Positions 1 through 64,000 of a stretch of DNA of 64,000 nt are shown here, one piece after another. Under the pieces are notes generated by a model. That model searched no databases. It saw only the letters and a program-made list of their open reading frames with translations, and was not told where the DNA came from. The DNA comes from Escherichia phage vB_EcoM_Shinka. The stretch lies in the sequence record MZ502379.1; one strand, 5' to 3'. The translations under genes and the position numbers were made by a program. Numbering within the stretch: the first letter of the stretch is position 1; each line of letters opens with the position of its first letter.

Positions 1-278
1 GCGAAAGTACTAAAGATCTGACTGAGTCTCAAAAAGAAAAAGTCTCTGCTCTGGTCGAAGGTATGGATTATTCAGATGCATTCTCAAGTAAATTGAGTGC
101 AATCGTAGAAATGGTGAAGAAATCTAATAAAGATGAAAGCACTATTACTGAGAGTATAAATACTCCTGATACTGAAGCAGCCGGACTGAATTTCGTCACT
201 GAAGCTGTAGAAGATAAATCTGCACAAGGTGCAGAAGATATTGTAAGTGTATATGCGAAAGTCGCATCTCGTTTCTAA
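1..278 (+). CDS. 22: prohead core scaffold protein gp22, C-terminal fragment (gene starts upstream of window)
   Basis: Reading frame open from window edge to stop at 276-278; lies directly 5-prime of the major capsid gene as in T-even head cluster. Confidence 0.7.
   Translation, partial: ESTKDLTESQKEKVSALVEGMDYSDAFSSKLSAIVEMVKKSNKDESTITESINTPDTEAAGLNFVTEAVEDKSAQGAEDIVSVYAKVASRF
155..162 (+). promoter_or_regulatory. candidate late promoter (TATAAATA) upstream of gene 23
   Basis: Exact TATAAATA inside the 3-prime end of gene 22, ~135 nt before the gene 23 ATG. Confidence 0.4.
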
Positions 279-296
279 TTTTAAAGGTTAACACAA

Positions 297-1862
297 ATGA
301 CTATCAAAACTAAAGCTGAACTTTTGAACAAATGGAAGCCATTACTGGAAGGTGAAGGTTTACCGGAAATTGCTAATAGCAAACAAGCGATTATCGCTAA
401 AATCTTTGAAAACCAGGAAAAAGATTTCCAGACAGCTCCGGAATATAAAGACGAAAAAATTGCTCAGGCATTCGGTTCTTTCTTAACAGAAGCTGAAATC
501 GGTGGTGACCACGGTTACAATGCTACCAACATCGCTGCAGGTCAGACTTCTGGAGCAGTAACTCAGATTGGCCCAGCTGTTATGGGTATGGTACGTCGTG
601 CTATTCCTAACCTGATTGCTTTCGATATTTGTGGTGTTCAGCCAATGAACAGCCCGACTGGCCAAGTATTCGCACTGCGCGCAGTATATGGTAAAGACCC
701 AATCGCTTCCGGTGCTAAAGAAGCATTCCACCCAATGTATGGTCCAGATGCAATGTTCTCTGGTCAGGGTGCTGCTAAGAAATTCGCTGCTTTGAAAGCA
801 AGTGATACTCTTGAAGTCGGAACTATTTACACTCACTTCTTCCAGGAAACTGGTACAGTATATCTGCAAGCTACAGAAGTTAAACAAATTGATTCAAGCG
901 CATCTGACGCAGACAAATTAGATGCTGAAATTAAGAAACAAATGGAAGCTGGTGTACTGGTAGAAATCGCTGAAGGTATGGCTACTTCTATCGCTGAACT
1001 TCAGGAAGGTTTTAACGGTTCTACCGATAACCCATGGAATGAAATGGGCTTCCGTATCGATAAGCAAGTTATCGAAGCTAAATCTCGTCAGCTGAAAGCT
1101 GCTTACTCTATTGAATTAGCACAAGACCTTCGCGCTGTTCACGGTATGGATGCTGATGCTGAACTGTCTGGTATTCTGGCTACCGAAATTATGCTGGAAA
1201 TCAACCGCGAAGTTGTTGATTGGATTAACTACTCCGCTCAGGTTGGTAAATCTGGTATGACCCTGACTCCGGGTTCTAAAGCTGGTGTATTTGACTTCCA
1301 GGACCCAATCGATATTCGTGGTGCTCGCTGGGCAGGTGAATCCTTTAAAGCTCTGTTGTTCCAGATTGACAAAGAAGCAGTTGAAATTGCTCGTCAGACT
1401 GGTCGCGGCGAAGGTAACTTCATTATCGCTTCCCGTAACGTAGTTAACGTTCTGGCTTCAGTTGATACTGGCATTTCTTATGCTGCACAGGGTCTGGCTA
1501 CCGGCTTCAACACTGATACTACCAAGTCAGTATTTGCTGGTGTTCTGGGTGGTAAATACCGCGTATATATCGACCAGTATGCTAAACAGGATTATTTCAC
1601 TGTAGGTTATAAAGGTCCGAACGAAATGGATGCTGGTATTTACTATGCTCCATATGTAGCTCTGACTCCGCTGCGTGGTTCCGATCCGAAGAACTTCCAA
1701 CCGGTAATGGGATTCAAAACTCGTTACGGTATCGGTATCAACCCATTTGCAGAATCCGCTGCTCAGGCTCCGGCTTCTCGCATTCAGAGCGGTATGCCTT
1801 CTATTCTGAATAGCCTTGGTAAAAACGCTTACTTCCGCCGTGTATATGTTAAAGGTATCTAA
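297..1862 (+). CDS. 23: major capsid protein gp23
   Basis: 521-aa ORF, N-terminus MTIKTKAELLNKWKPLLEG; length and sequence match T4 gp23 from memory. Confidence 0.97.
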   Translation: MTIKTKAELLNKWKPLLEGEGLPEIANSKQAIIAKIFENQEKDFQTAPEYKDEKIAQAFGSFLTEAEIGGDHGYNATNIAAGQTSGAVTQIGPAVMGMVRRAIPNLIAFDICGVQPMNSPTGQVFALRAVYGKDPIASGAKEAFHPMYGPDAMFSGQGAAKKFAALKASDTLEVGTIYTHFFQETGTVYLQATEVKQIDSSASDADKLDAEIKKQMEAGVLVEIAEGMATSIAELQEGFNGSTDNPWNEMGFRIDKQVIEAKSRQLKAAYSIELAQDLRAVHGMDADAELSGILATEIMLEINREVVDWINYSAQVGKSGMTLTPGSKAGVFDFQDPIDIRGARWAGESFKALLFQIDKEAVEIARQTGRGEGNFIIASRNVVNVLASVDTGISYAAQGLATGFNTDTTKSVFAGVLGGKYRVYIDQYAKQDYFTVGYKGPNEMDAGIYYAPYVALTPLRGSDPKNFQPVMGFKTRYGIGINPFAESAAQAPASRIQSGMPSILNSLGKNAYFRRVYVKGI

Positions 1863-1877
1863 TCTTTGACGATTTAA

Positions 1878-1907
1878 GGGACCTTCGGGTCCCTTTAGTT
1901 GTTTTTA
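1878..1907 (+). terminator. intrinsic terminator after gene 23
   Basis: GGGACC-TTCG-GGTCCC hairpin followed by a T-rich tract. Confidence 0.65.
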
Positions 1908-1910
1908 TGG

Positions 1911-1918
1911 TATAAATA
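1911..1918 (+). promoter_or_regulatory. late promoter (TATAAATA) for gene 24
   Basis: Exact TATAAATA 28 nt upstream of the ATG. Confidence 0.6.
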
Positions 1919-1945
1919 AATCATATAAACCAAAAGGAAAGCGCA

Positions 1946-3229
1946 ATGGCTAAAATCAACGAACTTCTGCGCGAATCAACCACAACGAATAGCAACTCAA
2001 TCGGTCGCCCAAATCTCGTTGCTTTGACTCGCGCTACCACTAAATTAATATATTCTGACATTGTAGCAACGCAAAGAACTAATCAACCTGTTGCTGCTTT
2101 TTATGGTATCAAATACCTTAACCCAGACAATGAATTTACATTTAAAACTGGTGCTACTTATGCTGGCGAAGCTGGATATGTAGACCGAGAACAAATCACA
2201 GAATTAACAGAAGAGTCTAAATTAACTCTCAATAAGGGCGATTTATTCAAATATAATAATATCGTTTATAAAGTATTAGAAGATACACCATTTGCTGATA
2301 TTGAAGAAAGCGATTTAGAATTAGCTCTTCAGATTGCAATCGTTCTTTTAAAGGTTCGTCTATTTTCTGATGCTGCAGTAACAAGCAAATTTGAAAACTC
2401 TGATAGCGAAATTGCGGATGCTAGATTCCAGATTAATAAATGGCAAACCGCAGTTAAATCTCGTAAACTTAAAACTGGCATCACAGTTGAATTAGCACAA
2501 GATTTAGAAGCAAATGGATTCGATGCTCCTAATTTCTTGGAAGATTTGCTTGCAACTGAAATGGCGGATGAAATCAATAAAGATATTCTGCAGTCTTTGA
2601 TTACAGTGTCAAAACGTTATAAAGTTACAGGAATTACTGATACTGGATTCATTGATTTGAGTTATGCATCTGCACCTGAAGCTGGTCGTTCATTATACCG
2701 AATGGTATGTGAAATGGTTTCGCATATCCAAAAAGAATCAACTTATACAGCAACGTTCTGTGTTGCTTCAGCTCGTGCCGCTGCGATTCTTGCTGCATCA
2801 GGTTGGTTAAAACATAAACCAGAAGATGATAAATATCTTTCACAAAATGCCTATGGGTTCTTAGCTAATGGTTTACCGCTTTATTGCGATACCAACAGTC
2901 CATTAGATTATGTAATCGTTGGCGTAGTAGAAAATATCGGTGAAAAAGAAATTGTTGGATCAATTTTCTATGCTCCGTATACAGAAGGTCTCGACTTAGA
3001 TGACCCTGAACATGTAGGTGCATTTAAAGTTGTTGTTGATCCAGAAAGCTTACAGCCGTCTATCGGTTTATTAGTTAGATATGCTTTATCAGCAAATCCT
3101 TATACCGTAGCAAAAGATGAAAAAGAAGCAAGAATAATTGATGGTGGAGACATGGATAAAATGGCGGGTCGTTCAGATTTGTCTGTTTTATTAGGTGTTA
3201 AATTACCAAAAATTATCATTGATGAATAA
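1946..3229 (+). CDS. 24: capsid vertex protein gp24
   Basis: 427-aa ORF paralogous to gp23 region, position after gene 23; matches T4 gp24 length. Confidence 0.95.
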   Translation: MAKINELLRESTTTNSNSIGRPNLVALTRATTKLIYSDIVATQRTNQPVAAFYGIKYLNPDNEFTFKTGATYAGEAGYVDREQITELTEESKLTLNKGDLFKYNNIVYKVLEDTPFADIEESDLELALQIAIVLLKVRLFSDAAVTSKFENSDSEIADARFQINKWQTAVKSRKLKTGITVELAQDLEANGFDAPNFLEDLLATEMADEINKDILQSLITVSKRYKVTGITDTGFIDLSYASAPEAGRSLYRMVCEMVSHIQKESTYTATFCVASARAAAILAASGWLKHKPEDDKYLSQNAYGFLANGLPLYCDTNSPLDYVIVGVVENIGEKEIVGSIFYAPYTEGLDLDDPEHVGAFKVVVDPESLQPSIGLLVRYALSANPYTVAKDEKEARIIDGGDMDKMAGRSDLSVLLGVKLPKIIIDE

Positions 3230-3235
3230 AACAAA

Positions 3236-3260
3236 GGGACCTTTCGGTCCCTTTTTATTT
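3236..3260. terminator. bidirectional intrinsic terminator between convergent genes 24 and rnlB
   Basis: GGGACC-TTTC-GGTCCC hairpin flanked by A-tract and T-tract. Confidence 0.65.
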
Positions 3261-4263
3261 AACTTACCAATTCAATCCAAGCCGGACGAAGTACATCTTG
3301 TACCATTTTAACTAATTCCTTTTTAATCAAAGAAGGATTATCCGCTTGAGTTAGAGTAATACCTTCACGAGAAGTTTCTTCCAAAATATCTTGAACAGTT
3401 AGCCCCATCACCTTTCCAAAATCCTTTGGACCAATTTCGCCAATTTTAGAAATAACGTTATTTACTCGGTTTAGTGTAACGTAACAAGCTAAAATCCCCA
3501 CCAATTTGTTATCAGCTTCTGACAGTTCAACTTTAGCTTTAATAGGCTTATCAGACTTTTTCTTTTCACTAAATTTAGAATTCTTGCATTTGATGGCTAC
3601 ACGATTGCGATTAGGCAGCCAAGAAGGATAACAAGGTTTCAATACATATCCTTCAGCGGTAAATACTTCGCCTTTGTCTTCAGCTTTCCAAACACATTTG
3701 TTAGCGTCAATTAAACCTGCATTATCTACGGTAAAATTATAAGACGGAACAACAGAATCCAAATCATTTGGCAATTTAATAAGCTCTTCAAATTTACCGC
3801 GACCTAAAAGTGGAGCTATTTTAAATTTAAATGTATTGCAGAATGATTCCATCATATAATCGTCGACATAAGTCACATCGCCACTTTCTGTAGTGACAAT
3901 AATGTCAAATACATAAAAATCTTTATCACCATAATCGACATTCTTCTGAATGCCAGGTCCAGCGAATTCGCCAAATACTTGATAAGATACAACTGCTGAA
4001 GTTTCCATAATATCTTGTACTGCTTTAATGGAATCAGCGTAATTCTTTAGAATAATTTCATACCCAAAGAAATCTTCAGCAGGAAGAATAGGACCAGTAC
4101 GTTTAGCGCAAGTTACTTTATCACGCTCAATAATCAATGAGAAATTTGTGCCGTGAATCTTTTCACGAGCTACCCACTCCCCACCAGTCAATCCCAAGCT
4201 GTAAAGTTTTTCAATGAATTTAGAATTGTAATGATTTTCAAGACTACTATACTTTTTAAACAT
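3259..4263 (-). CDS. rnlB: RNA ligase 2 (Rnl2)
   Basis: 334-aa ORF with KIHGTN nucleotidyltransferase lysine motif; T4 Rnl2 length. Confidence 0.93.
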
Positions 4264-4272
4264 AATTAATCC

Positions 4273-4551
4273 TCAAAATGTAATTTCTAACCAATCACCA
4301 TCACGCTGATCACTATTAACTTTAAAGATGAATCCTTCTTTTCTCAGCCAATCACCAATTTCTTCAGTAATCAATTTATCACGAGCAATACAATAATAAT
4401 TAAAATGTGTTTTACCCTGTTCAGCTGCTTTATTAGCAAGTTCCGAAAAATCTTTAATAAAACACTCTAGCTTAAACTGTTTACTTTTAAATGCTTTTTC
4501 GCGTAATTGATTAGCAAAAGATTCATTTTCATAAAGATCATACTGTTCCAT
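4273..4551 (-). CDS. hypothetical protein (24.2 position)
   Basis: 92-aa ORF tightly packed after rnlB. Confidence 0.65.
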   Translation of the reverse strand: MEQYDLYENESFANQLREKAFKSKQFKLECFIKDFSELANKAAEQGKTHFNYYCIARDKLITEEIGDWLRKEGFIFKVNSDQRDGDWLEITF

Positions 4552-4554
4552 TTT

Positions 4555-4752
4555 TCACCTTTTATTAATATGTCTTTTTCTATAGACAACTTTTTCTCGA
4601 GTTTCAAATTTATTCTTAGCAGTCATAGCTCGAGCCCATAATACAGCCACTTCTTTTGCCTGTAAGTTTAATTCACGAGCAATTTCAATGAATGACTTTC
4701 CAGACTCATGAAGAGTAAACACCACAACCTCAGTTCTCATAATCAATCTCAT
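4555..4752 (-). CDS. small putative HTH protein (24.3 position)
   Basis: 65-aa ORF, helix-turn-helix-like segment SGKSFIEIARELNL. Confidence 0.6.
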   Translation of the reverse strand: MRLIMRTEVVVFTLHESGKSFIEIARELNLQAKEVAVLWARAMTAKNKFETREKVVYRKRHINKR

Positions 4753-4807
4753 GTTATCGAGTTGATGCCATTATATACATCATTTTCTGAGTATGTTTTG
4801 TGTGCTT

Positions 4808-4834
4808 TCAAAATGAAGAAAGGGGCCGAAGCCC
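4808..4834 (-). terminator. hairpin terminator downstream of hoc
   Basis: GGGGC-TTCG-GCCCC (minus) followed by TTTCTTCATTTT. Confidence 0.45.
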
Positions 4835-4847
4835 CTTATGATTATGA

Positions 4848-5978
4848 TTATGGATAGGTATAGATGATACCAGTTTCTAAAGCAGTTTTATGAATGATGT
4901 ATCCATTACGCGATTCTTGAACATCAACTTCTGGATAGTCTTTCATCATCTTCTGAAGAGTGTAACGATGTAGGTAATATTTACTATCTGGGTCGTCAGT
5001 TTTCCAATCTTTACCTTCTTCGGTCATTTTTTGGATTTCATCCATAACCCACCAACCGCACCAGATATAAGCTGAAGTACGATGTGGAAGAGGATGAACA
5101 TAAGGTAGTTCACCTTCTGGTTCTGGAGCAACTTTATCAGTTACCTGAACTTGACCTTCTGCTGTAATAGTTTTGCTATCGTAATCAGTTGCAGTAACAG
5201 TTGCAGTAACTTCAATAGTTTGACTTCCAATAGATGAGGTATCAACGGTATATACATTAGTTGACCCTTCTACAGGAGAAGAATCTTTCTTCCACGAGTA
5301 AGTAATTTGTGCTGCGCCAGGTGCGCTAGTAACATTAGCGGTAAATGTAGCCGAAGCATCTTGCTGAACGTTAATAGAAGGAGGAGTCAATGTAACCTGT
5401 GGATTCATTGTCTTCTTATTAACTGTCAATGATACTTCATTCGAAGTAACGCTCAGTGCATCATAATCTTTCGCTGTTACTTGAGCTACACACTTGATTT
5501 TTTTAACTCCACTTGCGGTAGGAGTGTAATTGAATGTAGCAGAAGTTGCTTCGACCACAGGAGAACCGTCAACGTGCCATTGATACGTAGCAGATGCGCC
5601 TGATGGTTGAGAAGCTAAAGCAGCAGTAAATTCAACAGCTGTTCCAATCACTCCAGCCGCAGGACTAGCAGGAGTTACAGCTAAGGTAGTCGTCTGTGTC
5701 TTATTTTGAACTGTGATAGTTGTTGTCGCTTCAGCCGTTTCCGGGCCTCCTTCAGAAAGTGTATTTGTTGCAACAACTTTAATTGTTTTTGTTCCAGCAG
5801 GTCCTTTTAACACATAATCAAAAGTTTCTGCCGATCCTACTTGAGGAGCATCGTCTATACTCCATGCATAGGTAATAGTTCCACCTCCAGTTTCACCACT
5901 GGGTGTAGCAGTAAACTGCTTGGTTTCATCAATAACCCCTGTTGGTGTTTTAGGAGTTATATCAACTGTAAAAGTCAT
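4848..5978 (-). CDS. hoc: highly immunogenic outer capsid protein Hoc
   Basis: 376-aa ORF, Thr/Ser/Val-rich tandem Ig-like segments; T4 Hoc length. Confidence 0.93.
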   Translation of the reverse strand: MTFTVDITPKTPTGVIDETKQFTATPSGETGGGTITYAWSIDDAPQVGSAETFDYVLKGPAGTKTIKVVATNTLSEGGPETAEATTTITVQNKTQTTTLAVTPASPAAGVIGTAVEFTAALASQPSGASATYQWHVDGSPVVEATSATFNYTPTASGVKKIKCVAQVTAKDYDALSVTSNEVSLTVNKKTMNPQVTLTPPSINVQQDASATFTANVTSAPGAAQITYSWKKDSSPVEGSTNVYTVDTSSIGSQTIEVTATVTATDYDSKTITAEGQVQVTDKVAPEPEGELPYVHPLPHRTSAYIWCGWWVMDEIQKMTEEGKDWKTDDPDSKYYLHRYTLQKMMKDYPEVDVQESRNGYIIHKTALETGIIYTYP

Positions 5979-5987
5979 AAGTTATCC

Positions 5988-6668
5988 TTATTTTAATGTT
6001 ACGAAAGAAGAGTTGCGTGTTTCACGAATTAAAACTGATCCATCACGATTAATGTAATAAATTAAGCTAAATAAAGTTTGGTGTGCTGACGCATGTTCAA
6101 AACTTGTTGGGTGAGATTTCCAATCAGGAGTTTCAGCAATCCATTGATAAATCCACCAAGGAACAGTACAGAATCCTGGATTTTTTCCAATCAACTGAAG
6201 ATTCGGGCTAAAGTTTTCCGGAAGAGTAAATACAGACGGCTTTTCAGATTCAATAATCTCAGCTACAGCCTGTTCAAATTTTTCTTCAACAAATGGAGTA
6301 TCTTCAATCAAAACATCGGTATTTTCAGGAATTTTATCTGTTTCTACTACTTCAATTTTAATGTCAGATTTAACCGGAGAATCAATCAAAAGTGCTGCTT
6401 CTGGATTGACTTCTTCATCGTCATATTTTAACCCCTCTGCAGCATCAGCAGCATCAATTAAGTCTTTAATAGATAACCCATCAGTCTCCGGCATAGGTTC
6501 ACTAGCGAGCTTCTGGAGGGCTTCTTCAATATCAACAACGATATTATCAAAAGATTTATTCTTTTTGACCTTTATACCAAACTGTTCAGCATATTCAGCT
6601 AATTTAGCTTTAGCTTCTTTGTTATCATCAAGAGCCTTCAGCTCTGCAATATAATCTTTATCTATCAT
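5988..6668 (-). CDS. inh: Inh, inhibitor of prohead protease (hoc.1)
   Basis: 226-aa acidic ORF directly upstream of hoc; matches T4 Inh length. Confidence 0.85.
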   Translation of the reverse strand: MIDKDYIAELKALDDNKEAKAKLAEYAEQFGIKVKKNKSFDNIVVDIEEALQKLASEPMPETDGLSIKDLIDAADAAEGLKYDDEEVNPEAALLIDSPVKSDIKIEVVETDKIPENTDVLIEDTPFVEEKFEQAVAEIIESEKPSVFTLPENFSPNLQLIGKNPGFCTVPWWIYQWIAETPDWKSHPTSFEHASAHQTLFSLIYYINRDGSVLIRETRNSSFVTLK

Positions 6669-6681
6669 AATATTTCCTCAG

Positions 6682-6689
6682 TATAAATA
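6682..6689 (+). promoter_or_regulatory. late promoter (TATAAATA) for uvsW
   Basis: Exact TATAAATA ~30 nt upstream of the uvsW ATG. Confidence 0.6.
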
Positions 6690-6718
6690 TAGATATATTT
6701 ATTACATGGTATTTAGAC

Positions 6719-8230
6719 ATGACTGACATTAAAGTACATTTTTATGATTTTAGTCACGTGAGAATTGATTGTGAAGAAAGTACATTTCATGAACTCCGTG
6801 ATTTCTTTAGCTTTGAAGCTGATGGGTATCGTTTTAATCCGAAGTACAGATATGGCCACTGGGATGGACGAATCCGTCTGTTAGATTATAATCGTCTTCT
6901 TCCATTCGGCTTAGTCGGGCAAATTAAAAAGTTCTGTGATAACTTTGGCTATAAAGCCTGGATTGACCCACAAATTAACGAAAAAGAAGAATTATCAAGA
7001 AAAGATTTTGATGAATGGCTTTCTAAATTAGAAATCTATTCAGGAAATAAAAGAATTGAACCACACTGGTATCAAAAAGATGCAGTGTTCGAAGGATTAG
7101 TTAATCGTCGTAGAATTCTTAATCTTCCAACATCCGCTGGTAAATCGTTAATTCAAGCTTTGCTTGCGCGATATTATTTGGAAAATTATGAAGGTAAAAT
7201 TCTTATCATTGTTCCAACAACTGCTCTGACAACTCAGATGGCTGATGACTTTGTTGACTATCGTTTATTCAGTCATGCAATGATAAAGAAAATTGGTGGC
7301 GGAGCATCAAAAGATGATAAATATAAAAATGATGCACCAGTCGTTGTTGGTACATGGCAAACTGTAGTTAAACAACCAAAAGAATGGTTCTCACAGTTTG
7401 GAATGATGATGAATGATGAATGCCATCTTGCTACAGGAAAAAGTATTTCATCTATCATATCAGGTTTAAATAACTGTATGTTTAAATTTGGTCTATCAGG
7501 TTCATTACGTGATGGCAAAGCCAATATCATGCAGTATGTTGGAATGTTTGGTGAAATATTTAAGCCAGTAACGACTTCTAAGTTAATGGAAGATGGACAA
7601 GTAACTGAGCTAAAAATTAATAGTATTTTTCTTCGCTATCCCGATGAGTTCACTACTAAATTAAAGGGAAAAACTTATCAAGAAGAAATAAAAATTATTA
7701 CTGGGCTCAGTAAAAGAAATAAATGGATCGCTAAATTAGCTATTAAGCTTGCACAAAAAGATGAAAACGCTTTTGTCATGTTTAAACATGTATCGCATGG
7801 TAAAGCTATTTTCGATTTAATTAAAAACGAATACGATAAAGTTTATTACGTATCAGGGGAAGTTGATACCGAAACCCGCAATATAATGAAAACCTTAGCT
7901 GAAAATGGTAAAGGAATAATTATAGTAGCTAGTTATGGTGTATTTTCTACTGGTATTTCAGTTAAAAATCTGCATCACGTTGTTTTAGCGCACGGTGTTA
8001 AATCAAAAATCATTGTATTACAAACAATCGGTCGTGTATTACGTAAGCATGGTTCTAAGACAATAGCAACAGTCTGGGATCTTATAGATGACGCGGGCGT
8101 CAAGCCAAAATCTGCTAATACGAAAAAGAAATATGTTCATTTGAACTATCTTTTAAAACACGGCATTGATCGTATTCAGCGCTACGCAGATGAAAAATTT
8201 AATTACGTAATGAAAACAGTTAATTTATAA
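6719..8230 (+). CDS. uvsW: UvsW RNA-DNA and DNA-DNA helicase
   Basis: 503-aa ORF with SF2 helicase motifs (Walker A PTSAGKS, DECH box MNDECHL). Confidence 0.95.
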   Translation: MTDIKVHFYDFSHVRIDCEESTFHELRDFFSFEADGYRFNPKYRYGHWDGRIRLLDYNRLLPFGLVGQIKKFCDNFGYKAWIDPQINEKEELSRKDFDEWLSKLEIYSGNKRIEPHWYQKDAVFEGLVNRRRILNLPTSAGKSLIQALLARYYLENYEGKILIIVPTTALTTQMADDFVDYRLFSHAMIKKIGGGASKDDKYKNDAPVVVGTWQTVVKQPKEWFSQFGMMMNDECHLATGKSISSIISGLNNCMFKFGLSGSLRDGKANIMQYVGMFGEIFKPVTTSKLMEDGQVTELKINSIFLRYPDEFTTKLKGKTYQEEIKIITGLSKRNKWIAKLAIKLAQKDENAFVMFKHVSHGKAIFDLIKNEYDKVYYVSGEVDTETRNIMKTLAENGKGIIIVASYGVFSTGISVKNLHHVVLAHGVKSKIIVLQTIGRVLRKHGSKTIATVWDLIDDAGVKPKSANTKKKYVHLNYLLKHGIDRIQRYADEKFNYVMKTVNL

Positions 8231-8255
8231 GGGCTTCGGCCCTTTGGAGAAAAAG

Positions 8256-8486
8256 ATGTTACTAGGATTTAAACAATTTCTTTATGAAGCTTCTATTGAT
8301 GAATTTATGGGTAAAATTGCCTCTTGTCAAACATTAGAAGGTCTAGAAGAACTTGAAGCTTATTATAAGAAAAGAGTCAAAGAAACTGAATTAAAAGATA
8401 CTGATGACATCTCTGTGAGAGATGCTTTGGCAGGAAAAAGAGCTGAATTAGAAGATTCAGACGATGAAGTAGAAGAAAGCTTTTAA
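8256..8486 (+). CDS. uvsW.1: UvsW.1 small acidic protein
   Basis: 76-aa ORF from ATG 8256 with GGAGA Shine-Dalgarno at 8246-8250; the track start at 8244 is a TTG extension. Confidence 0.8.
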   Translation: MLLGFKQFLYEASIDEFMGKIASCQTLEGLEELEAYYKKRVKETELKDTDDISVRDALAGKRAELEDSDDEVEESF

Positions 8487-8541
8487 ATTAAAAAAGGCCC
8501 AACCAAAAAGGAAGGGCCAAAACTATAGACTAAAGGTCACA

Positions 8542-8709
8542 CTATAGCAAAAGTTGTGTTTCATTTAATTGTTCTTCCGAACTTTCTGAAACTGGTAGTT
8601 CTTTAATGTAATTATAGCAAGGCCCAGGATGTACAGGACCTTTGTCTGTTTCAACAACCAATGCAGAATCGATTGGAGTTTTACAGACAACACAAATCTT
8701 ATCTGACAT
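8542..8709 (-). CDS. small CxxC protein (uvsY.-2 position)
   Basis: 55-aa ORF below the track cutoff, hand-translated MSDKICVVCKTPIDS...; strong GAGGAG Shine-Dalgarno. Confidence 0.55.
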   Translation of the reverse strand: MSDKICVVCKTPIDSALVVETDKGPVHPGPCYNYIKELPVSESSEEQLNETQLLL

Positions 8710-8737
8710 GATTGTCTCCTCTGAATTATATATCTAT

Positions 8738-8962
8738 TTATACAACTCTCATATGCATATCAATGCCCATATCTTTAGAATAAAAATATTCATCAAGATA
8801 TCCAGCAAATTTTCCTTTAATATAAAGGACATCTTCACCGCACGGGTGATCGGCCAGGATACGAATATCCTGACGCTTGAGATTATACTTTTTCATTAAG
8901 AATTGAATTTCCGTTTCAAATTCTTCTTCATAATTAAAAGCATCATCAATGCTATATCTCAT
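8738..8962 (-). CDS. hypothetical protein (uvsY.-1 position)
   Basis: 74-aa ORF immediately downstream of uvsY. Confidence 0.65.
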   Translation of the reverse strand: MRYSIDDAFNYEEEFETEIQFLMKKYNLKRQDIRILADHPCGEDVLYIKGKFAGYLDEYFYSKDMGIDMHMRVV

Positions 8963-9375
8963 TATTTTCCAGCCTCAAATGCCCGCATGTCTTGAATATG
9001 CTTAATAGCAAATCCACGTGATTTGATAGCATCAAGAGCTCCGCTACAGAAATCTAATAAAATTCCCCAATATTGTAATGAAGTATCAACCTTTAAAACA
9101 TCCTTATCAGCTGATAGAACTGTCTTCATTTCTGATTTCTCGTAACGATCCATACTAAATTCATCACCATCTCCTCGTCCCGAGTAGTAGTCTAATTTAG
9201 CTTTAAGAGCAACTTTTTTCTGTGCTTCAATTCTAAGCATTTCCTTTTTAATACTTGAATGCTTATTAAGCCATTTACTATATAACATCACATTATTAGC
9301 TGCTTCATACTGTAATTTAGTCGAATCTATAAACACATCTTTCTTCAATTCTTCTTGAAGATCTTCTAATCTCAT
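8962..9375 (-). CDS. uvsY: UvsY recombination mediator
   Basis: 137-aa ORF MRLEDLQEELKKDVF...; T4 UvsY length and sequence from memory. Confidence 0.95.
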   Translation of the reverse strand: MRLEDLQEELKKDVFIDSTKLQYEAANNVMLYSKWLNKHSSIKKEMLRIEAQKKVALKAKLDYYSGRGDGDEFSMDRYEKSEMKTVLSADKDVLKVDTSLQYWGILLDFCSGALDAIKSRGFAIKHIQDMRAFEAGK

Positions 9376-9415
9376 ATTGTTCTCTATTCAATTGTTATTG
9401 GATGGACTTAGATTC

Positions 9416-9443
9416 ATTATACCACGTTTATACGTGAAGCATT
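9416..9443 (-). promoter_or_regulatory. MotA-dependent middle promoter for uvsY
   Basis: MotA-box-like AATGCTTCA, 13-nt spacer, then TATAAT on the minus strand. Confidence 0.55.
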
Positions 9444-9840
9444 ATACTCTATTACTGGAAGCCAGTTGCAGTTTTATCTGCTCAATATCATCAGGGTTAT
9501 CGATGACCGAAAAGCGTATTTCTACTATCAGAGTATAATCATCATAAACGGGTATCACATTAACTGCTAATTTATCAATACGTGGCTCATAGTTTCTTAC
9601 TGCGCTTTCGATATTGCGCTCAACCGTATCAGCAGTAAGAGGAGTCATATTTTCAAAAAGCTGATCTGATAAATCACATCCAAATTCAGGGTCAAACGGT
9701 CTTGAACCTTTTCTTGTTGTAATAATTCCCAAAAGACTGTTTTTAATTGACCTTAATCCAAGCGATCTGGAAACGTCTTTGTTCCAATCCATTTTCATTT
9801 CCGGGTCAATGTCAGAATAAAGCTTATTAATATTTGACAT
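9442..9840 (-). CDS. 25: baseplate wedge protein gp25
   Basis: 132-aa ORF, T4 gp25 length, downstream of gene 26. Confidence 0.93.
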   Translation of the reverse strand: MSNINKLYSDIDPEMKMDWNKDVSRSLGLRSIKNSLLGIITTRKGSRPFDPEFGCDLSDQLFENMTPLTADTVERNIESAVRNYEPRIDKLAVNVIPVYDDYTLIVEIRFSVIDNPDDIEQIKLQLASSNRV

Positions 9841-10466
9841 TATAGTAACTCAAAGAACTCTTTGAGGCCTCTTATTACGTGAGCATGGGTTTTTCCACAC
9901 TCTGGACACTTAATTGGAACAGCCAAATAAACAGTAGGCTTTAAAAGCATATCTTTTATAGCTACAATATCTGACTCTGTGATGATAGAATATAAATCTT
10001 CCAGTTCTTTTTCATTTAAGTCTTCAACTGGAATGCTTTCCCCGTTAGCATGAATCGTTTCTATACATGATACTATCATGTGGGCTATATTTTTATCATC
10101 AAAAATTTTAGGGTAATGGAATTTAATTTTAATGTCACCCAGTGTATACCAGAGGTCTTCTGGTGCATCTATTTGTGTATGTAATAGATTTATATGGGTT
10201 GGTATTTCAGTTCCACAGGTGCACTTCCAGGAGTTTTCGTGATTAACTTCTCCGAGAGAATGTGCCCATAAATGAATCAACAATAGTTCTGATTCTTGGC
10301 GGTTTAAATCTTTTGCATTTGTGCAGTCTTTGATTAGCTTTTTAACAATTACTTCTACGGAACCATTATTTTTGGCAGTAATAAGTTCTAGATATTCTTT
10401 AAGAGTAAATGCGCGACAATTGATTATTTTAGAACCAACTCTCACATCAAATTTGTATTCATACAT
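9840..10466 (-). CDS. 26: baseplate hub protein gp26
   Basis: 208-aa ORF divergent from gene 51. Confidence 0.9.
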
Positions 10467-10488
10467 ATTTTAGCTCCTTTATTTATCA

Positions 10489-10500
10489 TATTTATAAATA
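10489..10500. promoter_or_regulatory. divergent overlapping late promoters for genes 26 and 51
   Basis: TATTTATAAATA holds TATAAATA on both strands between divergent starts. Confidence 0.6.
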
Positions 10501-10517
10501 GAATAAAAGGAGCATCT

Positions 10518-11267
10518 ATGGCAAACATTATTCGTTGTAAATTACCAGATGGTGTTCATCGTTTTAAACCATTTACGGTAGAAGATTATCGAGATTTTTT
10601 GTTAGTTCGAAACGATATAGAACATCGGTCACCACAAGAACAAAAAGAAATAATTACTGATTTAATTGATGATTATTTTGGAGACTATCCGAAGACTTGG
10701 CAACCATTTATATTTTTGCAGGTATTTGTAGGGTCAATAGGTAAAACTAAAGTACCAGTCACATTCGTATGTCCAAAATGTAAAAAAGAAAAGACAGTTC
10801 CATTTGAAATATATCAAAAAGAATTAAAGGAACCTGTTTTTGATGTAGCTAATGTTAAAATTAAATTAAAGTTTCCTTCTGAGTTTTATGAAAATAAAGC
10901 AAAGATGATTACTGAAAATATTCATTCTGTTCAAGTAAATGAAATATGGTATGATTGGAAGGAAATTAGTGAATCAAGTCAAATAGAACTAGTTGACGCC
11001 ATCGAGATAGAAACATTAGAAAAAATTCTCGATTCAATGAATCCTATTAATTTAACTCTACATATGTCATGCTGTAATAAGTACATTAAAAAATACACTG
11101 ATATAGTAGACGTGTTTAAGCTATTAGTTAACCCAGATGAGATATTTACTTTTTATCAAATTAATCACACACTTGTAAAAAGTAATTATAGCTTAAATTC
11201 AATAATGAAAATGATTCCTGCTGAGCGCGGATTCGTATTAAAACTGATTGAGAAGGATAAACAATAA
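10518..11267 (+). CDS. 51: baseplate hub assembly catalyst gp51
   Basis: 249-aa ORF, T4 gp51 length. Confidence 0.9.
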
Positions 11268-12442
11268 TGAGTATGTTGCAACGCCCCGGATATCCAAATC
11301 TCAGCGTTAAATTATTTGATAGCTACGACGCTTGGAGTAATAATAGATTTGTTGAATTAGCTGCTACTATTACCACATTAACTATGCGTGACTCTCTTTA
11401 TGGTCGAAATGAAGGAATGCTACAATTTTATGATTCTAAAAACATCCATACAAAAATGGATGGAAATGAAATAATTCAGATTTCTGTAGCTAATGCAAAC
11501 GATATTAATAATGTTAAAACACGAATTTATGGATGCAAGCATTTTTCCGTGTCAGTAGATTCAAAAGGCGATAACATCATTGCTATTGAATTGGGAACTA
11601 TTCATTCTATAGAAAATCTTAAATTTGGTAGACCGTTTTTCCCTGATGCAGGTGAATCTATAAAAGAAATGCTTGGCGTCATTTATCAAGACCGTACATT
11701 ATTAACTCCAGCGATAAATGCTATAAATGCTTATGTTCCTGATATTCCATGGACTAGCACATTTGAAAACTATTTGTCATATGTCAGAGAAGTTGCTCTA
11801 GCTGTAGGAAGCGACAAATTTGTATTTGTGTGGCAAGACATCATGGGAGTTAACATGATGGACTATGATATGATGATAAATCAAGAACCGTATCCAATGA
11901 TTGTCGGTGAGCCATCTTTAATAGGTCAATTCATCCAAGAATTAAAATATCCATTAGCGTATGATTTCGTTTGGTTGACTAAATCGAATCCTCACAAACG
12001 TGACCCAATGAAAAACGCTACTATCTATGCTCATTCATTTTTAGATTCTTCATTGCCAATGATTACTACAGGAAAGGGCGAAAACTCTATTGTAGTGTCA
12101 AGGTCAGGTGCTTATTCTGAAATGACTTATAGGAATGGATATGAAGAAGCTATTCGTCTTCAAACTATGGCGCAATATGACGGCTATGCTAAATGTTCTA
12201 CTGTCGGTAATTTTAACTTGACTCCTGGTGTTAAAATTATTTTTAATGATAGTAAAAACCAATTTAAAACAGAATTTTACGTTGATGAAGTTATCCATGA
12301 ATTATCCAATAATAATTCAGTAACTCATCTATATATGTTCACTAATGCAACGAAACTGGAAACAATAGACCCAGTTAAGGTTAAAAATGAATTTAAATCT
12401 GATACTACCACTGAAGAAAGTAGTTCTTCCAATAAGCAATAA
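11267..12442 (+). CDS. 27: baseplate hub protein gp27
   Basis: 391-aa ORF, T4 gp27 length. Confidence 0.93.
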
Positions 12443-12920
12443 AGAAGTTTCTATTCCTAAAATGGGTCTTAAACATTATAACATTTTAAAAGATGTTAAA
12501 GGTCCTGATGAAAATTTAAAACTTCTTATTGATTCTATTTGTCCGAATTTATCACCGGCAGAAGTTGATTTCGTTTCTATTCATTTATTGGAATTTAATG
12601 GAAAGATTAAATCTCGCAAAGAAATAGATGGTTATACTTATGACATTAATGATGTTTATGTATGCCAAAGATTGGAATTTCAATACCAAGGAAATACATT
12701 TTATTTTAGACCGCCTGGAAAATTTGAACAATTTTTAACTGTGAGCGATATGTTATCCAAATGCTTGCTTAAGGTCAATGATGAAGTTAAAGAAATTAAT
12801 TTTCTTGAGATGCCAGCATTCGTTTTAAAATGGGCAAATGACATTTTTACAACTTTAGCAATTCCTGGCCCTAATGGTCCAATAACCGGAATTGGCAATA
12901 TTATTGGATTATTTGAATGA
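12387..12920 (+). CDS. 28: baseplate hub distal protein gp28
   Basis: 177-aa ORF overlapping the gene 27 end. Confidence 0.9.
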
Positions 12921-14689
12921 AAAAGCCACAAGAAATGCAAACGATGCGTAGAAAAGTTATTTCAGATAATAAACCAACACAGGAAGCGGCTAAATCCGCT
13001 TCCAATACTTTATCTGGACTTAACGATATATCTACGAAATTGGATGATGCTCAAGCTGCTTCTGAATTAATTGCTCAAACTGTCGAAGAAAAATCGAATG
13101 AAATAATTGGAGCAATTGACAATGTAGAAAGCGCAGTGAGTGATACTACTGCTGGTTCTGAGTTAATTGCTGAAACTGTTGAAATTGGCAACAATATTAA
13201 TAAAGAAATCGGTGAATCGCTCGGGAGTAAATTAGATAAATTAACGAGTTTATTAGAGCAAAAAATTCAGACAGCTGGAATTCAACAAACAGGAACCAGT
13301 TTAGCCACTGTTGAAAGCGCTATTCCTGTTAAAGTTGTTGAGGATGATACAGCTGAATCTGTGGGTCCTTTATTACCGGCTCCTGAAGCAGTTAATAATG
13401 ATCCTGACGCTGATTTTTTCCCTACCCCTCAGCCAGTTGAACCTAAACAAGAATCACCAGAAGAAAAACAGAAAAAAGACGCATTTAACTTAAAATTATC
13501 TCAAGCTTTAGATAAATTAACAAAGACTGTTGATTTTGGATTTAAGAAATCCATTTCAATTACTGATAAAATATCAAGCATGTTATTTAAGTACACCGTC
13601 AGTGCTGCTATTGAAGCTGCTAAAATGACTGCAATGATATTGGCTGTTGTTGTTGGAATAGACCTGTTGATGGTTCATTTTAAATATTGGTCAGATAAAT
13701 TTTCACAGGCTTGGGATTTGTTTAGTACAGACTTTACTAAATTCTCTAGCGAAACCGGAACATGGGGTCCTTTATTACAGAGCATCTTTGGTTCTATCGA
13801 TGAAATTAAAAAATTCTGGGAAGCGGGAGATTGGGGTGGTTTGACGGTAGCTATTGTAGAAGGGCTTGGAAAGGTTCTTTATAATTTAGGTGAACTTATT
13901 CAGCTTGGAATGGCTAAATTATCTGCGGCAATTCTTCGAGTTATTCCTGGTATGAAGGATACCGCTGATGATGTAGAAGGAAGAGCACTAGAAAATTTCC
14001 AAAATACTACAAATGCTTCTCTTAGCAAAGAAGACCAAGAAAAAGTTGCAAATTATCAATATAAAAGAATGAATGGAGAACTTGGTCCGATAGCAAAAGG
14101 ACTAGACAAAATTGCGAACTGGAAAACTCGCGCATCTAACTGGATTCGTGGTGTTGATAATAAAGAAGCACTAACGACTGATGAAGAGAGAGAAGAGGAA
14201 GAAGAAAAATTAAAGCAACTTTCTCCGGAGGAAGCTAAAATTGCTTTAATGAAAGCTAATGAAGCTCGTGCTGCTATGAATCGTTTTGATGAATACGCTA
14301 ATTCGGCTGATATGAGTAAAGATTCAACAGTTAAATCAGTTGAAGCTGCCTATGAAGACCTTAAAAAACGGATGGATGACCCGGATTTAAATAATTCACC
14401 GGCAGTTAAAAAAGAACTTGCTGCTAGATTTTCTAAAATTGATGCTACTTATCAAGAACTAAAGAAAAATCAACCTAATGCCAAACCTGAAACTTCTGCT
14501 AAATCGCCAGAAGCAAAACAAGTCCAGGTAATAGAAAAGAACAAAGCACAGCAAGCTCCTGTTCAACAAGCATCTCCTTCGATCAATAATACTAATAATG
14601 TTATTAAGAAAAATACTGTCGTTCATAATATGACACCTGTTACGAGTACAACTGCTCCCGGTGTATTTGACGCGACTGGAGTTAATTAA
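12917..14689 (+). CDS. 29: baseplate hub / tail tube length determinant gp29
   Basis: 590-aa ORF, T4 gp29 length. Confidence 0.93.
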   Translation: MKKPQEMQTMRRKVISDNKPTQEAAKSASNTLSGLNDISTKLDDAQAASELIAQTVEEKSNEIIGAIDNVESAVSDTTAGSELIAETVEIGNNINKEIGESLGSKLDKLTSLLEQKIQTAGIQQTGTSLATVESAIPVKVVEDDTAESVGPLLPAPEAVNNDPDADFFPTPQPVEPKQESPEEKQKKDAFNLKLSQALDKLTKTVDFGFKKSISITDKISSMLFKYTVSAAIEAAKMTAMILAVVVGIDLLMVHFKYWSDKFSQAWDLFSTDFTKFSSETGTWGPLLQSIFGSIDEIKKFWEAGDWGGLTVAIVEGLGKVLYNLGELIQLGMAKLSAAILRVIPGMKDTADDVEGRALENFQNTTNASLSKEDQEKVANYQYKRMNGELGPIAKGLDKIANWKTRASNWIRGVDNKEALTTDEEREEEEEKLKQLSPEEAKIALMKANEARAAMNRFDEYANSADMSKDSTVKSVEAAYEDLKKRMDDPDLNNSPAVKKELAARFSKIDATYQELKKNQPNAKPETSAKSPEAKQVQVIEKNKAQQAPVQQASPSINNTNNVIKKNTVVHNMTPVTSTTAPGVFDATGVN

Positions 14690-14697
14690 GGAATAAT

Positions 14698-15792
14698 ATG
14701 GCAATTGTTAAAGAAATAACTGCTGATTTAATTAAAAAGTCCGGTGAGAAAATTTCAGCCGGACAGAGTACTAAATCAGAAGTAGGAACTAAAACATACA
14801 CTGCCCAGTTTCCAACTGGGCGTGCTAGTGGTAATGACACTACAGGGGACTTCCAGGTAACAGATCTATATAAGAATGGATTATTATTTACTGCATACAA
14901 TATGTCATCTAGGGATTCTGGAAGTCTTAGATCGATGAGATCTAACTACTCTTCTTCATCTTCGAGTATTTTACGTACAGCCAGAAACACTATCAGTAAT
15001 ACAGTATCAAAACTGTCAAATGGATTAATATCAGATAATAATTCAGGAACAATAAGTAAAGCTCCTGTCGCAAACATTCTTTTACCGAGATCTAAATCTG
15101 ATGTTGATACATCATCGCATAGATTTAATGATGTTCAAGAAAGTCTTATCAGCAGAGGCGGAGGTACTGCTACTGGTGTGCTAAGTAATATTGCTTCAAC
15201 TGCAGTATTTGGAGCACTGGAAAGTATAACACAAGGTATAATGGCTGATAATAATGAACAGATTTATACGACAGCCAGAAGTATGTATGGTGGTGCTGAG
15301 AATAGAACTAAAGTGTTTACATGGGATTTGACTCCACGTTCAACAGAAGATTTAATGGCTATTATTAATATCTATCAATATTTTAACTATTTTTCTTATG
15401 GTGAAACAGGCAAATCTCAATATGCTGCTGAAATAAAGGGGTATTTAGATGATTGGTATCGTTCTACGTTAATTGAACCTTTATCTCCAGAAGACGCAGC
15501 TAAAAATAAAACACTATTTGAGAAAATGACATCGAGTTTAACTAACGTTCTAGTAGTTTCAAACCCGACAATTTGGATGGTGAAAAACTTTGGTGCAACA
15601 TCTAAGTTTGATGGAAAAACGGAAATATTTGGCCCATGCCAAATACAGAGTATCAGATTTGATAAAACACCTAATGGTAACTTTAACGGATTAGCTATTG
15701 CTCCAAACCTCCCTAGTACATTTACTCTCGAGATTACTATGAGAGAAATTATCACGTTAAACCGTGCTTCTTTATATGCGGGGACTTTTTAA
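14698..15792 (+). CDS. 48: baseplate tail tube cap gp48
   Basis: 364-aa ORF, T4 gp48 length. Confidence 0.93.
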   Translation: MAIVKEITADLIKKSGEKISAGQSTKSEVGTKTYTAQFPTGRASGNDTTGDFQVTDLYKNGLLFTAYNMSSRDSGSLRSMRSNYSSSSSSILRTARNTISNTVSKLSNGLISDNNSGTISKAPVANILLPRSKSDVDTSSHRFNDVQESLISRGGGTATGVLSNIASTAVFGALESITQGIMADNNEQIYTTARSMYGGAENRTKVFTWDLTPRSTEDLMAIINIYQYFNYFSYGETGKSQYAAEIKGYLDDWYRSTLIEPLSPEDAAKNKTLFEKMTSSLTNVLVVSNPTIWMVKNFGATSKFDGKTEIFGPCQIQSIRFDKTPNGNFNGLAIAPNLPSTFTLEITMREIITLNRASLYAGTF

Positions 15793-16757
15793 TGTATTCT
15801 TTAGAGGAATTTAATAATCAAGCAATAAACGCAGATTTCCAACGTAATAATATGTTTAGCTGCGTTTTTGCAACAACTCCATCAACTAAAAGCTCTTCGT
15901 TGATAAGTTCAATTAGCAACTTTTCTTATAATAACTTGGGCCTAAATTCAGATTGGTTAGGATTAACTCAAGGTGATATTAATCAGGGAATTACTACGCT
16001 AATTACAGCTGGCACACAAAAACTGATAAGAAAATCAGGAGTCAGTAAATATCTTATTGGTGCCATGAGTCAACGTACAGTTCAAAGTTTATTAGGCTCA
16101 TTTACAGTTGGTACATATTTAATTGACTTCTTTAACATGGCATATAACTCATCTGGATTGATGATATACTCTGTAAAAATGCCAGAGAATAGATTATCCT
16201 ATGAAACTGACTGGAACTATAATTCTCCTAATATTCGTATAACTGGGAGAGAATTAGACCCTTTGGTTATTTCATTCAGAATGGATTCAGAAGCTTGTAA
16301 CTATCGTGCAATGCAAGACTGGGTTAACGCTGTTCAAGACCCAGTAACTGGACTGCGTGCTTTGCCACAAGATGTCGAGGCAGACATTCAGGTTAATCTT
16401 CATGCTCGTAATGGATTACCTCATACTGCTGTGATGTTCACCGGATGCATTCCGGTGTCAGTGAGCGCTCCTGAGTTATCATACGATGGAGATAACCAAA
16501 TAACTACATTTGATGTTACTTTTGCGTATAGAGTCATGCAGGCTGGAGCGGTTGATAGACAAGCTGCGCTTGAGTGGCTTGAATCTGCTACTATAAATGG
16601 CATTCAAAGCGTTCTCGGAAATAGCGGAGGTGTTACTGGACTATCTAATTCGCTTTCACGACTTAGTAGATTAGGAGGAACTGCAGGAAGCATTTCAAAC
16701 ATTAATACTATGACAGGAATTGTCAATTCGCAAAGTAAAATATTAGGAGCAATATAA
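15792..16757 (+). CDS. 54: baseplate tail tube initiator gp54
   Basis: 321-aa ORF, start overlaps the gene 48 stop. Confidence 0.93.
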   Translation: MYSLEEFNNQAINADFQRNNMFSCVFATTPSTKSSSLISSISNFSYNNLGLNSDWLGLTQGDINQGITTLITAGTQKLIRKSGVSKYLIGAMSQRTVQSLLGSFTVGTYLIDFFNMAYNSSGLMIYSVKMPENRLSYETDWNYNSPNIRITGRELDPLVISFRMDSEACNYRAMQDWVNAVQDPVTGLRALPQDVEADIQVNLHARNGLPHTAVMFTGCIPVSVSAPELSYDGDNQITTFDVTFAYRVMQAGAVDRQAALEWLESATINGIQSVLGNSGGVTGLSNSLSRLSRLGGTAGSISNINTMTGIVNSQSKILGAI

Positions 16758-16761
16758 CAAT

Positions 16762-16790
16762 GGGGACCGAAAGGTCCCCATATTTTTATT
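16762..16790 (+). terminator. intrinsic terminator after gene 54
   Basis: GGGGACC-GAAA-GGTCCCC hairpin followed by a T-rich tract. Confidence 0.65.
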
Positions 16791-17076
16791 TACGGAATGA
16801 AATAAAAGCAGCAACTGAAGCAACTAAACTGTCTTCAATATAAACTTCAATTTTTACCGGAGCTTCTGACTCAAATTTACCTGTTACTACACCTTGGAAA
16901 ATGCTTTCAGTCTGTTCTGGCTTTGAAAAATTTTCAGAAGGAAAAATTCCGAACTTTTTATCTGTTCCAAAAATTTTGATAAATTCGTCGTAAACCGCTT
17001 CATTAAAAGCGTTATCAGCAGGAATAACGCCTTCAACTACAAGTTCTTGACCTAAAAAGCGTAAAGAAGATTTCAT
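16786..17076 (-). CDS. hypothetical protein (alt.-3 position)
   Basis: 96-aa ORF with its own early-type promoter and Shine-Dalgarno. Confidence 0.7.
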   Translation of the reverse strand: MKSSLRFLGQELVVEGVIPADNAFNEAVYDEFIKIFGTDKKFGIFPSENFSKPEQTESIFQGVVTGKFESEAPVKIEVYIEDSLVASVAAFISFRK

Positions 17077-17083
17077 TTTGTGT

Positions 17084-17137
17084 TCCTCATGTTATGTCAG
17101 TAAGACTACTATAACACAACACGAGGGACTTGTAAAC
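17084..17137. repeat. 54-bp sequence identical to 33023-33076 (early promoter cassette including the Shine-Dalgarno region)
   Basis: Exact 54/54 match read from the sequence. Confidence 0.85.
17108..17137 (-). promoter_or_regulatory. early-type promoter (GTTTAC -35, extended -10 TGTTATAGT)
   Basis: Minus-strand GTTTACAAGTCCCTCGTGTTGTGTTATAGTAG upstream of the alt.-3-position ORF. Confidence 0.55.
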
Positions 17138-19194
17138 TACATTTTGAACTTTTTAGACATTCCGTTGATGTTAACCAAAGAAGCTAAGATTTGAGAAACT
17201 TCATTTTCCTCTTCTTTTGATTCTTCTACAAGGAATTGATTAAATCCAGCCATTGGACGAACTTCACCAGTTTCCATTAGATGGTCTCCATCATATACTG
17301 ATTCTTCTAATTGTTCAGAAGGAGGAACGATTGTACCTTCGATTAGATACTTGTTATAAGCAGTTTCTTTCATAAAGTACGTACTTACTTTATTAATCTT
17401 CAGTAAAATTCCACGCGGTAGAATAACTTCAGCTTCTGATGGAAATCCTGATAAATGACCTGGAACGATAACTTTGATTCGCTCAGCTCCTTTAATTACC
17501 ATACCCACACTAGTTTCAGCATCTTCATTAGCATATGTAGAATGACTACCCATATGCATCAAATCTTCTGCATCAACGGAACCTTCTCCTTCACCAGAAA
17601 ATACTGCTCCGGAATCATCTAGAGCCATATAGTTTTTACCATGCTCACCGAAGATATTTGGTTTAAGCGATGTGGATACGAAGTTCTTGAAATAGAACAT
17701 TTTGTTTTCAATGTTATGACGCAAAGTTTTAAATGTAACTTCTTGTCCACGGTAAAGTGTAGTTCCTGGAGGAAGAACTGAACCTTTAGCGAATGCAGAA
17801 TCCAACGTCTCGATGTGCTTAATAGCTCGTTCCATATATTCTTCACGGGTAGAATCTGGTTTACCCAAAAGGAACGAGTTCATTTCAACATATGAATCTG
17901 CACAATAATCTTCAATTACATCAGATTCAGCCTGAGTCAGTCCTTTTGGAGCTACTTCGGTGCTTGCGTATTCATATGCCTGGGCAGCAGATTCATTAAT
18001 CAATTTATAAATGCCATTCATGACAAATTGAATAATAGCTGTCTTTTCATCTGGTGTGGTTTTAGAACCTTTAACTAAATCATTAATAATTTTCTTAATA
18101 ACATCAAAGCTATTAGAAATATTAATGTCAGCAAGATCGCTTAAAATTTTATCAGTTTTATAATCAAAGAATTCTTTATTCTTTAAATATTCTTGAGAAC
18201 CTTGATATGTTATATCGCTCTGCAACTTGATAGATGGATCACGTAAACGTGCATGGGCCAATGCAATATGATTTCGGAAGCTTTCTAGTTCATAATCGTT
18301 AGATTTAAAACGAGAAGCACTTCTCATACCACCGATAGCTCCTTTGCTGAAGTTTGAACCAATCTGAATAACGCCAGAGTTCATTGGTCCTTCTGCTTTA
18401 TATACCGGAACTTTAGATTCAAACTCTTGATATTTCTTAGCAGCGAAGCTATCACCCTGAAGTGAAGCATCAACAGTAGAATATTGAGCTTGTGCTGCTA
18501 ATCGACGACTAATTTTAGTTTTCTGAATAACAGCTTGGTCCGTGCGCTTATCATTTTCTAAAGCAATAGAAGCAGCAACAGCGACAGCTTTAGGAACAGC
18601 ATTACCTGTTTTAACATCTACATAAACATCACCGACCTTTGATTCAACTTTTGTGAATAACTCAGTTGAAATAGGAGGTACACCTGGAATGTCTTCTAAA
18701 TTGGCATTTTTACGGTAAACCATAATATATGCGTACTTTTTATCATAGTCCCAGATTTCCTTTAAAAGAACATATCGACCTGCTCCTTTAGTACGTACTA
18801 AACGGTCAGCAATAACTTGCATTTGACGAGCTGCGCCATTTGTTTTACTCTTTAGTACGCGGAATAGGCATGCGTCGATTTTATACTGCTTCATTGTTTG
18901 AAGAGCAGTATCAAAAACAGCATTAATGACGCCAATTGGATTTCCACCCAAGTTTCTAAGCTTAACCAGCGATAATTTCTCGTTGACACCTATCATTACG
19001 ATATGCATCATTTTATCGCCTGGCTTAACGTTTTTATTTGTATCACCACCAGAGGTGTATGTACAAAATCTAAATCCAGGAAGCACGCTTTCTTCGCCGG
19101 CTTGGATAGCAAAAATTTGTGGTATTTTATGCTTAGGATTTAAGTTAACAACCGGCGCCGAAGCGCCGTCAAATAATTCTGTAATAAGTTCCAT
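17137..19194 (-). CDS. ADP-ribosyltransferase Alt paralog (second copy)
   Basis: 685-aa ORF; N-terminal ~200 aa similar to Alt (MELITELFD..., CTYTSGGDTN, KMMHIV); motifs YRGQ, FVSTSL, EAEVILPRG. Confidence 0.85.
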   Translation of the reverse strand: MELITELFDGASAPVVNLNPKHKIPQIFAIQAGEESVLPGFRFCTYTSGGDTNKNVKPGDKMMHIVMIGVNEKLSLVKLRNLGGNPIGVINAVFDTALQTMKQYKIDACLFRVLKSKTNGAARQMQVIADRLVRTKGAGRYVLLKEIWDYDKKYAYIMVYRKNANLEDIPGVPPISTELFTKVESKVGDVYVDVKTGNAVPKAVAVAASIALENDKRTDQAVIQKTKISRRLAAQAQYSTVDASLQGDSFAAKKYQEFESKVPVYKAEGPMNSGVIQIGSNFSKGAIGGMRSASRFKSNDYELESFRNHIALAHARLRDPSIKLQSDITYQGSQEYLKNKEFFDYKTDKILSDLADINISNSFDVIKKIINDLVKGSKTTPDEKTAIIQFVMNGIYKLINESAAQAYEYASTEVAPKGLTQAESDVIEDYCADSYVEMNSFLLGKPDSTREEYMERAIKHIETLDSAFAKGSVLPPGTTLYRGQEVTFKTLRHNIENKMFYFKNFVSTSLKPNIFGEHGKNYMALDDSGAVFSGEGEGSVDAEDLMHMGSHSTYANEDAETSVGMVIKGAERIKVIVPGHLSGFPSEAEVILPRGILLKINKVSTYFMKETAYNKYLIEGTIVPPSEQLEESVYDGDHLMETGEVRPMAGFNQFLVEESKEEENEVSQILASLVNINGMSKKFKM

Positions 19195-19197
19195 GAT

Positions 19198-21285
19198 TTA
19201 TCCTTGAACGAACTTGTAAGGCATGTTTGTAATATCTATGCAAGACGCAATAATTCCAAGAGATGATTCTGCTTTCTGTTTAACATTTGATGAAACAAAT
19301 GATGCAAAGTCAACTCTGTCTTCTATTTCACCTGTCATTGCAACTACTTCGCCGGTTTCCATTAAACGGTCACCGTCATAAATTACCGATTCGGTGAGTT
19401 CTTCGGTGGTCATAACTTCAGCTTGAATGAGTTTTGTATTGTTAGATGTTGTTCCGTCATTATTAGAAGCATCAGTTATTTTATTAACTTTGACCATCAA
19501 TCCGCGCGGTAGAATAACTTCAGCTTCTGTTGCTATTCCGAGACTTCCTGGATATACAACATTAACTTTATGTGCGCCGTCAATTGCCCATCCTATTTGA
19601 ACTTTAACGTATTCAGGATTTTCTTTATACGCTCTTATTTCGTTTGGATTAATAGTTATTCCTTCTTCATTTTTATCAACTGTTAATTCATTGCGAGCTT
19701 CTGGTTCTAAAAGACCAATACCAGCATGTGTAATTCCAAAACGTCCAAAAATGATAGGAGTTAAAGAAGTAGATACAAAATTTCTGAAATAGAACACTTT
19801 ATTTTTAACTAGCGCTTCATATATAGGAGCAGTCATACTTTGAGCACGATAAACTGTAATGCCTTCCGGTATACGGTCACCATTTTCAAAAGCTGAATCT
19901 AAATTATTTATAGCAGATTCAATTTCTTTTTCACTCATTGCATCATATCGTTCTGGATTGTAACGACCTAAAAGAAGATTATTAATGTCTGTATATCCTG
20001 AGCCACAATATTCTCTAATGCCGCGCTTTTGTGATGGAGTATATTTAGAACCATCACGGGCAATAGTAATATCAATCATTGGACCAGCACCAATTCCAGA
20101 AAAACTATAAATCATTCGTTTGAGGAATTTAGTTTTTGCTGCATTCCAGGCATTTTTAGTTATTTCTCCCCAGACTTCATCTGGCTGCCCTTTACGAGTT
20201 TTATTATGTTTATCAAGCCAATTATCTTTATATTCTTCAAAGAATTTATTAATAGCTGCTGCGTATTTCTCTAAACATTTTATTGAAGTAGTTGGTTCAT
20301 TTTTTATCGCGTTAAAAATTACATCTTTAATTTTTTCTGAAACTTCATCAACCTCACTTTTTGAAAAGAATTTATAGTCATAGTGAAGTTCATTCGCAGT
20401 TCCTTCGGCAATAATTTTTGCTGCCTTAATTTTAGAAGCTAATGAATTAATTCCAAGCTTCATTTCTTCTGCTTCGGGAATTAAAGGAGCGGTAGCAGGT
20501 TTATTGAAATTAGCTGCGGTAGATTCATACTTATGGAATAATTCACTTTCAAATCTAGAAGATTCTAATGATTGACTTTGTGCAATTGCTCTACGGGAAA
20601 TTTTAACTTTAACGATTACAGCTTGGTCAGAACGTTTATCATTTTCTTGCGCAATAGATGCAGCAATTGCCTCATTTTTAGTTACTTGAGCTCCAGTATC
20701 TTTATTGATATAAACATCACCGACCTTCGATTCAACTTTAGTAAAGAGCTCGGTACTAATTTCCGGAACTCCTGGAATGTCTTCTAGTGATACATTTTTG
20801 CGATGTATAAGAATATATGCATACTTTTTATCGTAATCCCAGAGTTCCTTAAGAAGGACGTATCTGCCACCTGAACGACTACGGATAAGTCTATCAGCAA
20901 TAACTTGAATTTGTCGAGCTTGGCCAGCAGTTTTAGACTTAAGAATACGAAGCATACAAGCATCAATTTTATATTGACGCATAGTTTGCATTGCAACAGT
21001 AAAAACTGAATTGATATAATTAATTGGGCTTGGACCAAGACCTTTTAATTTAGCAATTGAACCTTTAGCAGTTAATGTAAAAGGAACAATATGCATCATT
21101 TTATCGCCCATTTTTAAATCGCGATTAGTATCACCTCCAGATGTATAGGTACATAAACGAAAGCCTGGTTGTTCAATTGCGTCATCAACATGAACTGAAA
21201 AAATTTGTGGTATTTTCTTCTTTGGATTTAAGTTTGTAATCGGAAGAGTAGTATCTTCGTCAAATAATTCTGTAATAAGTTCCAT
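19198..21285 (-). CDS. alt: ADP-ribosyltransferase Alt
   Basis: 695-aa ORF from the second ATG (Shine-Dalgarno GAGAGG spacing); motifs YRAQ, FVSTSL, EAEVILPRG; N-terminus matches T4 Alt from memory. Confidence 0.9.
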   Translation of the reverse strand: MELITELFDEDTTLPITNLNPKKKIPQIFSVHVDDAIEQPGFRLCTYTSGGDTNRDLKMGDKMMHIVPFTLTAKGSIAKLKGLGPSPINYINSVFTVAMQTMRQYKIDACMLRILKSKTAGQARQIQVIADRLIRSRSGGRYVLLKELWDYDKKYAYILIHRKNVSLEDIPGVPEISTELFTKVESKVGDVYINKDTGAQVTKNEAIAASIAQENDKRSDQAVIVKVKISRRAIAQSQSLESSRFESELFHKYESTAANFNKPATAPLIPEAEEMKLGINSLASKIKAAKIIAEGTANELHYDYKFFSKSEVDEVSEKIKDVIFNAIKNEPTTSIKCLEKYAAAINKFFEEYKDNWLDKHNKTRKGQPDEVWGEITKNAWNAAKTKFLKRMIYSFSGIGAGPMIDITIARDGSKYTPSQKRGIREYCGSGYTDINNLLLGRYNPERYDAMSEKEIESAINNLDSAFENGDRIPEGITVYRAQSMTAPIYEALVKNKVFYFRNFVSTSLTPIIFGRFGITHAGIGLLEPEARNELTVDKNEEGITINPNEIRAYKENPEYVKVQIGWAIDGAHKVNVVYPGSLGIATEAEVILPRGLMVKVNKITDASNNDGTTSNNTKLIQAEVMTTEELTESVIYDGDRLMETGEVVAMTGEIEDRVDFASFVSSNVKQKAESSLGIIASCIDITNMPYKFVQG

Positions 21286-21308
21286 CATAGCCTCTCTAGT
21301 GTTTATTC

Positions 21309-21316
21309 TATTTATA
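21309..21316 (-). promoter_or_regulatory. late promoter (TATAAATA) for alt
   Basis: Minus-strand TATAAATA ~25 nt upstream of the alt Shine-Dalgarno, just after a hairpin. Confidence 0.5.
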
Positions 21317-21337
21317 AAATTAAAGGCCCGAAGGCCT

Positions 21338-21526
21338 TTAATAATCTATTGGTAAGAGAGTACGATATATTTCAAACTTTGGACCTTTTTCATAGGCATC
21401 AAATGTTTCTGTAAATTTATTATAAGCATATGCATCTACAAATTCGAGAATGACTTGTGATACAGAAGTAGAAACATCTCCACCTTCTTTTTGAGCAATG
21501 ACAATTGTTTCTAAGTAAGCTTTCAT
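21338..21526 (-). CDS. hypothetical small protein
   Basis: 62-aa ORF; start overlaps the gene 30 stop (ATGA). Confidence 0.55.
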   Translation of the reverse strand: MKAYLETIVIAQKEGGDVSTSVSQVILEFVDAYAYNKFTETFDAYEKGPKFEIYRTLLPIDY

Positions 21527-22986
21527 AGACCAGTTACCTCATGAAAATCACCAAATACATCCTCGAACGTATTAGCTTTAGTTTTATCTTCACGTAAACG
21601 AATCGCAATCGGAAGAAATAATTTAACGTAATCAGTGCGACCATCAGATTTTAACCAACCGTTGCATTCGCACTCTAGAATTTTTCCAATATAATAATTT
21701 TGATTTTCCATAATGCGAGTACGATCAAGTTCATGCGATTTTACACCGGCTTTATCTTTTAAGCCTGAACCAGCATTTACTTTAATTTTTCCACACTCTG
21801 ATTCAAGAACGAAACCACCTGCTTTAGTAGGGTCTTTACGGTGAGGATAAATTCCTACAATTTTTAAATCAACATCAATTACTTCTTTGAATTTATAGAG
21901 ATTTTTTGAACGAGCATTTTCCCATAATCCATCGATATTTTTGAGAATAATACCTTCAAGACCTTGGTCAATATACTTTTTGTAAATTACCTTAGCTTCA
22001 TCTATGTTATTTACTAATTGGTTTTCAATTAAAATTACTTTATCATAGCCTGATGTCATTTGTTCTAGTTTAGAAAAACGTACATCATATTTTAAACGAA
22101 ATGCTGGAAGACCATATATTTCTACTAATGGAACATAGTCCCAGACCTGAAACTTCATGCATTGTGCTTCTTTTTCAGAAATGGTTCCCTTTAAAGATTT
22201 ATTGGCGATGCCATTAGATGCAGTACGTGATTCAGCTACTTCGGCGAATTCTTTAGCTTTACTAATTTCAGGATAAGCATCAAAAAGAAAATCTAGGCCT
22301 TCTGGTTCCTTTTCAACTTGCTCATGGTATACCAATTCGCCATCAATTAACACACCTTCTGGATGAATCTGGCGGGCTTCAGCGGTCATTTTGATTAACT
22401 CTTCCTTAAGAAGATCTAATCCTAGATATTCATTACCAGCTCGTGATAAAAGACGGACATCATCTAATTCATCACCTCTAACTTCAGCAAAACACCGAGC
22501 TCCATCTGCTTTTAATTGTGCAAAGGCTGGAAATTTGATATTCTTACTAATGCCTTTTTCATCATAAGAACTTGCGAGCATTTGAGGTTGTTCAGGAATT
22601 AAACCTGGCCAAACTTTGTTTGCAATAGATACTGAAGCACCACATTCAAGGTCTCGCATCATCACTCGACGCAAAACTTCAACATCATCTTTTTTACCAT
22701 CGGTGATGTATCCAGTTAATTCCTCAATCGCCGCATTTCCAGTCAATTTCCGAGTAGCTAACGTGAATTCAATGAAGTCAAGCATATCGGTAAGAGTCAA
22801 CATTCCAAAACTCTGGGTAGCAATACCAGGTTTAGGCCATTTCTTGATATAATACTGTAACCCACGAGAATAAGTCAGACGATATACTCGTTTAAGCAAT
22901 TCATTATCTTTATTCTTTTCAAGAATTGCTTGCTTCTGCTTAGTTGAACCAATAGATGCTATTTCGTTCAGAATTTTAAGAATCAT
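21523..22986 (-). CDS. 30: ATP-dependent DNA ligase gp30
   Basis: 487-aa ORF, active-site lysine motif KADGAR; T4 ligase length. Confidence 0.97.
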   Translation of the reverse strand: MILKILNEIASIGSTKQKQAILEKNKDNELLKRVYRLTYSRGLQYYIKKWPKPGIATQSFGMLTLTDMLDFIEFTLATRKLTGNAAIEELTGYITDGKKDDVEVLRRVMMRDLECGASVSIANKVWPGLIPEQPQMLASSYDEKGISKNIKFPAFAQLKADGARCFAEVRGDELDDVRLLSRAGNEYLGLDLLKEELIKMTAEARQIHPEGVLIDGELVYHEQVEKEPEGLDFLFDAYPEISKAKEFAEVAESRTASNGIANKSLKGTISEKEAQCMKFQVWDYVPLVEIYGLPAFRLKYDVRFSKLEQMTSGYDKVILIENQLVNNIDEAKVIYKKYIDQGLEGIILKNIDGLWENARSKNLYKFKEVIDVDLKIVGIYPHRKDPTKAGGFVLESECGKIKVNAGSGLKDKAGVKSHELDRTRIMENQNYYIGKILECECNGWLKSDGRTDYVKLFLPIAIRLREDKTKANTFEDVFGDFHEVTGL

Positions 22987-23252
22987 TGTTCATCCTTTAG
23001 AGTTTGGTTTACAGCTCTATTATAAATCAATTCATCATTAAGCTCAGTCAAAGACCTGTGGTACGTTGTTCTAACTTTATTTCCTTGCATCCAGTGCTTG
23101 ACGTAAATGAAACCTTGCTCTACACATTTTTTAAAAATTCGTTCGTCTTTTTGAGCTCGGAATTCTGGATTGCATCTAAAAAATTGATTTACGTGACCGT
23201 AATCACGTGTAGTATTACCTTCATTTTCATAAATAGTGTGAACGACAAACAT
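22983..23252 (-). CDS. 30.1: hypothetical protein (30.1 position)
   Basis: 89-aa ORF overlapping the gene 30 start. Confidence 0.65.
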   Translation of the reverse strand: MFVVHTIYENEGNTTRDYGHVNQFFRCNPEFRAQKDERIFKKCVEQGFIYVKHWMQGNKVRTTYHRSLTELNDELIYNRAVNQTLKDEQ

Positions 23253-24088
23253 TAGAATGCTCCTTGGAAAATATTATCACCACTAGTAGGTCTATTATAC
23301 AAATACTCTATGCCACCAGGTTTAATATAGTTCCATGTCTGAAACGGATGCGTCTGATATGGATGATATGGATGATATGGATTAAATCCAGGAGTTCTCC
23401 AGGTAGTGTTCCAAGGAAAAGAATCGTTTTTAATCATCTTTTCAATTACATCTTTTATAGCTTTTTCACTATCAAAACTTTCTTTATTTTCCTTCGGTGA
23501 AAAAAGCTTATTTTCTACATCATTCCATGTATAAACTCGCTGAGCAGTTTTTGGAATATTGTCACGCTCTCCTCGAGCCATCCAATAAACAGGAACATTT
23601 AATATTTCACTCGCATGATCGCAATGGTGAGCGAGATCGTCAATATAACAAATCACGTTATATTTCTCTTTTGCCTTTTTAAACAACTCTTCTTTTGAAG
23701 AATCATGACCACACATCAGTACTTCTGAGAAGGCACCAGGAAAAAGAGCGTTTAAATTAAATTGACGATTCAGCAGAGCGTCAATAGAATCACCCAATGC
23801 TGTAACAGCTACAAAATTATAATCTTCTTTTAATTTGTTAATTACACACAGAGCATCTTTATATGGAGACAAGTAACGAATAAAATCTGAACGATTGTAT
23901 TTTTCAATTAGCTTGACGCCAAGTTCTTCGTCACAATTAAAGAGTTTACCTGGAGAAATAAATTTCTCATCCTGGATCATTTTTAAAATATGTTCTAACG
24001 GAAGATTATATTTCTGAGCAAAATAAGGAAGACCTGATTGCCAGCTTAAACATACTCCATCAATATCAGTTAAAATAGTAGGCTTCAT
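23252..24088 (-). CDS. 30.2: HAD-like phosphatase family protein (30.2 position)
   Basis: 278-aa ORF, N-terminal DxD motif ILTDIDGV typical of HAD hydrolases. Confidence 0.75.
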   Translation of the reverse strand: MKPTILTDIDGVCLSWQSGLPYFAQKYNLPLEHILKMIQDEKFISPGKLFNCDEELGVKLIEKYNRSDFIRYLSPYKDALCVINKLKEDYNFVAVTALGDSIDALLNRQFNLNALFPGAFSEVLMCGHDSSKEELFKKAKEKYNVICYIDDLAHHCDHASEILNVPVYWMARGERDNIPKTAQRVYTWNDVENKLFSPKENKESFDSEKAIKDVIEKMIKNDSFPWNTTWRTPGFNPYHPYHPYQTHPFQTWNYIKPGGIEYLYNRPTSGDNIFQGAF

Positions 24089-24549
24089 AGAGAGTCTCTT
24101 AATAGGTTTAACACATCAATAAATTCAGCTTCGGTTAGTATTGTATCATCTTTTGTTAGACCACTAGCCATGCTGTGCTTCAAAACTTTTCCTTTCGAGG
24201 CTTGTAATGCATCACGAAAGCCCTTGTTTTGAATCGCTGCTTCAAAATATGCATTTGTGTATAATTCTTTCCACGCCGGGGAGTATCTTGAAAATGGAAC
24301 TCCAAGCCAGAAGAGGGTCCCACGGTCCTGAGCTCTAGCATAAGACCTTCCAGCTTGTTGAGCGGCAAGCCCGGATAACCCAAATATACGACGTTGTTGT
24401 TCAACGTTTTTCACCTTGCATCCTTGGAGGAATCCTTCAAGACCTCCAAATTGAATACCATCCATAACGAAAGGCCAATGGGCGAAATTACTTAATGCAC
24501 ATGATGGCCACCTAAAATTACTTCTAATCTCTAACTCAGACATTTTCAA
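24085..24549 (-). CDS. 30.3: NADAR/YbiA-like (DUF1768) protein (30.3 position)
   Basis: 154-aa ORF; SNF..W and GLEGFLQGCK motifs resemble the NADAR family. Confidence 0.7.
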   Translation of the reverse strand: MKMSELEIRSNFRWPSCALSNFAHWPFVMDGIQFGGLEGFLQGCKVKNVEQQRRIFGLSGLAAQQAGRSYARAQDRGTLFWLGVPFSRYSPAWKELYTNAYFEAAIQNKGFRDALQASKGKVLKHSMASGLTKDDTILTEAEFIDVLNLLRDSL

Positions 24550-24742
24550 TGCTTATAATTTCAACATCAGCCCAATGACCATAGTTTGGTAGACGAAATT
24601 CAACTGGCCAGTCACTGCCTTTTTCTAATATAATAGACTCAATTTGTGGTTCTTCATGTTCATCGGTATATGGATTTTTATCTGTTACTTTATATGTGAC
24701 CTTAATGTACTGAATTCCAAAAATCTTATTAATTATATTCAT
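24536..24742 (-). CDS. hypothetical protein
   Basis: 68-aa ORF in the 30.x cluster. Confidence 0.55.
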   Translation of the reverse strand: MNIINKIFGIQYIKVTYKVTDKNPYTDEHEEPQIESIILEKGSDWPVEFRLPNYGHWADVEIISIENV

Positions 24743-24936
24743 ACTAATTCCTTTAATCCGTAGATAGGAGATAATTCATCACCCATACGAAGGTCTTCAT
24801 TTCCATCTACCCAGGAAACAATATAAGCCTCTTTTATTTGAATACCACTCCATTTAAATGGAGGTAAAACCTTAGAAATTAATCCAGGTATACCAACTCC
24901 CTTTAATTCAACGGTTTGACCTAAAAAGAATTTCAT
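24739..24936 (-). CDS. hypothetical protein
   Basis: 65-aa ORF in the 30.x cluster. Confidence 0.55.
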   Translation of the reverse strand: MKFFLGQTVELKGVGIPGLISKVLPPFKWSGIQIKEAYIVSWVDGNEDLRMGDELSPIYGLKELV

Positions 24937-25226
24937 TAAAACCTCATCTGAAAACCGTGCGATTTAACATTACCGCCGCCAATATCAGAGATATTAATTT
25001 CGCGCGCAATTGAAGGGTCAATGTCAATTTCGCGATTGAGTTTAGTGATAGCTAAAGTATCACGCCCATTTACAGTACGGAACTCTAAAGGACAAACCAC
25101 ATCAACGTAGTTTTTAATAGATTCGCTAGTAGGTTGCAAATGAGCAGGAAGGTCTTTGGGCGCCTTTGAGAAAACCACTTCACAGAAATTTTTACGGGTA
25201 TCAAAATAAGTAGTCATAAACATAAC
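24936..25226 (-). CDS. hypothetical protein
   Basis: ORF trimmed to ATG 25226 with GAGGAAA Shine-Dalgarno; the track start is TTG. Confidence 0.55.
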   Translation of the reverse strand, partial: VMFMTTYFDTRKNFCEVVFSKAPKDLPAHLQPTSESIKNYVDVVCPLEFRTVNGRDTLAITKLNREIDIDPSIAREINISDIGGGNVKSHGFQMRF

Positions 25227-25263
25227 ATTTTCCTCAGTAAGGGGCCAAAGCCCCTCATTTATT

Positions 25264-25629
25264 TTAAATATCAAATTCGTTAAGAACTACATCAAAGATT
25301 GCTTCAAGATGCTCAGGTTTAGCTCTGTTACTCAGAATATGACGAATCCAAGTTTTAACCAAAAGCTTGCGATTAACGCCATTCCAGCAAGGATGAGTCC
25401 CTAAATCGCGTTCACGGAAATCATCATCCAGAGCGATTTTAAAGTTGGAACCTTCCATCGTGATTGAAACCGTGATACCGTTTTCAAATCGCATATAAAC
25501 GTAATTAGGAGTCATATACTGCTCAATTTCGCATACTGATCCATTTTGATGTTTCCAAAGGCAAATAGTATCAATAGAACCTGCAATACCATTAGAAACA
25601 TATTTACGTTCAAAGTTGATGTAGTTCAT
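25264..25629 (-). CDS. hypothetical protein
   Basis: 121-aa ORF with an early-type promoter upstream. Confidence 0.65.
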   Translation of the reverse strand: MNYINFERKYVSNGIAGSIDTICLWKHQNGSVCEIEQYMTPNYVYMRFENGITVSITMEGSNFKIALDDDFRERDLGTHPCWNGVNRKLLVKTWIRHILSNRAKPEHLEAIFDVVLNEFDI

Positions 25630-25665
25630 TTTTATTCTCCAAGATGTTTAATTGCGGTACAGGTA

Positions 25666-25695
25666 TATAATATCATATCCTGTACCAAAGTAAAC
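25666..25695 (-). promoter_or_regulatory. early-type promoter
   Basis: Minus-strand GTTTAC...TGATATTAT upstream of ORF 25264-25629. Confidence 0.5.
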
Positions 25696-25697
25696 AA

Positions 25698-26030
25698 TTA
25701 TTTTACTACTTTCCAATGCTGCATGTCAAGTTTACCAACTTTTTTCATCTTCTCAATTAAGCGTTCGGCACGTTGGCGAGCTGTAACATAATACCATTCA
25801 CCTAATTCATTTTGTTCAATTTTTCCAACGATTACTGTATTCAATTCATAAATCCAACCAGTAAAGAAATTATGAACTTGAATTGTAAAGGTGAAATCTG
25901 TTCCCATACCTTCTGTTGTTTCTACTTCAATAATATCACCTTCAACTGCCATTAAGAACCACATAGTTTCATCATATTTACCATTGAAGCATTTAGTTTT
26001 AACTGCAGCGTTCAGATTAATCGTTTTCAT
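25698..26030 (-). CDS. hypothetical protein
   Basis: 110-aa ORF with early-type promoter and Shine-Dalgarno upstream. Confidence 0.65.
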   Translation of the reverse strand: MKTINLNAAVKTKCFNGKYDETMWFLMAVEGDIIEVETTEGMGTDFTFTIQVHNFFTGWIYELNTVIVGKIEQNELGEWYYVTARQRAERLIEKMKKVGKLDMQHWKVVK

Positions 26031-26057
26031 TTTATTCTCCTTTGTTTGTGTAAGATA

Positions 26058-26087
26058 ATACTATCACAAAGGAACCATACTGTAAAC
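26058..26087 (-). promoter_or_regulatory. early-type promoter
   Basis: Minus-strand GTTTAC, 18 nt, TGATAGTAT upstream of ORF 25698-26030. Confidence 0.5.
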
Positions 26088-26103
26088 AACTTTATGCAAT
26101 CTT

Positions 26104-26135
26104 TGGAAAATAAAAAAGGACTCCCGAAGGAGTCC
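26104..26135 (-). terminator. intrinsic terminator downstream of the 30.9-region ORF
   Basis: GGACTCC-TTCG-GGAGTCC (minus) followed by TTTTTTATTTTCC. Confidence 0.6.
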
Positions 26136-26140
26136 TCAAC

Positions 26141-26317
26141 TTATGCTTTCTGCTTACCAAAACGAGAAGCATCATCTCGAAGAACCGCACGTGCTCGGCG
26201 CATGATCTTCTCAACAGTTTGATTGATACGAGAGTTCGACCCACGCTTGTAGCCAGCGCGTTTAGAATCACCAACTTTCTTTTCAACTGCTTTCTTTGCT
26301 TTAGCTTGTTTTGCCAT
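26141..26317 (-). CDS. small basic protein (30.9 region)
   Basis: 58-aa Lys/Arg-rich ORF from ATG 26317; track ORF extended by a non-ATG start. Confidence 0.55.
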   Translation of the reverse strand: MAKQAKAKKAVEKKVGDSKRAGYKRGSNSRINQTVEKIMRRARAVLRDDASRFGKQKA

Positions 26318-26561
26318 TATAAATTCTCTTTTAAATGAAAATGCAGGACTTATTGGCATTGCCTGCGCAAGCCCTCAAGGGGAACATAGGTTTTTGGATA
26401 TTTAACGACCAGGATAACCATAAACCCGTCATCATTCACATTCAAGAGGTACACCGTAAAACTGCCGGGGTCTTAAAACTATAATGATTCGCAAATCATT
26501 AATCAGACAGTTCGACGGCTCCTCGATTTAGCTCACACTAAGGCAGTGAATCTCCAATAAA

Positions 26562-26810
26562 TTACTTCAATGTTACCACAAAGTGACGAACTGCTTTTCG
26601 CGCAGCAGAAGCCAAAGGCTTAGCATATTTAAGTTCATCTTTTTCCTGAAGCTCAGCAGCTAATGCAGTTTGAGCAGGATTCAGATGTTTGAAATAACGC
26701 AGGATTTCAAGAGCTTCGGCTTCAACATCAATAGATGCGCCATAGTTTTCGTGACCATTATTCCATGCGTTTCGTTGCAGTTCAAGAGCGTGTTGTAATT
26801 GTTTAATCAT
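26562..26810 (-). CDS. rIII: lysis inhibition accessory protein RIII
   Basis: 82-aa ORF, T4 RIII length, position between the 30.x genes and gene 31. Confidence 0.85.
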   Translation of the reverse strand: MIKQLQHALELQRNAWNNGHENYGASIDVEAEALEILRYFKHLNPAQTALAAELQEKDELKYAKPLASAARKAVRHFVVTLK

Positions 26811-26957
26811 TTAAAAATTCTCGTTAGAGATTAAAACTCGGTAGTCACGTTCTTCTGAATTTCATCTTCTTTCGACAGATCTCTCAGTTGTAGACTACCA
26901 CATAGAATTGTTCGGTTAACTTATTATTCCGACACCCAATTCATATTATTATTTATA

Positions 26958-27293
26958 TCACTTATAAAGACACGGAATAGCTTTATAGTGACAGGTAACG
27001 AATTTTTGTTTAATTTCTTTTGGCTGCTTAAGACCCAGAGCTACAAAAGGATGCGGAACATTTCGAATTTGACCAACTGGAAGAGAAGTCAAATCGCCAA
27101 CTTCGCAGAAACCTTCAGGAACATCAGGACCGACAGAGTGAACTACACACAGTTCAGGAACTTCACCTTGAACACGTTTACCGATAATAAGTCCTGATTC
27201 TGTAACTTCTTCATCACCGGCTTGTGCAGGTTCAGAAACTAAAATAACATATTCACCGACAGCACGAATTGGTAGCTGTTGTACTTCAGACAT
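26958..27293 (-). CDS. 31: co-chaperonin gp31 (GroES analogue)
   Basis: 111-aa [22 protein letters not shown]...; T4 gp31 length and sequence from memory. Confidence 0.95.
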
Positions 27294-27349
27294 CGTTTTT
27301 CCTTTTTGTTAACAGATGAATTAATAATAACAAATAATTCTTAAAGCAT

Positions 27350-27658
27350 TTATTTACCAATAAATTGAAGCAAATGCTCAACTTTCATACCATTAACGGA
27401 AATCAATTTGTCAATAGAAAAACCTCGCCATGCACCAAGCTCAACATCAAATACCGGAATCATGTCAGTAGATTCTTTCCGAGTAGATTCAGTCAATTTG
27501 CCAGTTTGCATGGTTGGCATAAAGTCCGCGTCGCGAGTACCTTTCATAACACGAATAGTACCGTCAGACTTTTCAAAAACTACGTTTGAAACACCCATGG
27601 ACAATTTAGTTTTCAAAATTTCACGAATTGCTACTTTCTGCTCAGTTGTCAGTTTCAT
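27350..27658 (-). CDS. hypothetical protein (31.1 position)
   Basis: 102-aa ORF. Confidence 0.65.
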   Translation of the reverse strand: MKLTTEQKVAIREILKTKLSMGVSNVVFEKSDGTIRVMKGTRDADFMPTMQTGKLTESTRKESTDMIPVFDVELGAWRGFSIDKLISVNGMKVEHLLQFIGK

Positions 27659-27895
27659 TTATTTACCTATTACAGTTTTAATATGAGTTGTTCCACGTTC
27701 TTTAAGGGTGGAAAGTAATTTTTGGCATTTTTCTAAATCAGATTTCCAACTATATGGTCTATCAATACAAACCCATTCTGACTTATAATACTGCTTCCAT
27801 TTAGAGAAAAAATATTTCTTATACTCTACAGCAAATGAAATGTTCTCGTTGGAATAAGAACTAATTGCTGTGAGTTGTACCAAACGAAATTTCAT
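27659..27895 (-). CDS. hypothetical protein (31.2 position)
   Basis: 78-aa ORF. Confidence 0.6.
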   Translation of the reverse strand: MKFRLVQLTAISSYSNENISFAVEYKKYFFSKWKQYYKSEWVCIDRPYSWKSDLEKCQKLLSTLKERGTTHIKTVIGK

Positions 27896-28476
27896 TATTC
27901 ACCACAGAATTCGTTGATATTTTCCCAGTTTAACTTATTCAAGTTTTTCTTAGGAACATTAAACACTTCAATACCTGCATTTCGCAGAATATCATCCCAG
28001 CCAGGTTTATTTTTATCATATGTTTCGCAATAAACCAGCTTTTTAATACCAGATTGAGCTATCGCTTTTGCACAATCTGGACAAGGAGAAAGTGTTACAT
28101 ACATAGTAGCACCTTCAATAGAAGAGCCATTTCGTGCAGCAAACAAAATCGCATTTAGTTCAGCATGAATTTCATTTTTAGATGACCATTCCGAGTGAGC
28201 ACTACGATGTTCTTTCGCCAAGACAAAACGATCAGTTGAACCAAATGATACGCATTCAGGCTTATGACCTTGAATGATAGTATGTTTAGGCTTATTCAAT
28301 AACCAACCTTGCTCAGCAGCATAATCACAACAGTTCACACCCCCTGCGGGTGAACCATTATACCCAGTAGAAATAATACGTCCATTCTTTTCAATTACTG
28401 CTCCTACCTTCCAGGAGCAACATTTTGATTCTTGTGATACTAAATATGCAATTTGAAGTACTGTACTCGCTTTCAT
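27895..28476 (-). CDS. cd: dCMP deaminase
   Basis: 193-aa ORF with zinc-binding HAE and PCxxC motifs (HAELNAI, SPCPDCAKAI). Confidence 0.95.
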   Translation of the reverse strand: MKASTVLQIAYLVSQESKCCSWKVGAVIEKNGRIISTGYNGSPAGGVNCCDYAAEQGWLLNKPKHTIIQGHKPECVSFGSTDRFVLAKEHRSAHSEWSSKNEIHAELNAILFAARNGSSIEGATMYVTLSPCPDCAKAIAQSGIKKLVYCETYDKNKPGWDDILRNAGIEVFNVPKKNLNKLNWENINEFCGE

Positions 28477-28811
28477 TTCATAATCACCAGATAAGCAGAT
28501 TTAGCAGTTTCAACACGATAAATTTCGTGACGAAGTTTAGTTATACTTTTAATAACAGAACTAATTATATTCTGCCCATCTTTAAAGCGGTTTTTCTTAT
28601 CAATAAAAATTGCGCCAACCATCTTTTTGTGAAGCTCAACTGGATACTTCGTCACAATAATAGCATCATACACAGAAGGATGAATACTATTCACTAGAGT
28701 GTCATTCATTAAAGTTATTCTAATGAACTGTACTGTTTCAGAGTCAAGCGCTCTATGATCGCCAGTATCATTTTCAAGACAATTATCAATTATATCAGTT
28801 AAATTCATCAT
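28473..28811 (-). CDS. hypothetical protein (cd.x region)
   Basis: 112-aa ORF. Confidence 0.6.
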   Translation of the reverse strand: MMNLTDIIDNCLENDTGDHRALDSETVQFIRITLMNDTLVNSIHPSVYDAIIVTKYPVELHKKMVGAIFIDKKNRFKDGQNIISSVIKSITKLRHEIYRVETAKSAYLVIMK

Positions 28812-29044
28812 AGTACGCCATACACCCTTTGTGCTTCAACTAATCCATCAAAATCCAGTTTAAGATGCGATATTTGATCGCCATCACCTGGATTCACAAT
28901 TACTAATACTGAACGAGGAGTTTCGGTAATAACACGAACCGACGTTTCAGGAAATCGTTCAGAAACCTTATTTACTAATTCCTGTGCAAATAGTTTAACT
29001 TTTTCTTGGAATTCTTTAACAGTAATTGGTTTTTCACTTAGCAT
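28808..29044 (-). CDS. hypothetical protein (cd.x region)
   Basis: 78-aa ORF. Confidence 0.6.
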   Translation of the reverse strand: MLSEKPITVKEFQEKVKLFAQELVNKVSERFPETSVRVITETPRSVLVIVNPGDGDQISHLKLDFDGLVEAQRVYGVL

Positions 29045-29565
29045 GTTGATCCCAGCTCCTTACTTTCAACGTTTTTAACTAATTTGACAGAAACTAATTC
29101 AGCATCTTGAGTAATCATTACCGGACCTTCTTCATACTCTTCAAGATATTCTAGAGCTTTATTTTTAGCTTCTTCCTTCGTATCAGTTTGAGCATAGATA
29201 TAAAACATACAACCAGTAATACCTACTACTTTCCACTTAATTTCTTTATCAGTTTTAATTTCAAATTTACTGGCAGAATCATCTTTTTGAACTTCTTCGA
29301 AAAAAGAATATTCTAACATATAAGCAATTGAAAATAACGGGCTAACTTTATAGGATTCGCCCATTACATCAACAGCTTTATACCAGCAGTCATCAATTTC
29401 GCGTTTAATGCTAATAACATTTTTCGCAGGATCTATTTTTACTTTAAATGAATTTTCCCCAATAAACTGGGCAATTCGTTTATTAGCCCCGCAAGTTTCA
29501 TTAAAAATATCTTTATACCCAGTTTTAAAGCGATAAACCTTATCTTCTTCAAACCATTCGCTCAT
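29038..29565 (-). CDS. hypothetical protein (cd.x region)
   Basis: 175-aa ORF with early-type promoter upstream. Confidence 0.65.
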   Translation of the reverse strand: MSEWFEEDKVYRFKTGYKDIFNETCGANKRIAQFIGENSFKVKIDPAKNVISIKREIDDCWYKAVDVMGESYKVSPLFSIAYMLEYSFFEEVQKDDSASKFEIKTDKEIKWKVVGITGCMFYIYAQTDTKEEAKNKALEYLEEYEEGPVMITQDAELVSVKLVKNVESKELGSTC

Positions 29566-29595
29566 TTCAATTTCCTCGTTTGTTTTGGTAGAGCT

Positions 29596-29625
29596 ATAAT
29601 ATCACAACTCTACCGTAAAGTAAAC
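29596..29625 (-). promoter_or_regulatory. early-type promoter
   Basis: Minus-strand GTTTAC...TGATATTAT upstream of ORF 29038-29565. Confidence 0.5.
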
Positions 29626-29626
29626 T

Positions 29627-29902
29627 TTAAATTGCTTTGAATTCTGATGTCTGTGATTCAAAGCGAATATCGCCTTTGATGACTAGCTCAGCATCAAGAC
29701 CGAATACGACAATGATATGCGCGGAACCTGGATACAACGTGATGGCAACAGAATCCACCTGGTCTGGAAGCAAAGTGTTCAATACATGAGTCACTTGAGC
29801 ATGGATTCGAAGCTCAGCTGCGTTATCAAGTTTTTCAAACATATTATTAGCGATAATTTGGCTAAACACTACTTCTACGATTTTAGAGTAAGTCGGAAAC
29901 AT
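29627..29902 (-). CDS. hypothetical protein (cd.x region)
   Basis: 91-aa ORF. Confidence 0.6.
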   Translation of the reverse strand: MFPTYSKIVEVVFSQIIANNMFEKLDNAAELRIHAQVTHVLNTLLPDQVDSVAITLYPGSAHIIVVFGLDAELVIKGDIRFESQTSEFKAI

Positions 29903-29904
29903 AT

Positions 29905-30105
29905 TTACCTCACATAATTTTCTTCAAGCCAATCAATAACATCCAAAGCGTTATCAAAAGTTGCGCCATCTACTTTGTCTTCTGTTTCATAATCAAGAAC
30001 ATCTAGGCCTACTCTTCCGTCAACAATAGGCCATAGACAAAATAGATATTTCTTTTCTTTTTCAATTTTATCACAAAGACGATAAATCTTTTCTAGGTTA
30101 TTCAT
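29905..30105 (-). CDS. hypothetical protein (cd.x region)
   Basis: 66-aa ORF. Confidence 0.55.
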   Translation of the reverse strand: MNNLEKIYRLCDKIEKEKKYLFCLWPIVDGRVGLDVLDYETEDKVDGATFDNALDVIDWLEENYVR

Positions 30106-30294
30106 ACGTTTTCCATGGTAAAGGCAGTTTAGTTTTCTTTACTACTAGTTCAACATCAGGATTCTTTTCTCTTAATTTAAGGCATTCCTCCCAAGCTCTG
30201 ATTTCACTAGTGAATACACAAAATTGCCCATTACTAGTACCAACTAAACCACTATTTACAATAACAATAGACCAAGTTTCATGATGCCACGCCA

Positions 30295-30295
<1 letters not shown>
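30098..30295 (-). CDS. hypothetical protein
   Basis: 65-aa ORF directly downstream of pseT. Confidence 0.55.
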
Positions 30296-31520
<1,225 letters not shown>

Positions 31521-31523
31521 TTA

Positions 31524-31754
31524 TTATTTCTCAACCAATGATTGAATATAATCATGCAAGTCTTTAGATGCTTTACCCCACTTATTTTGGTATTCATTTT
31601 TAAGATTAGCCCGAGATTGAGCTAATAAAACATCATTAGTTGGAGGTAAAGATTCTAACCGTTGAATCTGGCGTCCATAAATCATTGCAGCCATCTCGGA
31701 TTCATAAATCAATCCTTTGAGATGTTCAAATTGATGCCATGAAATCATTTGCAT
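31524..31754 (-). CDS. hypothetical protein
   Basis: 76-aa ORF. Confidence 0.55.
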   Translation of the reverse strand: MQMISWHQFEHLKGLIYESEMAAMIYGRQIQRLESLPPTNDVLLAQSRANLKNEYQNKWGKASKDLHDYIQSLVEK

Positions 31755-32044
31755 TTATCCTCTTTTAACTCTTGACGATAATAACATATCATAGTTTTCT
31801 GATCATGTACATATCGTTTTACATCATTAAGCCAAATGCGAAATTCCTGGGAATCTTCAAATGGCATACCGACCCAAGCTTTACCATCAATAACTTTAAC
31901 TTGCCAAGATAGTTTAGCTTCATCATATGACTTTATTTGTACAGGCCAATTAGGATGAACTGTTTCTTTCTTTACTTCTAGAGGCTTTGTCGAACAACCA
32001 ACTAGAAGACCAATAGATAATATTACTGCTGATAGTTTAATCAT
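31745..32044 (-). CDS. pseT.2: outer-membrane spanin (o-spanin) lipoprotein
   Basis: 99-aa ORF; signal peptide and lipobox LLVGC near the N-terminus; overlaps the upstream i-spanin gene. Confidence 0.8.
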   Translation of the reverse strand: MIKLSAVILSIGLLVGCSTKPLEVKKETVHPNWPVQIKSYDEAKLSWQVKVIDGKAWVGMPFEDSQEFRIWLNDVKRYVHDQKTMICYYRQELKEDKCK

Positions 32045-32394
32045 TTAGAAAGGTCCTGGATGTCTTCTGCGAACTTGTTGAAGGAGTTGTTGATTTGTTT
32101 TTCAACCAATCCTGGCTTATGAGCCACCACATCCGCCTTCTTTGCGTCTTTGCGCAGTTTTTCATTTTCACGCTCAATAGCAGCAATTGCCTCACGATTT
32201 TTATTATTCATCGCATCAATATAATTATACTGAATTCGCAAATTATTTAATGCTAAAGCGTTTTCATTGGCCGTTTTTGTAATTTCTACAACAGACGTTT
32301 CTAATCTTTCAATTTTATTTTTTAAAATTAAAGAAGTTCCGCCCAATGCAATTACAATTAATAGCAAGCCTGCTGTCGTATTACTTAATTGCAT
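32041..32394 (-). CDS. pseT.3: inner-membrane spanin (i-spanin)
   Basis: 117-aa ORF; N-terminal transmembrane helix then a coiled-coil periplasmic domain; adjacent to the o-spanin. Confidence 0.8.
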   Translation of the reverse strand: MQLSNTTAGLLLIVIALGGTSLILKNKIERLETSVVEITKTANENALALNNLRIQYNYIDAMNNKNREAIAAIERENEKLRKDAKKADVVAHKPGLVEKQINNSFNKFAEDIQDLSK

Positions 32395-33018
32395 AAAGTT
32401 TTAATAACCTCTATAATATCGTCTTGAGAAAGACCGTTAATTAAAATATGATGTTCAGCCGGAGATTTAGAAATTTTAAAGCATGCCTCAACATCTTCTG
32501 CCATATCCGATGCGCTACGATTTGGATTACTAATTCCAAGACGATGTTTTCCCGTTAAAGGATTAACGATGATATAGCATTTCAGCCGGAGATTTAGAAA
32601 TTTTAAAGCATGCCTCAACATCTTCTGCCATATCCGATGCGCTACGATTTGGATTACTAATTCCAAGACGATGTTTTCCCGTTAAAGGATTAACGATGAT
32701 ATAGCATTTACAGTTGTTAATATGAACATTAGGTTGAGTCTGATTAATGAACACATCGCAATCATATTTCGCAAGCTGATTTTCTAAAAAGACTTTCATC
32801 TCCTCAACCGCATCAGGAAGCATATCACGGGCTTGCTCAAGACGACGATTTCGATATTCTTTAATGGTCGTTTTCCGCTTGACTTGCTTAGCTAAATCTT
32901 TCTTAAGATCGGTGATATATCCAACTCGACGATTTCCTTTAAATACAGAAATCCCATCTGTAGTATCACCGTATGCTTCAACGACCATTTCAGTAGTAAT
33001 AAGCTGCAAATCCATCAT
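32385..33018 (-). pseudogene. alc: alc (unf) gene disrupted by a 127-bp tandem duplication
   Basis: Two overlapping ORFs (151 aa and 93 aa) share the identical 43-aa segment KCYIIVNPLTGKHRLGISNPNRSASDMAEDVEACFKISKSPAE; removing one repeat copy restores a single ~167-aa ORF. Confidence 0.8.
32455..32708. repeat. perfect tandem duplication, 2 x 127 bp (copy 1 32455-32581, copy 2 32582-32708; boundaries slide by 2-3 nt)
   Basis: Identical 127-nt units read directly from the sequence; length not divisible by 3. Confidence 0.9.
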
Positions 33019-33046
33019 AAAGTCCTCATGTTATGTCAGTAAGACT

Positions 33047-33076
33047 ACTATAACACAACACGAGGGACTTGTAAAC
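33047..33076 (-). promoter_or_regulatory. early-type promoter upstream of alc (54-bp identical copy of the 17.1-kb promoter)
   Basis: Identical to 17084-17137 over 54 bp. Confidence 0.55.
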
Positions 33077-33079
33077 AGC

Positions 33080-34667
<1,588 letters not shown>

Positions 34668-34694
34668 AATAAAATGGGCCTTGCGGCCCACTCC

Positions 34695-35873
34695 TTAAAA
34701 ATATTTTTTAAAACTCATCATAACTTTATCATCAACATCATTATCAATCTGTGCTACAAGGTAAGATGACAGTTCTACTTCTTGCGGTGCAGATTGAACA
34801 TTATCAGAATTAAGGTATTCACGAATCCAAGGATATGGATGTTTAACCGGAGCATCGGTAATTGGACATGGAAGACCACACTGTTTCATACGAGATACAG
34901 TTAAGTAATCAATAAAGCTCCACATGCTATTTGTATTTAATCCAGGAACATCGCCATCTTTAAATAAATGAACTGCCCAATCTTTTTCTTGGCGGTTAAC
35001 TTCCATGAAAATATCAACTGCTTCTTGTTCACACTCTTGAGCAATTTTAACCCATTCATCGCCATCAGTACCGGATTGAAGTTGACGAATAATATATTGG
35101 GTGCCTTTAAGGTGAAGCTGCTCATCACGTGCAATGAACTTCATAATCTTGGCATTACCTTCCATGATTTCCATGTTCTTGTGGAAGTTAAAGGTACATG
35201 CAAAAGATACATAAAAGCGGATAGCTTCCAATGCGTTGATTACGTGCAGGCAGAGGTAAAGAGATTTCATTAGTGCTCGTTTAGCTTCGGCTTCTTGTTT
35301 AATAGCTCGATTTAAACGAAAATCAGCATCAGGAGATTCTTTAGCTAGTTCTACAAATTCTTTAGCATTTTCCCATTCACGGGTCTTCTTAAGAACATCA
35401 TCGTAATAGCGACCAATGGACTCGGCGCGTTTCATAATATCTTCATCTAATACAATCTCATCAAATACTTTTGACGGATCAGTATAAAGATTTCGCATAA
35501 TATGAGTGTATGAACGACTGTGAATAGTTTCGCTGAAAGTCCATGTAGCAACCCATGTATCAAGGCTTGGATCTGAAATTAACGACATAAGTACAGCAGA
35601 CGGCGCACGACCCTGAATGCTATCCAAAAGTGATTGATACTTCAGGTTATTAGTAAAAATATCTTGCTGATATTGAGGAAGCTTGTTAAATTGTGCAGCA
35701 TCCATCATTAAGTTTACTTCTTCAGGACGCCAGAAAAATGATAACTGCTTTTCGGTTAAATCTTCAAAAACTTTATGGCGTTGAATATCATAACGCGCAA
35801 TACCAAGACCTGAACCGAAGAACATAGGTTCTTTTAAAACATCAACTGGATTTGTATTAAAAACTGTGCTCAT
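34695..35873 (-). CDS. nrdB: ribonucleotide reductase small subunit NrdB (uninterrupted)
   Basis: 392-aa continuous ORF with diiron-site E..H motifs; no intron detected. Confidence 0.93.
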   Translation of the reverse strand: MSTVFNTNPVDVLKEPMFFGSGLGIARYDIQRHKVFEDLTEKQLSFFWRPEEVNLMMDAAQFNKLPQYQQDIFTNNLKYQSLLDSIQGRAPSAVLMSLISDPSLDTWVATWTFSETIHSRSYTHIMRNLYTDPSKVFDEIVLDEDIMKRAESIGRYYDDVLKKTREWENAKEFVELAKESPDADFRLNRAIKQEAEAKRALMKSLYLCLHVINALEAIRFYVSFACTFNFHKNMEIMEGNAKIMKFIARDEQLHLKGTQYIIRQLQSGTDGDEWVKIAQECEQEAVDIFMEVNRQEKDWAVHLFKDGDVPGLNTNSMWSFIDYLTVSRMKQCGLPCPITDAPVKHPYPWIREYLNSDNVQSAPQEVELSSYLVAQIDNDVDDKVMMSFKKYF

Positions 35874-35924
35874 AAATTTTCCGCTTAGTTAATAGATAGT
35901 GACTCGTCCGTGAGTCAAATTATA

Positions 35925-38189
35925 TCATAATTTACAGGATGAACAATCTTCAGCTTTTGGAGTTTCTATTTCATAATCATCAGTACCAGAACCGTCGCGG
36001 GTATTATGATAATAGAAATTTTTTCCGCCAAAATACCAAAAATACAAAAGGTCATCAATCATTATTGACATTGGAACCTTTCCTTTTGGAAAAATCTGCG
36101 GGTCATAATATGTATTTGCTGAAGCTGATTGACATACCCATTTAAGCATAATAGCTACCTGCGTAAGATAAGGTTTATTACCTTTCTTAGCTAATTTCCA
36201 CGTATAATCATAGAGGTCTATGTTATGCTCAATATTGGGCACGACTTGATTAAAGGAACCCTCTTTTGATTCTTTAACAGAGACTGGTCCACGTGGAGGC
36301 TCGATACCGTTTGTACTGTTAGAAACTTGTGAAGATGACTCACATGGCATAAGTGCTGATAATGTGCTATTACGGATGCCAAAGAGCTTAAGGTCTTCCC
36401 GCAGCGACGACCAGTCACAAACGTATTTTGGAGCTGCGATTTGGTCAATCTTTTTATTGTACCAGTCGATAGGTAATTCGCCTCGAGACCAACGAGTGTC
36501 TGAATAATATTCGCAAGGTCCTTTTTCTTTGGCGAGCTTAATGGATGCTTTAATGAGTCCATACTGCAATCTCTCAAATAGTTCATGTGTTAAATCGTTA
36601 GCATCTTCATAAGAAGCAAAGTTACTTGCCAGCCAAGCTGCATAGTTGGTAACACCTACACCGAGGTTACGACGCTTTTTAGCTTTTTCTGCTTCAGGAA
36701 CTGGATATCCTTGGTAATCCAACAGATTATCAAGAGCACGAACTTGAACTTCTGCCAATTCATTAATTTTATCTTGGTCTTGCCAGTCAAAATTATCTAG
36801 TACGAATGCAGAGAGAGTACACAATCCAATTTCAGCATCAGGACTATTCACATCATTTGTTGGAATAGCAATTTCACAACACAAGTTACTCTGACGAATA
36901 GGCGCCTTTTCACGAATAAACGGAGTATAGTTATTCGTATTATCAATGAACTGCACATAAATCCTTGCGGTTCCTGAACGTTCAGTCATGAGCAATTCAA
37001 ATAGTTCACGGGCTTTAATACGCTTTTTACGAATATTAGGGTCTTTTTCTGCTGCTTCGTATAATTCACGGAAACGGTTTTGGTCTTTAAAATAAGAATA
37101 ATAAAGCTCGCCACCCATTTCATGCGGACTGAACAAAGTAATGTAATCGTTCTTTCCGAATCGTTCCATCATCAAATCATTCAGCTGAACACCATAATCC
37201 ATATGACGAATGCGGTTTTCTTCTACGCCTTTGTTATTTTTCAAAACGAGAAGATTTTCAACTTCCAAATGCCAAATAGGATAATAAGCAGTAGCAGCGC
37301 CGCCACGAATTCCACCCTGTGAGCATGATTTAACAGCAGTCTGAAAATGTTTCCAAAAAGGAATAACACCAGTATGACGCACTTCACCCATGCCAATCTT
37401 AGAACCTTCGGCACGAATCATACCAACGTTAATACCAATTCCAGCACGTTTGGAGATATATTCAACAATTGAAGCGGAAGCCTTGTTGATAGACTTCAGC
37501 GAATCACCTGCCTCAATAACAACGCATGAACTAAATTGCCGAGTTGGAGTACGACAACCGGCCATAATAGGAGTTGGCAATGAAATCTGTCGAGTAGATA
37601 CTGCTTCATAAAAACGAATAACATGTTTTAATCTATCAACAGGTTCATCTTGATGCAATGCCATTCCAATAGTCATAAATGCAAACTGTGGAGTTTCATA
37701 AATTTGACCAGTGGTTTTATCTTTAACTAAATATTTTTCTTTTAATTGCATCGCCCCGGAATAAGTAAATTCCATATCCCGTTCGTGCTTAATTTTTGAT
37801 TCTAAAAATGTAATTTCTTCTGCTGAATATTTTGACAACAATTCAGGGTCATATTTACCTTCATTTACACAGTAAGAAATATGGTCAATAAATGAACGTG
37901 GTTCATACTGCCCATAAACATGCTTACGAAGAGCGAACATTAAACAGCGTGCAGCTACATATTGATAATCAGGCTCTTCAACCGAAATAGAATTCGCAGC
38001 GGCCTTAATGACAATAGTCTGAATATCATCAGTTGTCATTCCATCACGGAGATAAGATTTAATATTTTCATATAATTCATAAGGATCTACTGATGTTCCT
38101 TCAGCTGCCCAAGATAAAACTTTAATAATTTTTTGCGGGTCAAAGCTCTGAGAAACACCACTACTTTTGATAACATTAATTAATTGCAT
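35925..38189 (-). CDS. nrdA: ribonucleotide reductase large subunit NrdA
   Basis: 754-aa ORF, class Ia RNR alpha subunit, T4 NrdA length. Confidence 0.96.
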   Translation of the reverse strand: MQLINVIKSSGVSQSFDPQKIIKVLSWAAEGTSVDPYELYENIKSYLRDGMTTDDIQTIVIKAAANSISVEEPDYQYVAARCLMFALRKHVYGQYEPRSFIDHISYCVNEGKYDPELLSKYSAEEITFLESKIKHERDMEFTYSGAMQLKEKYLVKDKTTGQIYETPQFAFMTIGMALHQDEPVDRLKHVIRFYEAVSTRQISLPTPIMAGCRTPTRQFSSCVVIEAGDSLKSINKASASIVEYISKRAGIGINVGMIRAEGSKIGMGEVRHTGVIPFWKHFQTAVKSCSQGGIRGGAATAYYPIWHLEVENLLVLKNNKGVEENRIRHMDYGVQLNDLMMERFGKNDYITLFSPHEMGGELYYSYFKDQNRFRELYEAAEKDPNIRKKRIKARELFELLMTERSGTARIYVQFIDNTNNYTPFIREKAPIRQSNLCCEIAIPTNDVNSPDAEIGLCTLSAFVLDNFDWQDQDKINELAEVQVRALDNLLDYQGYPVPEAEKAKKRRNLGVGVTNYAAWLASNFASYEDANDLTHELFERLQYGLIKASIKLAKEKGPCEYYSDTRWSRGELPIDWYNKKIDQIAAPKYVCDWSSLREDLKLFGIRNSTLSALMPCESSSQVSNSTNGIEPPRGPVSVKESKEGSFNQVVPNIEHNIDLYDYTWKLAKKGNKPYLTQVAIMLKWVCQSASANTYYDPQIFPKGKVPMSIMIDDLLYFWYFGGKNFYYHNTRDGSGTDDYEIETPKAEDCSSCKL

Positions 38190-38506
38190 AAGTCCTCAAC
38201 TTGAAAATCGTCTTTAAACAGTCGGTTAACTATATGAGCTATTATATCACCATGACACGGCTTTGGTTTACATGTGCATCCTAGCCTCATTCCACGTAAA
38301 GGCTCTAAATGTGCTTTAGTTATTTCTCCGGATTTAATTCGACGTATAAAATCTTTTTTGAATAATTCAATGGCAGCCTCCCGGCTGCCAGCATCTTTAC
38401 CGACGTAATTTCCCCAAAATGTACCACGGTGAATATTAACATCAAAGTCGGATTTATATTTATTCACTACCTGGCATAGACGGCCCGCGCGGTGATAATT
38501 CGTCAT
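38180..38506 (-). CDS. hypothetical protein (nrdA.1 position)
   Basis: 108-aa ORF overlapping the nrdA start. Confidence 0.65.
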
Positions 38507-38723
38507 ATTGTTTTTCCGTTAAAACAGTAATATCATAGTAACAATCAGAAGAAGTTTTAACTGTAGAAATTTTATTATCAAAATACTCACGAGTCATTTT
38601 ATGAGTATAATATTTTTTGCCATAAATGATAATAGGCTGATTTGGTCCTGGAACTTCTAACTCACTTGGGTTAGGAAGTGTAAAAAGAACTACACCAGAA
38701 GTATCTTTAAATCGTAAAATCAT
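38460..38723 (-). CDS. hypothetical protein (nrdA.2 position)
   Basis: 87-aa ORF. Confidence 0.6.
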
Positions 38724-38746
38724 AAATCCTCACAATTAAATTAAAA

Positions 38747-39058
38747 TTACACCGCCATTTTTCCTTTCAAGACGCCGTGGGACTGATAATCTTTGAGAAC
38801 GAAATCTTTAGGCCTGAGTTTAAGAATGTATTCCAATTGTTCTTTAGTAGAAAGATAGCGGAATTTATAAGGCAATCCGCCTATTACCAGTTCACAAAGC
38901 TCTTTAGGTTCACGACGCAAAATTTCTTTACATTGTTCTACGTGATTCATATAGATATGAGTATTACCACCGGAAAATATCAAATCTCCCGGAATAAGAT
39001 TACACATCTTAGCTACAATATGAACTAACGTAGCATATGATGCAATATTAAATGGAAG
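38747..39058 (-). CDS. td: thymidylate synthase, exon 2 (103 codons plus stop)
   Basis: Continues exon 1 in frame after the intron: ...DVFLG | LPFNIASYATLVHIVAK...; the track start at 39061 is the intron-terminal AUG. Confidence 0.9.
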   Translation of the reverse strand, partial: LPFNIASYATLVHIVAKMCNLIPGDLIFSGGNTHIYMNHVEQCKEILRREPKELCELVIGGLPYKFRYLSTKEQLEYILKLRPKDFVLKDYQSHGVLKGKMAV

Positions 39059-39378
39059 CATTATGTTCAGATAAGGTCGTTAATCTTACCCCGGAATTAT
39101 ATCCAGCTGCATGTCACCATGCAGATCAGACTATATCTCCAACTTGTTAAAGCAAGTTGTCTATCGTTTCGAGTCACTTGACCCTACTCCCCAAAGGGAT
39201 AGTCGTTAGGCATTTATGTAGAACCAATTCCATTTATCAGATTTTACACGATAAGTAACTAATCCTGATGAAATTATTAAAGGGTAGTCCTACAATTTAG
39301 CACGGGATTGTCTACTAGAGAGGTTCCCCGTTTAGATAGATTACAAGTATAAGTCACCTTATACTCAGGCCTCAATTA
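39059..39378 (-). other. group I self-splicing intron in td, 320 nt, homing endonuclease ORF largely deleted
   Basis: Begins TAATTGAGGCCTGAGTATAAGGTG and ends ...GAACATAATG (td intron ends as recalled); interrupts the TS motif DVFLG/LPFN; encodes only the I-TevI C-terminal remnant SSGLVTYRVKSDKWNWFYINA. Confidence 0.85.
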
Positions 39379-39926
39379 ACCCAAGAAAACATCTACTGAT
39401 CGTTGATACCACTGCAAATCCAAATAGCCATTACGCACATTAAACTGATAGAACATATGACAAGGCGGTAATGCCATCTGCTTGAGTTCAGCTGGATTCC
39501 ATGCTGAAACAATTTGACGCCTATCATTTGGCAATTTTTTAATACGATCAATAACTTCTATAATTTGGTCTACACCGCCAAAATCACGCCACTGTTTTCC
39601 ATAAATTGGACCAAGTTCACCGCTATGGTATCCTAAATCTTTTGCTTGATTTTCGTAATTTTCATCCCAGACTGTTTTGCCTTGAATTAATGAATTATGT
39701 TGAATTAATCGCAAATCATTGACATTTGTGCTTCCCGATAAAAACCAAAGCAGCTCAGCAATGCAAGCTTTCCAGGCGAGCTTCTTAGTTGTTACTGCAG
39801 GAAAACCTTTAGTTAAATCCCAGCGTAATTTAGTACCGAACAAAGCAATTGTTCCTGTGCCTGTTCGGTCATCGGTTTCGTAGCCATTTTCCAGGATATC
39901 TTTAATTAAAAATTGGTATTGTTTCA

Positions 39927-39927
<1 letters not shown>
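39379..39927 (-). CDS. td: thymidylate synthase, exon 1 (183 codons)
   Basis: ATG 39927 (MKQYQFLIKDILENGYETDDRTGTGT...); active-site region ALPPCH present; the track start at 39939 is a TTG. Confidence 0.9.
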
Positions 39928-40956
<1,029 letters not shown>

Positions 40957-40966
40957 ATTATTTTCC

Positions 40967-41209
40967 TTAAACAGACTTTTTCACAATTTTCCAATCAGCT
41001 TTAAACTGCTCGACGTCAGAATGGTAAATCCAGAATCCTGCGCTTTCTCCATCCTCATAAAGAGGGCATCTATCACATTCATCTTCCCATCCCATATCAC
41101 GCAAAAGATGTTCAGCTTTTTCAACAAGTTCAGAATCTTTACCGATGATATTAAAATACCATTTACCTCTAACTTCCGAATCTTTGATGCTCTGGCGTTG
41201 TAATCTCAT
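40967..41209 (-). CDS. hypothetical protein (frd.x region)
   Basis: 80-aa ORF with early-type promoter upstream. Confidence 0.65.
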   Translation of the reverse strand: MRLQRQSIKDSEVRGKWYFNIIGKDSELVEKAEHLLRDMGWEDECDRCPLYEDGESAGFWIYHSDVEQFKADWKIVKKSV

Positions 41210-41234
41210 TTTATTCTCCTTAGTTGATAGGGTA

Positions 41235-41264
41235 ATAGTATCACACTACTACCCTTCTGTAAAC
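41235..41264 (-). promoter_or_regulatory. early-type promoter
   Basis: Minus-strand GTTTACAGAAGGGTAGTAGTGTGATACTAT upstream of ORF 40967-41209. Confidence 0.5.
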
Positions 41265-41572
41265 TACTTTTTGAAAGTTTTTCGCAAAAGTTCAATGATT
41301 TCATCTACATTGTTTTCGTCTACAATGCAGTGAATTTTTGTTACACCAGAAACCAGGTCTTTGACTTCATCTTCTTCAGAAGTCGGTTCTTTATATTCTC
41401 GGAAACAATAAAACTCTTCTTCACTAAGTTCAAAATAATCATCACCCATACCATCATCATTATAGATTTCACCATTAGCACAAATGATTTCGGTTACATA
41501 ATCAAAGCCATCTAAACTTGATATTGATTTAACTTCAAACCAACCACCATTTTCTTGAATGATGCCGACCAT
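41264..41572 (-). CDS. hypothetical protein (frd.x region)
   Basis: 102-aa acidic ORF. Confidence 0.65.
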   Translation of the reverse strand: MVGIIQENGGWFEVKSISSLDGFDYVTEIICANGEIYNDDGMGDDYFELSEEEFYCFREYKEPTSEEDEVKDLVSGVTKIHCIVDENNVDEIIELLRKTFKK

Positions 41573-41694
41573 ATTAGCATTTGATGAACTAATATCAATG
41601 AAAGATTTAATACGGTGTGGATTTAACTCGTATTTTTGCCGATTTCCATTTTGATTTTCCTCATTTTAATAGGGGCTTAATAGCCCCTTGATAA

Positions 41695-41922
41695 TTATTG
41701 TTCAATCATTCCCATGTAAAATTCTGTGTCTTCAGCATCCATACCATCACAATATTCATTAGCCATAAAGCGGGTGAGGTCTTCAAGAGGACCTTCAATA
41801 ACGATTTGAATACTCCAAAACTTAGAATCTTGCACGCTTGTGATACTAAGTTCAGGATAACGATTACGAATAATCTCTTCAATATATTCAAAATCAACGA
41901 TGTCAATATCAACTTTAGCCAT
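41695..41922 (-). CDS. hypothetical protein
   Basis: 75-aa ORF from ATG 41922 (MAKVDIDIV...) with Shine-Dalgarno and early-type promoter upstream; track ORF over-extended. Confidence 0.6.
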
Positions 41923-41965
41923 ATTATTTTCCTCTTTAATCATCAGCAGTATTGCCAATAGTTGT

Positions 41966-41995
41966 ATAGTACCATGGAAGAACAGGGATGTAAAC
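41966..41995 (-). promoter_or_regulatory. early-type promoter
   Basis: Minus-strand GTTTAC...GGTACTATACAACTAT upstream of ORF 41695-41922. Confidence 0.5.
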
Positions 41996-42017
41996 AGTTT
42001 TGTGAAAAAATTTTGAA

Positions 42018-42044
42018 ATAAAAAAGGGGACCCTAGAGGTCCCC
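42018..42044 (-). terminator. intrinsic terminator after gene 32
   Basis: GGGGACC-loop-GGTCCCC (minus) followed by TTTTTTATTTC. Confidence 0.6.
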
Positions 42045-42066
42045 AATTAATTAGTAATATAATCTA

Positions 42067-42975
42067 TTAAAGGTCATTCAAAAGGTCATCCAGGTCCGTG
42101 TCATCAGCACTAGATGAACTGCCAGAGCTTGAGCTCATAAAATCATCTTCAGTTTTTGTATTGAAGTCATCAACATTGAATGCATCCAAATCATCAGCAA
42201 CTTTATCAGCTTTCTTAGCAGCAGTTGCAGCGGCACCGCCCATCACAGCAGTTCCCATAACTTGACCGAATTTAGTATTCAGTTCTTCAAATGATTTGAA
42301 TTTATCTTTAGAAGTCATTTCAGAAAGGTCAACCATTTGTTCGAACAGTTCTTTCTGGAAAGATTCATCATCAATGTTTGGAATCGCAGATTGATTCAGG
42401 AATTTAGATTCGTCGTAGTTACTAAATCCAGAAACCTGTTTAACTTTCAGTACAAAGTTAGCACCTTCCCACGGACAAGTTACATCAACCGGAGTTTCAC
42501 CCATTTCAACATCAACCGCAATCATCGCGTTGATTTTATCCCAGATTTTCTTACCGAAACGATATTTAAATACTTTACCTTCATTTTCTGGAGCAGCTGG
42601 GTCTTTTACAACAAGAATATTAGCCCAGTAAGAAGTTTTACGTTTAACAAGACTGTACTCTTTATTGTCAGTGTTGTACAGATCATTTTTACTGATGTAC
42701 TGACATACTGGGCAAGAATCGTAATCACCATGGGTAGATGAACATGTTTCAATATACCATTTACCATTTTTCTTGAAACCGTGATTTACAAGAATTGCGA
42801 ATGGTGCTTGTTCATCATTTTTAGACGGAAGAAAACGAATTACTGCTTGACCGTTACCCGCATTGTCGAGTTTCAGTTTCCACTCGCCTTTATCTTCAGA
42901 AGAAAAACCACCTTTATTTCCAGCCAGTTTAGCCATTTGTGCAGCGAGTTCAGCAGTAGATTTACGTTTAAACAT
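42067..42975 (-). CDS. 32: single-stranded DNA-binding protein gp32
   Basis: 302-aa [20 protein letters not shown]...; zinc site CxxC, acidic Ser/Asp-rich C-terminus. Confidence 0.97.
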
Positions 42976-43050
42976 TTTTATTTCCTTTTTAATTTAATTA
43001 ACAGTTGGTGCTATGACGATGTATGACCTCATAGCTGGTCAGTGAGATAA
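42976..43050 (-). promoter_or_regulatory. gene 32 translational operator (pseudoknot plus UUAAA-repeat unstructured leader)
   Basis: Leader reads ...GCUAUGAGGUCAUACAUCGUCAUAGCACCAACUGUUAAUUAAAUUAAAAAGGAAAUAAAAAUG, the classic gp32 autoregulatory site as recalled. Confidence 0.8.
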
Positions 43051-43074
43051 TTATAATCTATTTATAATAAGCAA

Positions 43075-43728
43075 TTAATACTTGCAAGATTTCACAGTTT
43101 CAATGAAAACATTTTTAGCTTTCTGTGAATCAATATTTAAAATTTTTCTATAAGCCTTTAACTTTATAGAATAATTATTCCAGACTAAATTATCAGTCTG
43201 TTCATCGTGTTTATCAATTATATTTAAAAACGAATCAAGCAAGATAAACGTTTCAAACGAAATTATATTCGATTGAAGTAGTTTAAAAATATAACTTGAC
43301 TGAACCTTTGGATTATATTCAAAGATTTCTTTAAAAGCAGAAACTTCAACTTTCTTACTAAAATAATAAATGTTGCGAATATCTTCTTCAAACTTAAATT
43401 TAATTTGCTTTAAGCGTCCGATATATTCACGATAAAACACAAGTGCATCAGCGTCAGAGATGTCGCCAATCCAAGCATCCTGGTTAGCAACAAGATTGCT
43501 TATAAAGATTAAAGCAAGTTCCTTTAATTTATATTTTTCTGATAACTTCTGGAAAAAATACTTATCCCTTCGCTTTTGATAAGCGGCATCAGACACCCGC
43601 ATGCACCAATTATACTTAATTACATCATACTTTCCATTCATATGTTGTTTTATCATTAAGTATAATTTATAAACTGATTTACCATCAATGTATCTTTCAC
43701 CACCAGCAGGCATGCGGAGTTTAATCAT
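43075..43728 (-). CDS. 59: helicase loader gp59
   Basis: 217-aa ORF, T4 gp59 length. Confidence 0.93.
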   Translation of the reverse strand: MIKLRMPAGGERYIDGKSVYKLYLMIKQHMNGKYDVIKYNWCMRVSDAAYQKRRDKYFFQKLSEKYKLKELALIFISNLVANQDAWIGDISDADALVFYREYIGRLKQIKFKFEEDIRNIYYFSKKVEVSAFKEIFEYNPKVQSSYIFKLLQSNIISFETFILLDSFLNIIDKHDEQTDNLVWNNYSIKLKAYRKILNIDSQKAKNVFIETVKSCKY

Positions 43729-44063
43729 AGTAGAAAATCTAATGTATTAGTTTTTTCACAACGAACAACAGAAGGACGCAAAAGATTTTCGTCGATAGCT
43801 TCTGACTGAATTTTTTCAATTATACCCGAAGGAATAAATTTAGCAAATTGAGTTTCAGGAATAGAGTTTTCTTCCAAGAATGCTGTCGTAGCTTCAAGAT
43901 AACTCATTCCAAATTCTTCTACCATTTTTTCAATAATAAATCCATTTTCTTGGCGGTCAAGAAGCTTTGCAATTTCATCCTTTTCTTTCTTAATTGAAAG
44001 TTCTTTTTCTGAAAGCCCGGCCTCATCGACCGGGCGAATATCATTTAGAGAAAACTGTGTCAT
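43725..44063 (-). CDS. 33: late transcription co-activator gp33
   Basis: 112-aa ORF from ATG 44063. Confidence 0.85.
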   Translation of the reverse strand: MTQFSLNDIRPVDEAGLSEKELSIKKEKDEIAKLLDRQENGFIIEKMVEEFGMSYLEATTAFLEENSIPETQFAKFIPSGIIEKIQSEAIDENLLRPSVVRCEKTNTLDFLL

Positions 44064-44310
44064 AAAGTTCAACTACCTCTTCAGTTTCAGCTTCAAACAC
44101 ATCACGGTTATCTTTATGATACAAAGCTAATAGACGATTAAACATCTTACCATCAACGCCAAGTTCATCTTTAGCACGAATTCGAATATCTTTAATCAAT
44201 TCATTATAACCAGAAATTTTCAGTTTATGATCAGATGCTTCTTTAATAAATTTAGCCAAGTCTTCGCCATGGATAGCTTCATCAAATTCAACCATTTCTT
44301 TTTTAGCCAT
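44041..44310 (-). CDS. dsbA: double-stranded DNA-binding protein DsbA
   Basis: 89-aa ORF, position between rnh and 33. Confidence 0.85.
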   Translation of the reverse strand: MAKKEMVEFDEAIHGEDLAKFIKEASDHKLKISGYNELIKDIRIRAKDELGVDGKMFNRLLALYHKDNRDVFEAETEEVVELYDTVFSK

Positions 44311-44318
44311 TATTCACC

Positions 44319-45236
44319 TCAAAATTCATTAATGCTATTAGTTAATTTAGAAAGACCCGCTTTTACAAAATATGAATAAATTTTGCCGCGCGGTGGTAAT
44401 TTATATGAATTATAGTAATTCACAATGTTTGAAGCAATATTATCAGGAATATAATCAAAATCAATTAGAACTAAATTTTCTTTATAACGATTATATTCAG
44501 ATTCTGTGAGAAGCACCTTAGCTTGCTCACGGTCATTAGCAATAGCTTCAACAATAGAGGTTTTCATTGAAGGAGTTCGTTCACCTTCAACTCTGGTAAA
44601 CCAAAAGTCAGATCGTACTTTAACTGAAGCAACGTTATCCTTTTTGTCGCCTTTAAGGATTTTAGTCATACAGTCAATTTCAGCAGAACCGCTTTTAATT
44701 TTAACCCATTTCTTGTGCATCGGTGACCATTGCTTAACATTTGGATATTTGTGAAGTTGAGTAAAGTCACCATCCGATGAAATGATTAAAATCTTGTGTC
44801 CTTCTAAAGAGAACTTTTTAACAAGAACAGCAATGTGGTCATCTGCTTCATACTTATCAATATCCATAACAATGTATGGCATATAAGCTTTTAATTCATC
44901 TATAACTTTATGACTGGATTCAAAATAACCTTCCCAGTCCCAAGTAGATTCTTCTCGTGCTTTTCCACGGTTTTTCTTATAATAATAAGCGAAATCACGA
45001 CGCCAGTATCCAGATTTCGCGTTATCAATACATAGTACAATTTTAGTGTATCCAAGCGTTTTTGCTTTTTTGACATTAAACTTAATTGAGTTCAATATCA
45101 AATGACGAACCATTGATAAATTAATTTTTTCTTTATCTGGGAAGTTTACCAGAGCAGTTGAAAGAGCAATTTGACTAAAGTCAATAAAGCAAATTCCTTC
45201 TTTGTAATCTTCATCCAGCATCATTTCTAAATCCAT
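44319..45236 (-). CDS. rnh: RNase H (5-prime to 3-prime exonuclease, FEN family)
   Basis: 305-aa ORF from ATG 45236 (MDLEMMLDEDYKEG...). Confidence 0.93.
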   Translation of the reverse strand: MDLEMMLDEDYKEGICFIDFSQIALSTALVNFPDKEKINLSMVRHLILNSIKFNVKKAKTLGYTKIVLCIDNAKSGYWRRDFAYYYKKNRGKAREESTWDWEGYFESSHKVIDELKAYMPYIVMDIDKYEADDHIAVLVKKFSLEGHKILIISSDGDFTQLHKYPNVKQWSPMHKKWVKIKSGSAEIDCMTKILKGDKKDNVASVKVRSDFWFTRVEGERTPSMKTSIVEAIANDREQAKVLLTESEYNRYKENLVLIDFDYIPDNIASNIVNYYNSYKLPPRGKIYSYFVKAGLSKLTNSINEF

Positions 45237-45298
45237 ATGAACCTCGTTCAATTAGTGAGATTTCTATTATATACTATCTAAATCTTAAAGTAAACAGG

Positions 45299-45306
45299 TA
45301 TAAATA
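45299..45306 (+). promoter_or_regulatory. late promoter (TATAAATA) for gene 34
   Basis: Exact TATAAATA 35 nt upstream of the ATG. Confidence 0.6.
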
Positions 45307-45340
45307 CTTATTATTGAAAACACAATAGGAGCCCGGGAGA

Positions 45341-48300
45341 ATGGCCGAGATTAAAAGAAAGTTCAGAGCAGAAGATGGTCTGGACGCAGGTGGCGATAAA
45401 ATAATCAATGTAGCTTTAGCTGATCGTACCGTAGGAACTGACGGTGTTAACGTTGATTACTTAATTCAAGAAAACACAGTTCAGCAATATGATCCAACTC
45501 GTGGATATTTAAAAGATTTTGTAATCATTTATAATAATCGTTTTTGGGCAGCAACGGATAATATTCCAAAACCTGCTGGAAATTTTAATAGAATTCGTTG
45601 GAAAGCATTACGTACTGATGCCGTATATACAACCGTATCATCTGGACCATATCAATTAAAATCCGGAGAAGCAATTTCAGTAGATACATCAGTTGGCAAT
45701 GACATTGAGTTTACTTTACCACCTTCTCCGCTTGATGGAGAAACCGTAATAATTCAAGATATCGGTGGAAAACCTGGCATAAATCAGGTTAAAATAAATT
45801 CTTCAAATCAGAGTATTGTCAATTTTAGAGGTGAACAGGTACGTTCAGTTTTAATGACTCATCCAAAGTCACAGATGGTATTCATTTTTAATAATCGTTT
45901 GTGGCAAATGTATATTGCTGATTATAGCAGAGAAGCTGCGATTGTTACTCCATCGACTGCATATCAAGCACAATCTAATGATTTTATCGTACGTAGATTT
46001 ACTTCTGCCGCACCGATTAATGTTAAACTTCCAAGATTTGCCAATCATGGAGATATCATTAATTTCGTTGATTTAGATAAATTAAATCCACTTTATCATA
46101 CAATTGTTACGACATATGATGAAACAACGTCAGTGCAAGAAGTTGGAACTCATTCCATTGAAGGCCGTACATCGATTGACGGTTTCTTGATGTTTGATGA
46201 TAATGAGAAATTGTGGAGATTGTTTGACGGGGATAGTAAAGCACGTTTACGCATTATAACAACTAATTCTAATATTCGTCCAAATGAAGAAGTTATGGTA
46301 TTTGGTGCGAATAACGGAACAGCTCAGACAATTGAACTTCAGCTTCCGACTGATATTTCTGTTGGTGATACTGTTAAAATTTCCATGAATTACATGAGAA
46401 AAGGACAAACAGTTAAAATCAAAGCTGCTGGTGAAGATAAAATTGCTTCTTCAGTTCAATTGCTGCAATTCCCAAAACGCTCAGAATATCCACCTGAAGC
46501 TGAATGGGTAACAGTTCAAGAATTAGTTTTTAACGGTGAAACTAATTATGTACCAGTTTTGCAACTTGCTTATATAGAAGATTCTGATGGAAAATACTGG
46601 GTTGTACAGCAAAACGTTCCAACAGTTGAAAGAGTCGATTCTTTAAATAATTCTACTAGAGCAAGATTAGGCGTAATTGCTTTAGCTACACAAGCTCAAG
46701 CAAATGCTGATTTAGAAAATTCTCCGCAAAAAGAATTGGCAATTACTCCAGAAACGTTAGCTAATCGTACTGCTACAGAAACTCGCAGAGGTATTGCAAG
46801 AATAGCAACTACTGCTCAAGTGAATCAGAACACCACATTCTCTTTTGCAGATGACCTTATCATCACTCCTAAAAAGCTGAATGAAAGAACTGCTACAGAA
46901 ACTCGCAGAGGTGTCGCTGAAATTGCTACGCAGCAGGAAACTAATACAGGTACTGATGATACTACAATCATCACTCCTAAAAAGCTTCAAGCTCGTCAAG
47001 GTTCTGAAACATTATCGGGTATTGTAACTTTTGTATCTACCGCAGGAGCTACTCCAGCTTCTAGTCGTGAATTAAATGGTACGAATGTTTATAATAAAAA
47101 CACTAATAATTTAGTTGTTTCACCTAAAGCTTTGGATCAGTATAAAGCTACTCCAACGCAACAAGGCGCAGTAATTTTAGCAGTTGAAAGTGAAGTAATT
47201 GCTGGACAAAGCCAAGAAGGATGGGCAAATGCGGTTGTAACGCCAGAAACGTTACATAAAAAGACATCAACTGATGGAAGAATTGGTTTAATTGAAATTG
47301 CTACGCAAAGTGAAGTTAATACAGGAACTGATTATACTCGCGCAGTCACTCCTAAAACTTTAAATGACCGTAGAGCAACTGAAAGTTTAAGTGGTATAGC
47401 TGAAATTGCTACGCAAGTTGAATTCGACGCAGGCGTCGACGATACTCGTATCTCTACACCATTAAAAATTAAAACCAGATTTAATAGTACTGATCGTACT
47501 TCTGTTGTTGCTCTATCTGGATTAGTTGAATCAGGAACTCTCTGGGACCATTATACCCTTAATATTCTTGAAGCAAATGAGACACAGCGTGGTACACTTC
47601 GTGTAGCTACACAAGTTGAAGCTGCTGCAGGAACATTAGATAATGTTTTAATAACTCCTAAAAAGCTTTTAGGTACTAAATCTACCGAATCGCAAGAAGG
47701 TGTTATTAAAGTTGCAACTCAGTCTGAAACTGTAGCTGGAACGTCAGCAAATACTGCTGTATCTCCAAAAAATTTAAAATGGATTGTGCAGAGTGAACCT
47801 ACTTGGGCAGCGACTACTGCGATAAGAGGTTTTGTTAAAACTTCGTCTGGTTCAATTACATTCGTTGGTAATGATACAGCTGGTTCAACACAGCCATTAG
47901 AATCATATGAGAAAAATGGTTATGCAGTATCACCATATGAATTAAATCGCGTATTAGCAAATTATTTGCCATTAAAAGCAAAAGCCGTAGATAGTAATTT
48001 ATTAGATGGTCTAGATTCGCTCCAGTTCATTCGTAGGGACATTGCACAAACAGTTAATGGTTCACTAACCTTAACCCAACAAACGAATCTGAGTGCCCCT
48101 CTTGTATCATCTAGTACTGCTACATTCGGTGGATCAGTTTCAGCAAATAGTACATTAACTATTTCTAATACTGGAACGGCAACTCGTCTGATTTTTGAGA
48201 AAGGACCTCAAACTGGAACAAACCCGGCTCAAACGATGACAGTCAGAGTGTGGGGAAATCAATTTAGTGGGGAATCAGACACAACACGTTCTACCGTATT

Positions 48301-49210
48301 TGAAGTTAGTGATGAAACGTCTAGTCATTTTTATTCTCAGCGTAATAAAGCTGGAAATATAACATTTAATATCAACGGTACAGTAACACCGATAAATGTT
48401 AATGCTTCAGGAACATTGAATGCGAATGGCGTTGCTACATTTGGTAATTCAGTCACTGCAATTGGTGAAATTATTTCTCGAAGCGCAAATGCTTTCCGTG
48501 CTATTAATGGAAATTATGGTTTCATTATTCGTAATGACGGGTCAGTAACGAATTTTATGCTTACTGCATCAGGCAATCAAACTGGTGGATTTAATGGATT
48601 ACGTCCATTGTCCATTAATAATCAATCTGGGCAGGTCACAATTGGTGAAAGCTTGATCATTGCTAAAGGTGCTACTATAAATTCAGGTGGTTTAACTGTT
48701 AACTCGAGAATTCGTTCTCAAGGTGTTAAAACATCTGATTTATATACCCGTGCGCCGACATCTGATACTGTAGGATTCTGGTCAATTGATATTAACGATT
48801 CAGCCACTTATAACCAGTTCCCGGGTTATTTTAAAATGGTTGAAAAAACTAATGAAGTGACTGGGCTTCCATACTTAGAACGTGGCGAAGAAGTTAAATC
48901 TCCTGGTACATTGACTCAGTTTGGTAACACACTTGATTCACTTTACCAAGATTGGATTACTTATCCAACAACTCCAGAAGCGCGTACCACTCGTTGGACG
49001 CGTACATGGCAGAAAACCAAAAACTCTTGGTCAAGTTTTGTTCAGGTATTTGACGGAGGTAACCCTCCTCAACCTTCAGATATAGGAGCAATCCCATCTG
49101 ATAATGGAATAATAGGTAATCTTACTATTCGCGATTTCTTGCGAATTGGTAATGTTCGCATTATTCCTGACCCAGTGAATAAAACTGTTAAATTTGAATG
49201 GATTGAATAA
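45341..49210 (+). CDS. 34: long tail fibre proximal subunit gp34
   Basis: 1289-aa ORF, T4 gp34 length; internal repeated modules. Confidence 0.96.
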   Translation: MAEIKRKFRAEDGLDAGGDKIINVALADRTVGTDGVNVDYLIQENTVQQYDPTRGYLKDFVIIYNNRFWAATDNIPKPAGNFNRIRWKALRTDAVYTTVSSGPYQLKSGEAISVDTSVGNDIEFTLPPSPLDGETVIIQDIGGKPGINQVKINSSNQSIVNFRGEQVRSVLMTHPKSQMVFIFNNRLWQMYIADYSREAAIVTPSTAYQAQSNDFIVRRFTSAAPINVKLPRFANHGDIINFVDLDKLNPLYHTIVTTYDETTSVQEVGTHSIEGRTSIDGFLMFDDNEKLWRLFDGDSKARLRIITTNSNIRPNEEVMVFGANNGTAQTIELQLPTDISVGDTVKISMNYMRKGQTVKIKAAGEDKIASSVQLLQFPKRSEYPPEAEWVTVQELVFNGETNYVPVLQLAYIEDSDGKYWVVQQNVPTVERVDSLNNSTRARLGVIALATQAQANADLENSPQKELAITPETLANRTATETRRGIARIATTAQVNQNTTFSFADDLIITPKKLNERTATETRRGVAEIATQQETNTGTDDTTIITPKKLQARQGSETLSGIVTFVSTAGATPASSRELNGTNVYNKNTNNLVVSPKALDQYKATPTQQGAVILAVESEVIAGQSQEGWANAVVTPETLHKKTSTDGRIGLIEIATQSEVNTGTDYTRAVTPKTLNDRRATESLSGIAEIATQVEFDAGVDDTRISTPLKIKTRFNSTDRTSVVALSGLVESGTLWDHYTLNILEANETQRGTLRVATQVEAAAGTLDNVLITPKKLLGTKSTESQEGVIKVATQSETVAGTSANTAVSPKNLKWIVQSEPTWAATTAIRGFVKTSSGSITFVGNDTAGSTQPLESYEKNGYAVSPYELNRVLANYLPLKAKAVDSNLLDGLDSLQFIRRDIAQTVNGSLTLTQQTNLSAPLVSSSTATFGGSVSANSTLTISNTGTATRLIFEKGPQTGTNPAQTMTVRVWGNQFSGESDTTRSTVFEVSDETSSHFYSQRNKAGNITFNINGTVTPINVNASGTLNANGVATFGNSVTAIGEIISRSANAFRAINGNYGFIIRNDGSVTNFMLTASGNQTGGFNGLRPLSINNQSGQVTIGESLIIAKGATINSGGLTVNSRIRSQGVKTSDLYTRAPTSDTVGFWSIDINDSATYNQFPGYFKMVEKTNEVTGLPYLERGEEVKSPGTLTQFGNTLDSLYQDWITYPTTPEARTTRWTRTWQKTKNSWSSFVQVFDGGNPPQPSDIGAIPSDNGIIGNLTIRDFLRIGNVRIIPDPVNKTVKFEWIE

Positions 49211-49218
49211 GAGGTATT

Positions 49219-50334
49219 ATGGAAAAATTTATGGCAGAGTTTGGACAAGGATATGTTCAAACGCCATTTTTATCGGAAAGCAATTCAGTAAGATATAAAA
49301 TAAGTATAGCGGGTTCTTGCCCGCTTTCTACAGCAGGACCATATGTTAAATTTCAGGATAATCCCGTTGGAAATCAAACATTTAGCGCAGGTCTTCATTT
49401 AAAAGTTTTTGACCCTTCTACAGGAGCATTAGTTGACAGTAAATCATATGCTTTTTCTGCTTCAAACAATACAACATCTGCCGCTTTTGTCAGTTTCATG
49501 AATTCTTTGTCAAACAATAGACTTGTTGCTATATTAACTAGCGGAAAGGTTAATTTTCCTCCTGAAGTGGTATCTTGGTTAAGGGGAGCAGGAACTTCAG
49601 TTTTTCCATCAGATTCAGTATTGTCAAGATTTGACGTGTCATATGCTGCTTTTTATACTTCTTCTAAAAGAGCTATTGCATTAGAGCATGTTAAACTAAG
49701 TAATAGAAAAAGCACAGATGATTATCAAACTATTTTAGATGTTGTATTTGATAGTTTAGAAGACGTCGGAGCTACAGGATTTCCTAAAAGAACATACGAA
49801 AGCGTTGAGCAATTTATGTCTGCGGTTGGAGGAACTAATAATGAAATTGCGCGATTGCCAACTTCAGCTGCTATAAGTAAACTTTCTGACTACAATTTAA
49901 TTCCTGGTGATGTTCTTTATCTTAAAGCACAACTATATGCTGATGCTGATTTACTTGATCTTGGAACTACAAATATATCTATTCGTTTTTATGATGCATC
50001 AAATGGATATATTTCCTCGACCCAAGCTGAGTTTACTGGACAGGCTGGGTCATGGGAATTAAAGGAAGATTATGTAGTTGTTCCTGAAAATGCAGTAGGA
50101 TTTACGATATATGCACAAAGAACTGCCCAAGCAGGTCAAGGCGGCATGAGAAATTTAAGCTTTTCTGAAGTATCAAGAAATGGCGGCATTTCAAAACCTG
50201 CCGAATTTGGCGTCAACGGTATTCGCGTTAATTATGTCTGCGAATCGGCTTCACCTCCAGATATAATGGTACTTCCTACACAAGCCTCTTCTAAAACTGG
50301 CAAAGTGTTTGGGCAAGAATTTAGAGAAGTTTAA
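49219..50334 (+). CDS. 35: long tail fibre hinge protein gp35
   Basis: 371-aa ORF following gene 34. Confidence 0.93.
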   Translation: MEKFMAEFGQGYVQTPFLSESNSVRYKISIAGSCPLSTAGPYVKFQDNPVGNQTFSAGLHLKVFDPSTGALVDSKSYAFSASNNTTSAAFVSFMNSLSNNRLVAILTSGKVNFPPEVVSWLRGAGTSVFPSDSVLSRFDVSYAAFYTSSKRAIALEHVKLSNRKSTDDYQTILDVVFDSLEDVGATGFPKRTYESVEQFMSAVGGTNNEIARLPTSAAISKLSDYNLIPGDVLYLKAQLYADADLLDLGTTNISIRFYDASNGYISSTQAEFTGQAGSWELKEDYVVVPENAVGFTIYAQRTAQAGQGGMRNLSFSEVSRNGGISKPAEFGVNGIRVNYVCESASPPDIMVLPTQASSKTGKVFGQEFREV

Positions 50335-50365
50335 ACTGAGGGAGCCTTCGGGTTCCCTTTTTCTT

Positions 50366-50373
50366 TATAAATA
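50366..50373 (+). promoter_or_regulatory. late promoter (TATAAATA) for gene 36
   Basis: Exact TATAAATA 24 nt upstream of the ATG. Confidence 0.55.
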
Positions 50374-50396
50374 ATATTAAAATAAAGGGGCATATA

Positions 50397-51047
50397 ATGG
50401 CTGATTTAAAAGTAGGTTCAACTGTAGGTGGATCTGTCATTTGGCATCAAGGAAATTTTCCATTGAATTCAGCCGGTGACGATGTACTCTACAAATCATT
50501 TAAAATATATTCAGAATATAATAAACCGCAGGCAGCTGATAACGATTTCGTTTCTAAAGCTAATGGTGGTACTTACACCGGTCCAATTACTATTAATTAC
50601 GGGGTAAATAGTTATCTTCAATTAAGTAATAATGAAACCCCCATTCGAATTCGTTCTGGTGGCGGCACTGGTAATACTCTTGTAGTTGGCGGCTCTTCCG
50701 GTGGTATTAGTTTTAGACCTGCAGGTAGTGAAATCACTACTGGACAAATTACTATTACACCAGAAGGTTTGACAACATTTACCAGGGCTGTAACGGCTCC
50801 ATCGGTAACTGTTACATCTACTCCTTCCGCAGCATCTGATGTTACTCGCAAAGATTATGTTGATGGAGCAATAAATACTGTTACAGCAAATGCAAACTCT
50901 AGGGTATTACGCTCTGGAGACACTATGACAGGAAATTTAACTGCGCCAAACCTTTTTTCACAGAATCCTGCATCTCAACCTTCACACGTTCCACGATTTG
51001 ACCAAATCGTAATTAAGGATTCTGTTCAAGATTTCGGCTATTATTAA
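50397..51047 (+). CDS. 36: long tail fibre distal connector gp36
   Basis: 216-aa ORF with a late promoter upstream. Confidence 0.9.
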
Positions 51048-51055
51048 GAGGACTT

Positions 51056-54004
51056 ATGGCTACTTTAAAACAAATACAATTTAAAAGAAGCAAAACTGCA
51101 GGTCAACGTCCTGCTGCTTCAGTATTAGCCGAAGGTGAATTGGCTATAAACTTAAAAGATAAAACAATTTTCACAAAAGATGACTCAGGTAGTGTTATAG
51201 AATTAGGTTTAAAATATGGAGGAACTATAAATGGGTCTTTAGAGGTTACAGAAAATATAACTGGAACTTTAATTGGAAATTCTAGCACAGCTACTAAATT
51301 GCAAACACCTAGGAAAATTAATGGTATATCTTTTGATGGGTCAAAGGACATTACCTTAACTCCATCTGACATAAATGTCAATAGCACAACATTTATAAAA
51401 AATAATGGCGAATTACCTACTGATGCTAATTTAGATACGTATGGGCCCATTGAAGAATATCTTGGTGTTTGGTCGAAATCTACTTCAACAAATGCGCAAC
51501 CAGCAAATAAATTCCCAGAAGAAAATGCCGTAGGTGTACTAGAAGTATTTGTGGCCGGCCAATTTGCTGGCACTCAGCGTTATACTGTAAGATCTGGTAA
51601 CGTCTATATTCGTTCCTTATCTGCTAAATGGAATGGCGTCGATGGTCCATGGGGTGTGTGGCGTAATGTTCAAGCGTCAACTCGTCCACTTTCACAAACG
51701 ATTGACCTTGATAGCTTGGGAGAATTAGAACATTGTGGCTTATGGAGAAACAGTTCAAGCGCAATCGCATCATTTGATCGCCATTATCCAGAAGAAGGAT
51801 CAGCCGCACAAGGATTTTTAGAAATATTTGAAGGTGGTTTATACACAAGAACGCAGCGTTATACTACCCGCATGGGTATGGTTTATACTCGTTGTCTCGC
51901 TGCTGCATGGGATGCTAGTGCACCTAAGTGGGAGGAATGGAAGCAGGTTGGTCATGGCACACCAGCGACTTTCTATGACGGAGATCTGAATGATTTTAAA
52001 ACTCCTGGATTATATAATATTTTAGGCACTGATGCCGTTATTAACTGTCCTACCGGTGAAGGTTTGCCGACTGTTATTGTTGGTTTGCTGGAAGTTAAAC
52101 AGCGTGCTTCTGGCGGTGCTATTTTCCAAAAATTTACTACTGCCGGAACGGGTGCAACTACTCGCGATCGTATTTTTGAGCGTGCATATACTGGTGGTGT
52201 GTGGGGTGCATGGAACGAAGTATATACATCTTACTCTCTGCCAATTACTTTAGGTATGGGTGGTATTAAAGCTCAATTAGCGGAGTTAGATTGGCAAACA
52301 TTTGATTTTGTTCCTGGTAGTATGTTTAGCGTTCCTTTGAACAAAATAAAGAATATGCCAGCAAATATGGATTGGGGCACGATTGACGGAAACTTGGTTA
52401 TGTTTTCTGTCGGTCCTAGCGAACACACTAGCACAGGGCGTACTGTTCAGGTTTGGCGTGGTACTGTATCCCAGACAAACTATCGTTATTTTGTCGTTCG
52501 TGTGTTCGGTAATTCTGGAAATAGAACTTGCACAGTTCGCCGTGTTGTTCTTGAAGACGGATCACATACTTGGACTGCTCAACAAAACTTTAGGGGATTG
52601 CTGAATATCACTGCTGCTGTTAATCTTGGTGCTAATCAGAAAATTTCACTTGCTCCAGGAGCATATATTCAAGCCCCTGCTAGCGGTTCTGGTTCTAATA
52701 CTTACGCAAATCAGAATATTACCATTGCGCCATTATATCAGGCTATTGACGATTCAAATAAAAGCCAGTTTGCGCCAATTGTTAAACAGAAAAACACTGC
52801 AACAAATATTACTATGGCTTCTGGTATGGATATTGCTAGTTCAGAATATCGTATCGTTGCTCAGGGTGATTTATCCGCTACTGGAACTACAGCCACTGAA
52901 TTAGCTACATGGCGTTTCTTGCCATCGGGCCGATTCATGTCACAAAGTCGAGTTTATGCTGGCGCAGCATTCTTGAACACTGATGGTAACATCAGTGGTT
53001 CAATCTGGAAGAAATATAACAATGCAACCAATTTAGATGCTGCCTTGAATACTCGCCTAGGTAAAGGCGGTGATACGATGACAGGTCGGTTAACAATCAA
53101 TGCACCTAATGATTCTATTGTATTATCAACAACTGCTAGTAATTCTTTGCATATTCGCGGTGACATAGACGGGACTGGTAACTGGTATATTGGCAAGGGT
53201 GGTGCTGATAATTCGCTAGCATTTTATAGCTATGCTTCTCAGGCGGCAGTATATATCACAAACAATGGTGAGATTGCGTTAAACCCGCAAAATACCGCAA
53301 TGGTTAACGTTAACCGTGACCGTGTACACATTAACGGTTCTGGATGGATTGCTAGACAACCGGGTGATTGGGACAACCAATGGCGAGTAGAAGCTCCATT
53401 ATTCGTTGATCATGGTTATGTTGGTCAAGATAGTTATTATCCTATTCTTAAAGCAAGAAGCGTTATAACCAATCAAGGATATAGCACCGCTGTTGACTTT
53501 GGTATGCGTCGTATTCCATCACAGTGGGGGCAAGCAATCATTCGTGTCGGATCCACGGAGGCTTCTCCTGATGCTGGACACCCACAAGCTGTGTTTGAAT
53601 TCCATCATGATGGATTCTTTTATACACCAGGAAATGGTAGCTTTAGCGATGTGTATATTCGTTCCGATGGTCGTCTTAAGATTAATAAAAAAGAGCTAGA
53701 AAACGGAGCACTTGAAAAAGTATGCCGACTGAAAGTTTATACATACGATAAGGTTAAGTCTATTAAAGATCGTAGCGTTATTAAACGTGAAGTTGGTATT
53801 ATTGCTCAGGACCTTGAAAAGGAATTACCGGAAGCTGTGTCTAAAGTTGAAGTTGATGGTTCTGATGTTCTGACAATTTCTAACTCCGCTGTAAATGCTC
53901 TTTTAATTAAGGCTATCCAAGAAATGAGCGAAGAAATTAAAGAATTAAAAACGCCTTTCTTCACTAAAATTGCTCGCAAAATTAGTAATTATTTTAAATT
54001 CTAA
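51056..54004 (+). CDS. 37: long tail fibre distal subunit gp37 with C-terminal intramolecular chaperone (peptidase S74-like) domain
   Basis: 982-aa ORF; conserved gp37 N-terminus; C-terminus [20 protein letters not shown]...GIIAQDLEK resembles an autoproteolytic chaperone domain. Confidence 0.92.
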
Positions 54005-54036
54005 CAACAAGGGGCTTTGCCCCTTTGGAGATAATT

Positions 54037-54819
54037 ATGGCAGTAGTTGGTGTTCCCGGTTGGATTGGAAGTTCATCCGTAAATGAAACGGGTCAGCGCT
54101 GGATGAGTCAAGCGGCTGGTCAATTAAGATTGGGTGTTCCTTGCTGGATGAGTCAATTTGCAGGTCGCTCACGAGAAATAATTCACACGCTTGGAGCAGA
54201 CCATAACTTCAATGGTCAATGGTTCCGAGATAGATGTTTTGAGGCAGGTAGTGCACCTATAGTGTTTAATATCAATGGAGATTTAGTATCATATTCTAAA
54301 GATGTTCCTTTATTCTTCATGTATGGAGATACACCCAATGAATATGTTCAGTTGAATATACACGGCGTAACGATGTATGGTCGTGGCGGTAATGGCGGTA
54401 GCAATAGTCCTGGCTCAGCTGGGGGTCATTGTATTCAAAATGATATTGGTGGGAGACTAAGAATTAATAATGGCGGAGCTATTGCAGGCGGCGGTGGCGG
54501 CGGTGGCGGCGGATATTATTCTCCTTTTTCACAAATGAGATTGACCTTTGGCGGCGGCGGTGGGCGTCCGTTTGGTGCACCTGGCGGATCTATTGATATG
54601 CAATCAGGAGCGACTGGCGGTACTATTTCTGCACCTGGCTCAGGATCCGTGAATGGTATCTATAATGGTGGAAACGGTGGTGAAGTAGGTTCCGCGGGAG
54701 GTAGATGCAATATTCGCGGTCAAGGATCTGAATATAATGGCGGCGATGCTGGTTATGCCGTCATAGGGTCCGCTCCAACGTGGATAAATGTTGGAGCAAT
54801 ATATGGTCCAAGAGTATAA
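54037..54819 (+). CDS. 38: gp38 receptor-binding adhesin (T2-type, glycine-rich motifs)
   Basis: 260-aa ORF from ATG 54037 (GGAG Shine-Dalgarno); several poly-Gly motifs ([25 protein letters not shown]) flanking variable segments. Confidence 0.85.
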
Positions 54820-54849
54820 TTTGAATAAATATCCTTAAAAGGAGGGTCT

Positions 54850-55506
54850 ATGGCAGCACCTAAAATATCATTTTCGCCCTCTGATATTCTGTTTGGTGTT
54901 CTAGATCGCTTGTTCAAAGATAACGCTACCGGGAAAGTTCTTGCTTCCCGGGTAGCTGTCGTAATTCTTTTATTTATGATGGCGATTGTTTGGTATAGGG
55001 GAGATAGTTTCTTTGAGTACTATAAGCAATCAAAGTATGAAACATACAGTGAAATTATTGAAAAGGAAAGAAATGCACGCTTTGAATCTGTCGCCCTGGA
55101 ACAACTCCAGATAGTTCACATATCATCTGAGGCAGACTTTAGTGCGGTGTATTCTTTCCGCCCTAAAAACTTAAACTATTTTGTTGATATTATAGCATAC
55201 GAAGGAAAATTACCTTCAACAATAAGTGAAAAATCACTTGGAGGATATCCTGTTGATAAAACTATGGATGAATATACAGTTCATTTAAATGGACGTCATT
55301 ATTATTCCAATTCAAAATTTGCTTTTTTACCAACTAAAAAGCCTACTCCCGAAATAAACTACATGTACAGTTGTCCATATTTTAATTTGGATAATATCTA
55401 TGCTGGAACGATAACCATGTACTGGTATAGAAATGATCATATAAGTAATGACCGCCTTGAATCAATATGTGCTCAGGCGGCCAGAATATTAGGAAGGGCT
55501 AAATAA
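54850..55506 (+). CDS. t: holin T
   Basis: 218-aa ORF with single N-terminal transmembrane segment (VAVVILLFMMAIVWY) and large periplasmic domain. Confidence 0.95.
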   Translation: MAAPKISFSPSDILFGVLDRLFKDNATGKVLASRVAVVILLFMMAIVWYRGDSFFEYYKQSKYETYSEIIEKERNARFESVALEQLQIVHISSEADFSAVYSFRPKNLNYFVDIIAYEGKLPSTISEKSLGGYPVDKTMDEYTVHLNGRHYYSNSKFAFLPTKKPTPEINYMYSCPYFNLDNIYAGTITMYWYRNDHISNDRLESICAQAARILGRAK

Positions 55507-55779
55507 TTATTTGTTCGTATACATTTCTAGATATCGATATACACCCTCAAAACCCTCGTTGAATTCGTCGATGAGGGTTTTCTTATCTTCCTGAGTTAAT
55601 TCAGAAACAATTTTACGAAATGAATTCTGATTTAACTTTCTACCTTCATGCGTTACTCCAATCTCATTAAGAAATGCAATAAAATTAGCACGATTCTCAA
55701 CAATATCTTCTCTGGAAAATTTAATCAAAATAGATGCAACAGTAATAATTTCACGAACTGTATCAATGTTTTTATTCAT
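55507..55779 (-). CDS. asiA: anti-sigma70 factor AsiA
   Basis: 90-aa ORF MNKNIDTVREIITVASILIKFSREDIVENRANFIAFLNEIG... Confidence 0.95.
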   Translation of the reverse strand: MNKNIDTVREIITVASILIKFSREDIVENRANFIAFLNEIGVTHEGRKLNQNSFRKIVSELTQEDKKTLIDEFNEGFEGVYRYLEMYTNK

Positions 55780-55791
55780 TAACTATACCAC

Positions 55792-55944
55792 TCAATTAGT
55801 TGACTTTGTTATAATATCATCAGACGCTTGATTTGTAAACTGGTCTGTGTTATTTTCTTCAAAAATTTTTTCTACGAATTCCTTGAACGACTCGCGTTCC
55901 TGAGCTACATTATGCTCGATTACCTTTTCAAGATTATGACTCAT
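55792..55944 (-). CDS. small acidic hypothetical protein
   Basis: 50-aa ORF below the track cutoff (MSHNLEKVIEHNVAQERESF...); ATG overlaps the arn stop (ATGA). Confidence 0.45.
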   Translation of the reverse strand: MSHNLEKVIEHNVAQERESFKEFVEKIFEENNTDQFTNQASDDIITKSTN

Positions 55945-56219
55945 TCGAAATAATCTTCAATTTCGTAATCATGGACATAAATCATTATAGTTTCTAATAC
56001 ATCATCAATACTTTTTCCTGGAGCTGGAATTACGTAAAAATATCCTGCTTTTGAGAGGTCTTTATAAGTTCCAATCAAGAAATCATTATTCTCAAGATGT
56101 AGTTCTTCAACTAATTCATTAACAATTGAGTGGTATAAATTTGGTAGAAACTTATATAGCTTTTCTAGAATATCAATTTTAATTGTGTATTGAACCACGG
56201 ACTGAGAATCAATAATCAT
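55941..56219 (-). CDS. arn: Arn anti-restriction (McrBC inhibitor) protein
   Basis: 92-aa acidic ORF at the T4 arn position. Confidence 0.8.
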   Translation of the reverse strand: MIIDSQSVVQYTIKIDILEKLYKFLPNLYHSIVNELVEELHLENNDFLIGTYKDLSKAGYFYVIPAPGKSIDDVLETIMIYVHDYEIEDYFE

Positions 56220-56296
56220 AGACCTTCCCCTTATGTTTCTGTTTGCGATTAGATTCTTTAAACGCTTTCTTCTTATCCTTATGGACAGAAGCTTTA

Positions 56297-56521
56297 TTAA
56301 AATTGTGTTTTGCGACTAAATTGTTCATAGTGCTGAATTACCTCTCTCAAACACTTGCATGTGAATGAAAACTTTTTAGCTACACCACATTCAAATATAT
56401 GTTCTCTTAAATCGCGTGTATCGGTATATCCCATCTCAACAATAAAATGCCGTATTAGATTTTTATCTTTATCATTGAGAGAATTAAAATAATCAGATTT
56501 TGAATTAATTTCCCTGGCCAA
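56297..56521 (-). CDS. hypothetical protein (arn.x region)
   Basis: 74-aa ORF. Confidence 0.6.
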   Translation of the reverse strand: MAREINSKSDYFNSLNDKDKNLIRHFIVEMGYTDTRDLREHIFECGVAKKFSFTCKCLREVIQHYEQFSRKTQF

Positions 56522-56801
56522 ATTGAATCACCTTCAGTTGACGTTTTAGTTCTTTTATCATTTCTTCGTTCATCGCAATATAAAGATCGCGTAAAGCAGG
56601 TTTTAACATTCCATTTACTGGAGAACTAAATGGACATACATAATCTTTTCCTACGAGCTTTTTGGTGAATTCCATATCACAGAACTGAAATGCCGGTTCA
56701 TTGGCATAAATTCCCCAATTAGTTGACATCATTTTATTGGCATATTCCAACGCCTGGATTTGATTCTTAATTCCATCAATTTGAAACTTTTTAATATTCA
56801 T
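56505..56801 (-). CDS. hypothetical protein (arn.x region)
   Basis: 98-aa ORF. Confidence 0.6.
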   Translation of the reverse strand: MNIKKFQIDGIKNQIQALEYANKMMSTNWGIYANEPAFQFCDMEFTKKLVGKDYVCPFSSPVNGMLKPALRDLYIAMNEEMIKELKRQLKVIQFGQGN

Positions 56802-57262
56802 TAGTAAAGGTCCTCAGAGTAAAGTTCTTTTTCACTACCACCGCGTTCAATACGTACTTGTCCGGCGTAAGTTGCAATAATCATTGCTTCTTCACGTGTC
56901 CAGTAATTGCTATACTGATCAATAAACCCTTGGTCATCATCACAAACTTGCTGAGTAACTAATTGGGGTTTAACTACATCTAAAACTTCTGCCATATCTT
57001 TAGAATAATGACGAGCACCTGGAATAATAAGAGTTCGTCCATCTTTTAATTTAAAGCGATTTGCTGCGCAAACAATTCGTCGTTGATACTTTTGATTTTC
57101 ATCCCAGTACGCAGTCTGCCAACAGATTTCAGGAACTTCATCTAAAACATTTTGTTCTGTATATTCACCACCGTAAGAAGCTAATTTAGCAGCCAGACTT
57201 TCCGGAGTCTCACGCGACAAAGCTTTATCTAACAGAGCTAAACGTTCTTTAAAAGTTTTCAT
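56801..57262 (-). CDS. hypothetical protein (arn.x region)
   Basis: 153-aa ORF. Confidence 0.65.
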
Positions 57263-57588
57263 TTAAACCATCCTTTAATACGTTGCCACAAAGTTTTCTG
57301 TTGAGCTTTGTTAACACCAATTGAGCGAATAACTGGTTGAGATTCCTGGAATTCTTTATAATCAGCAAGGTAAATTTCGTAAGCTGAATCCGTAAAGGAA
57401 CTTATAGCTGCCATGAAATTATTGCGAATACCTACTGGAGCATCTTTACTTTCACGAATAATCATGTATTTGCCAGTCTTAATCTTTACGATAGTTCCAA
57501 GATAAGCTCCGTGGTACCAGATATCCCACCCCTCTTGAGTGGGTTCTGCGCAACGACGAAGTTCATTGATAATTTCTAACTTGTTCAT
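57259..57588 (-). CDS. hypothetical protein (arn.x region)
   Basis: 109-aa ORF. Confidence 0.65.
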
Positions 57589-57598
57589 TATTTATTCC

Positions 57599-58234
57599 TC
57601 ACAGTTCAGATGCTACGGTGATTACAGCTTCAATGTTTTCTGCCGAGCGTTTAATGTCAAGATACACATTACCGTTTTTAGCGATTTTACATGACATTCC
57701 GATATCAGTAAATTTCTGAATATGATGTTCCATCATTTTGTATCCAAAAATTCGCATATTTCCATTGTTGTTAATTTCAAAATTACGAATTCCGTGAGTG
57801 CGTTTTTCTAAAATAGCGAGATAATTACTACGATAAGTTTCAACCTTTTTAAGAACAAATCCATTTTCATCTAAAAGTTTTAACATGAGGTCTTTATCTT
57901 CTTCCATATCAGAAGTAATCTCACGAGCTTTACGAGTTGCTCGTTTTTTCAGCAGTTCCGGAGCATTTTCCTGTGCGTATAAAGTTGCTGCATTTGAAAT
58001 AATATCCTGAGCTTCACCAGTAATGATTAATCCATCACCAGATTTCTCCACCAGGCCTTTTTTAATCAATACCCCAATATTACTATTAACTACTGCGTTA
58101 CCTAAATCTGGATGCACCTCACGAACTTCTGCAGCTGTAATGAAATCTTTCTTAGCAATGGTAATTAAAATCGCAGCAGTTTTTTCATTCAGAACATCGT
58201 TAGAAGCTTTGATGATGTAAGTTACTTTAGACAT
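57599..58234 (-). CDS. motA: middle transcription activator MotA
   Basis: 211-aa ORF MSKVTYIIKASNDVLNEKTAAILITIAKKDFITAAEV...; early-type promoter upstream. Confidence 0.95.
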   Translation of the reverse strand: MSKVTYIIKASNDVLNEKTAAILITIAKKDFITAAEVREVHPDLGNAVVNSNIGVLIKKGLVEKSGDGLIITGEAQDIISNAATLYAQENAPELLKKRATRKAREITSDMEEDKDLMLKLLDENGFVLKKVETYRSNYLAILEKRTHGIRNFEINNNGNMRIFGYKMMEHHIQKFTDIGMSCKIAKNGNVYLDIKRSAENIEAVITVASEL

Positions 58235-58275
58235 TTTCTAATCTCCGTAATTCTGTATCAGTAGTTGATAGTTGT

Positions 58276-58305
58276 ATAGTACCACAGTATGCTTTGGTTG
58301 TAAAC
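58276..58305 (-). promoter_or_regulatory. early-type promoter for motA
   Basis: Minus-strand GTTTACAACCAAAGCATACTGTGGTACTAT upstream of motA. Confidence 0.55.
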
Positions 58306-58324
58306 CGTTTTGTGAAAAAAATTT

Positions 58325-58356
58325 TTAAAATAAAAAGGGAGAGCCGAGGCTCTCCC
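58325..58356 (-). terminator. intrinsic terminator upstream of the motA promoter
   Basis: GGGAGAGCC-TC-GGCTCTCCC (minus) followed by TTTTTATTTT. Confidence 0.6.
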
Positions 58357-58361
58357 TAAAA

Positions 58362-58511
58362 TTACTGCATGACTGTGATAACTGTCATGATAACACGTTG
58401 AATGCCGAACGCAAGAAGACCTCCTGCTACGGCTGGAACAACACCTACCCCCGCTAGTAAAATGCCGCCAGATACTAATGCTGCGCTTGTAATACCTATA
58501 AATGGACTCAT
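58362..58511 (-). CDS. small hydrophobic membrane peptide
   Basis: 49-aa ORF MSPFIGITSAALVSGGILLAGVGVVPAVAGG...; ATG overlaps the gene 52 stop (ATGA). Confidence 0.5.
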   Translation of the reverse strand: MSPFIGITSAALVSGGILLAGVGVVPAVAGGLLAFGIQRVIMTVITVMQ

Positions 58512-59836
58512 TTGATTTCCTCTAAATCTTTAGTGTATTCTGTAACTACATCAGTAGTTTTCCAATATTCGTTTTCTTCTTTCTTAGCTTTAGCTTCTTC
58601 AGCAAGTTTCTTTGCTTCATCGGAAGTCATATGAAAAATATTCATTCCGACTAGTTTATCAACATAAGAAGAATACATATCAATTTTAGAAAGTTCTTCG
58701 GTCAGTTCTTTGCGAGTTTTACCTTGCACAACAATTTCACCTGAAATTACTTTCTTAATGAAATGCGCCTTGGCAAAGGCTAAACGAAATGCTGATTCAG
58801 TTTCTTTAATTTTGTTATCAATTCGTTTTTGGACATAAGTTTTACGAACTTCAACGAAGTCTTTGATTAAATCAACTACGTTATCGTAAACTTGCAGCTT
58901 TCCTTTCTCATTAATGACTGTAATATTCTGGGAACGACGCTCAATCAACCCGAAGTCTTTCATGATTTTTGCATGGCGTTCTTCTTCATTATCGCTCAAA
59001 GAGTATTCTTTTCGGAATTTAACTTTGAAGCCAAAGCCATGCTCACCACAAGCATCATCCCATGTAATGAAGCCTTTATCTTCAAGCGGGTCTAAGATTT
59101 TACTCACATAAGTTTCACGATCATACTTATATGGAATCTCAGTGATATGCATTTGAGTTCGTGAAGTAAACTTATATGTTCCACGAATTTCATATTGCCC
59201 ATCAATTTCAACGACTTCACCACGAAATTCTGGGAATTCTACCTTCGGTTTAGTTACTTTCTTTCCTTGAAGAGCTTGCAGTACAGCTTTCTTGACAGAA
59301 GAAACACTATGAGGAAGAATGTAAGTTGCATAACCAGTTGCAATACCGGAAACGCCATTAAGAAGAACAGTAGGAATAATAGGCAAATAGAAAGCAGGCG
59401 GAATGTGTTCTTTATCTTGATGTACTGGAGCATATTCAGTATCTTTATATACGTTATAGAAATTTTTACTTACACGAGCAAAAATATAACGACTTGCCGC
59501 TGCTTTTTGAACGGTACGAGAACCGAAGTTTCCTTGACCATCTAACAGAGGAAAGTTATTATTCCAAGTATTAGCCATCAAAGCACCTGCGTCTTGTGCA
59601 GAGTTTTCACCATGATGATATCCAAGGTCTGCTACACCACCTGCAATAGAAGCGAGTTTGTGAAACTTATCTTTATTTCCTCGTGCCAAATCAAGAGCTC
59701 GAGCAATAACAAATCGTTGAACTGGCTTAAATCCATCAATCATATTTGGAATAGCACGATTTTCAACCGTGTACATAGCATAAGCCAATGCTTCATTATC
59801 AATGATACTTTTTAAATCACGATTATTCAGTTGCAT
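58508..59836 (-). CDS. 52: DNA topoisomerase II medium subunit gp52
   Basis: 442-aa ORF, GyrA-like N-terminal region. Confidence 0.95.
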   Translation of the reverse strand: MQLNNRDLKSIIDNEALAYAMYTVENRAIPNMIDGFKPVQRFVIARALDLARGNKDKFHKLASIAGGVADLGYHHGENSAQDAGALMANTWNNNFPLLDGQGNFGSRTVQKAAASRYIFARVSKNFYNVYKDTEYAPVHQDKEHIPPAFYLPIIPTVLLNGVSGIATGYATYILPHSVSSVKKAVLQALQGKKVTKPKVEFPEFRGEVVEIDGQYEIRGTYKFTSRTQMHITEIPYKYDRETYVSKILDPLEDKGFITWDDACGEHGFGFKVKFRKEYSLSDNEEERHAKIMKDFGLIERRSQNITVINEKGKLQVYDNVVDLIKDFVEVRKTYVQKRIDNKIKETESAFRLAFAKAHFIKKVISGEIVVQGKTRKELTEELSKIDMYSSYVDKLVGMNIFHMTSDEAKKLAEEAKAKKEENEYWKTTDVVTEYTKDLEEIK

Positions 59837-59840
59837 AAAT

Positions 59841-59981
59841 TTACCATACTAGTGAATGTAGTGCCATAATAACATCAGAAATGAAAAGCACGACTTGAAT
59901 TAATCCGAACATTATTCCGTAATATAATGCTATCAATAAAATAGCAAGGGCTAATGAATAGCCCAAGATTTTCTTAATCAT
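59841..59981 (-). CDS. small membrane peptide (possibly ac, acriflavine resistance)
   Basis: 46-aa hydrophobic ORF MIKKILGYSLALAILLIALYYG... directly after gene 52. Confidence 0.45.
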   Translation of the reverse strand: MIKKILGYSLALAILLIALYYGIMFGLIQVVLFISDVIMALHSLVW

Positions 59982-60139
59982 TAGTAGATAACAACACAAA
60001 TGTTAAATATGCACACATACCCTGAGCTAAAGCTTGCGAAAACACACTGCTGGCATCAATACAGATAGTTAAAACACATGCTACTATCTAACAAATAAAT
60101 GAAATAACTCCTAATAATTTTGCGATATTCATATTTTCC

Positions 60140-60220
60140 TCACTGGCGTCCGAAGACGCCTTTAGTTTTAAGATTATTACGATAGAACTGCATCACGTGT
60201 TCGTTGTGGAAATTACTCAT
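60140..60220 (-). CDS. stp: Stp peptide (activator of host anticodon nuclease PrrC)
   Basis: 26-codon [29 protein letters not shown], matches Stp from memory; ATG overlaps the ndd stop (TAATG). Confidence 0.85.
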
Positions 60221-60678
60221 TAATACGCCTGCAAAACGAATTTAAAATTATCAGCCAACATACGGTTCATTTCTTCAAGTGTTTGATACTCAGAATGATG
60301 ATTACGAGTAAACGCTAAAGCTAACTGTCCTTTTCCAAATCCCGTCGTCAGAGGTTTCATCTTAGAAGCAGGCAGATAAAATACTGTGTATACCATATTG
60401 TTATTTGCAATAGTACGTGCAAGCTGAGACCGACGTTGACGAATATGACTTAGAACCGCACTGAATCCTTGCTTAGAACGCTGATTACCTACATAAAATC
60501 GTGCAGACACACATGGATTACTAAATGGACGACCATCTAATTTACTTACTAAAAAGTAAAATCCAGGTTTAGATAAAATGTCTTTATGCGGAGTTCCCAA
60601 AAACCATTCACCGCCCTTGATTGTGCCAATAACAGTAGCGCCTGCATTATTCAGATCAGTAACAGTCATGTATTTCAT
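60220..60678 (-). CDS. ndd: nucleoid disruption protein Ndd
   Basis: 152-aa ORF from ATG 60678 ([18 protein letters not shown]...) with AGAGGAAA Shine-Dalgarno. Confidence 0.9.
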
Positions 60679-60738
60679 ATTAATTTCCTCTAAATTATTT
60701 TCTACTCCAAGGCCGCATGAATACACGCGGCCATTAAA

Positions 60739-60954
60739 TTAATCGTCGCAGTCGACGCTCAATTCCCAAAACTCTTCTACGGTATAAGTTTCAGTATCAT
60801 TTTCAATACAGAAACGTTCATTACTGTTATTTGCTAAAGTAGCGTTAACTGTCATTTTCTCGCTGGTGCTCTTAAGAGGTGAAATACGAATTAACTGATC
60901 ACCACTATCCAAGCAAAAAATTTCGCCAACTTTTACATCTTTAAAAATTTTCAT
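60739..60954 (-). CDS. hypothetical protein
   Basis: 71-aa ORF. Confidence 0.6.
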   Translation of the reverse strand: MKIFKDVKVGEIFCLDSGDQLIRISPLKSTSEKMTVNATLANNSNERFCIENDTETYTVEEFWELSVDCDD

Positions 60955-61069
60955 AATTCACCTCAGGGAGTATAAAATCCAAATGCAGTTGTTGACCATC
61001 CCATCCAATATGGGAAATTTGCACCAATGTAAAACATAAGAATATAAAACCAACCACTCAGCAAATTCA

Positions 61070-61288
61070 TCATTTTACACCATTCCAAATTGTTTCAACC
61101 ACGGATTTTAAACCATTTTGATGAATATCCATTCCGACTACCGTCATCAAATAAATTCCAACTACAACTGAACCTAAGGCAAAAATCAGCATGAAAATGA
61201 ATAAAGCCGGAAAAATATTATCGAAAAACCATTCAATAAATGTAAACGCAGTGCTTTTACGCTTCATATTTTCCTCACATAAATCCAA
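61070..61288 (-). CDS. hypothetical membrane protein
   Basis: 72-aa ORF with central hydrophobic helix. Confidence 0.6.
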   Translation of the reverse strand: MDLCEENMKRKSTAFTFIEWFFDNIFPALFIFMLIFALGSVVVGIYLMTVVGMDIHQNGLKSVVETIWNGVK

Positions 61289-61388
61289 AGTAAACGTTTA
61301 ATACATCAATCATTAAAACGATTGGGAATATACTCAAAACTATTAGTATTATAACTACATTCCATATAGCTTTAACAATCTTTTTCAT
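61275..61388 (-). CDS. small membrane peptide
   Basis: 37-aa ORF MKKIVKAIWNVVIILIVLSIFPIVLM... after an early-type promoter and GGAGGA Shine-Dalgarno; the 82-aa track ORF runs through the promoter. Confidence 0.5.
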   Translation of the reverse strand: MKKIVKAIWNVVIILIVLSIFPIVLMIDVLNVYFGFM

Positions 61389-61416
61389 TTTCTGTTCCTC
61401 CGTAGTTGATAGGGTA

Positions 61417-61446
61417 ATAGTACCACGGAAGAACAGTCTTGTAAAC
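61417..61446 (-). promoter_or_regulatory. early-type promoter
   Basis: Minus-strand GTTTACAAGACTGTTCTTCCGTGGTACTAT upstream of the 37-aa membrane peptide. Confidence 0.5.
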
Positions 61447-61631
61447 AACTTTTTTAAAAATATTCGTAATAAATGTGAATACCAATCACTACTGCCGAAA
61501 CTTGTGCAACCCACCATGCACACGCAATAAGTACAGAATTCAAAATTTTCATAATAACCTCATCACAAAAGTAAATGTTAAACAAATTACTGGAATACTA
61601 ATTAACCAAACAAAACACCAACATAATGAAC

Positions 61632-61895
61632 TCATAGTTCAATCTCAACGATTTCCAAGTGTTTTTGTTTTATTGCCTTTTTAACACAATCATGGACTAA
61701 ATATGACCATGAATCATTATATTCTCCATTAACTAATCGTTGGAGATCTTCACGTGATGATAAGTAAGGTTGATCTGATTCCCATTTTGATAAAAATACT
61801 GCAGTAAAAATATCTTCTTCATCTGTAGTTGAAGTCGTAAATGCAATAAATTCACCGGTAATTTTATGTTTAGTGTAATAAAATTTAAATTTCAT
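61632..61895 (-). CDS. hypothetical protein
   Basis: 87-aa ORF from ATG 61895, preceded by early-type promoter and GGAGGAG Shine-Dalgarno. Confidence 0.6.
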   Translation of the reverse strand: MKFKFYYTKHKITGEFIAFTTSTTDEEDIFTAVFLSKWESDQPYLSSREDLQRLVNGEYNDSWSYLVHDCVKKAIKQKHLEIVEIEL

Positions 61896-61922
61896 TTTTA
61901 CTCCTCCGTAGCTGATAGTTGT

Positions 61923-61952
61923 ATAGTACCACTGTCCTTGTGGTATGTAAAC
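61923..61952 (-). promoter_or_regulatory. early-type promoter
   Basis: Minus-strand GTTTACATACCACAAGGACAGTGGTACTAT upstream of ORF 61632-61895. Confidence 0.5.
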
Positions 61953-61969
61953 TGTTTTGTGAAAATTTT

Positions 61970-62527
61970 TTAAATGGAAAGATACCATCCATTGTAGTTG
62001 CTTTTTCTTACAACCTTACGAAGGTCTTCTCTGTCACCGATGAACTTCGGAGTGTACTGGATGACACCTGGATGAATTTCTTTAGTGTTGAATATAATTA
62101 TACAGTCAGCGACTTGATGATTTAGAATGGGCCCTAGATTTATTCCAGAACCGTATGGATACTCTCCGCTGCATCCTGTTGTTACAGAAATCCAACGTGA
62201 GCCAGTTTGATGTGTCTTAACTTCTACACGAAGCCCACAGTATTTTGGATGTGCTAAAACATCCCACGCGTATGTATATGGATCATCGACATCTTCTTGA
62301 CCTTTATTAACATACCCGCTTAGCCAATCTGCTACAAAAAACTCTGCGTATACAGCAATACGACATCTTTCAATAACTTCTGCTTTATCCTGGTTCGGGT
62401 TTTGTTTTAAAGAGTATCTTGCAGTATCAGCAATTTTGACCTTCATTTCACTAGTCAAGTCACTGTTCGATAGGGTAAATGTCGGAATCTGAAATAGTCT
62501 CTGTAAACCCGGATTCGTTTTCTGCAT
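61970..62527 (-). CDS. denB: endonuclease IV (DenB)
   Basis: 185-aa ORF at the T4 denB position and length; assignment from memory. Confidence 0.7.
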   Translation of the reverse strand: MQKTNPGLQRLFQIPTFTLSNSDLTSEMKVKIADTARYSLKQNPNQDKAEVIERCRIAVYAEFFVADWLSGYVNKGQEDVDDPYTYAWDVLAHPKYCGLRVEVKTHQTGSRWISVTTGCSGEYPYGSGINLGPILNHQVADCIIIFNTKEIHPGVIQYTPKFIGDREDLRKVVRKSNYNGWYLSI

Positions 62528-62789
62528 TTAGACTTTCCTTTTTACCACTGAGATAAGCGTTATATACTTTAAGAGTGCCGTAATAAATTCGGTCATTTTC
62601 ATCTAAAGACTCGCGGTCAAGTTCATCGAGCTCCTTTTTATCCATGACTATAACATCATTACAGTAAAGAAACCCAAGTTTTTCGTGACCAAACTCAAAT
62701 TTATTACAGTACACAATATTAGCGTGATGATTTCCGTGCAGTTTAATCTCTTTTATGTCGGAATCACCGATATTCATACAATAAATCAT
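62460..62789 (-). CDS. hypothetical protein
   Basis: 109-aa ORF with Shine-Dalgarno. Confidence 0.6.
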   Translation of the reverse strand: MIYCMNIGDSDIKEIKLHGNHHANIVYCNKFEFGHEKLGFLYCNDVIVMDKKELDELDRESLDENDRIYYGTLKVYNAYLSGKKESLNAENESGFTETISDSDIYPIEQ

Positions 62790-62800
62790 AATTTTTCCTT

Positions 62801-62821
62801 AAAACAAAAGGGCCGAAGCCC
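62801..62821 (-). terminator. intrinsic terminator downstream of the rIIB-proximal small ORF
   Basis: GGGC-TTCG-GCCC (minus) followed by TTTTGTTTT. Confidence 0.5.
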
Positions 62822-62827
62822 TTTATT

Positions 62828-63022
62828 TTACTTGAATTGTGCAATTCTTTTCTCTAGACATTCAGCATAAGATTTCATTGAGATGAACTGTGAAAGTAGC
62901 AGTTCTTGCTCAACTACACTAACTGTTAGAAACTTTGCGCTTTCTAAAAATTTACTCAGTGCATTAATTTTAAGCATTAATTGATCGTATTCTTCTTTTA
63001 CTCGTGCTTGATAACCTAACAT
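62828..63022 (-). CDS. hypothetical protein
   Basis: 64-aa ORF directly downstream of rIIB. Confidence 0.55.
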   Translation of the reverse strand: MLGYQARVKEEYDQLMLKINALSKFLESAKFLTVSVVEQELLLSQFISMKSYAECLEKRIAQFK

Positions 63023-63050
63023 AATTTTCCTTAGTTAAGGGCCGAAGCCC

Positions 63051-63989
63051 TTATTTAAATTGTTCAGTAACGTCTTCAACTACTTCGTATTGGCAGGTAC
63101 GCATTTTAGCGTCGTTGTAATCAATCGGAATTGATACCACATCGCGAGGATGCACTTTAACTTTTACGACTCGGCTGGTTGAACTGCCAAAGTGACGAAT
63201 ATAAGATTTAGAACACACATGCAGACCACGAGAACAAGTTTGTGTATCATCGTCATTCACACGAGTACGTGGCATTTTAACTACTTTACCCGGACTGTTA
63301 TCAAAGGTATTTGAGTGACAGTCAAAGTAATTGCTGCGAACTACTTTCCAAGCATAGAAGTAGCCATCTTCTGTAATTTCAATATCGTTTGCTACCAAGA
63401 AATCAAAGAGTCGAGATACCGCTTTTTGGCTTGGGTTTTCCAGCAGATTTTCCAAGAACGGAAAATAAAATTCAAAGTTTTCGCCTTTTTCCATCGAGTC
63501 AAGAATACGATCAACCAAACCAGATCGCAATTCAATATTTTGATAGAATAAGCTTCCACCTTCAATTCGAACATCGCCGGAAATATATTTTTCAACAGCG
63601 CGACGAACATTAATTTTTTGTGCCGCTTCTTCTAACTTATCTGCTACGAGCAGATTAAGAATTTCCTGGAAGTTTGAATGAGTATTAGGTGTTGCGTTAT
63701 AAGTTACACCGTCGACAGTAATTGAAATGAATTTTTTAGATGCATTCCAAATAATGTCAGATTTAGCAACTGGAGCAATAACTGCATCGCTATTAACTTT
63801 AACTGTAATATCACCGCTAATAGTAACTTTAGGGCGTTTAGCTTCTTCAGCATTTTTCAAAACACGACGGATTGTGTCAACCGATACACCTTGCCAATCA
63901 GCCAATTCCTGTTGGGTGTAATTACCACTTGAATACAGCTTAACAATTTCAGCTTGTTCGTTTTTGGTCAGGCATTTAATATTGTACAT
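63051..63989 (-). CDS. rIIB: rapid lysis / exclusion protein RIIB
   Basis: 312-aa ORF MYNIKCLTKNEQAEIVKLYSSG...; classic AAGGAAAATT ribosome-binding site upstream. Confidence 0.95.
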   Translation of the reverse strand: MYNIKCLTKNEQAEIVKLYSSGNYTQQELADWQGVSVDTIRRVLKNAEEAKRPKVTISGDITVKVNSDAVIAPVAKSDIIWNASKKFISITVDGVTYNATPNTHSNFQEILNLLVADKLEEAAQKINVRRAVEKYISGDVRIEGGSLFYQNIELRSGLVDRILDSMEKGENFEFYFPFLENLLENPSQKAVSRLFDFLVANDIEITEDGYFYAWKVVRSNYFDCHSNTFDNSPGKVVKMPRTRVNDDDTQTCSRGLHVCSKSYIRHFGSSTSRVVKVKVHPRDVVSIPIDYNDAKMRTCQYEVVEDVTEQFK

Positions 63990-64000
63990 AATTTTCCTTA

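Follow-up and report, generated by a model that had tools for sequence, protein, structure and literature searches.

An ancestral two-gene alt locus of Tequatrovirus probably encodes two head-packaged Alt-type ADP-ribosyltransferases with differing targets

Organization of the locus and its expression signals

The alt locus of Escherichia phage vB_EcoM_Shinka was analysed within a window of 64,000 nt (the whole stretch of DNA considered here, from sequence record MZ502379.1). Two tandem minus-strand ORFs of 695 and 685 aa, only 3 nt apart, had been predicted there, and the ORF coordinates confirmed them. The two genes, alt and altB, are located between alt.1/gene 30 and alt.-3/gene 54, as is T4 alt. 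The features of the locus, in window positions, are as follows.

21322-21339, minus: hairpin AAAGGCC-TTCG-GGCCTTT, directly after the alt.1 stop codon and just upstream of the alt promoter motif
21309-21316, minus: T4-type late promoter motif TATAAATA, ~20 nt upstream of the alt start and followed by the Shine-Dalgarno sequence GAGAGG
19198-21285, minus: alt (Alt, 695 aa), an exact match to QXV73023.1
20572-21285, minus: Alt N-domain, residues 1-238
19195-19197, minus: 3-nt spacer between the alt stop codon and the altB start (TAA ATC ATG)
17137-19194, minus: altB (685 aa), an exact match to QXV73024.1 and the full-length form of T4 alt.-1/alt.-2
18481-19194, minus: altB N-terminal alpha/beta domain, residues 1-238 (Pfam PF26846 Tevenvirinae_ADPRT region)
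17959-18480, minus: altB centre, residues 239-412, predicted all-helical
17335-17958, minus: altB ADP-ribosyltransferase (ART) catalytic domain, residues 413-620 (Pfam PF03496)
17140-17334, minus: altB C-terminal tail, residues 621-685
17108-17136, minus: early-type sigma-70 promoter-like site GTTTACA-17-TATAGT, a consensus match right after the altB stop codon that would serve alt.-3
16786-17076, minus: alt.-3 (96 aa, DUF5498; PMC11618068), the downstream neighbour, outside the ART pair
16760-16781, no strand assigned: bidirectional hairpin terminator between alt.-3 (minus) and gp54 (plus)

The alt ORF spans 19198-21288 and encodes 696 aa if read from its first ATG; read from MELITE at 21285, the start annotated in T4, it encodes 695 aa. 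The hairpin upstream of alt is kept in T4, RB32, T2, T6, ECML-134 and PST, and TATAAATA is found at the same place in all of these as well as in Phaginator and the diverged locus L005. Judged by its sequence the motif would act as a late promoter; it is not enriched over the 64,000-nt window (12 found versus 8.7 expected). The 3′ end of alt contains the Shine-Dalgarno sequence of altB (AAGGA), and terminator prediction gave nothing between the two genes. A single transcript starting at the late promoter motif probably covers both genes, and the 3-nt gap may allow translational coupling of altB to alt.

Each protein, of ~77 kDa, would consist of four parts: a short N-propeptide ending at ITE-6; a conserved alpha/beta N-domain of ~230 aa; a helical centre of ~175 aa that is highly variable in sequence; and a C3/VIP2-like ART domain of the R-S-ExE type, followed, past a conserved L-x-E motif, by a C-terminal propeptide predicted to be disordered. 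Overall, Alt and altB are 41% identical (BLASTP, E = 2e-159), with identity distributed unevenly among the parts. The homology originally predicted for the N-terminal ~230 aa was confirmed (68% identity over residues 1-238), and the synonymous divergence of the two N-domains is saturated (dS = 1.44). The ART domains (residues 413-620) are 35% identical and the C-tails 42%. The centres (residues 239-412), at 16-19% identity, are at noise level, and profile-profile comparison detected no homology between Alt-type and altB-type centres (HHalign probability 0.5%, E = 0.12). Thus the original prediction of an unrelated central stretch held for sequence but not for length, which is about 175-180 aa rather than ~250 aa. 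The suggested structure prediction of the central domains likewise gave a divided answer: although unrelated in sequence, both centres were predicted to be all-helical with the same helix order (AlphaFold models of moderate confidence, pLDDT 73.5 and 75.6). A sequence-variable centre is a family-wide trait, with 43 unlinked centre types.

Catalytic and head-packaging motifs

Both proteins passed the curated cut-off (23.4 bits) of PF03496 (ADPrib_exo_Tox), with 129.4 bits for Alt and 72.3 bits for altB (E 1.4e-37 and 4.4e-20, respectively), and both matched PHROG 802, 'Alt-like RNA polymerase ADP-ribosyltransferase' (Alt 1-694/695, 1e-272; altB 1-685/685, 9e-256). PF26846 and PF03496 are also precomputed for a 99%-identical cluster representative, and PF26846 for chimeric relatives. 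By sequence, altB is therefore a second Alt-family ADP-ribosyltransferase of the locus. The R (YRAQ in Alt, YRGQ in altB), S-T-S (FVSTSL) and E-x-E (EAEVILPRG) motifs were located as follows, the last being E587-A-E589 in both proteins.

19846-19848, minus: Alt R480
19765-19773, minus: Alt S505-T-S507
19519-19527, minus: Alt E587-x-E589
17749-17751, minus: altB R482
17668-17676, minus: altB S507-T-S509
17428-17436, minus: altB E587-x-E589

In an alignment of 19 family sequences, R482, S507, S509, E587 and E589 of altB and the matching residues of Alt were invariant. The full R-S-ExE triad predicted for both proteins was thus borne out, and careful alignment of the 685-aa ORF disclosed no catalytic substitution, with R, S-T-S and E-x-E all intact.

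In a Foldseek search of the PDB, the modelled catalytic fold matched Vis (4xzk, E = 9e-7), C3bot, CDTa, Ia/iota, VIP2 and Certhrax, with target TM-scores of 0.58-0.64 against single-domain ART members for a query model of moderate confidence (pLDDT 73.5). The C3, VIP2, iota, CDTa and Vis toxins share with altB this fold and the three motifs at 15-20% sequence identity, but they lack the Tevenvirinae N-domain and the propeptides, and use secretion or binary toxin pores for delivery rather than a phage head. ModA and ModB of T4 are further phage ADP-ribosyltransferases of the R-S-E type, with the transcription and translation machinery of the host as their target; they are early proteins of ~200 aa that are not packaged, and altB showed no significant similarity to either (BLASTP E = 0.51 and 3.7; HHalign probability 0.25%).

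T4 Alt, a NAD+:arginine mono-ADP-ribosyltransferase (NP_049811), is packaged in the head at ~40 copies and injected with the DNA; it is cut by gp21 at ITE-6 and LTE-619 (PMC5694885). NAD+-dependent ADP-ribosylation of arginine, for example Arg265 of RNA polymerase alpha, is established for T4 Alt only (PMC2988021). Virions of T4-like Klebsiella phages contain an abundant Alt homolog encoded by a single-copy gene (PMC13119998). The gp21 motif looked for near the N-terminus was present in both Shinka proteins (MELITE/LFD, ITE-6; altB E6 codon at 19177-19179), as was an aligned C-terminal motif. Cleavage is predicted after E6 and after E632 in Alt (LTE/SV, 19390-19398); in altB the predicted C-terminal site, QLEE/SVYDGD (E631 codon at 17302-17304), aligns with the LTE-619 site of T4 Alt. 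E6 and E631/E632 are invariant in the family alignment. In the models of both proteins the ordered part lies between a few residues after the N-terminal predicted cut and a few residues before the C-terminal one, and the predicted 54-aa C-propeptide of altB is disordered. If Alt and altB behave as T4 Alt does, they would be assembled into the core of the prohead, lose both termini to gp21, stay in the head and enter the cell along with the DNA, where each would mono-ADP-ribosylate host proteins at arginine, using NAD+. For altB, the packaging, cleavage, injection, activity and targets are extrapolated in this way; distinct target sets for Alt and altB are proposed because their centres and ART domains differ.

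Distribution of the pair and loss of altB from T4

The Alt/altB pair was already known: it is the usual arrangement, and an annotated one, in T2, T6 and hundreds of related phages. altB was found at ≥80% identity in about 400 phage records, and 341 records carry the whole two-gene stretch, both sets including T2, T6 and RB32. These three phages annotate altB under labels that include alt.-2 "similar to alt"; the alt.-2 or 'Alt-like RNA polymerase ADP-ribosyltransferase' gene of RB32, T2, T6 and ~400 other Tequatrovirus records (for example YP_803136, BBC14817 and AXN58232) is the same gene: identity at the protein level is 95-100%, the length is likewise 685 aa, and position and 3-nt gap are unchanged, with nothing material differing. 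Both Shinka proteins had been deposited with the name ADP-ribosyltransferase and belong to clusters of 641 and 772 sequences, and alt paralogs were noted by Nolan et al. 2006. A complete second paralog as a new extension of the host-modification repertoire, as originally proposed, was therefore not upheld.

Laboratory T4 is the exception, because most of its second gene is deleted. As originally stated, the T4 record has one intact alt plus the small alt.-1 and alt.-2 ORFs, which it attributes to an old duplication of alt, and no intact second paralog. DNA alignment located the segment missing from T4.

17157-18855, minus: altB segment of 1,699 bp absent from T4, with the short repeat CTAAA(G/A)AGT flanking the deletion

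In addition, a single A near window position 19035 is absent from T4, which shifts the reading frame of altB. T4 alt.-1 and alt.-2 (ORFs of 61 and 67 aa) correspond nearly base-for-base to the first 339 nt plus the last 20 nt of altB; they are altB remnants without centre or ART domain, and their PHROG families match altB more strongly than Alt. The same type of deletion junction was found in 90 phage records including T4.

T4 Alt shares with altB its position, its architecture (N-domain, helical centre, R-S-ExE ART domain and C-propeptide) and both gp21 motifs, yet overall identity between the two is only 41%, falling to 12% in the centre and 35% in the ART domain. Shinka Alt and T4 Alt agree closely in residues 1-238 (~100% identity) and in the C-tail (92%), but share only 30% identity in the centre and 63% in the ART domain; correspondingly, dS between the two alt genes is above 1 in the centre and ART domain versus 0.1 in the flanks. 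T4 Alt modifies MazF and has a role against Mokosh. Since the bodies of both Shinka enzymes differ from that of T4 Alt, the roles of the latter (Arg265, MazF and Mokosh) are not directly transferable to either.

Age of the pair and alternative readings

altB is a working gene under strong purifying selection. In comparisons with RB32, T2, T6 and Phaginator, each altB module, the centre among them, has a dN/dS of 0.04-0.06 (0.06-0.08 for alt), and the altB differences among these phages are mostly synonymous. The same gene pair is present in the diverged phage L005 and in Dhakavirus dhabil, and the 3-nt gap is identical in RB32, T2, T6, L005 and dhabil. The second ART gene of the Dhakavirus/JS10 type (dhabil QHR72602; JS10 Alt, 707 aa) is an ortholog of the altB body in the same second position after the same gap; the centres are 43-47% identical, the ART domains 55-56% and the C-tails 61-70%. 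The N-domain of this second gene, however, is 45-46% identical to that of altB but 64% to that of its own genomic neighbour. Enzyme bodies therefore group by orthology across genera, whereas N-terminal domains track the genome. As the Shinka Alt body is likewise orthologous to the first Dhakavirus gene (65% and 81%), the pair predates the split of Tequatrovirus and Dhakavirus, and altB is an old paralog rather than the product of a recent module swap. In ECML-134 and PST, an Alt N-domain joined to an altB body is the only Alt-family gene at the locus; N-domain recombination has collapsed the pair into such a single chimeric gene at least four separate times.

Taken together, the locus is probably the ancestral two-gene alt locus of Tequatrovirus, encoding two Alt-type enzymes that would be co-expressed, head-packaged and injected, with differing targets. 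That alt was recently duplicated in place and the central substrate-recognition module then exchanged, close to the original prediction of a duplicate with a swapped module, would account for the tandem genes, the similarity of the N-domains (68%) and the centres without detectable homology, but is very unlikely. The saturated N-domain dS argues against a recent duplication; divergence extends beyond the centre to the ART domain and C-tail; both centres are predicted to have the same helix order; and no donor protein outside the Alt family carrying the altB centre was found among 112 family representatives. The entire altB body (centre, ART domain and C-tail) is an old lineage, orthologous to the Dhakavirus second gene (43%, 56% and 61%), just as the Alt body is to the first. 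Even harder to credit is a decaying, non-functional altB, a pseudogene in the making as in T4: the gene is deleted in T4 and 89 other records and Alt itself is non-essential in T4, yet the altB frame is intact in about 400 records, with low dN/dS in all modules, invariant catalytic and protease-site residues and retention across genera, and ECML-134 and PST kept precisely the altB body.

It is also improbable, if less remote, that altB is active but neither packaged nor injected, acting late in the infected cell, or that it modifies a non-arginine substrate (nucleic acid, or a ModB-like attachment of RNA chains). The literature search found no experimental or proteomic record of altB, and thus none in virions, and ADP-ribosyltransferases of this clade use varied substrates (PMC9503650; PMC10468400). 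However, altB resembles Alt in its entire architecture, N-domain and both gp21 motifs included, and lies in the same probable late transcription unit; in the natural chimeras an Alt N-domain bears the altB body as the sole Alt-family gene of the locus; and altB shows no similarity to ModA or ModB.

Beyond the ancestral two-gene reading, we tentatively propose, as a possibility somewhat short of even, that altB is a second effector, head-packaged and injected, whose targets are unlike those of Alt, plausibly in host defence or stress, and that the N-domain is a genome-specific capsid-delivery module under concerted evolution and a substrate for recombination, so that the locus forms a two-slot cassette system. 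If so, enzyme bodies would be exchanged, lost or fused via the shared N-domain at the T-even alt locus and, T4 being without one slot, part of the immediate-early host modification of most T-even phages would never have been studied. Neither body is essential, as 90 records are without altB, and ECML-134 and PST are without the Alt body.

Layout and prior annotation of the alt locus

The region examined corresponds to the gene 48/54/alt/30 segment of a T4-like phage, in which the minus-strand order of transcription is gene 30, alt.1, Alt, altB and alt.-3. The features are as follows.

21523-22986, minus strand: gene 30 (DNA ligase)
21338-21526, minus strand: alt.1 (62 aa; Pfam PF24647 'Phage_blade', 2e-29)
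21322-21339, minus strand: hairpin after alt.1, abutting the alt late-promoter motif
~20 nt upstream of the alt start, after the hairpin, minus strand: late-promoter motif TATAAATA (motif match)
19198-21285, minus strand: Alt ORF, 695 aa
19905-19912, minus strand: second TATAAATA, inside alt, ~700 nt upstream of altB
17137-19194, minus strand: altB ORF, 685 aa
17108-17136, minus strand: early-type promoter-like site GTTTACA-17-TATAGT for alt.-3, directly after the altB stop codon
16786-17076, minus strand: alt.-3 (96 aa, DUF5498)
16760-16781: bidirectional hairpin terminator common to alt.-3 and gp54

The Alt and altB ORFs are spaced by 3 nt (TAA ATC ATG) and their products are 41% identical (BLASTP, E = 2e-159). 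Both pass Pfam PF03496 and match PHROG 802 ('Alt-like RNA polymerase ADP-ribosyltransferase') end to end, while PF26846, which covers the N-domain, was assigned from precomputed annotations only. The tandem described in the original prediction is thus real, and was correctly recognised as two Alt-family ADP-ribosyltransferase (ART) genes. Two consecutive in-frame ATG codons open alt (21283-21288, minus strand); as the first of them reads ATA in the close relative Phaginator and the Shine-Dalgarno spacing favours the second, the true start is likely MELITE at 21285, as in the T4 annotation.

The two proteins are exact matches to QXV73023.1 and QXV73024.1 (Escherichia phage vB_EcoM_Shinka, GenBank), each deposited as 'RNA polymerase-ADP-ribosyltransferase', and their 90%-identity clusters hold 641 (Alt) and 772 (altB) sequences. 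At least 80% of 16700-21600 was matched by megablast in 341 phage records, mostly at 95-99% identity and including T2, T6, RB3, RB27, RB32 and RB33, and altB was found by tblastn at ≥80% identity in ~400 records. The RB32 entry (NC_008515) names altB alt.-2 and describes it as 'apparent insertion in alt.-2; similar to alt', a note repeated in T6; in the T4 reference, alt.-1 and alt.-2, the small ORFs at the altB position, are said to 'reflect an old duplication of the first part of gene alt'. Paralogs of alt have been reported in T4, RB49 and 44RR, the 44RR duplicate being full-length (Nolan et al. 2006, PMC1524935). The gene pair is therefore ordinary for T-even phages and already databased under the correct family name. 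The suggestion that an intact second copy is something new does not hold, as it is annotated in hundreds of genomes and represents the ancestral arrangement; the literature searched yielded no functional or proteomic study of this second gene.

Modular architecture and the variable centre

Module boundaries were drawn from a three-way alignment with T4 Alt and from a 13-sequence alignment, and were sharp in both. Between Alt and altB, identity is 68% in the N-domain (residues 1-238), 16-19% in the centre (residues 239-412), 35% in the ART domain (residues 413-620) and 42% in the C-tail. The N-terminal homology claimed for the pair is thereby borne out, as is the full set of R-S-ExE catalytic residues in both enzymes: R482, S507, S509, E587 and E589 of altB and their equivalents in Alt are invariant in a 19-sequence alignment. 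The central stretch, said to be essentially unrelated over ~250 aa, indeed lacks detectable sequence homology (HHalign probability of 0.5% in profile-profile comparison of altB-type with Alt-type centres), but it spans ~175-180 aa. No similarity of altB to ModA or ModB was detected, and a sequence search of solved structures with altB, among which there is no Alt-family member, returned only a chance match (E = 0.35).

The AlphaFold models (pLDDT of 73.5 for altB and 75.6 for Alt), which were compared via secondary-structure strings and a BFVD search, agree closely. In both, a disordered N-terminus is followed by an alpha/beta N-domain (~12-225), a low-confidence linker and an all-helical centre of 7-8 helices, the last of which is long (34-40 residues); the ART domain then consists of two N-terminal helices and a beta core, and a disordered C-terminal tail ends the chain. 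The modelled ART core of altB matches Vis toxin, C3bot, CDTa, iota Ia, VIP2 and Certhrax, and the whole altB model superposes end to end on the model of an Alt from Shigella phage SP18 that is 32% identical (643 columns; TM-score 0.66/0.72). Based on the secondary-structure patterns and this indirect superposition, the centres are probably one helical scaffold with hypervariable sequence, and not unrelated inserts.

Such variability extends over the family. Across it, 198 members fall into 43 centre types, similar in length (120-196 aa) but mutually unlinked by BLASTP, and the similarity of distant relatives to altB typically falls into two separate blocks, one in the N-domain and one in the ART domain. 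The altB centre was not found in a foreign donor: a scan of 1.84 billion representatives returned just 112 matches, all Alt-family or generic ART proteins. Three proteins from the family scan (P0229, P0246 and P0258; 485-1142 aa) match the Alt N-domain alone (~residues 10-167) and may represent other cargo on an Alt-type N-terminal module; they contain no Pfam domains and, being uninformative, were dropped as evidence on alternative cargo. In the T4-like Acinetobacter phages ZZ1 and Henu6, Alt is annotated as 'split' into N-terminal and C-terminal genes (BFVD I3WW50, A0A410T5F4 and A0A410T542), another sign of the modularity of the family.

Age, recombination and loss of the second copy

Against RB32, T2, T6 and Phaginator, the dN/dS of altB (Nei-Gojobori) is 0.04-0.06 overall and stays low across the modules, the centre (0.03-0.08) included, and that of Alt is 0.06-0.08. 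These ratios show altB to be a working gene under strong purifying selection. The pair is also kept, again 3 nt apart, in a diverged phage contig (L005; 697 and 694 aa), and in Dhakavirus dhabil alt.1 is followed by two ART genes, of 686 and 707 aa and likewise spaced by 3 nt, and then by alt.-3.

In a module identity matrix, the bodies (centre, ART domain and C-tail) pair across genera: Alt is 65, 81 and 56% identical in the three modules to the first Dhakavirus ART gene, and altB is 43, 56 and 61% identical to the second, against 16, 35 and 38% between paralogs within a genome. As the body orthologs pair in this way, sequence comparison places the alt duplication before the split of Tequatrovirus and Dhakavirus. 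The relation is reversed in the N-domain, where the within-genome paralogs share 67 and 64% and the cross-genus orthologs only 47 and 46%, so that this module has undergone either homogenisation of the two copies or co-adaptation to a genome-specific partner. Recent gene conversion was ruled out as the source of the similarity by a dS of 1.44 between the paralogous N-domains, the first 30 codons alone being lower (pS = 0.32); any conversion would thus be old, or else the similarity would reflect shared constraint. The original prediction had read altB as a duplicate with a swapped recognition module. That reading is contradicted by the orthology of the altB body to the second Dhakavirus gene in a pair that predates the genera, and gives way to that of an old paralog pair in which the N-domains are concerted or co-adapted and the bodies are orthologous and fast-evolving.

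Recombination within the N-domain module is directly visible in single genes that join an Alt N-domain to an altB body.

L009:2602-4662: chimera in ECML-134
L010:2602-4662: chimera in Yersinia phage PST
L003:4001-6055 and L004:4001-6061: chimeras in two metagenome contigs

Each is the sole ART gene between alt.1 and alt.-3, and the crossovers, all of them clean, fall at four distinct N-domain positions (~nt 300, 470, 550 and 660). Having been seen first in short-read Logan contigs, the chimeras were considered as assembly artefacts; this was rejected on two grounds: the finished isolate genomes of ECML-134 and PST have the arrangement too, with their crossovers elsewhere, and the paralogs share no identical run longer than 27 nt.

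The canonical Alt body has been lost from the chimera phages, in a reciprocal of the loss in T4. When the T4 DNA spanning alt.-3 through alt was aligned with the window, alt.-1 and alt.-2 proved to be altB itself, nearly base for base, with one A lost from an A-run at ~19035 (causing a frameshift) and a 1,699-bp deletion (17157-18855) that has the short repeat CTAAA(G/A)AGT at its ends. The PHROG families of T4 alt.-1 and alt.-2 match altB at 2e-40 and 1e-37 but Alt only at 1e-21 and 2e-19. T4 thus has no intact second copy, as the original prediction stated, and its two small ORFs are altB remnants. An 81-nt probe of the deletion junction fully matched only 90 records; together with the alignment, this shows that the intact alt-altB pair is the majority and ancestral state and that T4 is a deletion derivative. 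Nearly all knowledge of Alt therefore comes from a derived state. The window Alt is itself a mosaic relative to that of T4 (L002:4455-6503): the N-domain and C-tail are nearly identical in the two (dS of 0.10 and 0.15), yet dS reaches 1.2 in the centre (30% amino-acid identity) and 1.4 in the ART domain (63%). The T4 body allele thus differs from that of the window phage, T2, T6 and RB32, and the body of the window Alt resembles that of the first Dhakavirus dhabil ART gene (ART domain, 81%) more than it does T4 Alt.

Predicted expression, processing and function

The late-promoter motif upstream of alt is kept in T4, T2, T6, RB32, ECML-134, PST and L005, terminator prediction gave nothing between alt and altB, and the altB Shine-Dalgarno AAGGA sits inside the alt 3′ end; a single late transcript would carry both genes. 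The second TATAAATA, within alt, was weighed as a separate altB promoter and rejected: its bases code for a portion of the conserved motif ESAINNLDSAF, and it occurs in RB32, T2, T6 and Phaginator but not in T4 or L005. It is probably coincidental.

T4 Alt is a prohead-core component of ~40 copies per head that is injected with the DNA (PMC9026906; PMC2988021), and gp21 cleaves it on the C-terminal side of both ITE-6 and LTE-619 (PMC5694885). The gp21 motif proposed to be looked for near the N-terminus is present in altB as MELITE|LFD, and QLEE|SVYDGD occupies the aligned C-terminal site, E6 and E631 being invariant. Predicted mature altB (residues 7-631; 69.2 kDa) would begin with LFDGASAPVVNLNPK (from L7) and end in ...PPSEQLEE (E631), and mature Alt (7-632) would be 70.1 kDa; the limits of order in the models fall a few residues before the C-terminal predicted cut site and after the N-terminal one. 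By analogy with T4 Alt, the shared N-terminal region may take both proteins into the head, where they would be trimmed by gp21 and then injected, each enzyme possibly carrying out arginine-directed mono-ADP-ribosylation of its own set of targets.

T4 Alt is reported to help to evade Mokosh type I, with another Alt allele being no substitute (2025 preprint, 10.1101/2025.11.20.689424), a non-interchangeability that fits different specificities of the variable bodies. Given this report and the strong purifying selection on altB, present in ~400 phage records, altB is a reasonable candidate for a separate role in host takeover or counter-defence. It is a useful experimental lead, not a discovery, and its function is easy to test experimentally. 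The neighbouring alt.-3 has its own link to defence, as T4 escapes CmdTAC via read-through extensions of the Alt.-3 C-terminus (PMC11618068).

Follow-up and report, generated by a model that had tools for sequence, protein, structure and literature searches.

A perfect 127-bp tandem repeat inside alc of Escherichia phage vB_EcoM_Shinka is most likely an untrimmed assembly overlap

The stretch of DNA analysed here (hereafter the window) comprises 64,000 nucleotides of sequence record MZ502379.1 from Escherichia phage vB_EcoM_Shinka. Based on nucleotide identity and gene order, it is a segment of a Tequatrovirus genome extending from gene 23 to rIIB. Natural isolates provide its best public matches over 25 kb, at ~97%, and the alc locus, once reduced to a single copy of the repeat described below, differs from that of T4 at 39 aligned positions. 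By these comparisons, the phage is not T4. The alc gene is located on the minus strand between pseT.3 and rnlA, a synteny shared with T4 and SholemSchwarzbard. Its upstream neighbour rnlA (RNA ligase 1; 33080-34204, minus strand) and its downstream neighbour pseT.3 (Rz-like spanin; 32041-32394, minus strand), with a 10-nt overlap between its start and the alc stop, are both intact and align over their full length with their counterparts in a relative, at 99.5% and 99.1% identity, respectively. An early-type promoter, a leader and a Shine-Dalgarno sequence, all intact, occupy positions 33023-33076 of the minus strand directly upstream of alc. The promoter scan placed the promoter itself (TTTACA-17-TATAGT with a TG extension) at 33075-33047, and the promoter and leader region is identical in T4 and in T4 GT7.

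The segment directly upstream of alc also belongs to a perfect direct repeat of 54 nt, whose two copies, 17084-17137 and 33023-33076, are separated by 16 kb. Both copies contain, on the minus strand, the early-type promoter (TTTACA-17-TATAGT, TG extension), the leader and a GAGGA Shine-Dalgarno sequence. The copy at 33023-33076 drives alc, and the other is located just past the first alt paralogue, before a 96-aa ORF (16789-17076). The end of a Logan contig (L025) falls close to this repeat, ~30 nt before the alc start. A distinct family of direct repeats of 60-72 nt, with 61-80% identity between members, is dispersed over the window (26039-26110, 41216-41287, 41948-42008, 55793-55853, 58258-58318, 61398-61469 and 61904-61975). 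These sequences exhibit GTAAAC...TATAGT-type motifs on the minus strand and are presumably conserved extended T4 early promoters.

The alc gene itself is interrupted by a tandem repeat, whose copies lie at 32455-32581 (copy 1) and 32582-32708 (copy 2). By direct comparison, the copies are 127 nt each and 100% identical, and Tandem Repeats Finder (TRF) returned a period of 127, 2.0 copies, 100% matches and a score of 512. The pair of identical 127-bp tandem copies reported at these positions by a first-pass annotation of the window, made from the sequence alone, was thus confirmed. At a TRF score of at least 80, the 64-kb window contains no other tandem repeat, and a perfect tandem repeat of 127 nt cannot have originated by chance in 64 kb of sequence with 36% GC. 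On the minus strand, copy 2 is read first and is in frame with the N-terminus of Alc; copy 1 is read second and carries the Alc frame on to its natural stop codon.

The period-127 identity spans positions 32454-32709. As this amounts to 256 nt, the junction displays 2 bp of microhomology (TT) and the register of the copies is ambiguous by 2 nt. The novel junction is located between 32581 and 32582, inside alc, with ...GATATAGCATTT on its left and CAGCCGGAGAT... on its right; over an alternative span of letters, it reads ...GATGATATAGCATTT-CAGCCGGAGATTTAG.... For arbitrary opening points in the window sequence, junction homology of at least 2 bp occurs with P = 0.17. The microhomology is uninformative, fitting chance (17%) and real T4 recombination (2-10 bp) alike, and we dropped it as a means of discriminating between an artefact and a real event, 2 bp being compatible with both.

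Because 127 mod 3 = 1, the alc frame on the minus strand is not maintained across the repeat, and the gene is split into two ORFs, an effect that the first-pass annotation had correctly deduced from the fact that 127 is not a multiple of 3. The N-terminal ORF (32563-33018, minus strand) encodes 151 aa, consisting of Alc residues 1-146 and an out-of-frame tail, MLYHR. It terminates as ...KISKSPAE-MLYHR*, that is with five out-of-frame codons followed by a stop, in line with the earlier statement that this ORF ends 5 codons into the second-read copy, and it lacks the conserved C-terminal 22 residues of Alc. The C-terminal ORF (32385-32666, minus strand) would encode 93 aa from a TTG start; its first 28 aa are out-of-frame junk and its residues 29-93 correspond to Alc 104-168. 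A 43-aa segment, KCYIIV...KSPAE, is indeed common to both ORFs, as previously pointed out, and starts at residue 29 of the 93-aa ORF. Inspection of the sequence revealed no convincing ribosome-binding site or Shine-Dalgarno sequence upstream of the TTG, and no slippery site was seen at the junction. The 93-aa ORF is probably not translated. Given its TTG start, the lack of a convincing ribosome-binding site and the 28 out-of-frame residues, complementation in trans appears unlikely.

Removal of one copy restores a single ORF of 168 aa (167 aa from the second methionine, as in T4), close to the ~167 aa anticipated by the first-pass annotation. The collapsed product matches the Pfam family PF17527 (ALC) over positions 1-176 of 177 (E=4.3e-91). 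In contrast, as encoded in the record, the 151-aa ORF covers positions 1-155 of the 177 and the 93-aa ORF positions 112-176, so that the full-length match in one ORF is obtained from the collapsed sequence only. Together with the position of the gene between pseT.3 and rnlA, downstream of the early promoter, the match of the collapsed ORF to PF17527 confirms the earlier assignment of the gene as alc. The collapsed Alc is residue-identical to a common natural allele, present on 285 contigs in its 168-aa form and on 93 in its 167-aa form. To judge from this identity, the duplication sits on an otherwise pristine wild-type alc.

In T4, Alc ends transcription on cytosine-containing DNA via the beta subunit of RNA polymerase (PMC2988021). 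The alignment of Alc homologues shows that the C-terminal segment HILxNGLSQDDIVEVIxKLC is conserved down to 38% identity, with L150, I159 and C167 nearly invariant. In the core of the protein, no variation is seen at R117, L118 and G119 and hardly any at H116; these four residues are present in both copies of the repeat. If the duplication were real, the 151-aa Alc, deprived of the conserved C-terminal segment, would probably be inactive.

The first-pass annotation had suggested a comparison with close relatives, which might have revealed a duplication in frame with an intact Alc. Around 500 phage records from Tequatrovirus relatives align over 874 nt of a 1001-nt query, that is 127 nt short, which implies a single alc copy in each of them. 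A query covering the junction aligns with phage records solely as two separate pieces. Similarly, the 38-nt junction sequence has no exact match in the viral contigs of IMG/VR, the genome contigs of GTDB or the metagenome contigs of JGI; a similarity search with the alc region gave no match in complete E. coli genomes, and neither the 151-aa nor the 93-aa product was retrieved by exact look-up. We also gathered 27 further loci that encode exactly the nrdB, the 175-aa ORF (see below) or the rnlA of the window, none of which exceeds ~99% identity to it. Twenty-five of them reach alc, and in all 25 the gene is intact and single-copy, with 167 or 168 aa. The exact rnlA product occurs on 12 contigs; among the seven loci shown for it, six reach alc, each with a single-copy alc of 168 aa. 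Each of the 19 clusters of Alc homologues is a single ORF, between 153 and 189 aa long except for a fragment of 113 aa. No in-frame duplication was thus seen in any of the ~500 records or the 25 contigs.

Several other features of the window vary among Tequatroviruses. A 282-nt group I intron (39107-39388, minus strand) splits the td gene (exons at ~39376-39939 and 38747-39061). It matches the full RF00028 model with 66.9 bits and contains no homing-endonuclease ORF; several relatives have a td intron with I-TevI, or no td intron. Also missing from the window are a 243-aa NUMOD1 ORF, located between nrdA and nrdB in several relatives, and the HNH-containing nrdB intron carried by other relatives. 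A 175-aa ORF (29038-29565, minus strand) without Pfam match is located between cd.2 and cd.3. Neither T4 nor SholemSchwarzbard has this ORF, which other Tequatroviruses encode in identical form on at least 19 contigs; it has the appearance of a mobile or accessory gene. Two tandem Alt-like RNA polymerase ADP-ribosyltransferase paralogues (17137-19194, 685 aa, and 19198-21288, 696 aa, both on the minus strand) share repeats of ~72-78% identity (families D5 and D6), and the pair is also present in relatives. Hoc (4848-5978, minus strand) has 376 aa vs 472 aa in the reference relative, with 75% identity over the shared part, and gp36, gp37 and gp38 (51056-54004 and 54025-54819, plus strand) have strongly diverged from that relative (55-65%). 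These differences in Hoc and gp36-gp38 are the usual variation of decoration and host-range modules.

The region between 27000 and 40000 is extremely mosaic. When it was compared with ~40 relative loci, only one run of at least 25 consecutive private 21-mers was detected, a 47-nt stretch at 39860-39906, which has a match in one metagenome contig alone, itself 93-95% identical to the window. No relative exceeds ~98-99% identity over 6-13 kb of this region.

The origin of the repeat can be considered in the light of its length. SPAdes uses the k-mer series 21,33,55,77,99,127, the top value of which is 127 (PMC9331655), and the length of the alc repeat is exactly this maximum. Overlaps described as '127 bp artefactual' (DTRs) have been documented at the ends of SPAdes contigs, with the recommendation to trim them before a circularly permuted genome is reopened (PMC5923482, PMC9331655, PMC8104045). 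In short-read assemblies of przondoviruses, internal repeats of ~79 bp were encountered in 7 of 10 phages and were mostly shown by Sanger sequencing to be artefacts; re-orienting of these genomes was also needed (PMC10438801). The first-pass annotation had overlooked that 127 is both the maximum k-mer of SPAdes and the documented length of its artefactual overlaps. It offered three explanations without ranking them, namely a recent spontaneous null, a laboratory-selected strain and, in last place, an assembly artefact. In our analysis, the artefact appears the most likely, the real null is retained as a minority reading and the laboratory strain is unsupported.

We thus propose, with a probability of roughly 0.8, that the duplication arose during assembly or curation, as a 127-bp SPAdes overlap that was not trimmed, and is not a feature of the phage DNA. 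Members of the genus Tequatrovirus package their DNA by a headful mechanism and have circularly permuted genomes. The window belongs to this type of genome by its nucleotide identity and gene order, and short reads from such a genome would assemble as a circle. With a largest k-mer of 127, SPAdes would output this circle in linear form, as a contig that ends with the very 127 bases it begins with, just as contigs that are neighbours in the assembly graph would overlap by exactly k. If the contig was then reopened elsewhere, or if two contigs were pasted together, and the overlap was left untrimmed, a perfect internal tandem duplication of 127 bp would be created at an arbitrary position. In the Shinka record, this position would have fallen inside alc, the phage itself having a normal single-copy alc of 168 aa. 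Both the identity of the assembler and the missing trimming step are our deductions, the assembler being deduced from the number 127 alone.

Several properties of the repeat agree with this scenario. An artefact of this kind predicts perfect copies and a normal sequence after collapse, and we observed 100% identity and a common natural allele. Since there would be one join per circle, a single tandem repeat and a single frameshifted conserved gene are expected. Indeed, the window contains one tandem repeat, and alc is the sole frameshifted conserved gene among the ~100 of the window that were compared with a collinear relative. The junction homology of 2 bp needs no mechanism, as chance alone would produce at least 2 bp 17% of the time. 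Above all, the artefact predicts a repeat of exactly 127 bp and a biological mechanism does not. By our estimate, the length alone favours the artefact well over tenfold. The resemblance to the SPAdes overlap artefact therefore extends to the length of exactly 127 nt, the identical copies, the single occurrence, the arbitrary position, the circularly permuted type of phage and the wild-type collapsed sequence.

The likeness to published cases is nevertheless incomplete. Published SPAdes overlaps sit at the two ends of a contig, whereas the alc repeat is internal and in tandem, so that an additional step of untrimmed reopening or contig joining is needed, and the internal repeats described in przondoviruses measure ~79 bp, as opposed to 127 bp. 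Furthermore, we found no untrimmed terminal overlap (0/6) when the first and last 400 nt were compared in six records of the genus Tequatrovirus whose opening point differs from that of T4. This suggests that the artefact is not routine and that depositors usually avoid the error, and it slightly lowers our confidence in this explanation. The artefact would also have had to hit a dispensable gene by chance; yet the deposited sequence would show the artefact wherever it had been placed.

The most serious alternative is that a spontaneous tandem duplication recently occurred in the phage stock, by recombination or slippage at the 2-bp TT, and produced a frameshifted, probably inactive Alc. The sequence as given does encode a split alc, and the identical copies on an otherwise wild-type allele would fit a very recent event. 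An alc null should be viable under laboratory propagation, since transposon profiling classified alc as non-essential in T4, and as being of 'reduced fitness' in Bas37 (bioRxiv 10.1101/2025.11.20.689424), and the conservation of the lost C-terminus across homologues makes a null phenotype plausible. T4 is known to recombine at homologies of 2-10 bp, a range that includes TT (PMC9391042), although a 2-bp homology is no better than what chance provides, as calculated above. On the other hand, such a mechanism has no preference for exactly 127 bp, and none of the ~500 relatives or the 25 further contigs has a duplication at alc. Tandem duplications had been presented in the first-pass annotation as typical mutations of T4. 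This holds insofar as events at homologies of 2-10 bp exist, but those described in PMC9391042 are gene-scale amplifications, selected for dosage, and deletions, not intragenic duplications of 127 bp.

The known short-homology duplications of T4 (rII, Hp17 genes 16-18, dmd-tifA amplification) resemble the alc repeat in their head-to-tail organization, and the 2 bp at the alc junction lie within their documented 2-10 bp, although chance could also account for them. Such events in T4 extend over whole genes and up to kilobases, and selection acts on gene dosage. In contrast, the alc repeat measures 127 bp, is intragenic and disruptive, brings no evident selective benefit and has the length of an assembler parameter. 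Our literature search retrieved essentiality data only and no link between the loss of alc and escape from host defence. Altogether, a genuine recent duplication seems to us unlikely, if still worth considering. Its fuller formulation, in which a natural Tequatrovirus isolate would have acquired a fresh alc null by a 127-bp short-homology duplication and would have kept denB and, presumably, hydroxymethylcytosine DNA, we hold to be slightly more doubtful again.

The first-pass annotation had also raised the possibility of a laboratory-selected alc-minus strain. Such a strain would be GT7-like, with a genome engineered or selected to contain cytosine. It is established from T4 genetics that the loss of alc function is needed in strains with cytosine-containing DNA, and the alc CDS was left unannotated in the record of T4 GT7 (KJ477686), a strain in which alc occupies the same position as in the Shinka window and is likewise presumed to have lost its function. 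Such T4 strains also require an inactivated denB (established T4 genetics; see also PMC8056088). However, the search for a companion mutation in denB, as advised by the first-pass annotation, turned up an intact gene. The other two genes named in that advice, 42 and 56 (dCTPase), are located beyond the window. The denB ORF (endonuclease IV; 61970-62527, minus strand) encodes 185 aa, is 98.4% identical to that of a natural isolate over its full length and matches phrog_1360 over profile positions 1-188 of 203 (E=3.5e-97). The ndd and rIIB genes are intact as well, and the backbone is not that of T4, as indicated by the differences at the alc locus and by the ~97% match to natural isolates. Finally, GT7 differs from T4 across alc by two substitutions only, without any duplication. 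One, a G-to-D polymorphism, also occurs in other phages; the other, the true lesion, changes the near-invariant His of the GKHRLG motif to Arg. This motif is intact in both copies of the Shinka repeat. Judging from these genes, the idea of a laboratory strain is effectively refuted within the window, and we consider it extremely improbable.

Equally far-fetched is a functional arrangement in which the two ORFs, which jointly cover the whole ALC model with an overlap of 43 aa, would encode a split Alc that reassembles or would be joined by a programmed frameshift at the junction: the downstream ORF has the poor start described above and neither a ribosome-binding site nor a slippery site supports it, the homologues are single ORFs, no second genome with this arrangement was found among phage records or viral, genome and metagenome contigs, and perfectly identical copies show no evolutionary history, so that we have discarded this reading.

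All in all, the coincidence with an assembler parameter, combined with the consistency checks, makes an artefact the most likely explanation for the Shinka repeat, over a biological alc null. If so, the deposited genome contains an untrimmed SPAdes overlap that has created a false pseudogene and added 127 bp to the genome length. A simple screening rule would follow: in circularly permuted phage genomes, perfect tandem repeats whose unit is 55, 77, 99 or 127 bp long are to be regarded as assembly joins until reads contradict this. A real duplication would amount to a modest finding. Shinka would then be a T4-like phage with a natural alc null, in line with the dispensability of alc in transposon data, and would be of some use for probing what Alc contributes outside the laboratory. 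Such a duplication would also mean that the shut-off of host transcription mediated by Alc can be lost in the course of ordinary propagation, or that this function is perhaps selected against on some host.

Follow-up and report, generated by a model that had tools for sequence, protein, structure and literature searches.

A compact td group I intron in Escherichia phage vB_EcoM_Shinka, probably derived from the mobile T4-type intron by a natural deletion

The thymidylate synthase gene (td) of Escherichia phage vB_EcoM_Shinka (MZ502379.1) is split by an element of 320 nt. In phage T4 (NC_000866), td carries a mobile group I intron of 1017 nt, in which the 245-codon ORF of the homing endonuclease I-TevI occupies intron positions 133–870. 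Is the short element the same intron, what has become of its endonuclease gene, and can what is left still splice and spread?

The td locus and the identity of the intron

The window analyzed here, a stretch of 64,000 nt, comes from the genome of a T4-like phage (Tequatrovirus). Its best public match over positions 30000–50000 is Yersinia phage PYps55T, with 97.3% identity across the 20 kb compared. The genes of interest lie on the minus strand in the order frd, a 68-aa ORF, td exon 1, the intron, td exon 2, nrdA.2, nrdA.1 and nrdA. Coordinates are collected in Table 1, where intron position i corresponds to window position 39379 − i.

Table 1. Features of the td locus in the Shinka window, and the td introns of three other phages in the coordinates of their own loci.
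Feature	Position	Strand	Remarks
frd	40130–40711	minus	
68-aa ORF	39927–40133	minus	between frd and td
td exon 1 (thymidylate synthase)	39379–39927	minus	549 nt; ATG at 39927
P1, 5' strand	39379–39385	minus	last 7 nt of exon 1, CUUGGGU
Group I intron, T4 td lineage, I-TevI gene deleted	39059–39378	minus	320 nt
Internal guide sequence GCCUGAG	39364–39370	minus	intron 9–15; pairs with exon-1 CUUGGGU to form P1
P10		minus	first 3 nt of exon 2 (CUU) can pair with intron G8-A7-G6
L6a loop	39226–39285	minus	intron 94–153; 60 nt, folds locally
Deletion junction	39274–39275	minus	intron 104–105, AA
I-TevI remnant	39206–39274	minus	codons 224–245 (ISSGLVTYRVKSDKWNWFYINA) and TAA; start codon and RBS absent
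P6a, 3' strand GGUUCUACA	39217–39225	minus	intron 154–162, inside the I-TevI frame
Catalytic core, P7 5' strand to P7 3' strand	39129–39204	minus	intron 175–250; encloses P7.1, P7.2, the P3 3' strand and P8
Omega-G, 3' splice site	39059	minus	
td exon 2	38747–39058	minus	312 nt including the stop codon
td intron of phage G28	1001–1445 of G28 locus		same type in FL18, F1, FN and vB_EcoM_112
td intron of phage N2	1001–1254 of N2 locus		254 nt
td intron of phage GRNsp7	1501–1754 of GRNsp7 locus		254 nt

A sequence-only reading of the window had proposed that td is split between DVFLG and LPFNIAS by a 320-nt element with td-intron ends. Comparison with T4 bears this out: the boundaries at 39059 and 39378 are exact, the element sits on the minus strand, and the insertion site (FLG/LPF) and both ends are those of the T4 intron. 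Exon 1 ends with TTTCTTGGGT (in a longer form, GTTTTCTTGGGT, which encodes DVFLG) at 39379; the intron runs from TAATTGAGGCCTGAGTATAAGGTG at 39378 to GAACATAATG at 39059; and exon 2 begins with CTTCCATTTAATATTGCA (LPFNIA) at 39058. The Shinka intron is colinear with T4 intron positions 1–106 and 801–1017, and everything between them is absent. The reading had put the T4 intron at about 1 kb with a 245-codon I-TevI gene, which agrees with the T4 record. Its homologous sequence and its location at the same codon of td place the element in the T4 td lineage. The td intron of the T4 type presumably belongs to subgroup IA2.

The Rfam group I model RF00028 matches positions 39107–39388 of the minus strand with 66.9 bits (gathering score 50, E = 8.5e-15). 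The match spans model positions 1–253 of 253, and is therefore full-length rather than truncated. It is the sole group I match to Rfam in the 64-kb window.

Several other features of the surroundings differ from T4. The frd and td genes of T4 abut directly, whereas in Shinka they are separated by the 68-aa ORF, for which Pfam gives no match and which shares 1 nt with the td ATG. A different ORF of about 115–119 aa occupies this position in phages HP3, Elenatom, VEc20 and N2, and such variability of the frd–td flank could influence homing efficiency. The nrdB gene of Shinka (34695–35924, minus strand; 392 aa) is unsplit and lies only 51 nt from nrdA, and the gap between them lacks the mobE-type endonuclease and nrdB.1 that are both found in T4. 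The close relative PYps55T has a 243-aa homing endonuclease gene (HEG) between nrdB and nrdA, where Shinka has none. Similarly, only 99 nt (42976–43074) separate a 302-aa (gp32-sized) from a 217-aa (gp59-sized) ORF, both named from size and gene order only, so that segG, present there in T4 and PYps55T, appears to be missing.

The ribozyme core and splicing of td

A secondary structure model of the td intron, comprising P1–P6, P6a, P7, P7.1, P7.2, P8–P9, P9.1, P9.2 and P10, was drawn on the Shinka sequence. All 81 base pairs of this P1–P10 model form, including those of P3–P8, the P3/P7 pseudoknot and the P4–P6 domain that define a group I core. The P10 pairing used, between CUN of exon 2 and the P1 loop, agrees with the published description (PMC8554844). 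The intron ends in AUAAUG, the last G being the omega-G at window position 39059. A minimum free energy (MFE) fold, computed without constraints on the intron with 8-nt exon flanks (−90 kcal/mol, z = −2.3), and the corresponding centroid reproduce P2, P3, P4, P5, P6, P6a, P7.1, P7.2, P8, P9 and P9.1 exactly as modelled.

The core, consisting of the 5' 84 nt up to P6 and the 3' 159 nt from P6 onwards, is 100% identical to that of the phage fFiEco06 intron, which encodes a full 245-codon I-TevI. It differs from T4 at one of 243 nt (A for C at intron position 253), between P7 and P9 and outside the modelled helices. The sequence-only reading had held that the ribozyme core was kept and the endonuclease deleted; the colinear alignment to the T4 intron and the structure model, with P1–P9 intact and I-TevI codons 1–223 gone, agree with it on both counts.

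The same helices were examined across 11 distinct variant cores. P1 has seven of seven pairs in every one of them, with one-sided changes that preserve pairing, and the U·G pair at the 5' splice site, at the end of P1, is invariant (11 of 11). P3, P4, P5, P6 and P7 are likewise invariant. Standard pairs fill 99.3% of the pair cells, compared with 30–43% when the 3' partners are slid by 1–3 columns; the 11 cores are about 96% identical on average, and one of them supplied the sequence on which the structure was drawn. The solid compensatory changes are A-U to U-A in P8 (three sequences) and G·U to U-A in P10 (three sequences), while P1, P7.1, P9 and P9.2 show one-sided switches among G-C, G·U and A-U. 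Seven pairs change on both sides, five of which come from the alternative P6a hairpin of GRNsp7, where the alignment is arbitrary; when this hairpin is set aside, double-sided changes are confined to P8 and P10. Covariation thus lends the model weak support.

The endonuclease ORF and the ribozyme overlap in this intron. In T4, I-TevI is encoded mostly within a non-essential loop, and the 3' end of its ORF reaches into the structured core (PMC2988022). In Shinka, the 3' strand of P6a, which pairs with intron positions 85–93 (window 39286–39294), and the 3' strand of P6 (GC, intron 168–169) both fall within the final I-TevI codons (...W F Y I N A). The L6a loop, which holds I-TevI in full-length introns and is dispensable, is here made up of about 45 nt of the I-TevI remnant and about 12 nt that precede the deletion junction. 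In the MFE and centroid folds, the remnant loop folds on itself and extends P6a.

Conceptual splicing gives a thymidylate synthase of 286 aa, of which 271 are identical in T4. The spliced frame has 286 codons in all 15 td sequences compared (Shinka and 14 other phages, with full-length introns and every compact class). The ratio pN/pS is 0.09–0.13 among the Tequatrovirus comparisons; it is 0.09 between Shinka and HP3 and 0.10 between Shinka and N2, both of which also carry compact introns. A pN/pS of about 0.1 with an intact frame indicates purifying selection, which a td gene split by an inactive intron would not retain. The td intron remains active when it is permuted or opened in the ORF region of P6a (PMC8554844), and it serves as an efficiently self-splicing cassette (PMC3636086). 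Given a core shared with an I-TevI-encoding intron, the presence of all helices and the constraint on the exons, the Shinka intron should be capable of guanosine-dependent self-splicing, in agreement with the sequence-only reading, which expected it to splice still. The td pre-mRNA would then splice itself by a guanosine-initiated, two-step transesterification to yield a normal 286-aa thymidylate synthase.

The I-TevI remnant, the deletion and its distribution

What remains of the endonuclease gene is a C-terminal fragment. The sequence-only reading had recognized a stretch encoding SSGLVTYRVKSDKWNWFYINA followed by a stop, and had assigned it to the I-TevI C-terminus. The stretch is present in intron frame 3 and the assignment is correct, but the remnant comprises 22 codons (I224–A245) and not 21. 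It matches the Pfam I-TevI DNA-binding domain (PF20987, I-TevI_DNA-bd; E = 2.7e-11) at profile positions 31–51 of 51 only; the C-terminal DNA-binding domain is therefore incomplete, and none of the GIY-YIG catalytic domain remains in the intron. The remnant also lacks the start codon, RBS and late promoter of a translatable gene. Its frame runs from TAG through DYPLIISSGL...INA to the stop, with no ATG, GTG or TTG start, and no entry of the ORF list falls there; the td strand of the intron has no ORF of at least 20 codons beginning with ATG.

The deletion can be defined precisely by comparison with full-length td introns (1016–1017 nt). Relative to the 1016-nt intron of the VEc20/TuIa type, it removes 696 nt, parent positions 106–801. 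Shinka intron positions 1–105 correspond to parent 1–105 and positions 104–320 to parent 800–1016, and the flanks contain no mismatch. The two ends are joined at a 2-nt AA microhomology (TTTAATAA/ATAC... and ...TTTGAA/ATTTCA) and are embedded in imperfect A/T-rich repeats (TTTAATAA and TTTGAAA). Lost are the start codon of I-TevI with the 26 nt immediately 5' of it, and codons 1–223. In T4, the I-TevI late promoter, an overlapping operator and an RBS hairpin lie immediately 5' of the ORF (PMC2988022). The TuIa td record AY262157 (1517 bp) was considered as a possible published I-TevI deletion and set aside: though only a partial cds, it contains the full-length intron of 1016 nt, with all 245 codons of I-TevI intact.

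We consider it very probable that the 320-nt intron is a natural deletion derivative of a mobile T4-type td group I intron. A single 696-nt deletion within the P6a loop would have fused two A/T-rich stretches through the AA microhomology. The 3' part of the remnant would serve at the same time as the 3' strand of each of two helices, P6a and P6; the sequence before it would be neutral loop. The tail of the I-TevI ORF has probably been kept because it supplies these two strands.

A 60-nt probe across the junction finds the same junction in at least 16 public records. Five are identical to Shinka over the probe (vB_EcoM-101112UKE3-1, PYps55T, MLP2, UPWr_E2 and C2-3), and 11 carry one or two SNPs (Pinarejo, SYGD1, U115, ESh30, four HP3 records, L14, 235Ecol030PP and Elenatom). 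These introns are 97.8–100% identical to that of Shinka over their length; 101112UKE3-1, PYps55T, MLP2 and UPWr_E2 match it throughout, and C2-3 at 99.7%. The phages were isolated independently by different laboratories in different countries, from sources such as bird faeces (Germany), chicken faeces and a tree stump (USA), with further isolates from Poland and elsewhere. In none of these records is the intron annotated, td being recorded as two "thymidylate synthase" CDSs, and some records of the 320-nt allele call three spurious small ORFs within the intron. The publication on PYps55T does not mention a td intron. Two of the sister remnants have changed further: that of 235Ecol030PP has a frameshift caused by a 1-nt deletion, and that of Elenatom a Gly-to-Arg substitution. 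The frameshift and the missense change argue that the remnant is not under coding constraint.

The sequences around the junction point to a mosaic history. Near the junction, Shinka carries markers of the TuIa/VEc20 type (ACTACCC and TCATCA), while the more distant sequence on either side and the two exons are of the fFiEco06 type. HP3 and Elenatom share the junction within a more TuIa-like intron (positions 13, 14, 54 and 128); their exon 1 diverges by 7% from that of Shinka, yet their exon 2 is identical to Shinka exon 2. The ORF upstream of td has 68 aa in Shinka, UKE3-1 and 235Ecol030PP and about 115–119 aa in HP3 and Elenatom. The simplest account would be that the deletion arose once, in an intron of the TuIa type, and was then carried into other td haplotypes by patchy homologous recombination. 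The exon-1 differences between Shinka and HP3 start at −19, near the I-TevI cleavage site at −23/−25; no clean co-conversion tract can be made out, however, as the differences are patchy and extend into the intron itself (positions 13, 14, 54, 128 and 240). In 235Ecol030PP, the identity of exon 2 to Shinka collapses at about +141 past the 3' splice site (73% ungapped over the exon). Its td keeps the 286-codon frame, and the exon-2 pattern resembles that of a recombination breakpoint.

In other phages the td intron takes at least four further compact forms, all lacking the endonuclease and all sparing the core. The G28-type intron (445 nt, eight records) arose by a deletion between two CATTTTAAA repeats, which fuses I-TevI codons 1–33 to codons 224–245 in frame and keeps the ATG and the upstream sequence. 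A mini-protein of 55 aa could be made from this form, and RefSeq labels it "homing endonuclease". In Klebsiella phage EI, a deletion between GGAAT repeats leaves an intron of 315 nt and the peptide MKSGIGFT followed by a stop. The EI record notes "intron of plasmid pMTL007C-E2", a reflection of the ORF-less td intron found on ClosTron plasmids. The introns of PD112 and BYEP01 (262–263 nt) have lost nearly the entire loop, and the PD112 type retains no I-TevI remnant. The introns of N2 and GRNsp7 (Table 1) are about 97% identical, yet have unrelated 12-nt P6a hairpins (GTTCTTTTGAAC and CAGCAGTAGCTG, respectively). The N2 locus also has a gene on the opposite strand (1824–2254), just downstream of td/nrdA.2, whose annotation reads "endonuclease I-TevI". 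A gene so placed near an ORF-less td intron may be a free-standing GIY-YIG endonuclease next to a possible target, in a collaborative-homing arrangement. The 320-, 445- and 315-nt forms have distinct deletion junctions, which indicates independent origins.

By a rough count that includes duplicate RefSeq and GenBank entries, about 228 records contain a closely related td with some intron, about 35 of them compact. About 549 records match a probe for the spliced junction, of which, after subtraction of the matching compact-intron records, roughly 500 are intronless. Across genera, the intron core is far more conserved than the exons that flank it. The td exons of Mosigvirus G2469 and of EI are 60–79% identical to those of Shinka. 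For G2469 the two exons show 79% and 63% identity and the core differs at 7 of 243 nt; the EI intron is 89.7% identical overall. This pattern fits horizontal transfer of the intron.

Alternative explanations, mobility and known systems

Four other explanations of the short intron were weighed against the deletion. Endonuclease-free group I introns exist, and models for the origin of introns and HEGs, such as collaborative homing, posit ancestors of this kind (PMC2988022); the 320-nt intron could accordingly be an ancestral form that predates the invasion by I-TevI, and the 254-nt introns of N2 and GRNsp7, with their short unrelated hairpins, could represent such a state. The Shinka allele itself, however, contains 66 nt that align colinearly and almost without difference to the last 22 I-TevI codons, in the right frame and with the same stop. 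About 45 of these 66 nt lie outside the helices, so that ribozyme structure does not explain the resemblance. The junction flanks also match the full-length VEc20/TuIa-type intron perfectly, the 5' side ending 26 nt from the I-TevI ATG. An ancestral origin of this allele is effectively refuted by the in-frame remnant, and we regard it as extremely improbable. Even less credence, close to none, is given to an artefact of assembly or cloning, or to a laboratory ΔORF td construct. ORF-deleted td introns are common laboratory tools, and the EI record cites similarity to the intron of a ClosTron plasmid. But the junction recurs in 16 records from independent isolates with SNPs among them, and over 20 kb even the best public match to Shinka reaches no more than 97.3% identity.

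The two remaining explanations accept the loss of the endonuclease and concern what was left behind. Since td is dispensable in thyA+ hosts, phage viability alone is no proof of splicing, and the intron might be splicing-defective, with td a decaying pseudogene in a phage that relies on the host thymidylate synthase. Splicing is known to be disturbed when I-TevI is translated (PMC2988022), so that its efficiency is sensitive to this region. Yet removal of the ORF and its RBS should lessen the interference of ribosomes with folding, the core is identical to that in introns of phages with an intact I-TevI, and the exons are intact at a pN/pS of about 0.1, also between carriers of compact introns. 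We consider a splicing defect very unlikely. The remnant, being part of the I-TevI DNA-binding domain, might alternatively be expressed as a small DNA-binding peptide, or act as a regulatory element, and have been kept for that function; the separate G28-type allele, with its 55-codon in-frame fusion, does retain an ATG and upstream sequence. In Shinka, by contrast, the start codon and RBS are absent, the upstream DNA is deleted and only 21 of 51 domain positions are left, while sister alleles have the frameshift and missense changes and the PD112 type dispenses with the remnant entirely. Retention for such a function has very little probability.

The derivation of the intron by deletion from a mobile parent bears on its mobility. 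Without an endonuclease ORF the Shinka intron is not an autonomous mobile intron, as it lacks an active endonuclease of its own, and it would be unable to initiate its own homing. No free-standing HEG that could permit collaborative homing was found between frd and nrdB in the Shinka window. The sequence-only reading had concluded that the intron can no longer home. This is correct for autonomous homing, with the qualification that the presence of the allele in different flanking haplotypes points to continued movement by recombination, in which I-TevI acting in trans may take part. An intron of this kind would spread passively through homologous recombination.

The target of I-TevI is 38 bp long and spans the insertion site; in intronless DNA the enzyme cuts 23/25 nt upstream of that site (PMC2988022). 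The Shinka intron splits this target, so that the allele should resist I-TevI from co-infecting relatives. Its persistence can be understood on two grounds, namely that only a base-perfect excision would restore td and that the I-TevI target is split. We tentatively suggest, as a combined proposal that we think has some chance of being right but is on balance unlikely, that at least three independent I-TevI deletions (the 320-, 445- and 315-nt forms), together with the 262–263- and 254-nt forms, have spared the core; that the 320-nt allele spread into td haplotypes by recombination or I-TevI-assisted trans-homing; and that endonuclease-less td introns are favoured as a cheap "immunity" allele, with a split I-TevI site and no endonuclease cost.

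The Shinka intron is an ordinary and well-understood stage in the life cycle of a homing endonuclease, and its decay is of the expected kind. We found no description of a natural ORF-less td intron in the accessible literature; the allele seems to be undescribed there, though its exact sequence is already in public genomes, and it may be called unsurprising. It offers a natural case of endonuclease decay in the best-studied mobile intron, one that matches the laboratory ΔORF constructs. The case is also useful for annotation, as td is recorded as two fragments with spurious ORFs, or a mislabelled "homing endonuclease", between them. The compact and truncated forms could serve for a population study of the rate of HEG loss, and the same set could show whether HEG-less introns protect from I-TevI-mediated marker exclusion. 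Sandegren and Sjoberg (2004) are said to have described inactivating deletions in several HEGs of T-even introns.

Compared with the T4 td intron (NC_000866, positions 143235–145112), the Shinka intron has the same gene, insertion site, ends and P1–P10 architecture. It differs in the absence of 696–697 nt (the upstream DNA, the start codon and codons 1–223) and is non-autonomous. Engineered td cassettes with a deleted ORF or a permuted P6a resemble it, as they too are ribozymes without an ORF in which the P6a loop is dispensable (PMC8554844); these laboratory constructs have other junctions, whereas that of Shinka is a microhomology junction in a natural allele. In the homing-endonuclease cycle of yeast introns, invasion and fixation are followed by degeneration and loss; the gene decays when it has ceased to be useful, and the intron stays because nothing but its exact removal is tolerated (PMC2988022). 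In contrast to that cycle, intronless targets are abundant for td (about 500 records), and scarcity of targets across the records surveyed does not explain the decay. Reviews from 2010 (PMC2993671) describe each of the three T-even introns as coding for an HEG of its own. The closest parallel in form is the T4 nrdB intron with its defunct I-TevIII, where the endonuclease has also suffered a large deletion and the ribozyme has been kept (PMC2790892, PMC2988022). The I-TevIII relic is an annotated ORF of 97 codons from the HNH family, whereas the remnant in Shinka is untranslatable and the lost enzyme was of the GIY-YIG family.

Follow-up and report, generated by a model that had tools for sequence, protein, structure and literature searches.

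Gene 38 of Escherichia phage vB_EcoM_Shinka has the same name and the same genomic position as gene 38 of phage T4, the product of which is a tail-fibre assembly chaperone. The locus raises the question of whether the Shinka protein is such a chaperone or a separate adhesin at the tip of gp37, and, if it is an adhesin, which receptor it binds.

Long tail fibre module

The window, a stretch of 64,000 nt of the vB_EcoM_Shinka genome (AC No. MZ502379), carries the long-tail-fibre module of a Tequatrovirus, and its fibre tip is T6-like. The gene order 34-35-36-37-38-t, read from the ORF listing and Pfam matches, is canonical (Table 1) and is the same in the closest systems, which are T6, WilhelmHis/Bas35, CM8, RB14, and KK4. 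In the literature on Shinka, the genome MZ502379 is used as a reference only, with nothing on the origin of the phage or its receptor. The tip is an ordinary, well-characterised T6-like receptor-binding tip and is already known as such; only the private gp38 substitutions N80, D237, and I250 are new here. As a whole, the locus is very probably explained as a T6-like fibre tip in which a self-trimming gp37 is capped by a Tsx-binding gp38 adhesin.

Table 1. Positions of the fibre-tip features in the analysed window of vB_EcoM_Shinka
Feature	Residues (aa)	Position (nt)	Strand	Basis or remark
Gene 37, long tail fibre distal subunit	982	51056..54004	+	ORF; PHROG 1699, E 5e-206
SDVYIR, predicted last strand of mature gp37, gp38 docking tip	gp37 864-869	53645..53662	+	S16 alignment
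C-terminal intramolecular chaperone / Peptidase_S74 domain	gp37 870-982 (113)	53663..54001	+	Pfam PF13884 and 6f45_A
Stem-loop AGGGGC-UUU-GCCCCU (54010-54024), then Shine-Dalgarno GGAG (54027-54030)		54010..54030	+	Sequence
Gene 38, tail-fibre tip adhesin, T6 type	260 + stop	54037..54819	+	Pfam, PDB, and PHROG matches
N-terminal attachment domain	gp38 1-42	54037..54162	+	Pfam Gp38_N
Specificity region	gp38 115-240	54379..54756	+	Conservation pattern in alignment, Gly runs
Glycine motifs (GRM), approximate	GRM1 115-120; GRM2 ~146-157; GRM3 172-184; GRM4 211-222; GRM5 235-239
Hypervariable segments (HVS), approximate	HVS1 121-128; HVS2 158-171; HVS3 185-210; HVS4 223-234
Holin t	 	54850..55506	+	Pfam Phage_holin_T, E 3e-117; context only, marks gene order

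The predicted products of genes 37 and 38 are exact matches to the deposited proteins QXV73019.1 and QXV73074.1 of vB_EcoM_Shinka, respectively, and NCBIfam has no model for either of them. Shinka gp37 is 78% identical to gp37 of T6, with both ends near-identical, and differs from it in a central block at about aa 505-685, which is swapped in Shinka. The ends are nearly identical also in the close relatives of T6, and in this group the chaperone domain has 5-7 differences in 113 aa. The N-terminal 64 residues are 75% identical to T4 gp37, but beyond these only parts of the shaft are aligned in BLASTP. T4 gp37 has its own receptor-binding tip and is without a Peptidase_S74 domain, whereas Shinka gp37, when compared with it in BLASTP, is without the T4-type C-terminal needle/head region.

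Gene 38 follows gene 37 directly, starting 32 nt past its stop codon, and the Shine-Dalgarno sequence GGAG lies 6 nt 5' of its ATG. The length of 260 aa given for gp38 in the initial annotation is borne out by the ATG at 54037 and the stop codon at 54817-54819. The ORF listing also offers a TTG at 54025, which would give 264 aa; the Pfam Gp38_N profile starts at residue 1 of the ATG version. The hairpin between the two genes folds with -12.1 kcal/mol (z = -1.1), which is not significant and no stabler than shuffled sequence, and a scan for terminators and promoters gave no relevant hit in the gap from gene 37 to gene 38, nor after gene 38. In the record of phage fPS-65, the equivalent spot is annotated as 'terminator'.

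C-terminal domain of gp37

The C-terminus of gp37 had been proposed to be a chaperone domain of the autoproteolytic type known from phage fibres, and this was confirmed by Pfam and by alignment to a crystal structure, with the cleavage itself being predicted. Peptidase_S74 (PF13884) matches aa 870-928 with 45.4 bits (E 1e-11; cut-off 22 bits) over profile positions 1-57 of 58, and the match starts exactly at S870. Among structures, 6f45_A was recognized as the most similar (E 2.9e-5), followed by 8jov_1 (E 0.014) and the MYRF structure 7dc3 (E 1.3). The three protein strings quoted for this C-terminus in the initial annotation are all present in the translation (3/3). Its start of the domain at 53600, which corresponds to gp37 residue 849, was placed 21 residues too far upstream; the true start is S870, at nt 53663.

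The predicted autocleavage separates R869 from S870 (nt 53662/53663) in the motif DVYIR^SDGRLK, where Ser870 and Lys875, the Lys five residues downstream of the Ser, form a putative dyad. The mechanism of such Ser-Lys dyads is known from work on the chaperone domains of endosialidases. Endosialidases, other phage fibres, and the MYRF ICA have in common with Shinka gp37 the C-terminal position of the domain, the Ser...Lys motif at its start, and PF13884. Endosialidase-type domains finish a tailspike, whereas the predicted release of the Shinka domain would free the site at which another protein, the adhesin, docks. The region SDVYIR^SDGRLK aligns to 'RDLNVS^SDRRIK' of S16 gp37, and the chaperone domain of S16 is reported to have 113 residues (PMC7917993), the same length as in Shinka. 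The cleavage site DVYIR^SDGRLKI has been described for the near-identical fPS phages (PMC7917993); these have G at the position of Shinka G872, while T6 has S there. Proteolytic cleavage is also reported for gp37 of T2 and T6 (PMC3157838). By analogy with S16, the fPS phages, and T2/T6 gp37, the chaperone domain of Shinka would be released autoproteolytically after trimerisation.

Tail fibre adhesin gp38

Two Pfam profiles together cover gp38 at full length: Gp38_N (PF21721) at aa 1-42 with 70.4 bits (E 1.2e-19) and GP38 (PF05268) at aa 47-260 with 238.8 bits (E 7.7e-71), both with a cut-off of 25 bits. The protein also matches PHROG 2056 (E 3.5e-111). The best match in PDB is the crystal structure of PP01 gp38 (9V85, E 3e-77), and S16 gp38 (6F45, chain 6f45_D) matches at aa 5-257 (E 2e-50). 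Since the AlphaFold2 model computed from the single sequence without an alignment was unusable (pLDDT 28.8), the fold of gp38, a predicted beta-helix plus polyglycine-II sandwich, is taken from homology to these two crystal structures. The adhesin family of T2, T6, and K3 named in the initial annotation, as opposed to the T4 chaperone, is upheld by the full-length Pfam matches and the homology to S16 and PP01. Its designation of the tip as T2-type was right as to the adhesin family and wrong as to the subtype, as gp38 is 94% identical to that of T6 and 52% identical to that of T2, which makes it T6-type.

Residues W9, W22, and W37 of the attachment domain are invariant in the alignment of gp38 with T2, FL34, and the T6 group, and they align to the tryptophans of S16, where the docking role of the Trp prongs and the polyglycine sandwich have been described (PMC6851490). 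The Gly content is 24% over the whole protein and 37% over aa 115-240. Thirteen runs of at least two Gly residues were found in gp38, including nine Gly at aa 151-159 (nt 54487-54513) and five at aa 172-176; in S16, the third PGII helix is 151-GGGGGGGG-158 (PMC6851490). No GRM column varies among T2, FL34, and the T6 group, whereas the segments between the motifs do. Poly-glycine motifs bracketing variable segments, as had been noted from the sequence at the outset, are thus present as GRMs alternating with four HVS.

Assembly of the tip and alternative readings

In the preferred reading, the 113-residue intramolecular chaperone domain at the C-terminus of gp37 would assist the protein in forming trimers, and the Ser870/Lys875 dyad, judging from homology, would then cut the R869-S870 bond and let the chaperone leave. 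This cut would expose the DVYIR tip, to which a single gp38 may dock via its N-terminal helical bundle with W9, W22, and W37, as suggested by the S16 structure. The GRMs of the C-terminal half of gp38 would form a lattice of polyglycine-II helices from which the hypervariable loops project to make contact with the receptor. A virion-borne gp38 monomer that caps the gp37 trimer and mediates adsorption is known for S16, T2, and T6 (PMC3157838, PMC6851490).

The gp37(3)-gp38 complex of S16 (6F45) has, as in Shinka, three Trp prongs, polyglycine at aa 151-158/159, and a 113-residue chaperone domain with the motif S-D-x-R-x-K; its hypervariable loops differ from those of Shinka, and S16 binds OmpC of Salmonella. 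Upstream of its last five residues, S16 gp37 is unrelated to Shinka gp37 (PMC7917993). The beta-helix domain and glycine motifs of PP01 gp38 (9V85), which folds as a beta-helix plus polyglycine-II sandwich, are nearly identical to those of Shinka, but the HVS loops differ throughout, and PP01 binds OmpC of E. coli O157 as against the Tsx predicted for Shinka.

An arrangement as in T4, with gp38 as an assembly chaperone absent from the virion and the C-terminus of gp37 binding the receptor, has next to no probability. Gene name and position are all that it has in its favour, whereas gp38 matches adhesin families and structures at full length and gp37 is without the T4 needle/head region. In BLASTP, the best alignment of gp38 with T4 gp38 (183 aa) covered 15 residues with E 1.1, which means no similarity, and the two proteins are unrelated; at the level of sequence, the T4-type reading of gp38 was rejected. 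A full-length alignment with the T4 chaperone had been named at the outset as the observation that would speak against an adhesin; with E 1.1 none was found, and this test therefore fails to refute the adhesin. It is also highly improbable that gp37 ends in a degenerate module, chaperone-like but left uncleaved on the fibre. The cleavage in Shinka is drawn from homology and literature, and the match to 6f45_A is modest, but both the Ser and the +5 Lys are conserved, S870 is precisely where the Pfam domain starts, and cleavage of gp37 is on record for T2 and T6 (PMC3157838). Moreover, according to the S16 structure, a chaperone still attached would block the surface on which gp38 docks (PMC7917993).

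The value of the self-trimming gp37 with its gp38 cap is mainly in correct annotation, that is, a detachable gp38 adhesin versus the T4 arrangement, with a receptor predictable from sequence as Tsx. Such a prediction helps in the choice of hosts, in anticipating resistance by loss of tsx, and in host-range engineering by HVS swaps, all of which are established practice for T-even phages.

Receptor prediction

The alignment of gp38 to known adhesins, proposed in the initial annotation as a way to the receptor, points to Tsx. At full length, gp38 is 97% identical to both WilhelmHis/Bas35 and CM8, and the best match in the phage BLAST collection was KK4 with 98.5%. Its aa 84-236 are 100% identical to WilhelmHis/Bas35, with HVS1-4 all identical, and T6 and CM8 have nearly the same four segments. 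Identity in the GRM/HVS region is 99.2% with WilhelmHis, 95.2% with T6, and 46-48% with T2 (FadL-type) and FL34 (OmpF-type); CM8 differs from Shinka in this region only by N234D and D237A. The dependence of WilhelmHis (Bas35) on Tsx was shown and complemented (PMC8594841), the receptor of CM8 was identified as Tsx/HepI by RB-TnSeq (bioRxiv 10.64898/2026.04.02.716166), and T6-like adhesins recognise Tsx (PMC3157838). The receptor is predictable from gp38 phylogeny (PMC12032242), and a swap of gp38 from HVS2 onward switches it (bioRxiv 10.64898/2026.04.02.716166). As the four HVS are identical to WilhelmHis and nearly so to T6 and CM8, all of them Tsx-dependent, Shinka most likely uses the nucleoside channel Tsx as its receptor on E. 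coli K-12.

A tip of the same architecture with another primary receptor (OmpA, LPS core, or another porin), reached through private substitutions or T6-like polyspecificity, is unlikely. Phage PST has a T6-like adhesin and requires OmpA together with Tsx (PMC3157838), but the PST-specific residues R166, I167, and I207 (Shinka numbering) are absent from gp38. Extended specificity of the PST type is judged unlikely for Shinka because these HVS residues are missing. Phage fPS-65, the adhesin of which is almost identical to that of Shinka, uses LPS inner-core heptoses on Yersinia, and Yersinia mutants resistant to it map to LPS heptose genes (PMC7917993). A single HVS3 residue, Q206L, switches RB68 from OmpF to OmpW (bioRxiv 10.64898/2026.04.02.716166), and D237, which is unique to Shinka, lies in GRM5 right after HVS4. 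Against this stand the full identity of HVS1-4 with WilhelmHis, for which the dependence on Tsx was complemented (PMC8594841), and the fact that none of the three private changes falls in a hypervariable segment.

Private substitutions in gp38

'Shinka' is Japanese for 'evolution'. The residues N80, D237, and I250 of its gp38 occur in none of the 19 close relatives that were compared (0/19). N80 is in the beta-helix domain, D237 is inside GRM5 next to HVS4, and I250 is in a conserved C-terminal motif and is a two-base change. The three substitutions could be adaptive host-range mutations; that they alter the host range, or widen it, in comparison with the usual Tsx binders of the T6 type is quite improbable.

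Long-tail-fibre locus

The distal fibre subunit gp37 and the tip adhesin gp38 are coded on the plus strand as part of a canonical T-even long-tail-fibre module, and minus-strand genes, including asiA, arn, and motA, lie downstream of it. Positions 45000–58000 were covered in about 170 Tequatrovirus genomes with 96–97% identity (megablast), among them P922, AV121, PYps15T, Paracelsus, WilhelmHis (Bas35), CM8, and PST. The phage Shinka genome is in GenBank under AC No. MZ502379 (PMC9686686), and exact matches of gp37 (QXV73019.1) and gp38 (QXV73074.1) are already public for it; no paper describing this phage was found in the literature. The closest other gp38 proteins, those of KK4 and GADU22, are 98.5% identical (phage BLAST collection without the Shinka genome). 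NCBIfam has no model for gp37 or gp38.

Features of the long-tail-fibre locus
Feature	Position	Remark
gp34	45341–49210	
gp35	49219–50334	
gp35 aa 58–112	49390–49554	ILEI match
gp36	50397–51047	
gp37	51056–54004	982 aa
gp37 central block	52568–53110	aa ~505–685
gp37 chaperone domain	53663–54001	
Stem-loop	54010–54030	AGGGGC UUU GCCCCU
GGAG	54027–54030	upstream of gp38 ATG
gp38	54037–54819	260 aa
gp38 N80	54274–54276	codon AAT; relatives T or V
gp38 D237	54745–54747	GAT for GCT, one base change; in glycine-rich motif 5 (GGDAG); relatives A
gp38 I250	54784–54786	ATA for CAA, two adjacent base changes; relatives Q
holin t	54850–55506	

Tip adhesin gp38

Matches of gp38 to PF05268 (E 7.7e-71, aa 47–260), PF21721 (E 1.2e-19, aa 1–42), and PHROG 2056 were found. 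Its best structural relatives are the crystal structures 9V85 (E 3e-77), which is the receptor-binding domain of PP01 gp38 (PMC12892980), and S16 gp38 (6F45 chain D; E 2e-50 over aa 5–257). A role like that of T4 gp38, a tail-fibre assembly chaperone, was ruled out: a full-length alignment to this protein was sought and is absent (BLASTP E 1.1), and therefore the adhesin arrangement proposed in the initial annotation holds. The poly-glycine motifs noticed there are also present, as 13 runs of at least two Gly, including G9 at 151–159 and G5 at 172–176. Glycine makes up 24% of the protein and 37% of aa 115–240, where glycine-rich motifs and hypervariable segments alternate. Local G+C content of 0.47 against a background of about 0.35, together with a raised GC skew, is due to the GGN codons of these glycines. 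Polyglycine helix 3 of S16 (151-GGGGGGGG-158; PMC6851490) coincides with the G9 run. Three tryptophans of S16 gp38 plug into the gp37 tip (PMC6851490); they correspond to W9, W22, and W37, which are invariant in the adhesin alignment. An AlphaFold model from the single sequence was unusable.

The ATG start of gp38 is preceded by GGAG, and the residue it codes for aligns with the first position of Pfam Gp38_N, so the TTG at 54025 given by the ORF tool was rejected. A GC-rich stem-loop lies immediately 5′ of this Shine-Dalgarno sequence, with folding energy not significantly better than that of shuffled sequences (z = −1.1). A terminator is annotated at the equivalent site in the fPS-65 record; the scan recognized none around gene 38.

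In CM8 gp38 (L009:9039–9818), the third docking tryptophan is replaced by Leu (W37L), and CM8 is nonetheless viable and used experimentally. FL34 gp38 (PP400789.1, L006:1501–2313) is longer, and its last approximately 40 annotated residues have no similarity to other adhesins; this looks like a frameshift near the start of that record.

Receptor

Alignment with adhesins of known specificity, including T2 and T6 as suggested initially, points to Tsx, the outer-membrane nucleoside channel of E. coli.

Identity of gp38 to adhesins of known specificity
Phage	Overall	aa 115–240
T6	94%	95.2%
WilhelmHis/Bas35	97%	99.2%
CM8	97%	
PST	96%	
FL34 (OmpF type)	68%	47.7%
T2 (FadL)	52%	46.2%

Residues 84–236, covering all hypervariable segments, are identical to those of WilhelmHis, whose Tsx dependence was confirmed by genetic complementation (PMC8594841). 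T6-like adhesins recognise Tsx (Trojet et al., PMC3157838), and RB-TnSeq gave Tsx/HepI for CM8, in which exchange of gp38 from hypervariable segment 2 onward switched the receptor (bioRxiv 10.64898/2026.04.02.716166). Receptors are predictable from gp38 phylogeny (Lutz et al., PMC12032242). The PST residues tied to Yersinia and OmpA use (167R, 168I, and 208I in T6 numbering) are missing, with Q166, M167, and G207 present instead. Because of the identity to WilhelmHis in the hypervariable segments, the receptor data for T6 and CM8, and the absence of the PST residues, Tsx probably serves as primary receptor in E. coli K-12. Against this stands fPS-65: its adhesin is almost the same, yet in Yersinia, a host without Tsx, the mutants selected by this phage are affected in LPS heptose (PMC7917993, PMC3157838). 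Single residues are also able to switch gp38 specificity (bioRxiv 10.64898/2026.04.02.716166), and N80, D237, and I250, found in none of 19 close relatives examined, are a further caveat on Tsx. S16 gp38 also has I at position 250.

Chaperone domain and shaft of gp37

All gp37 peptides quoted in the initial annotation were found in the translation, and its C-terminal chaperone domain is borne out by Pfam and by S16 homology; the start given there, 53600, is residue 849, but the domain described begins at S870 (nt 53663). Residues 870–928 match Pfam Peptidase_S74 ("chaperone of endosialidase"; 45.4 bits, cut-off 22), and the last 134 residues match the distal subunit of the S16 long tail fibre (PDB 6F45, E 2.9e-5). 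The pair Ser870/Lys875 is presumably the counterpart of the Ser-Lys dyad in endosialidase chaperone domains. S16 gp37 is autocleaved between two serines, releasing an intramolecular chaperone of 113 residues, and cleavage at DVYIR^SDGRLKI was explicitly predicted for fPS phages (PMC7917993). The latter sequence is also in gp37, where S16 RDLNVS SDRRIK aligns with the predicted cleavage segment, and S870 to the C-terminus is exactly 113 residues. Just 5–7 of these 113 positions differ from T6, WilhelmHis, and CM8.

By homology, the chaperone domain would assist gp37 trimerisation before self-cleavage after R869. One gp38 would then dock on the trimer tip via its Trp prongs, and a polyglycine-II sandwich would display the hypervariable loops for binding to extracellular loops of Tsx. 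Domain architecture, motif conservation, and allele identity are established at the sequence level. There is no novelty of substance, since the exact proteins, Pfam models, and two crystal structures are deposited, the cleavage motif is in print, and gp38 alleles have already been used in publications to predict receptors; only the three private substitutions are new.

Alignment to T4 gp37 is confined to the first 64 residues plus some stretches of the shaft. The central block is unrelated to its T6 counterpart, whereas the flanks are nearly identical. It is common to WilhelmHis, AV121, CM8, and other phages of the same 90% cluster, and is the usual mosaic exchange of tail-fibre shafts.

Weaker PDB matches of the last 134 residues were 8jov, which is another phage tail fibre, and 7dc3 (E 1.3), in which human myelin regulatory factor (MYRF) is represented by its auto-processing domain. 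MYRF is known to be related to the chaperone domains of phage tailspikes, and the 7dc3 match agrees with this. The hinge protein gp35 matches Pfam ILEI (PF15711, "interleukin-like EMT inducer"; E 3.4e-7, above cut-off), which corresponds to the known GG domain common to phage gp35 and animal FAM3/POMGnT1 proteins.
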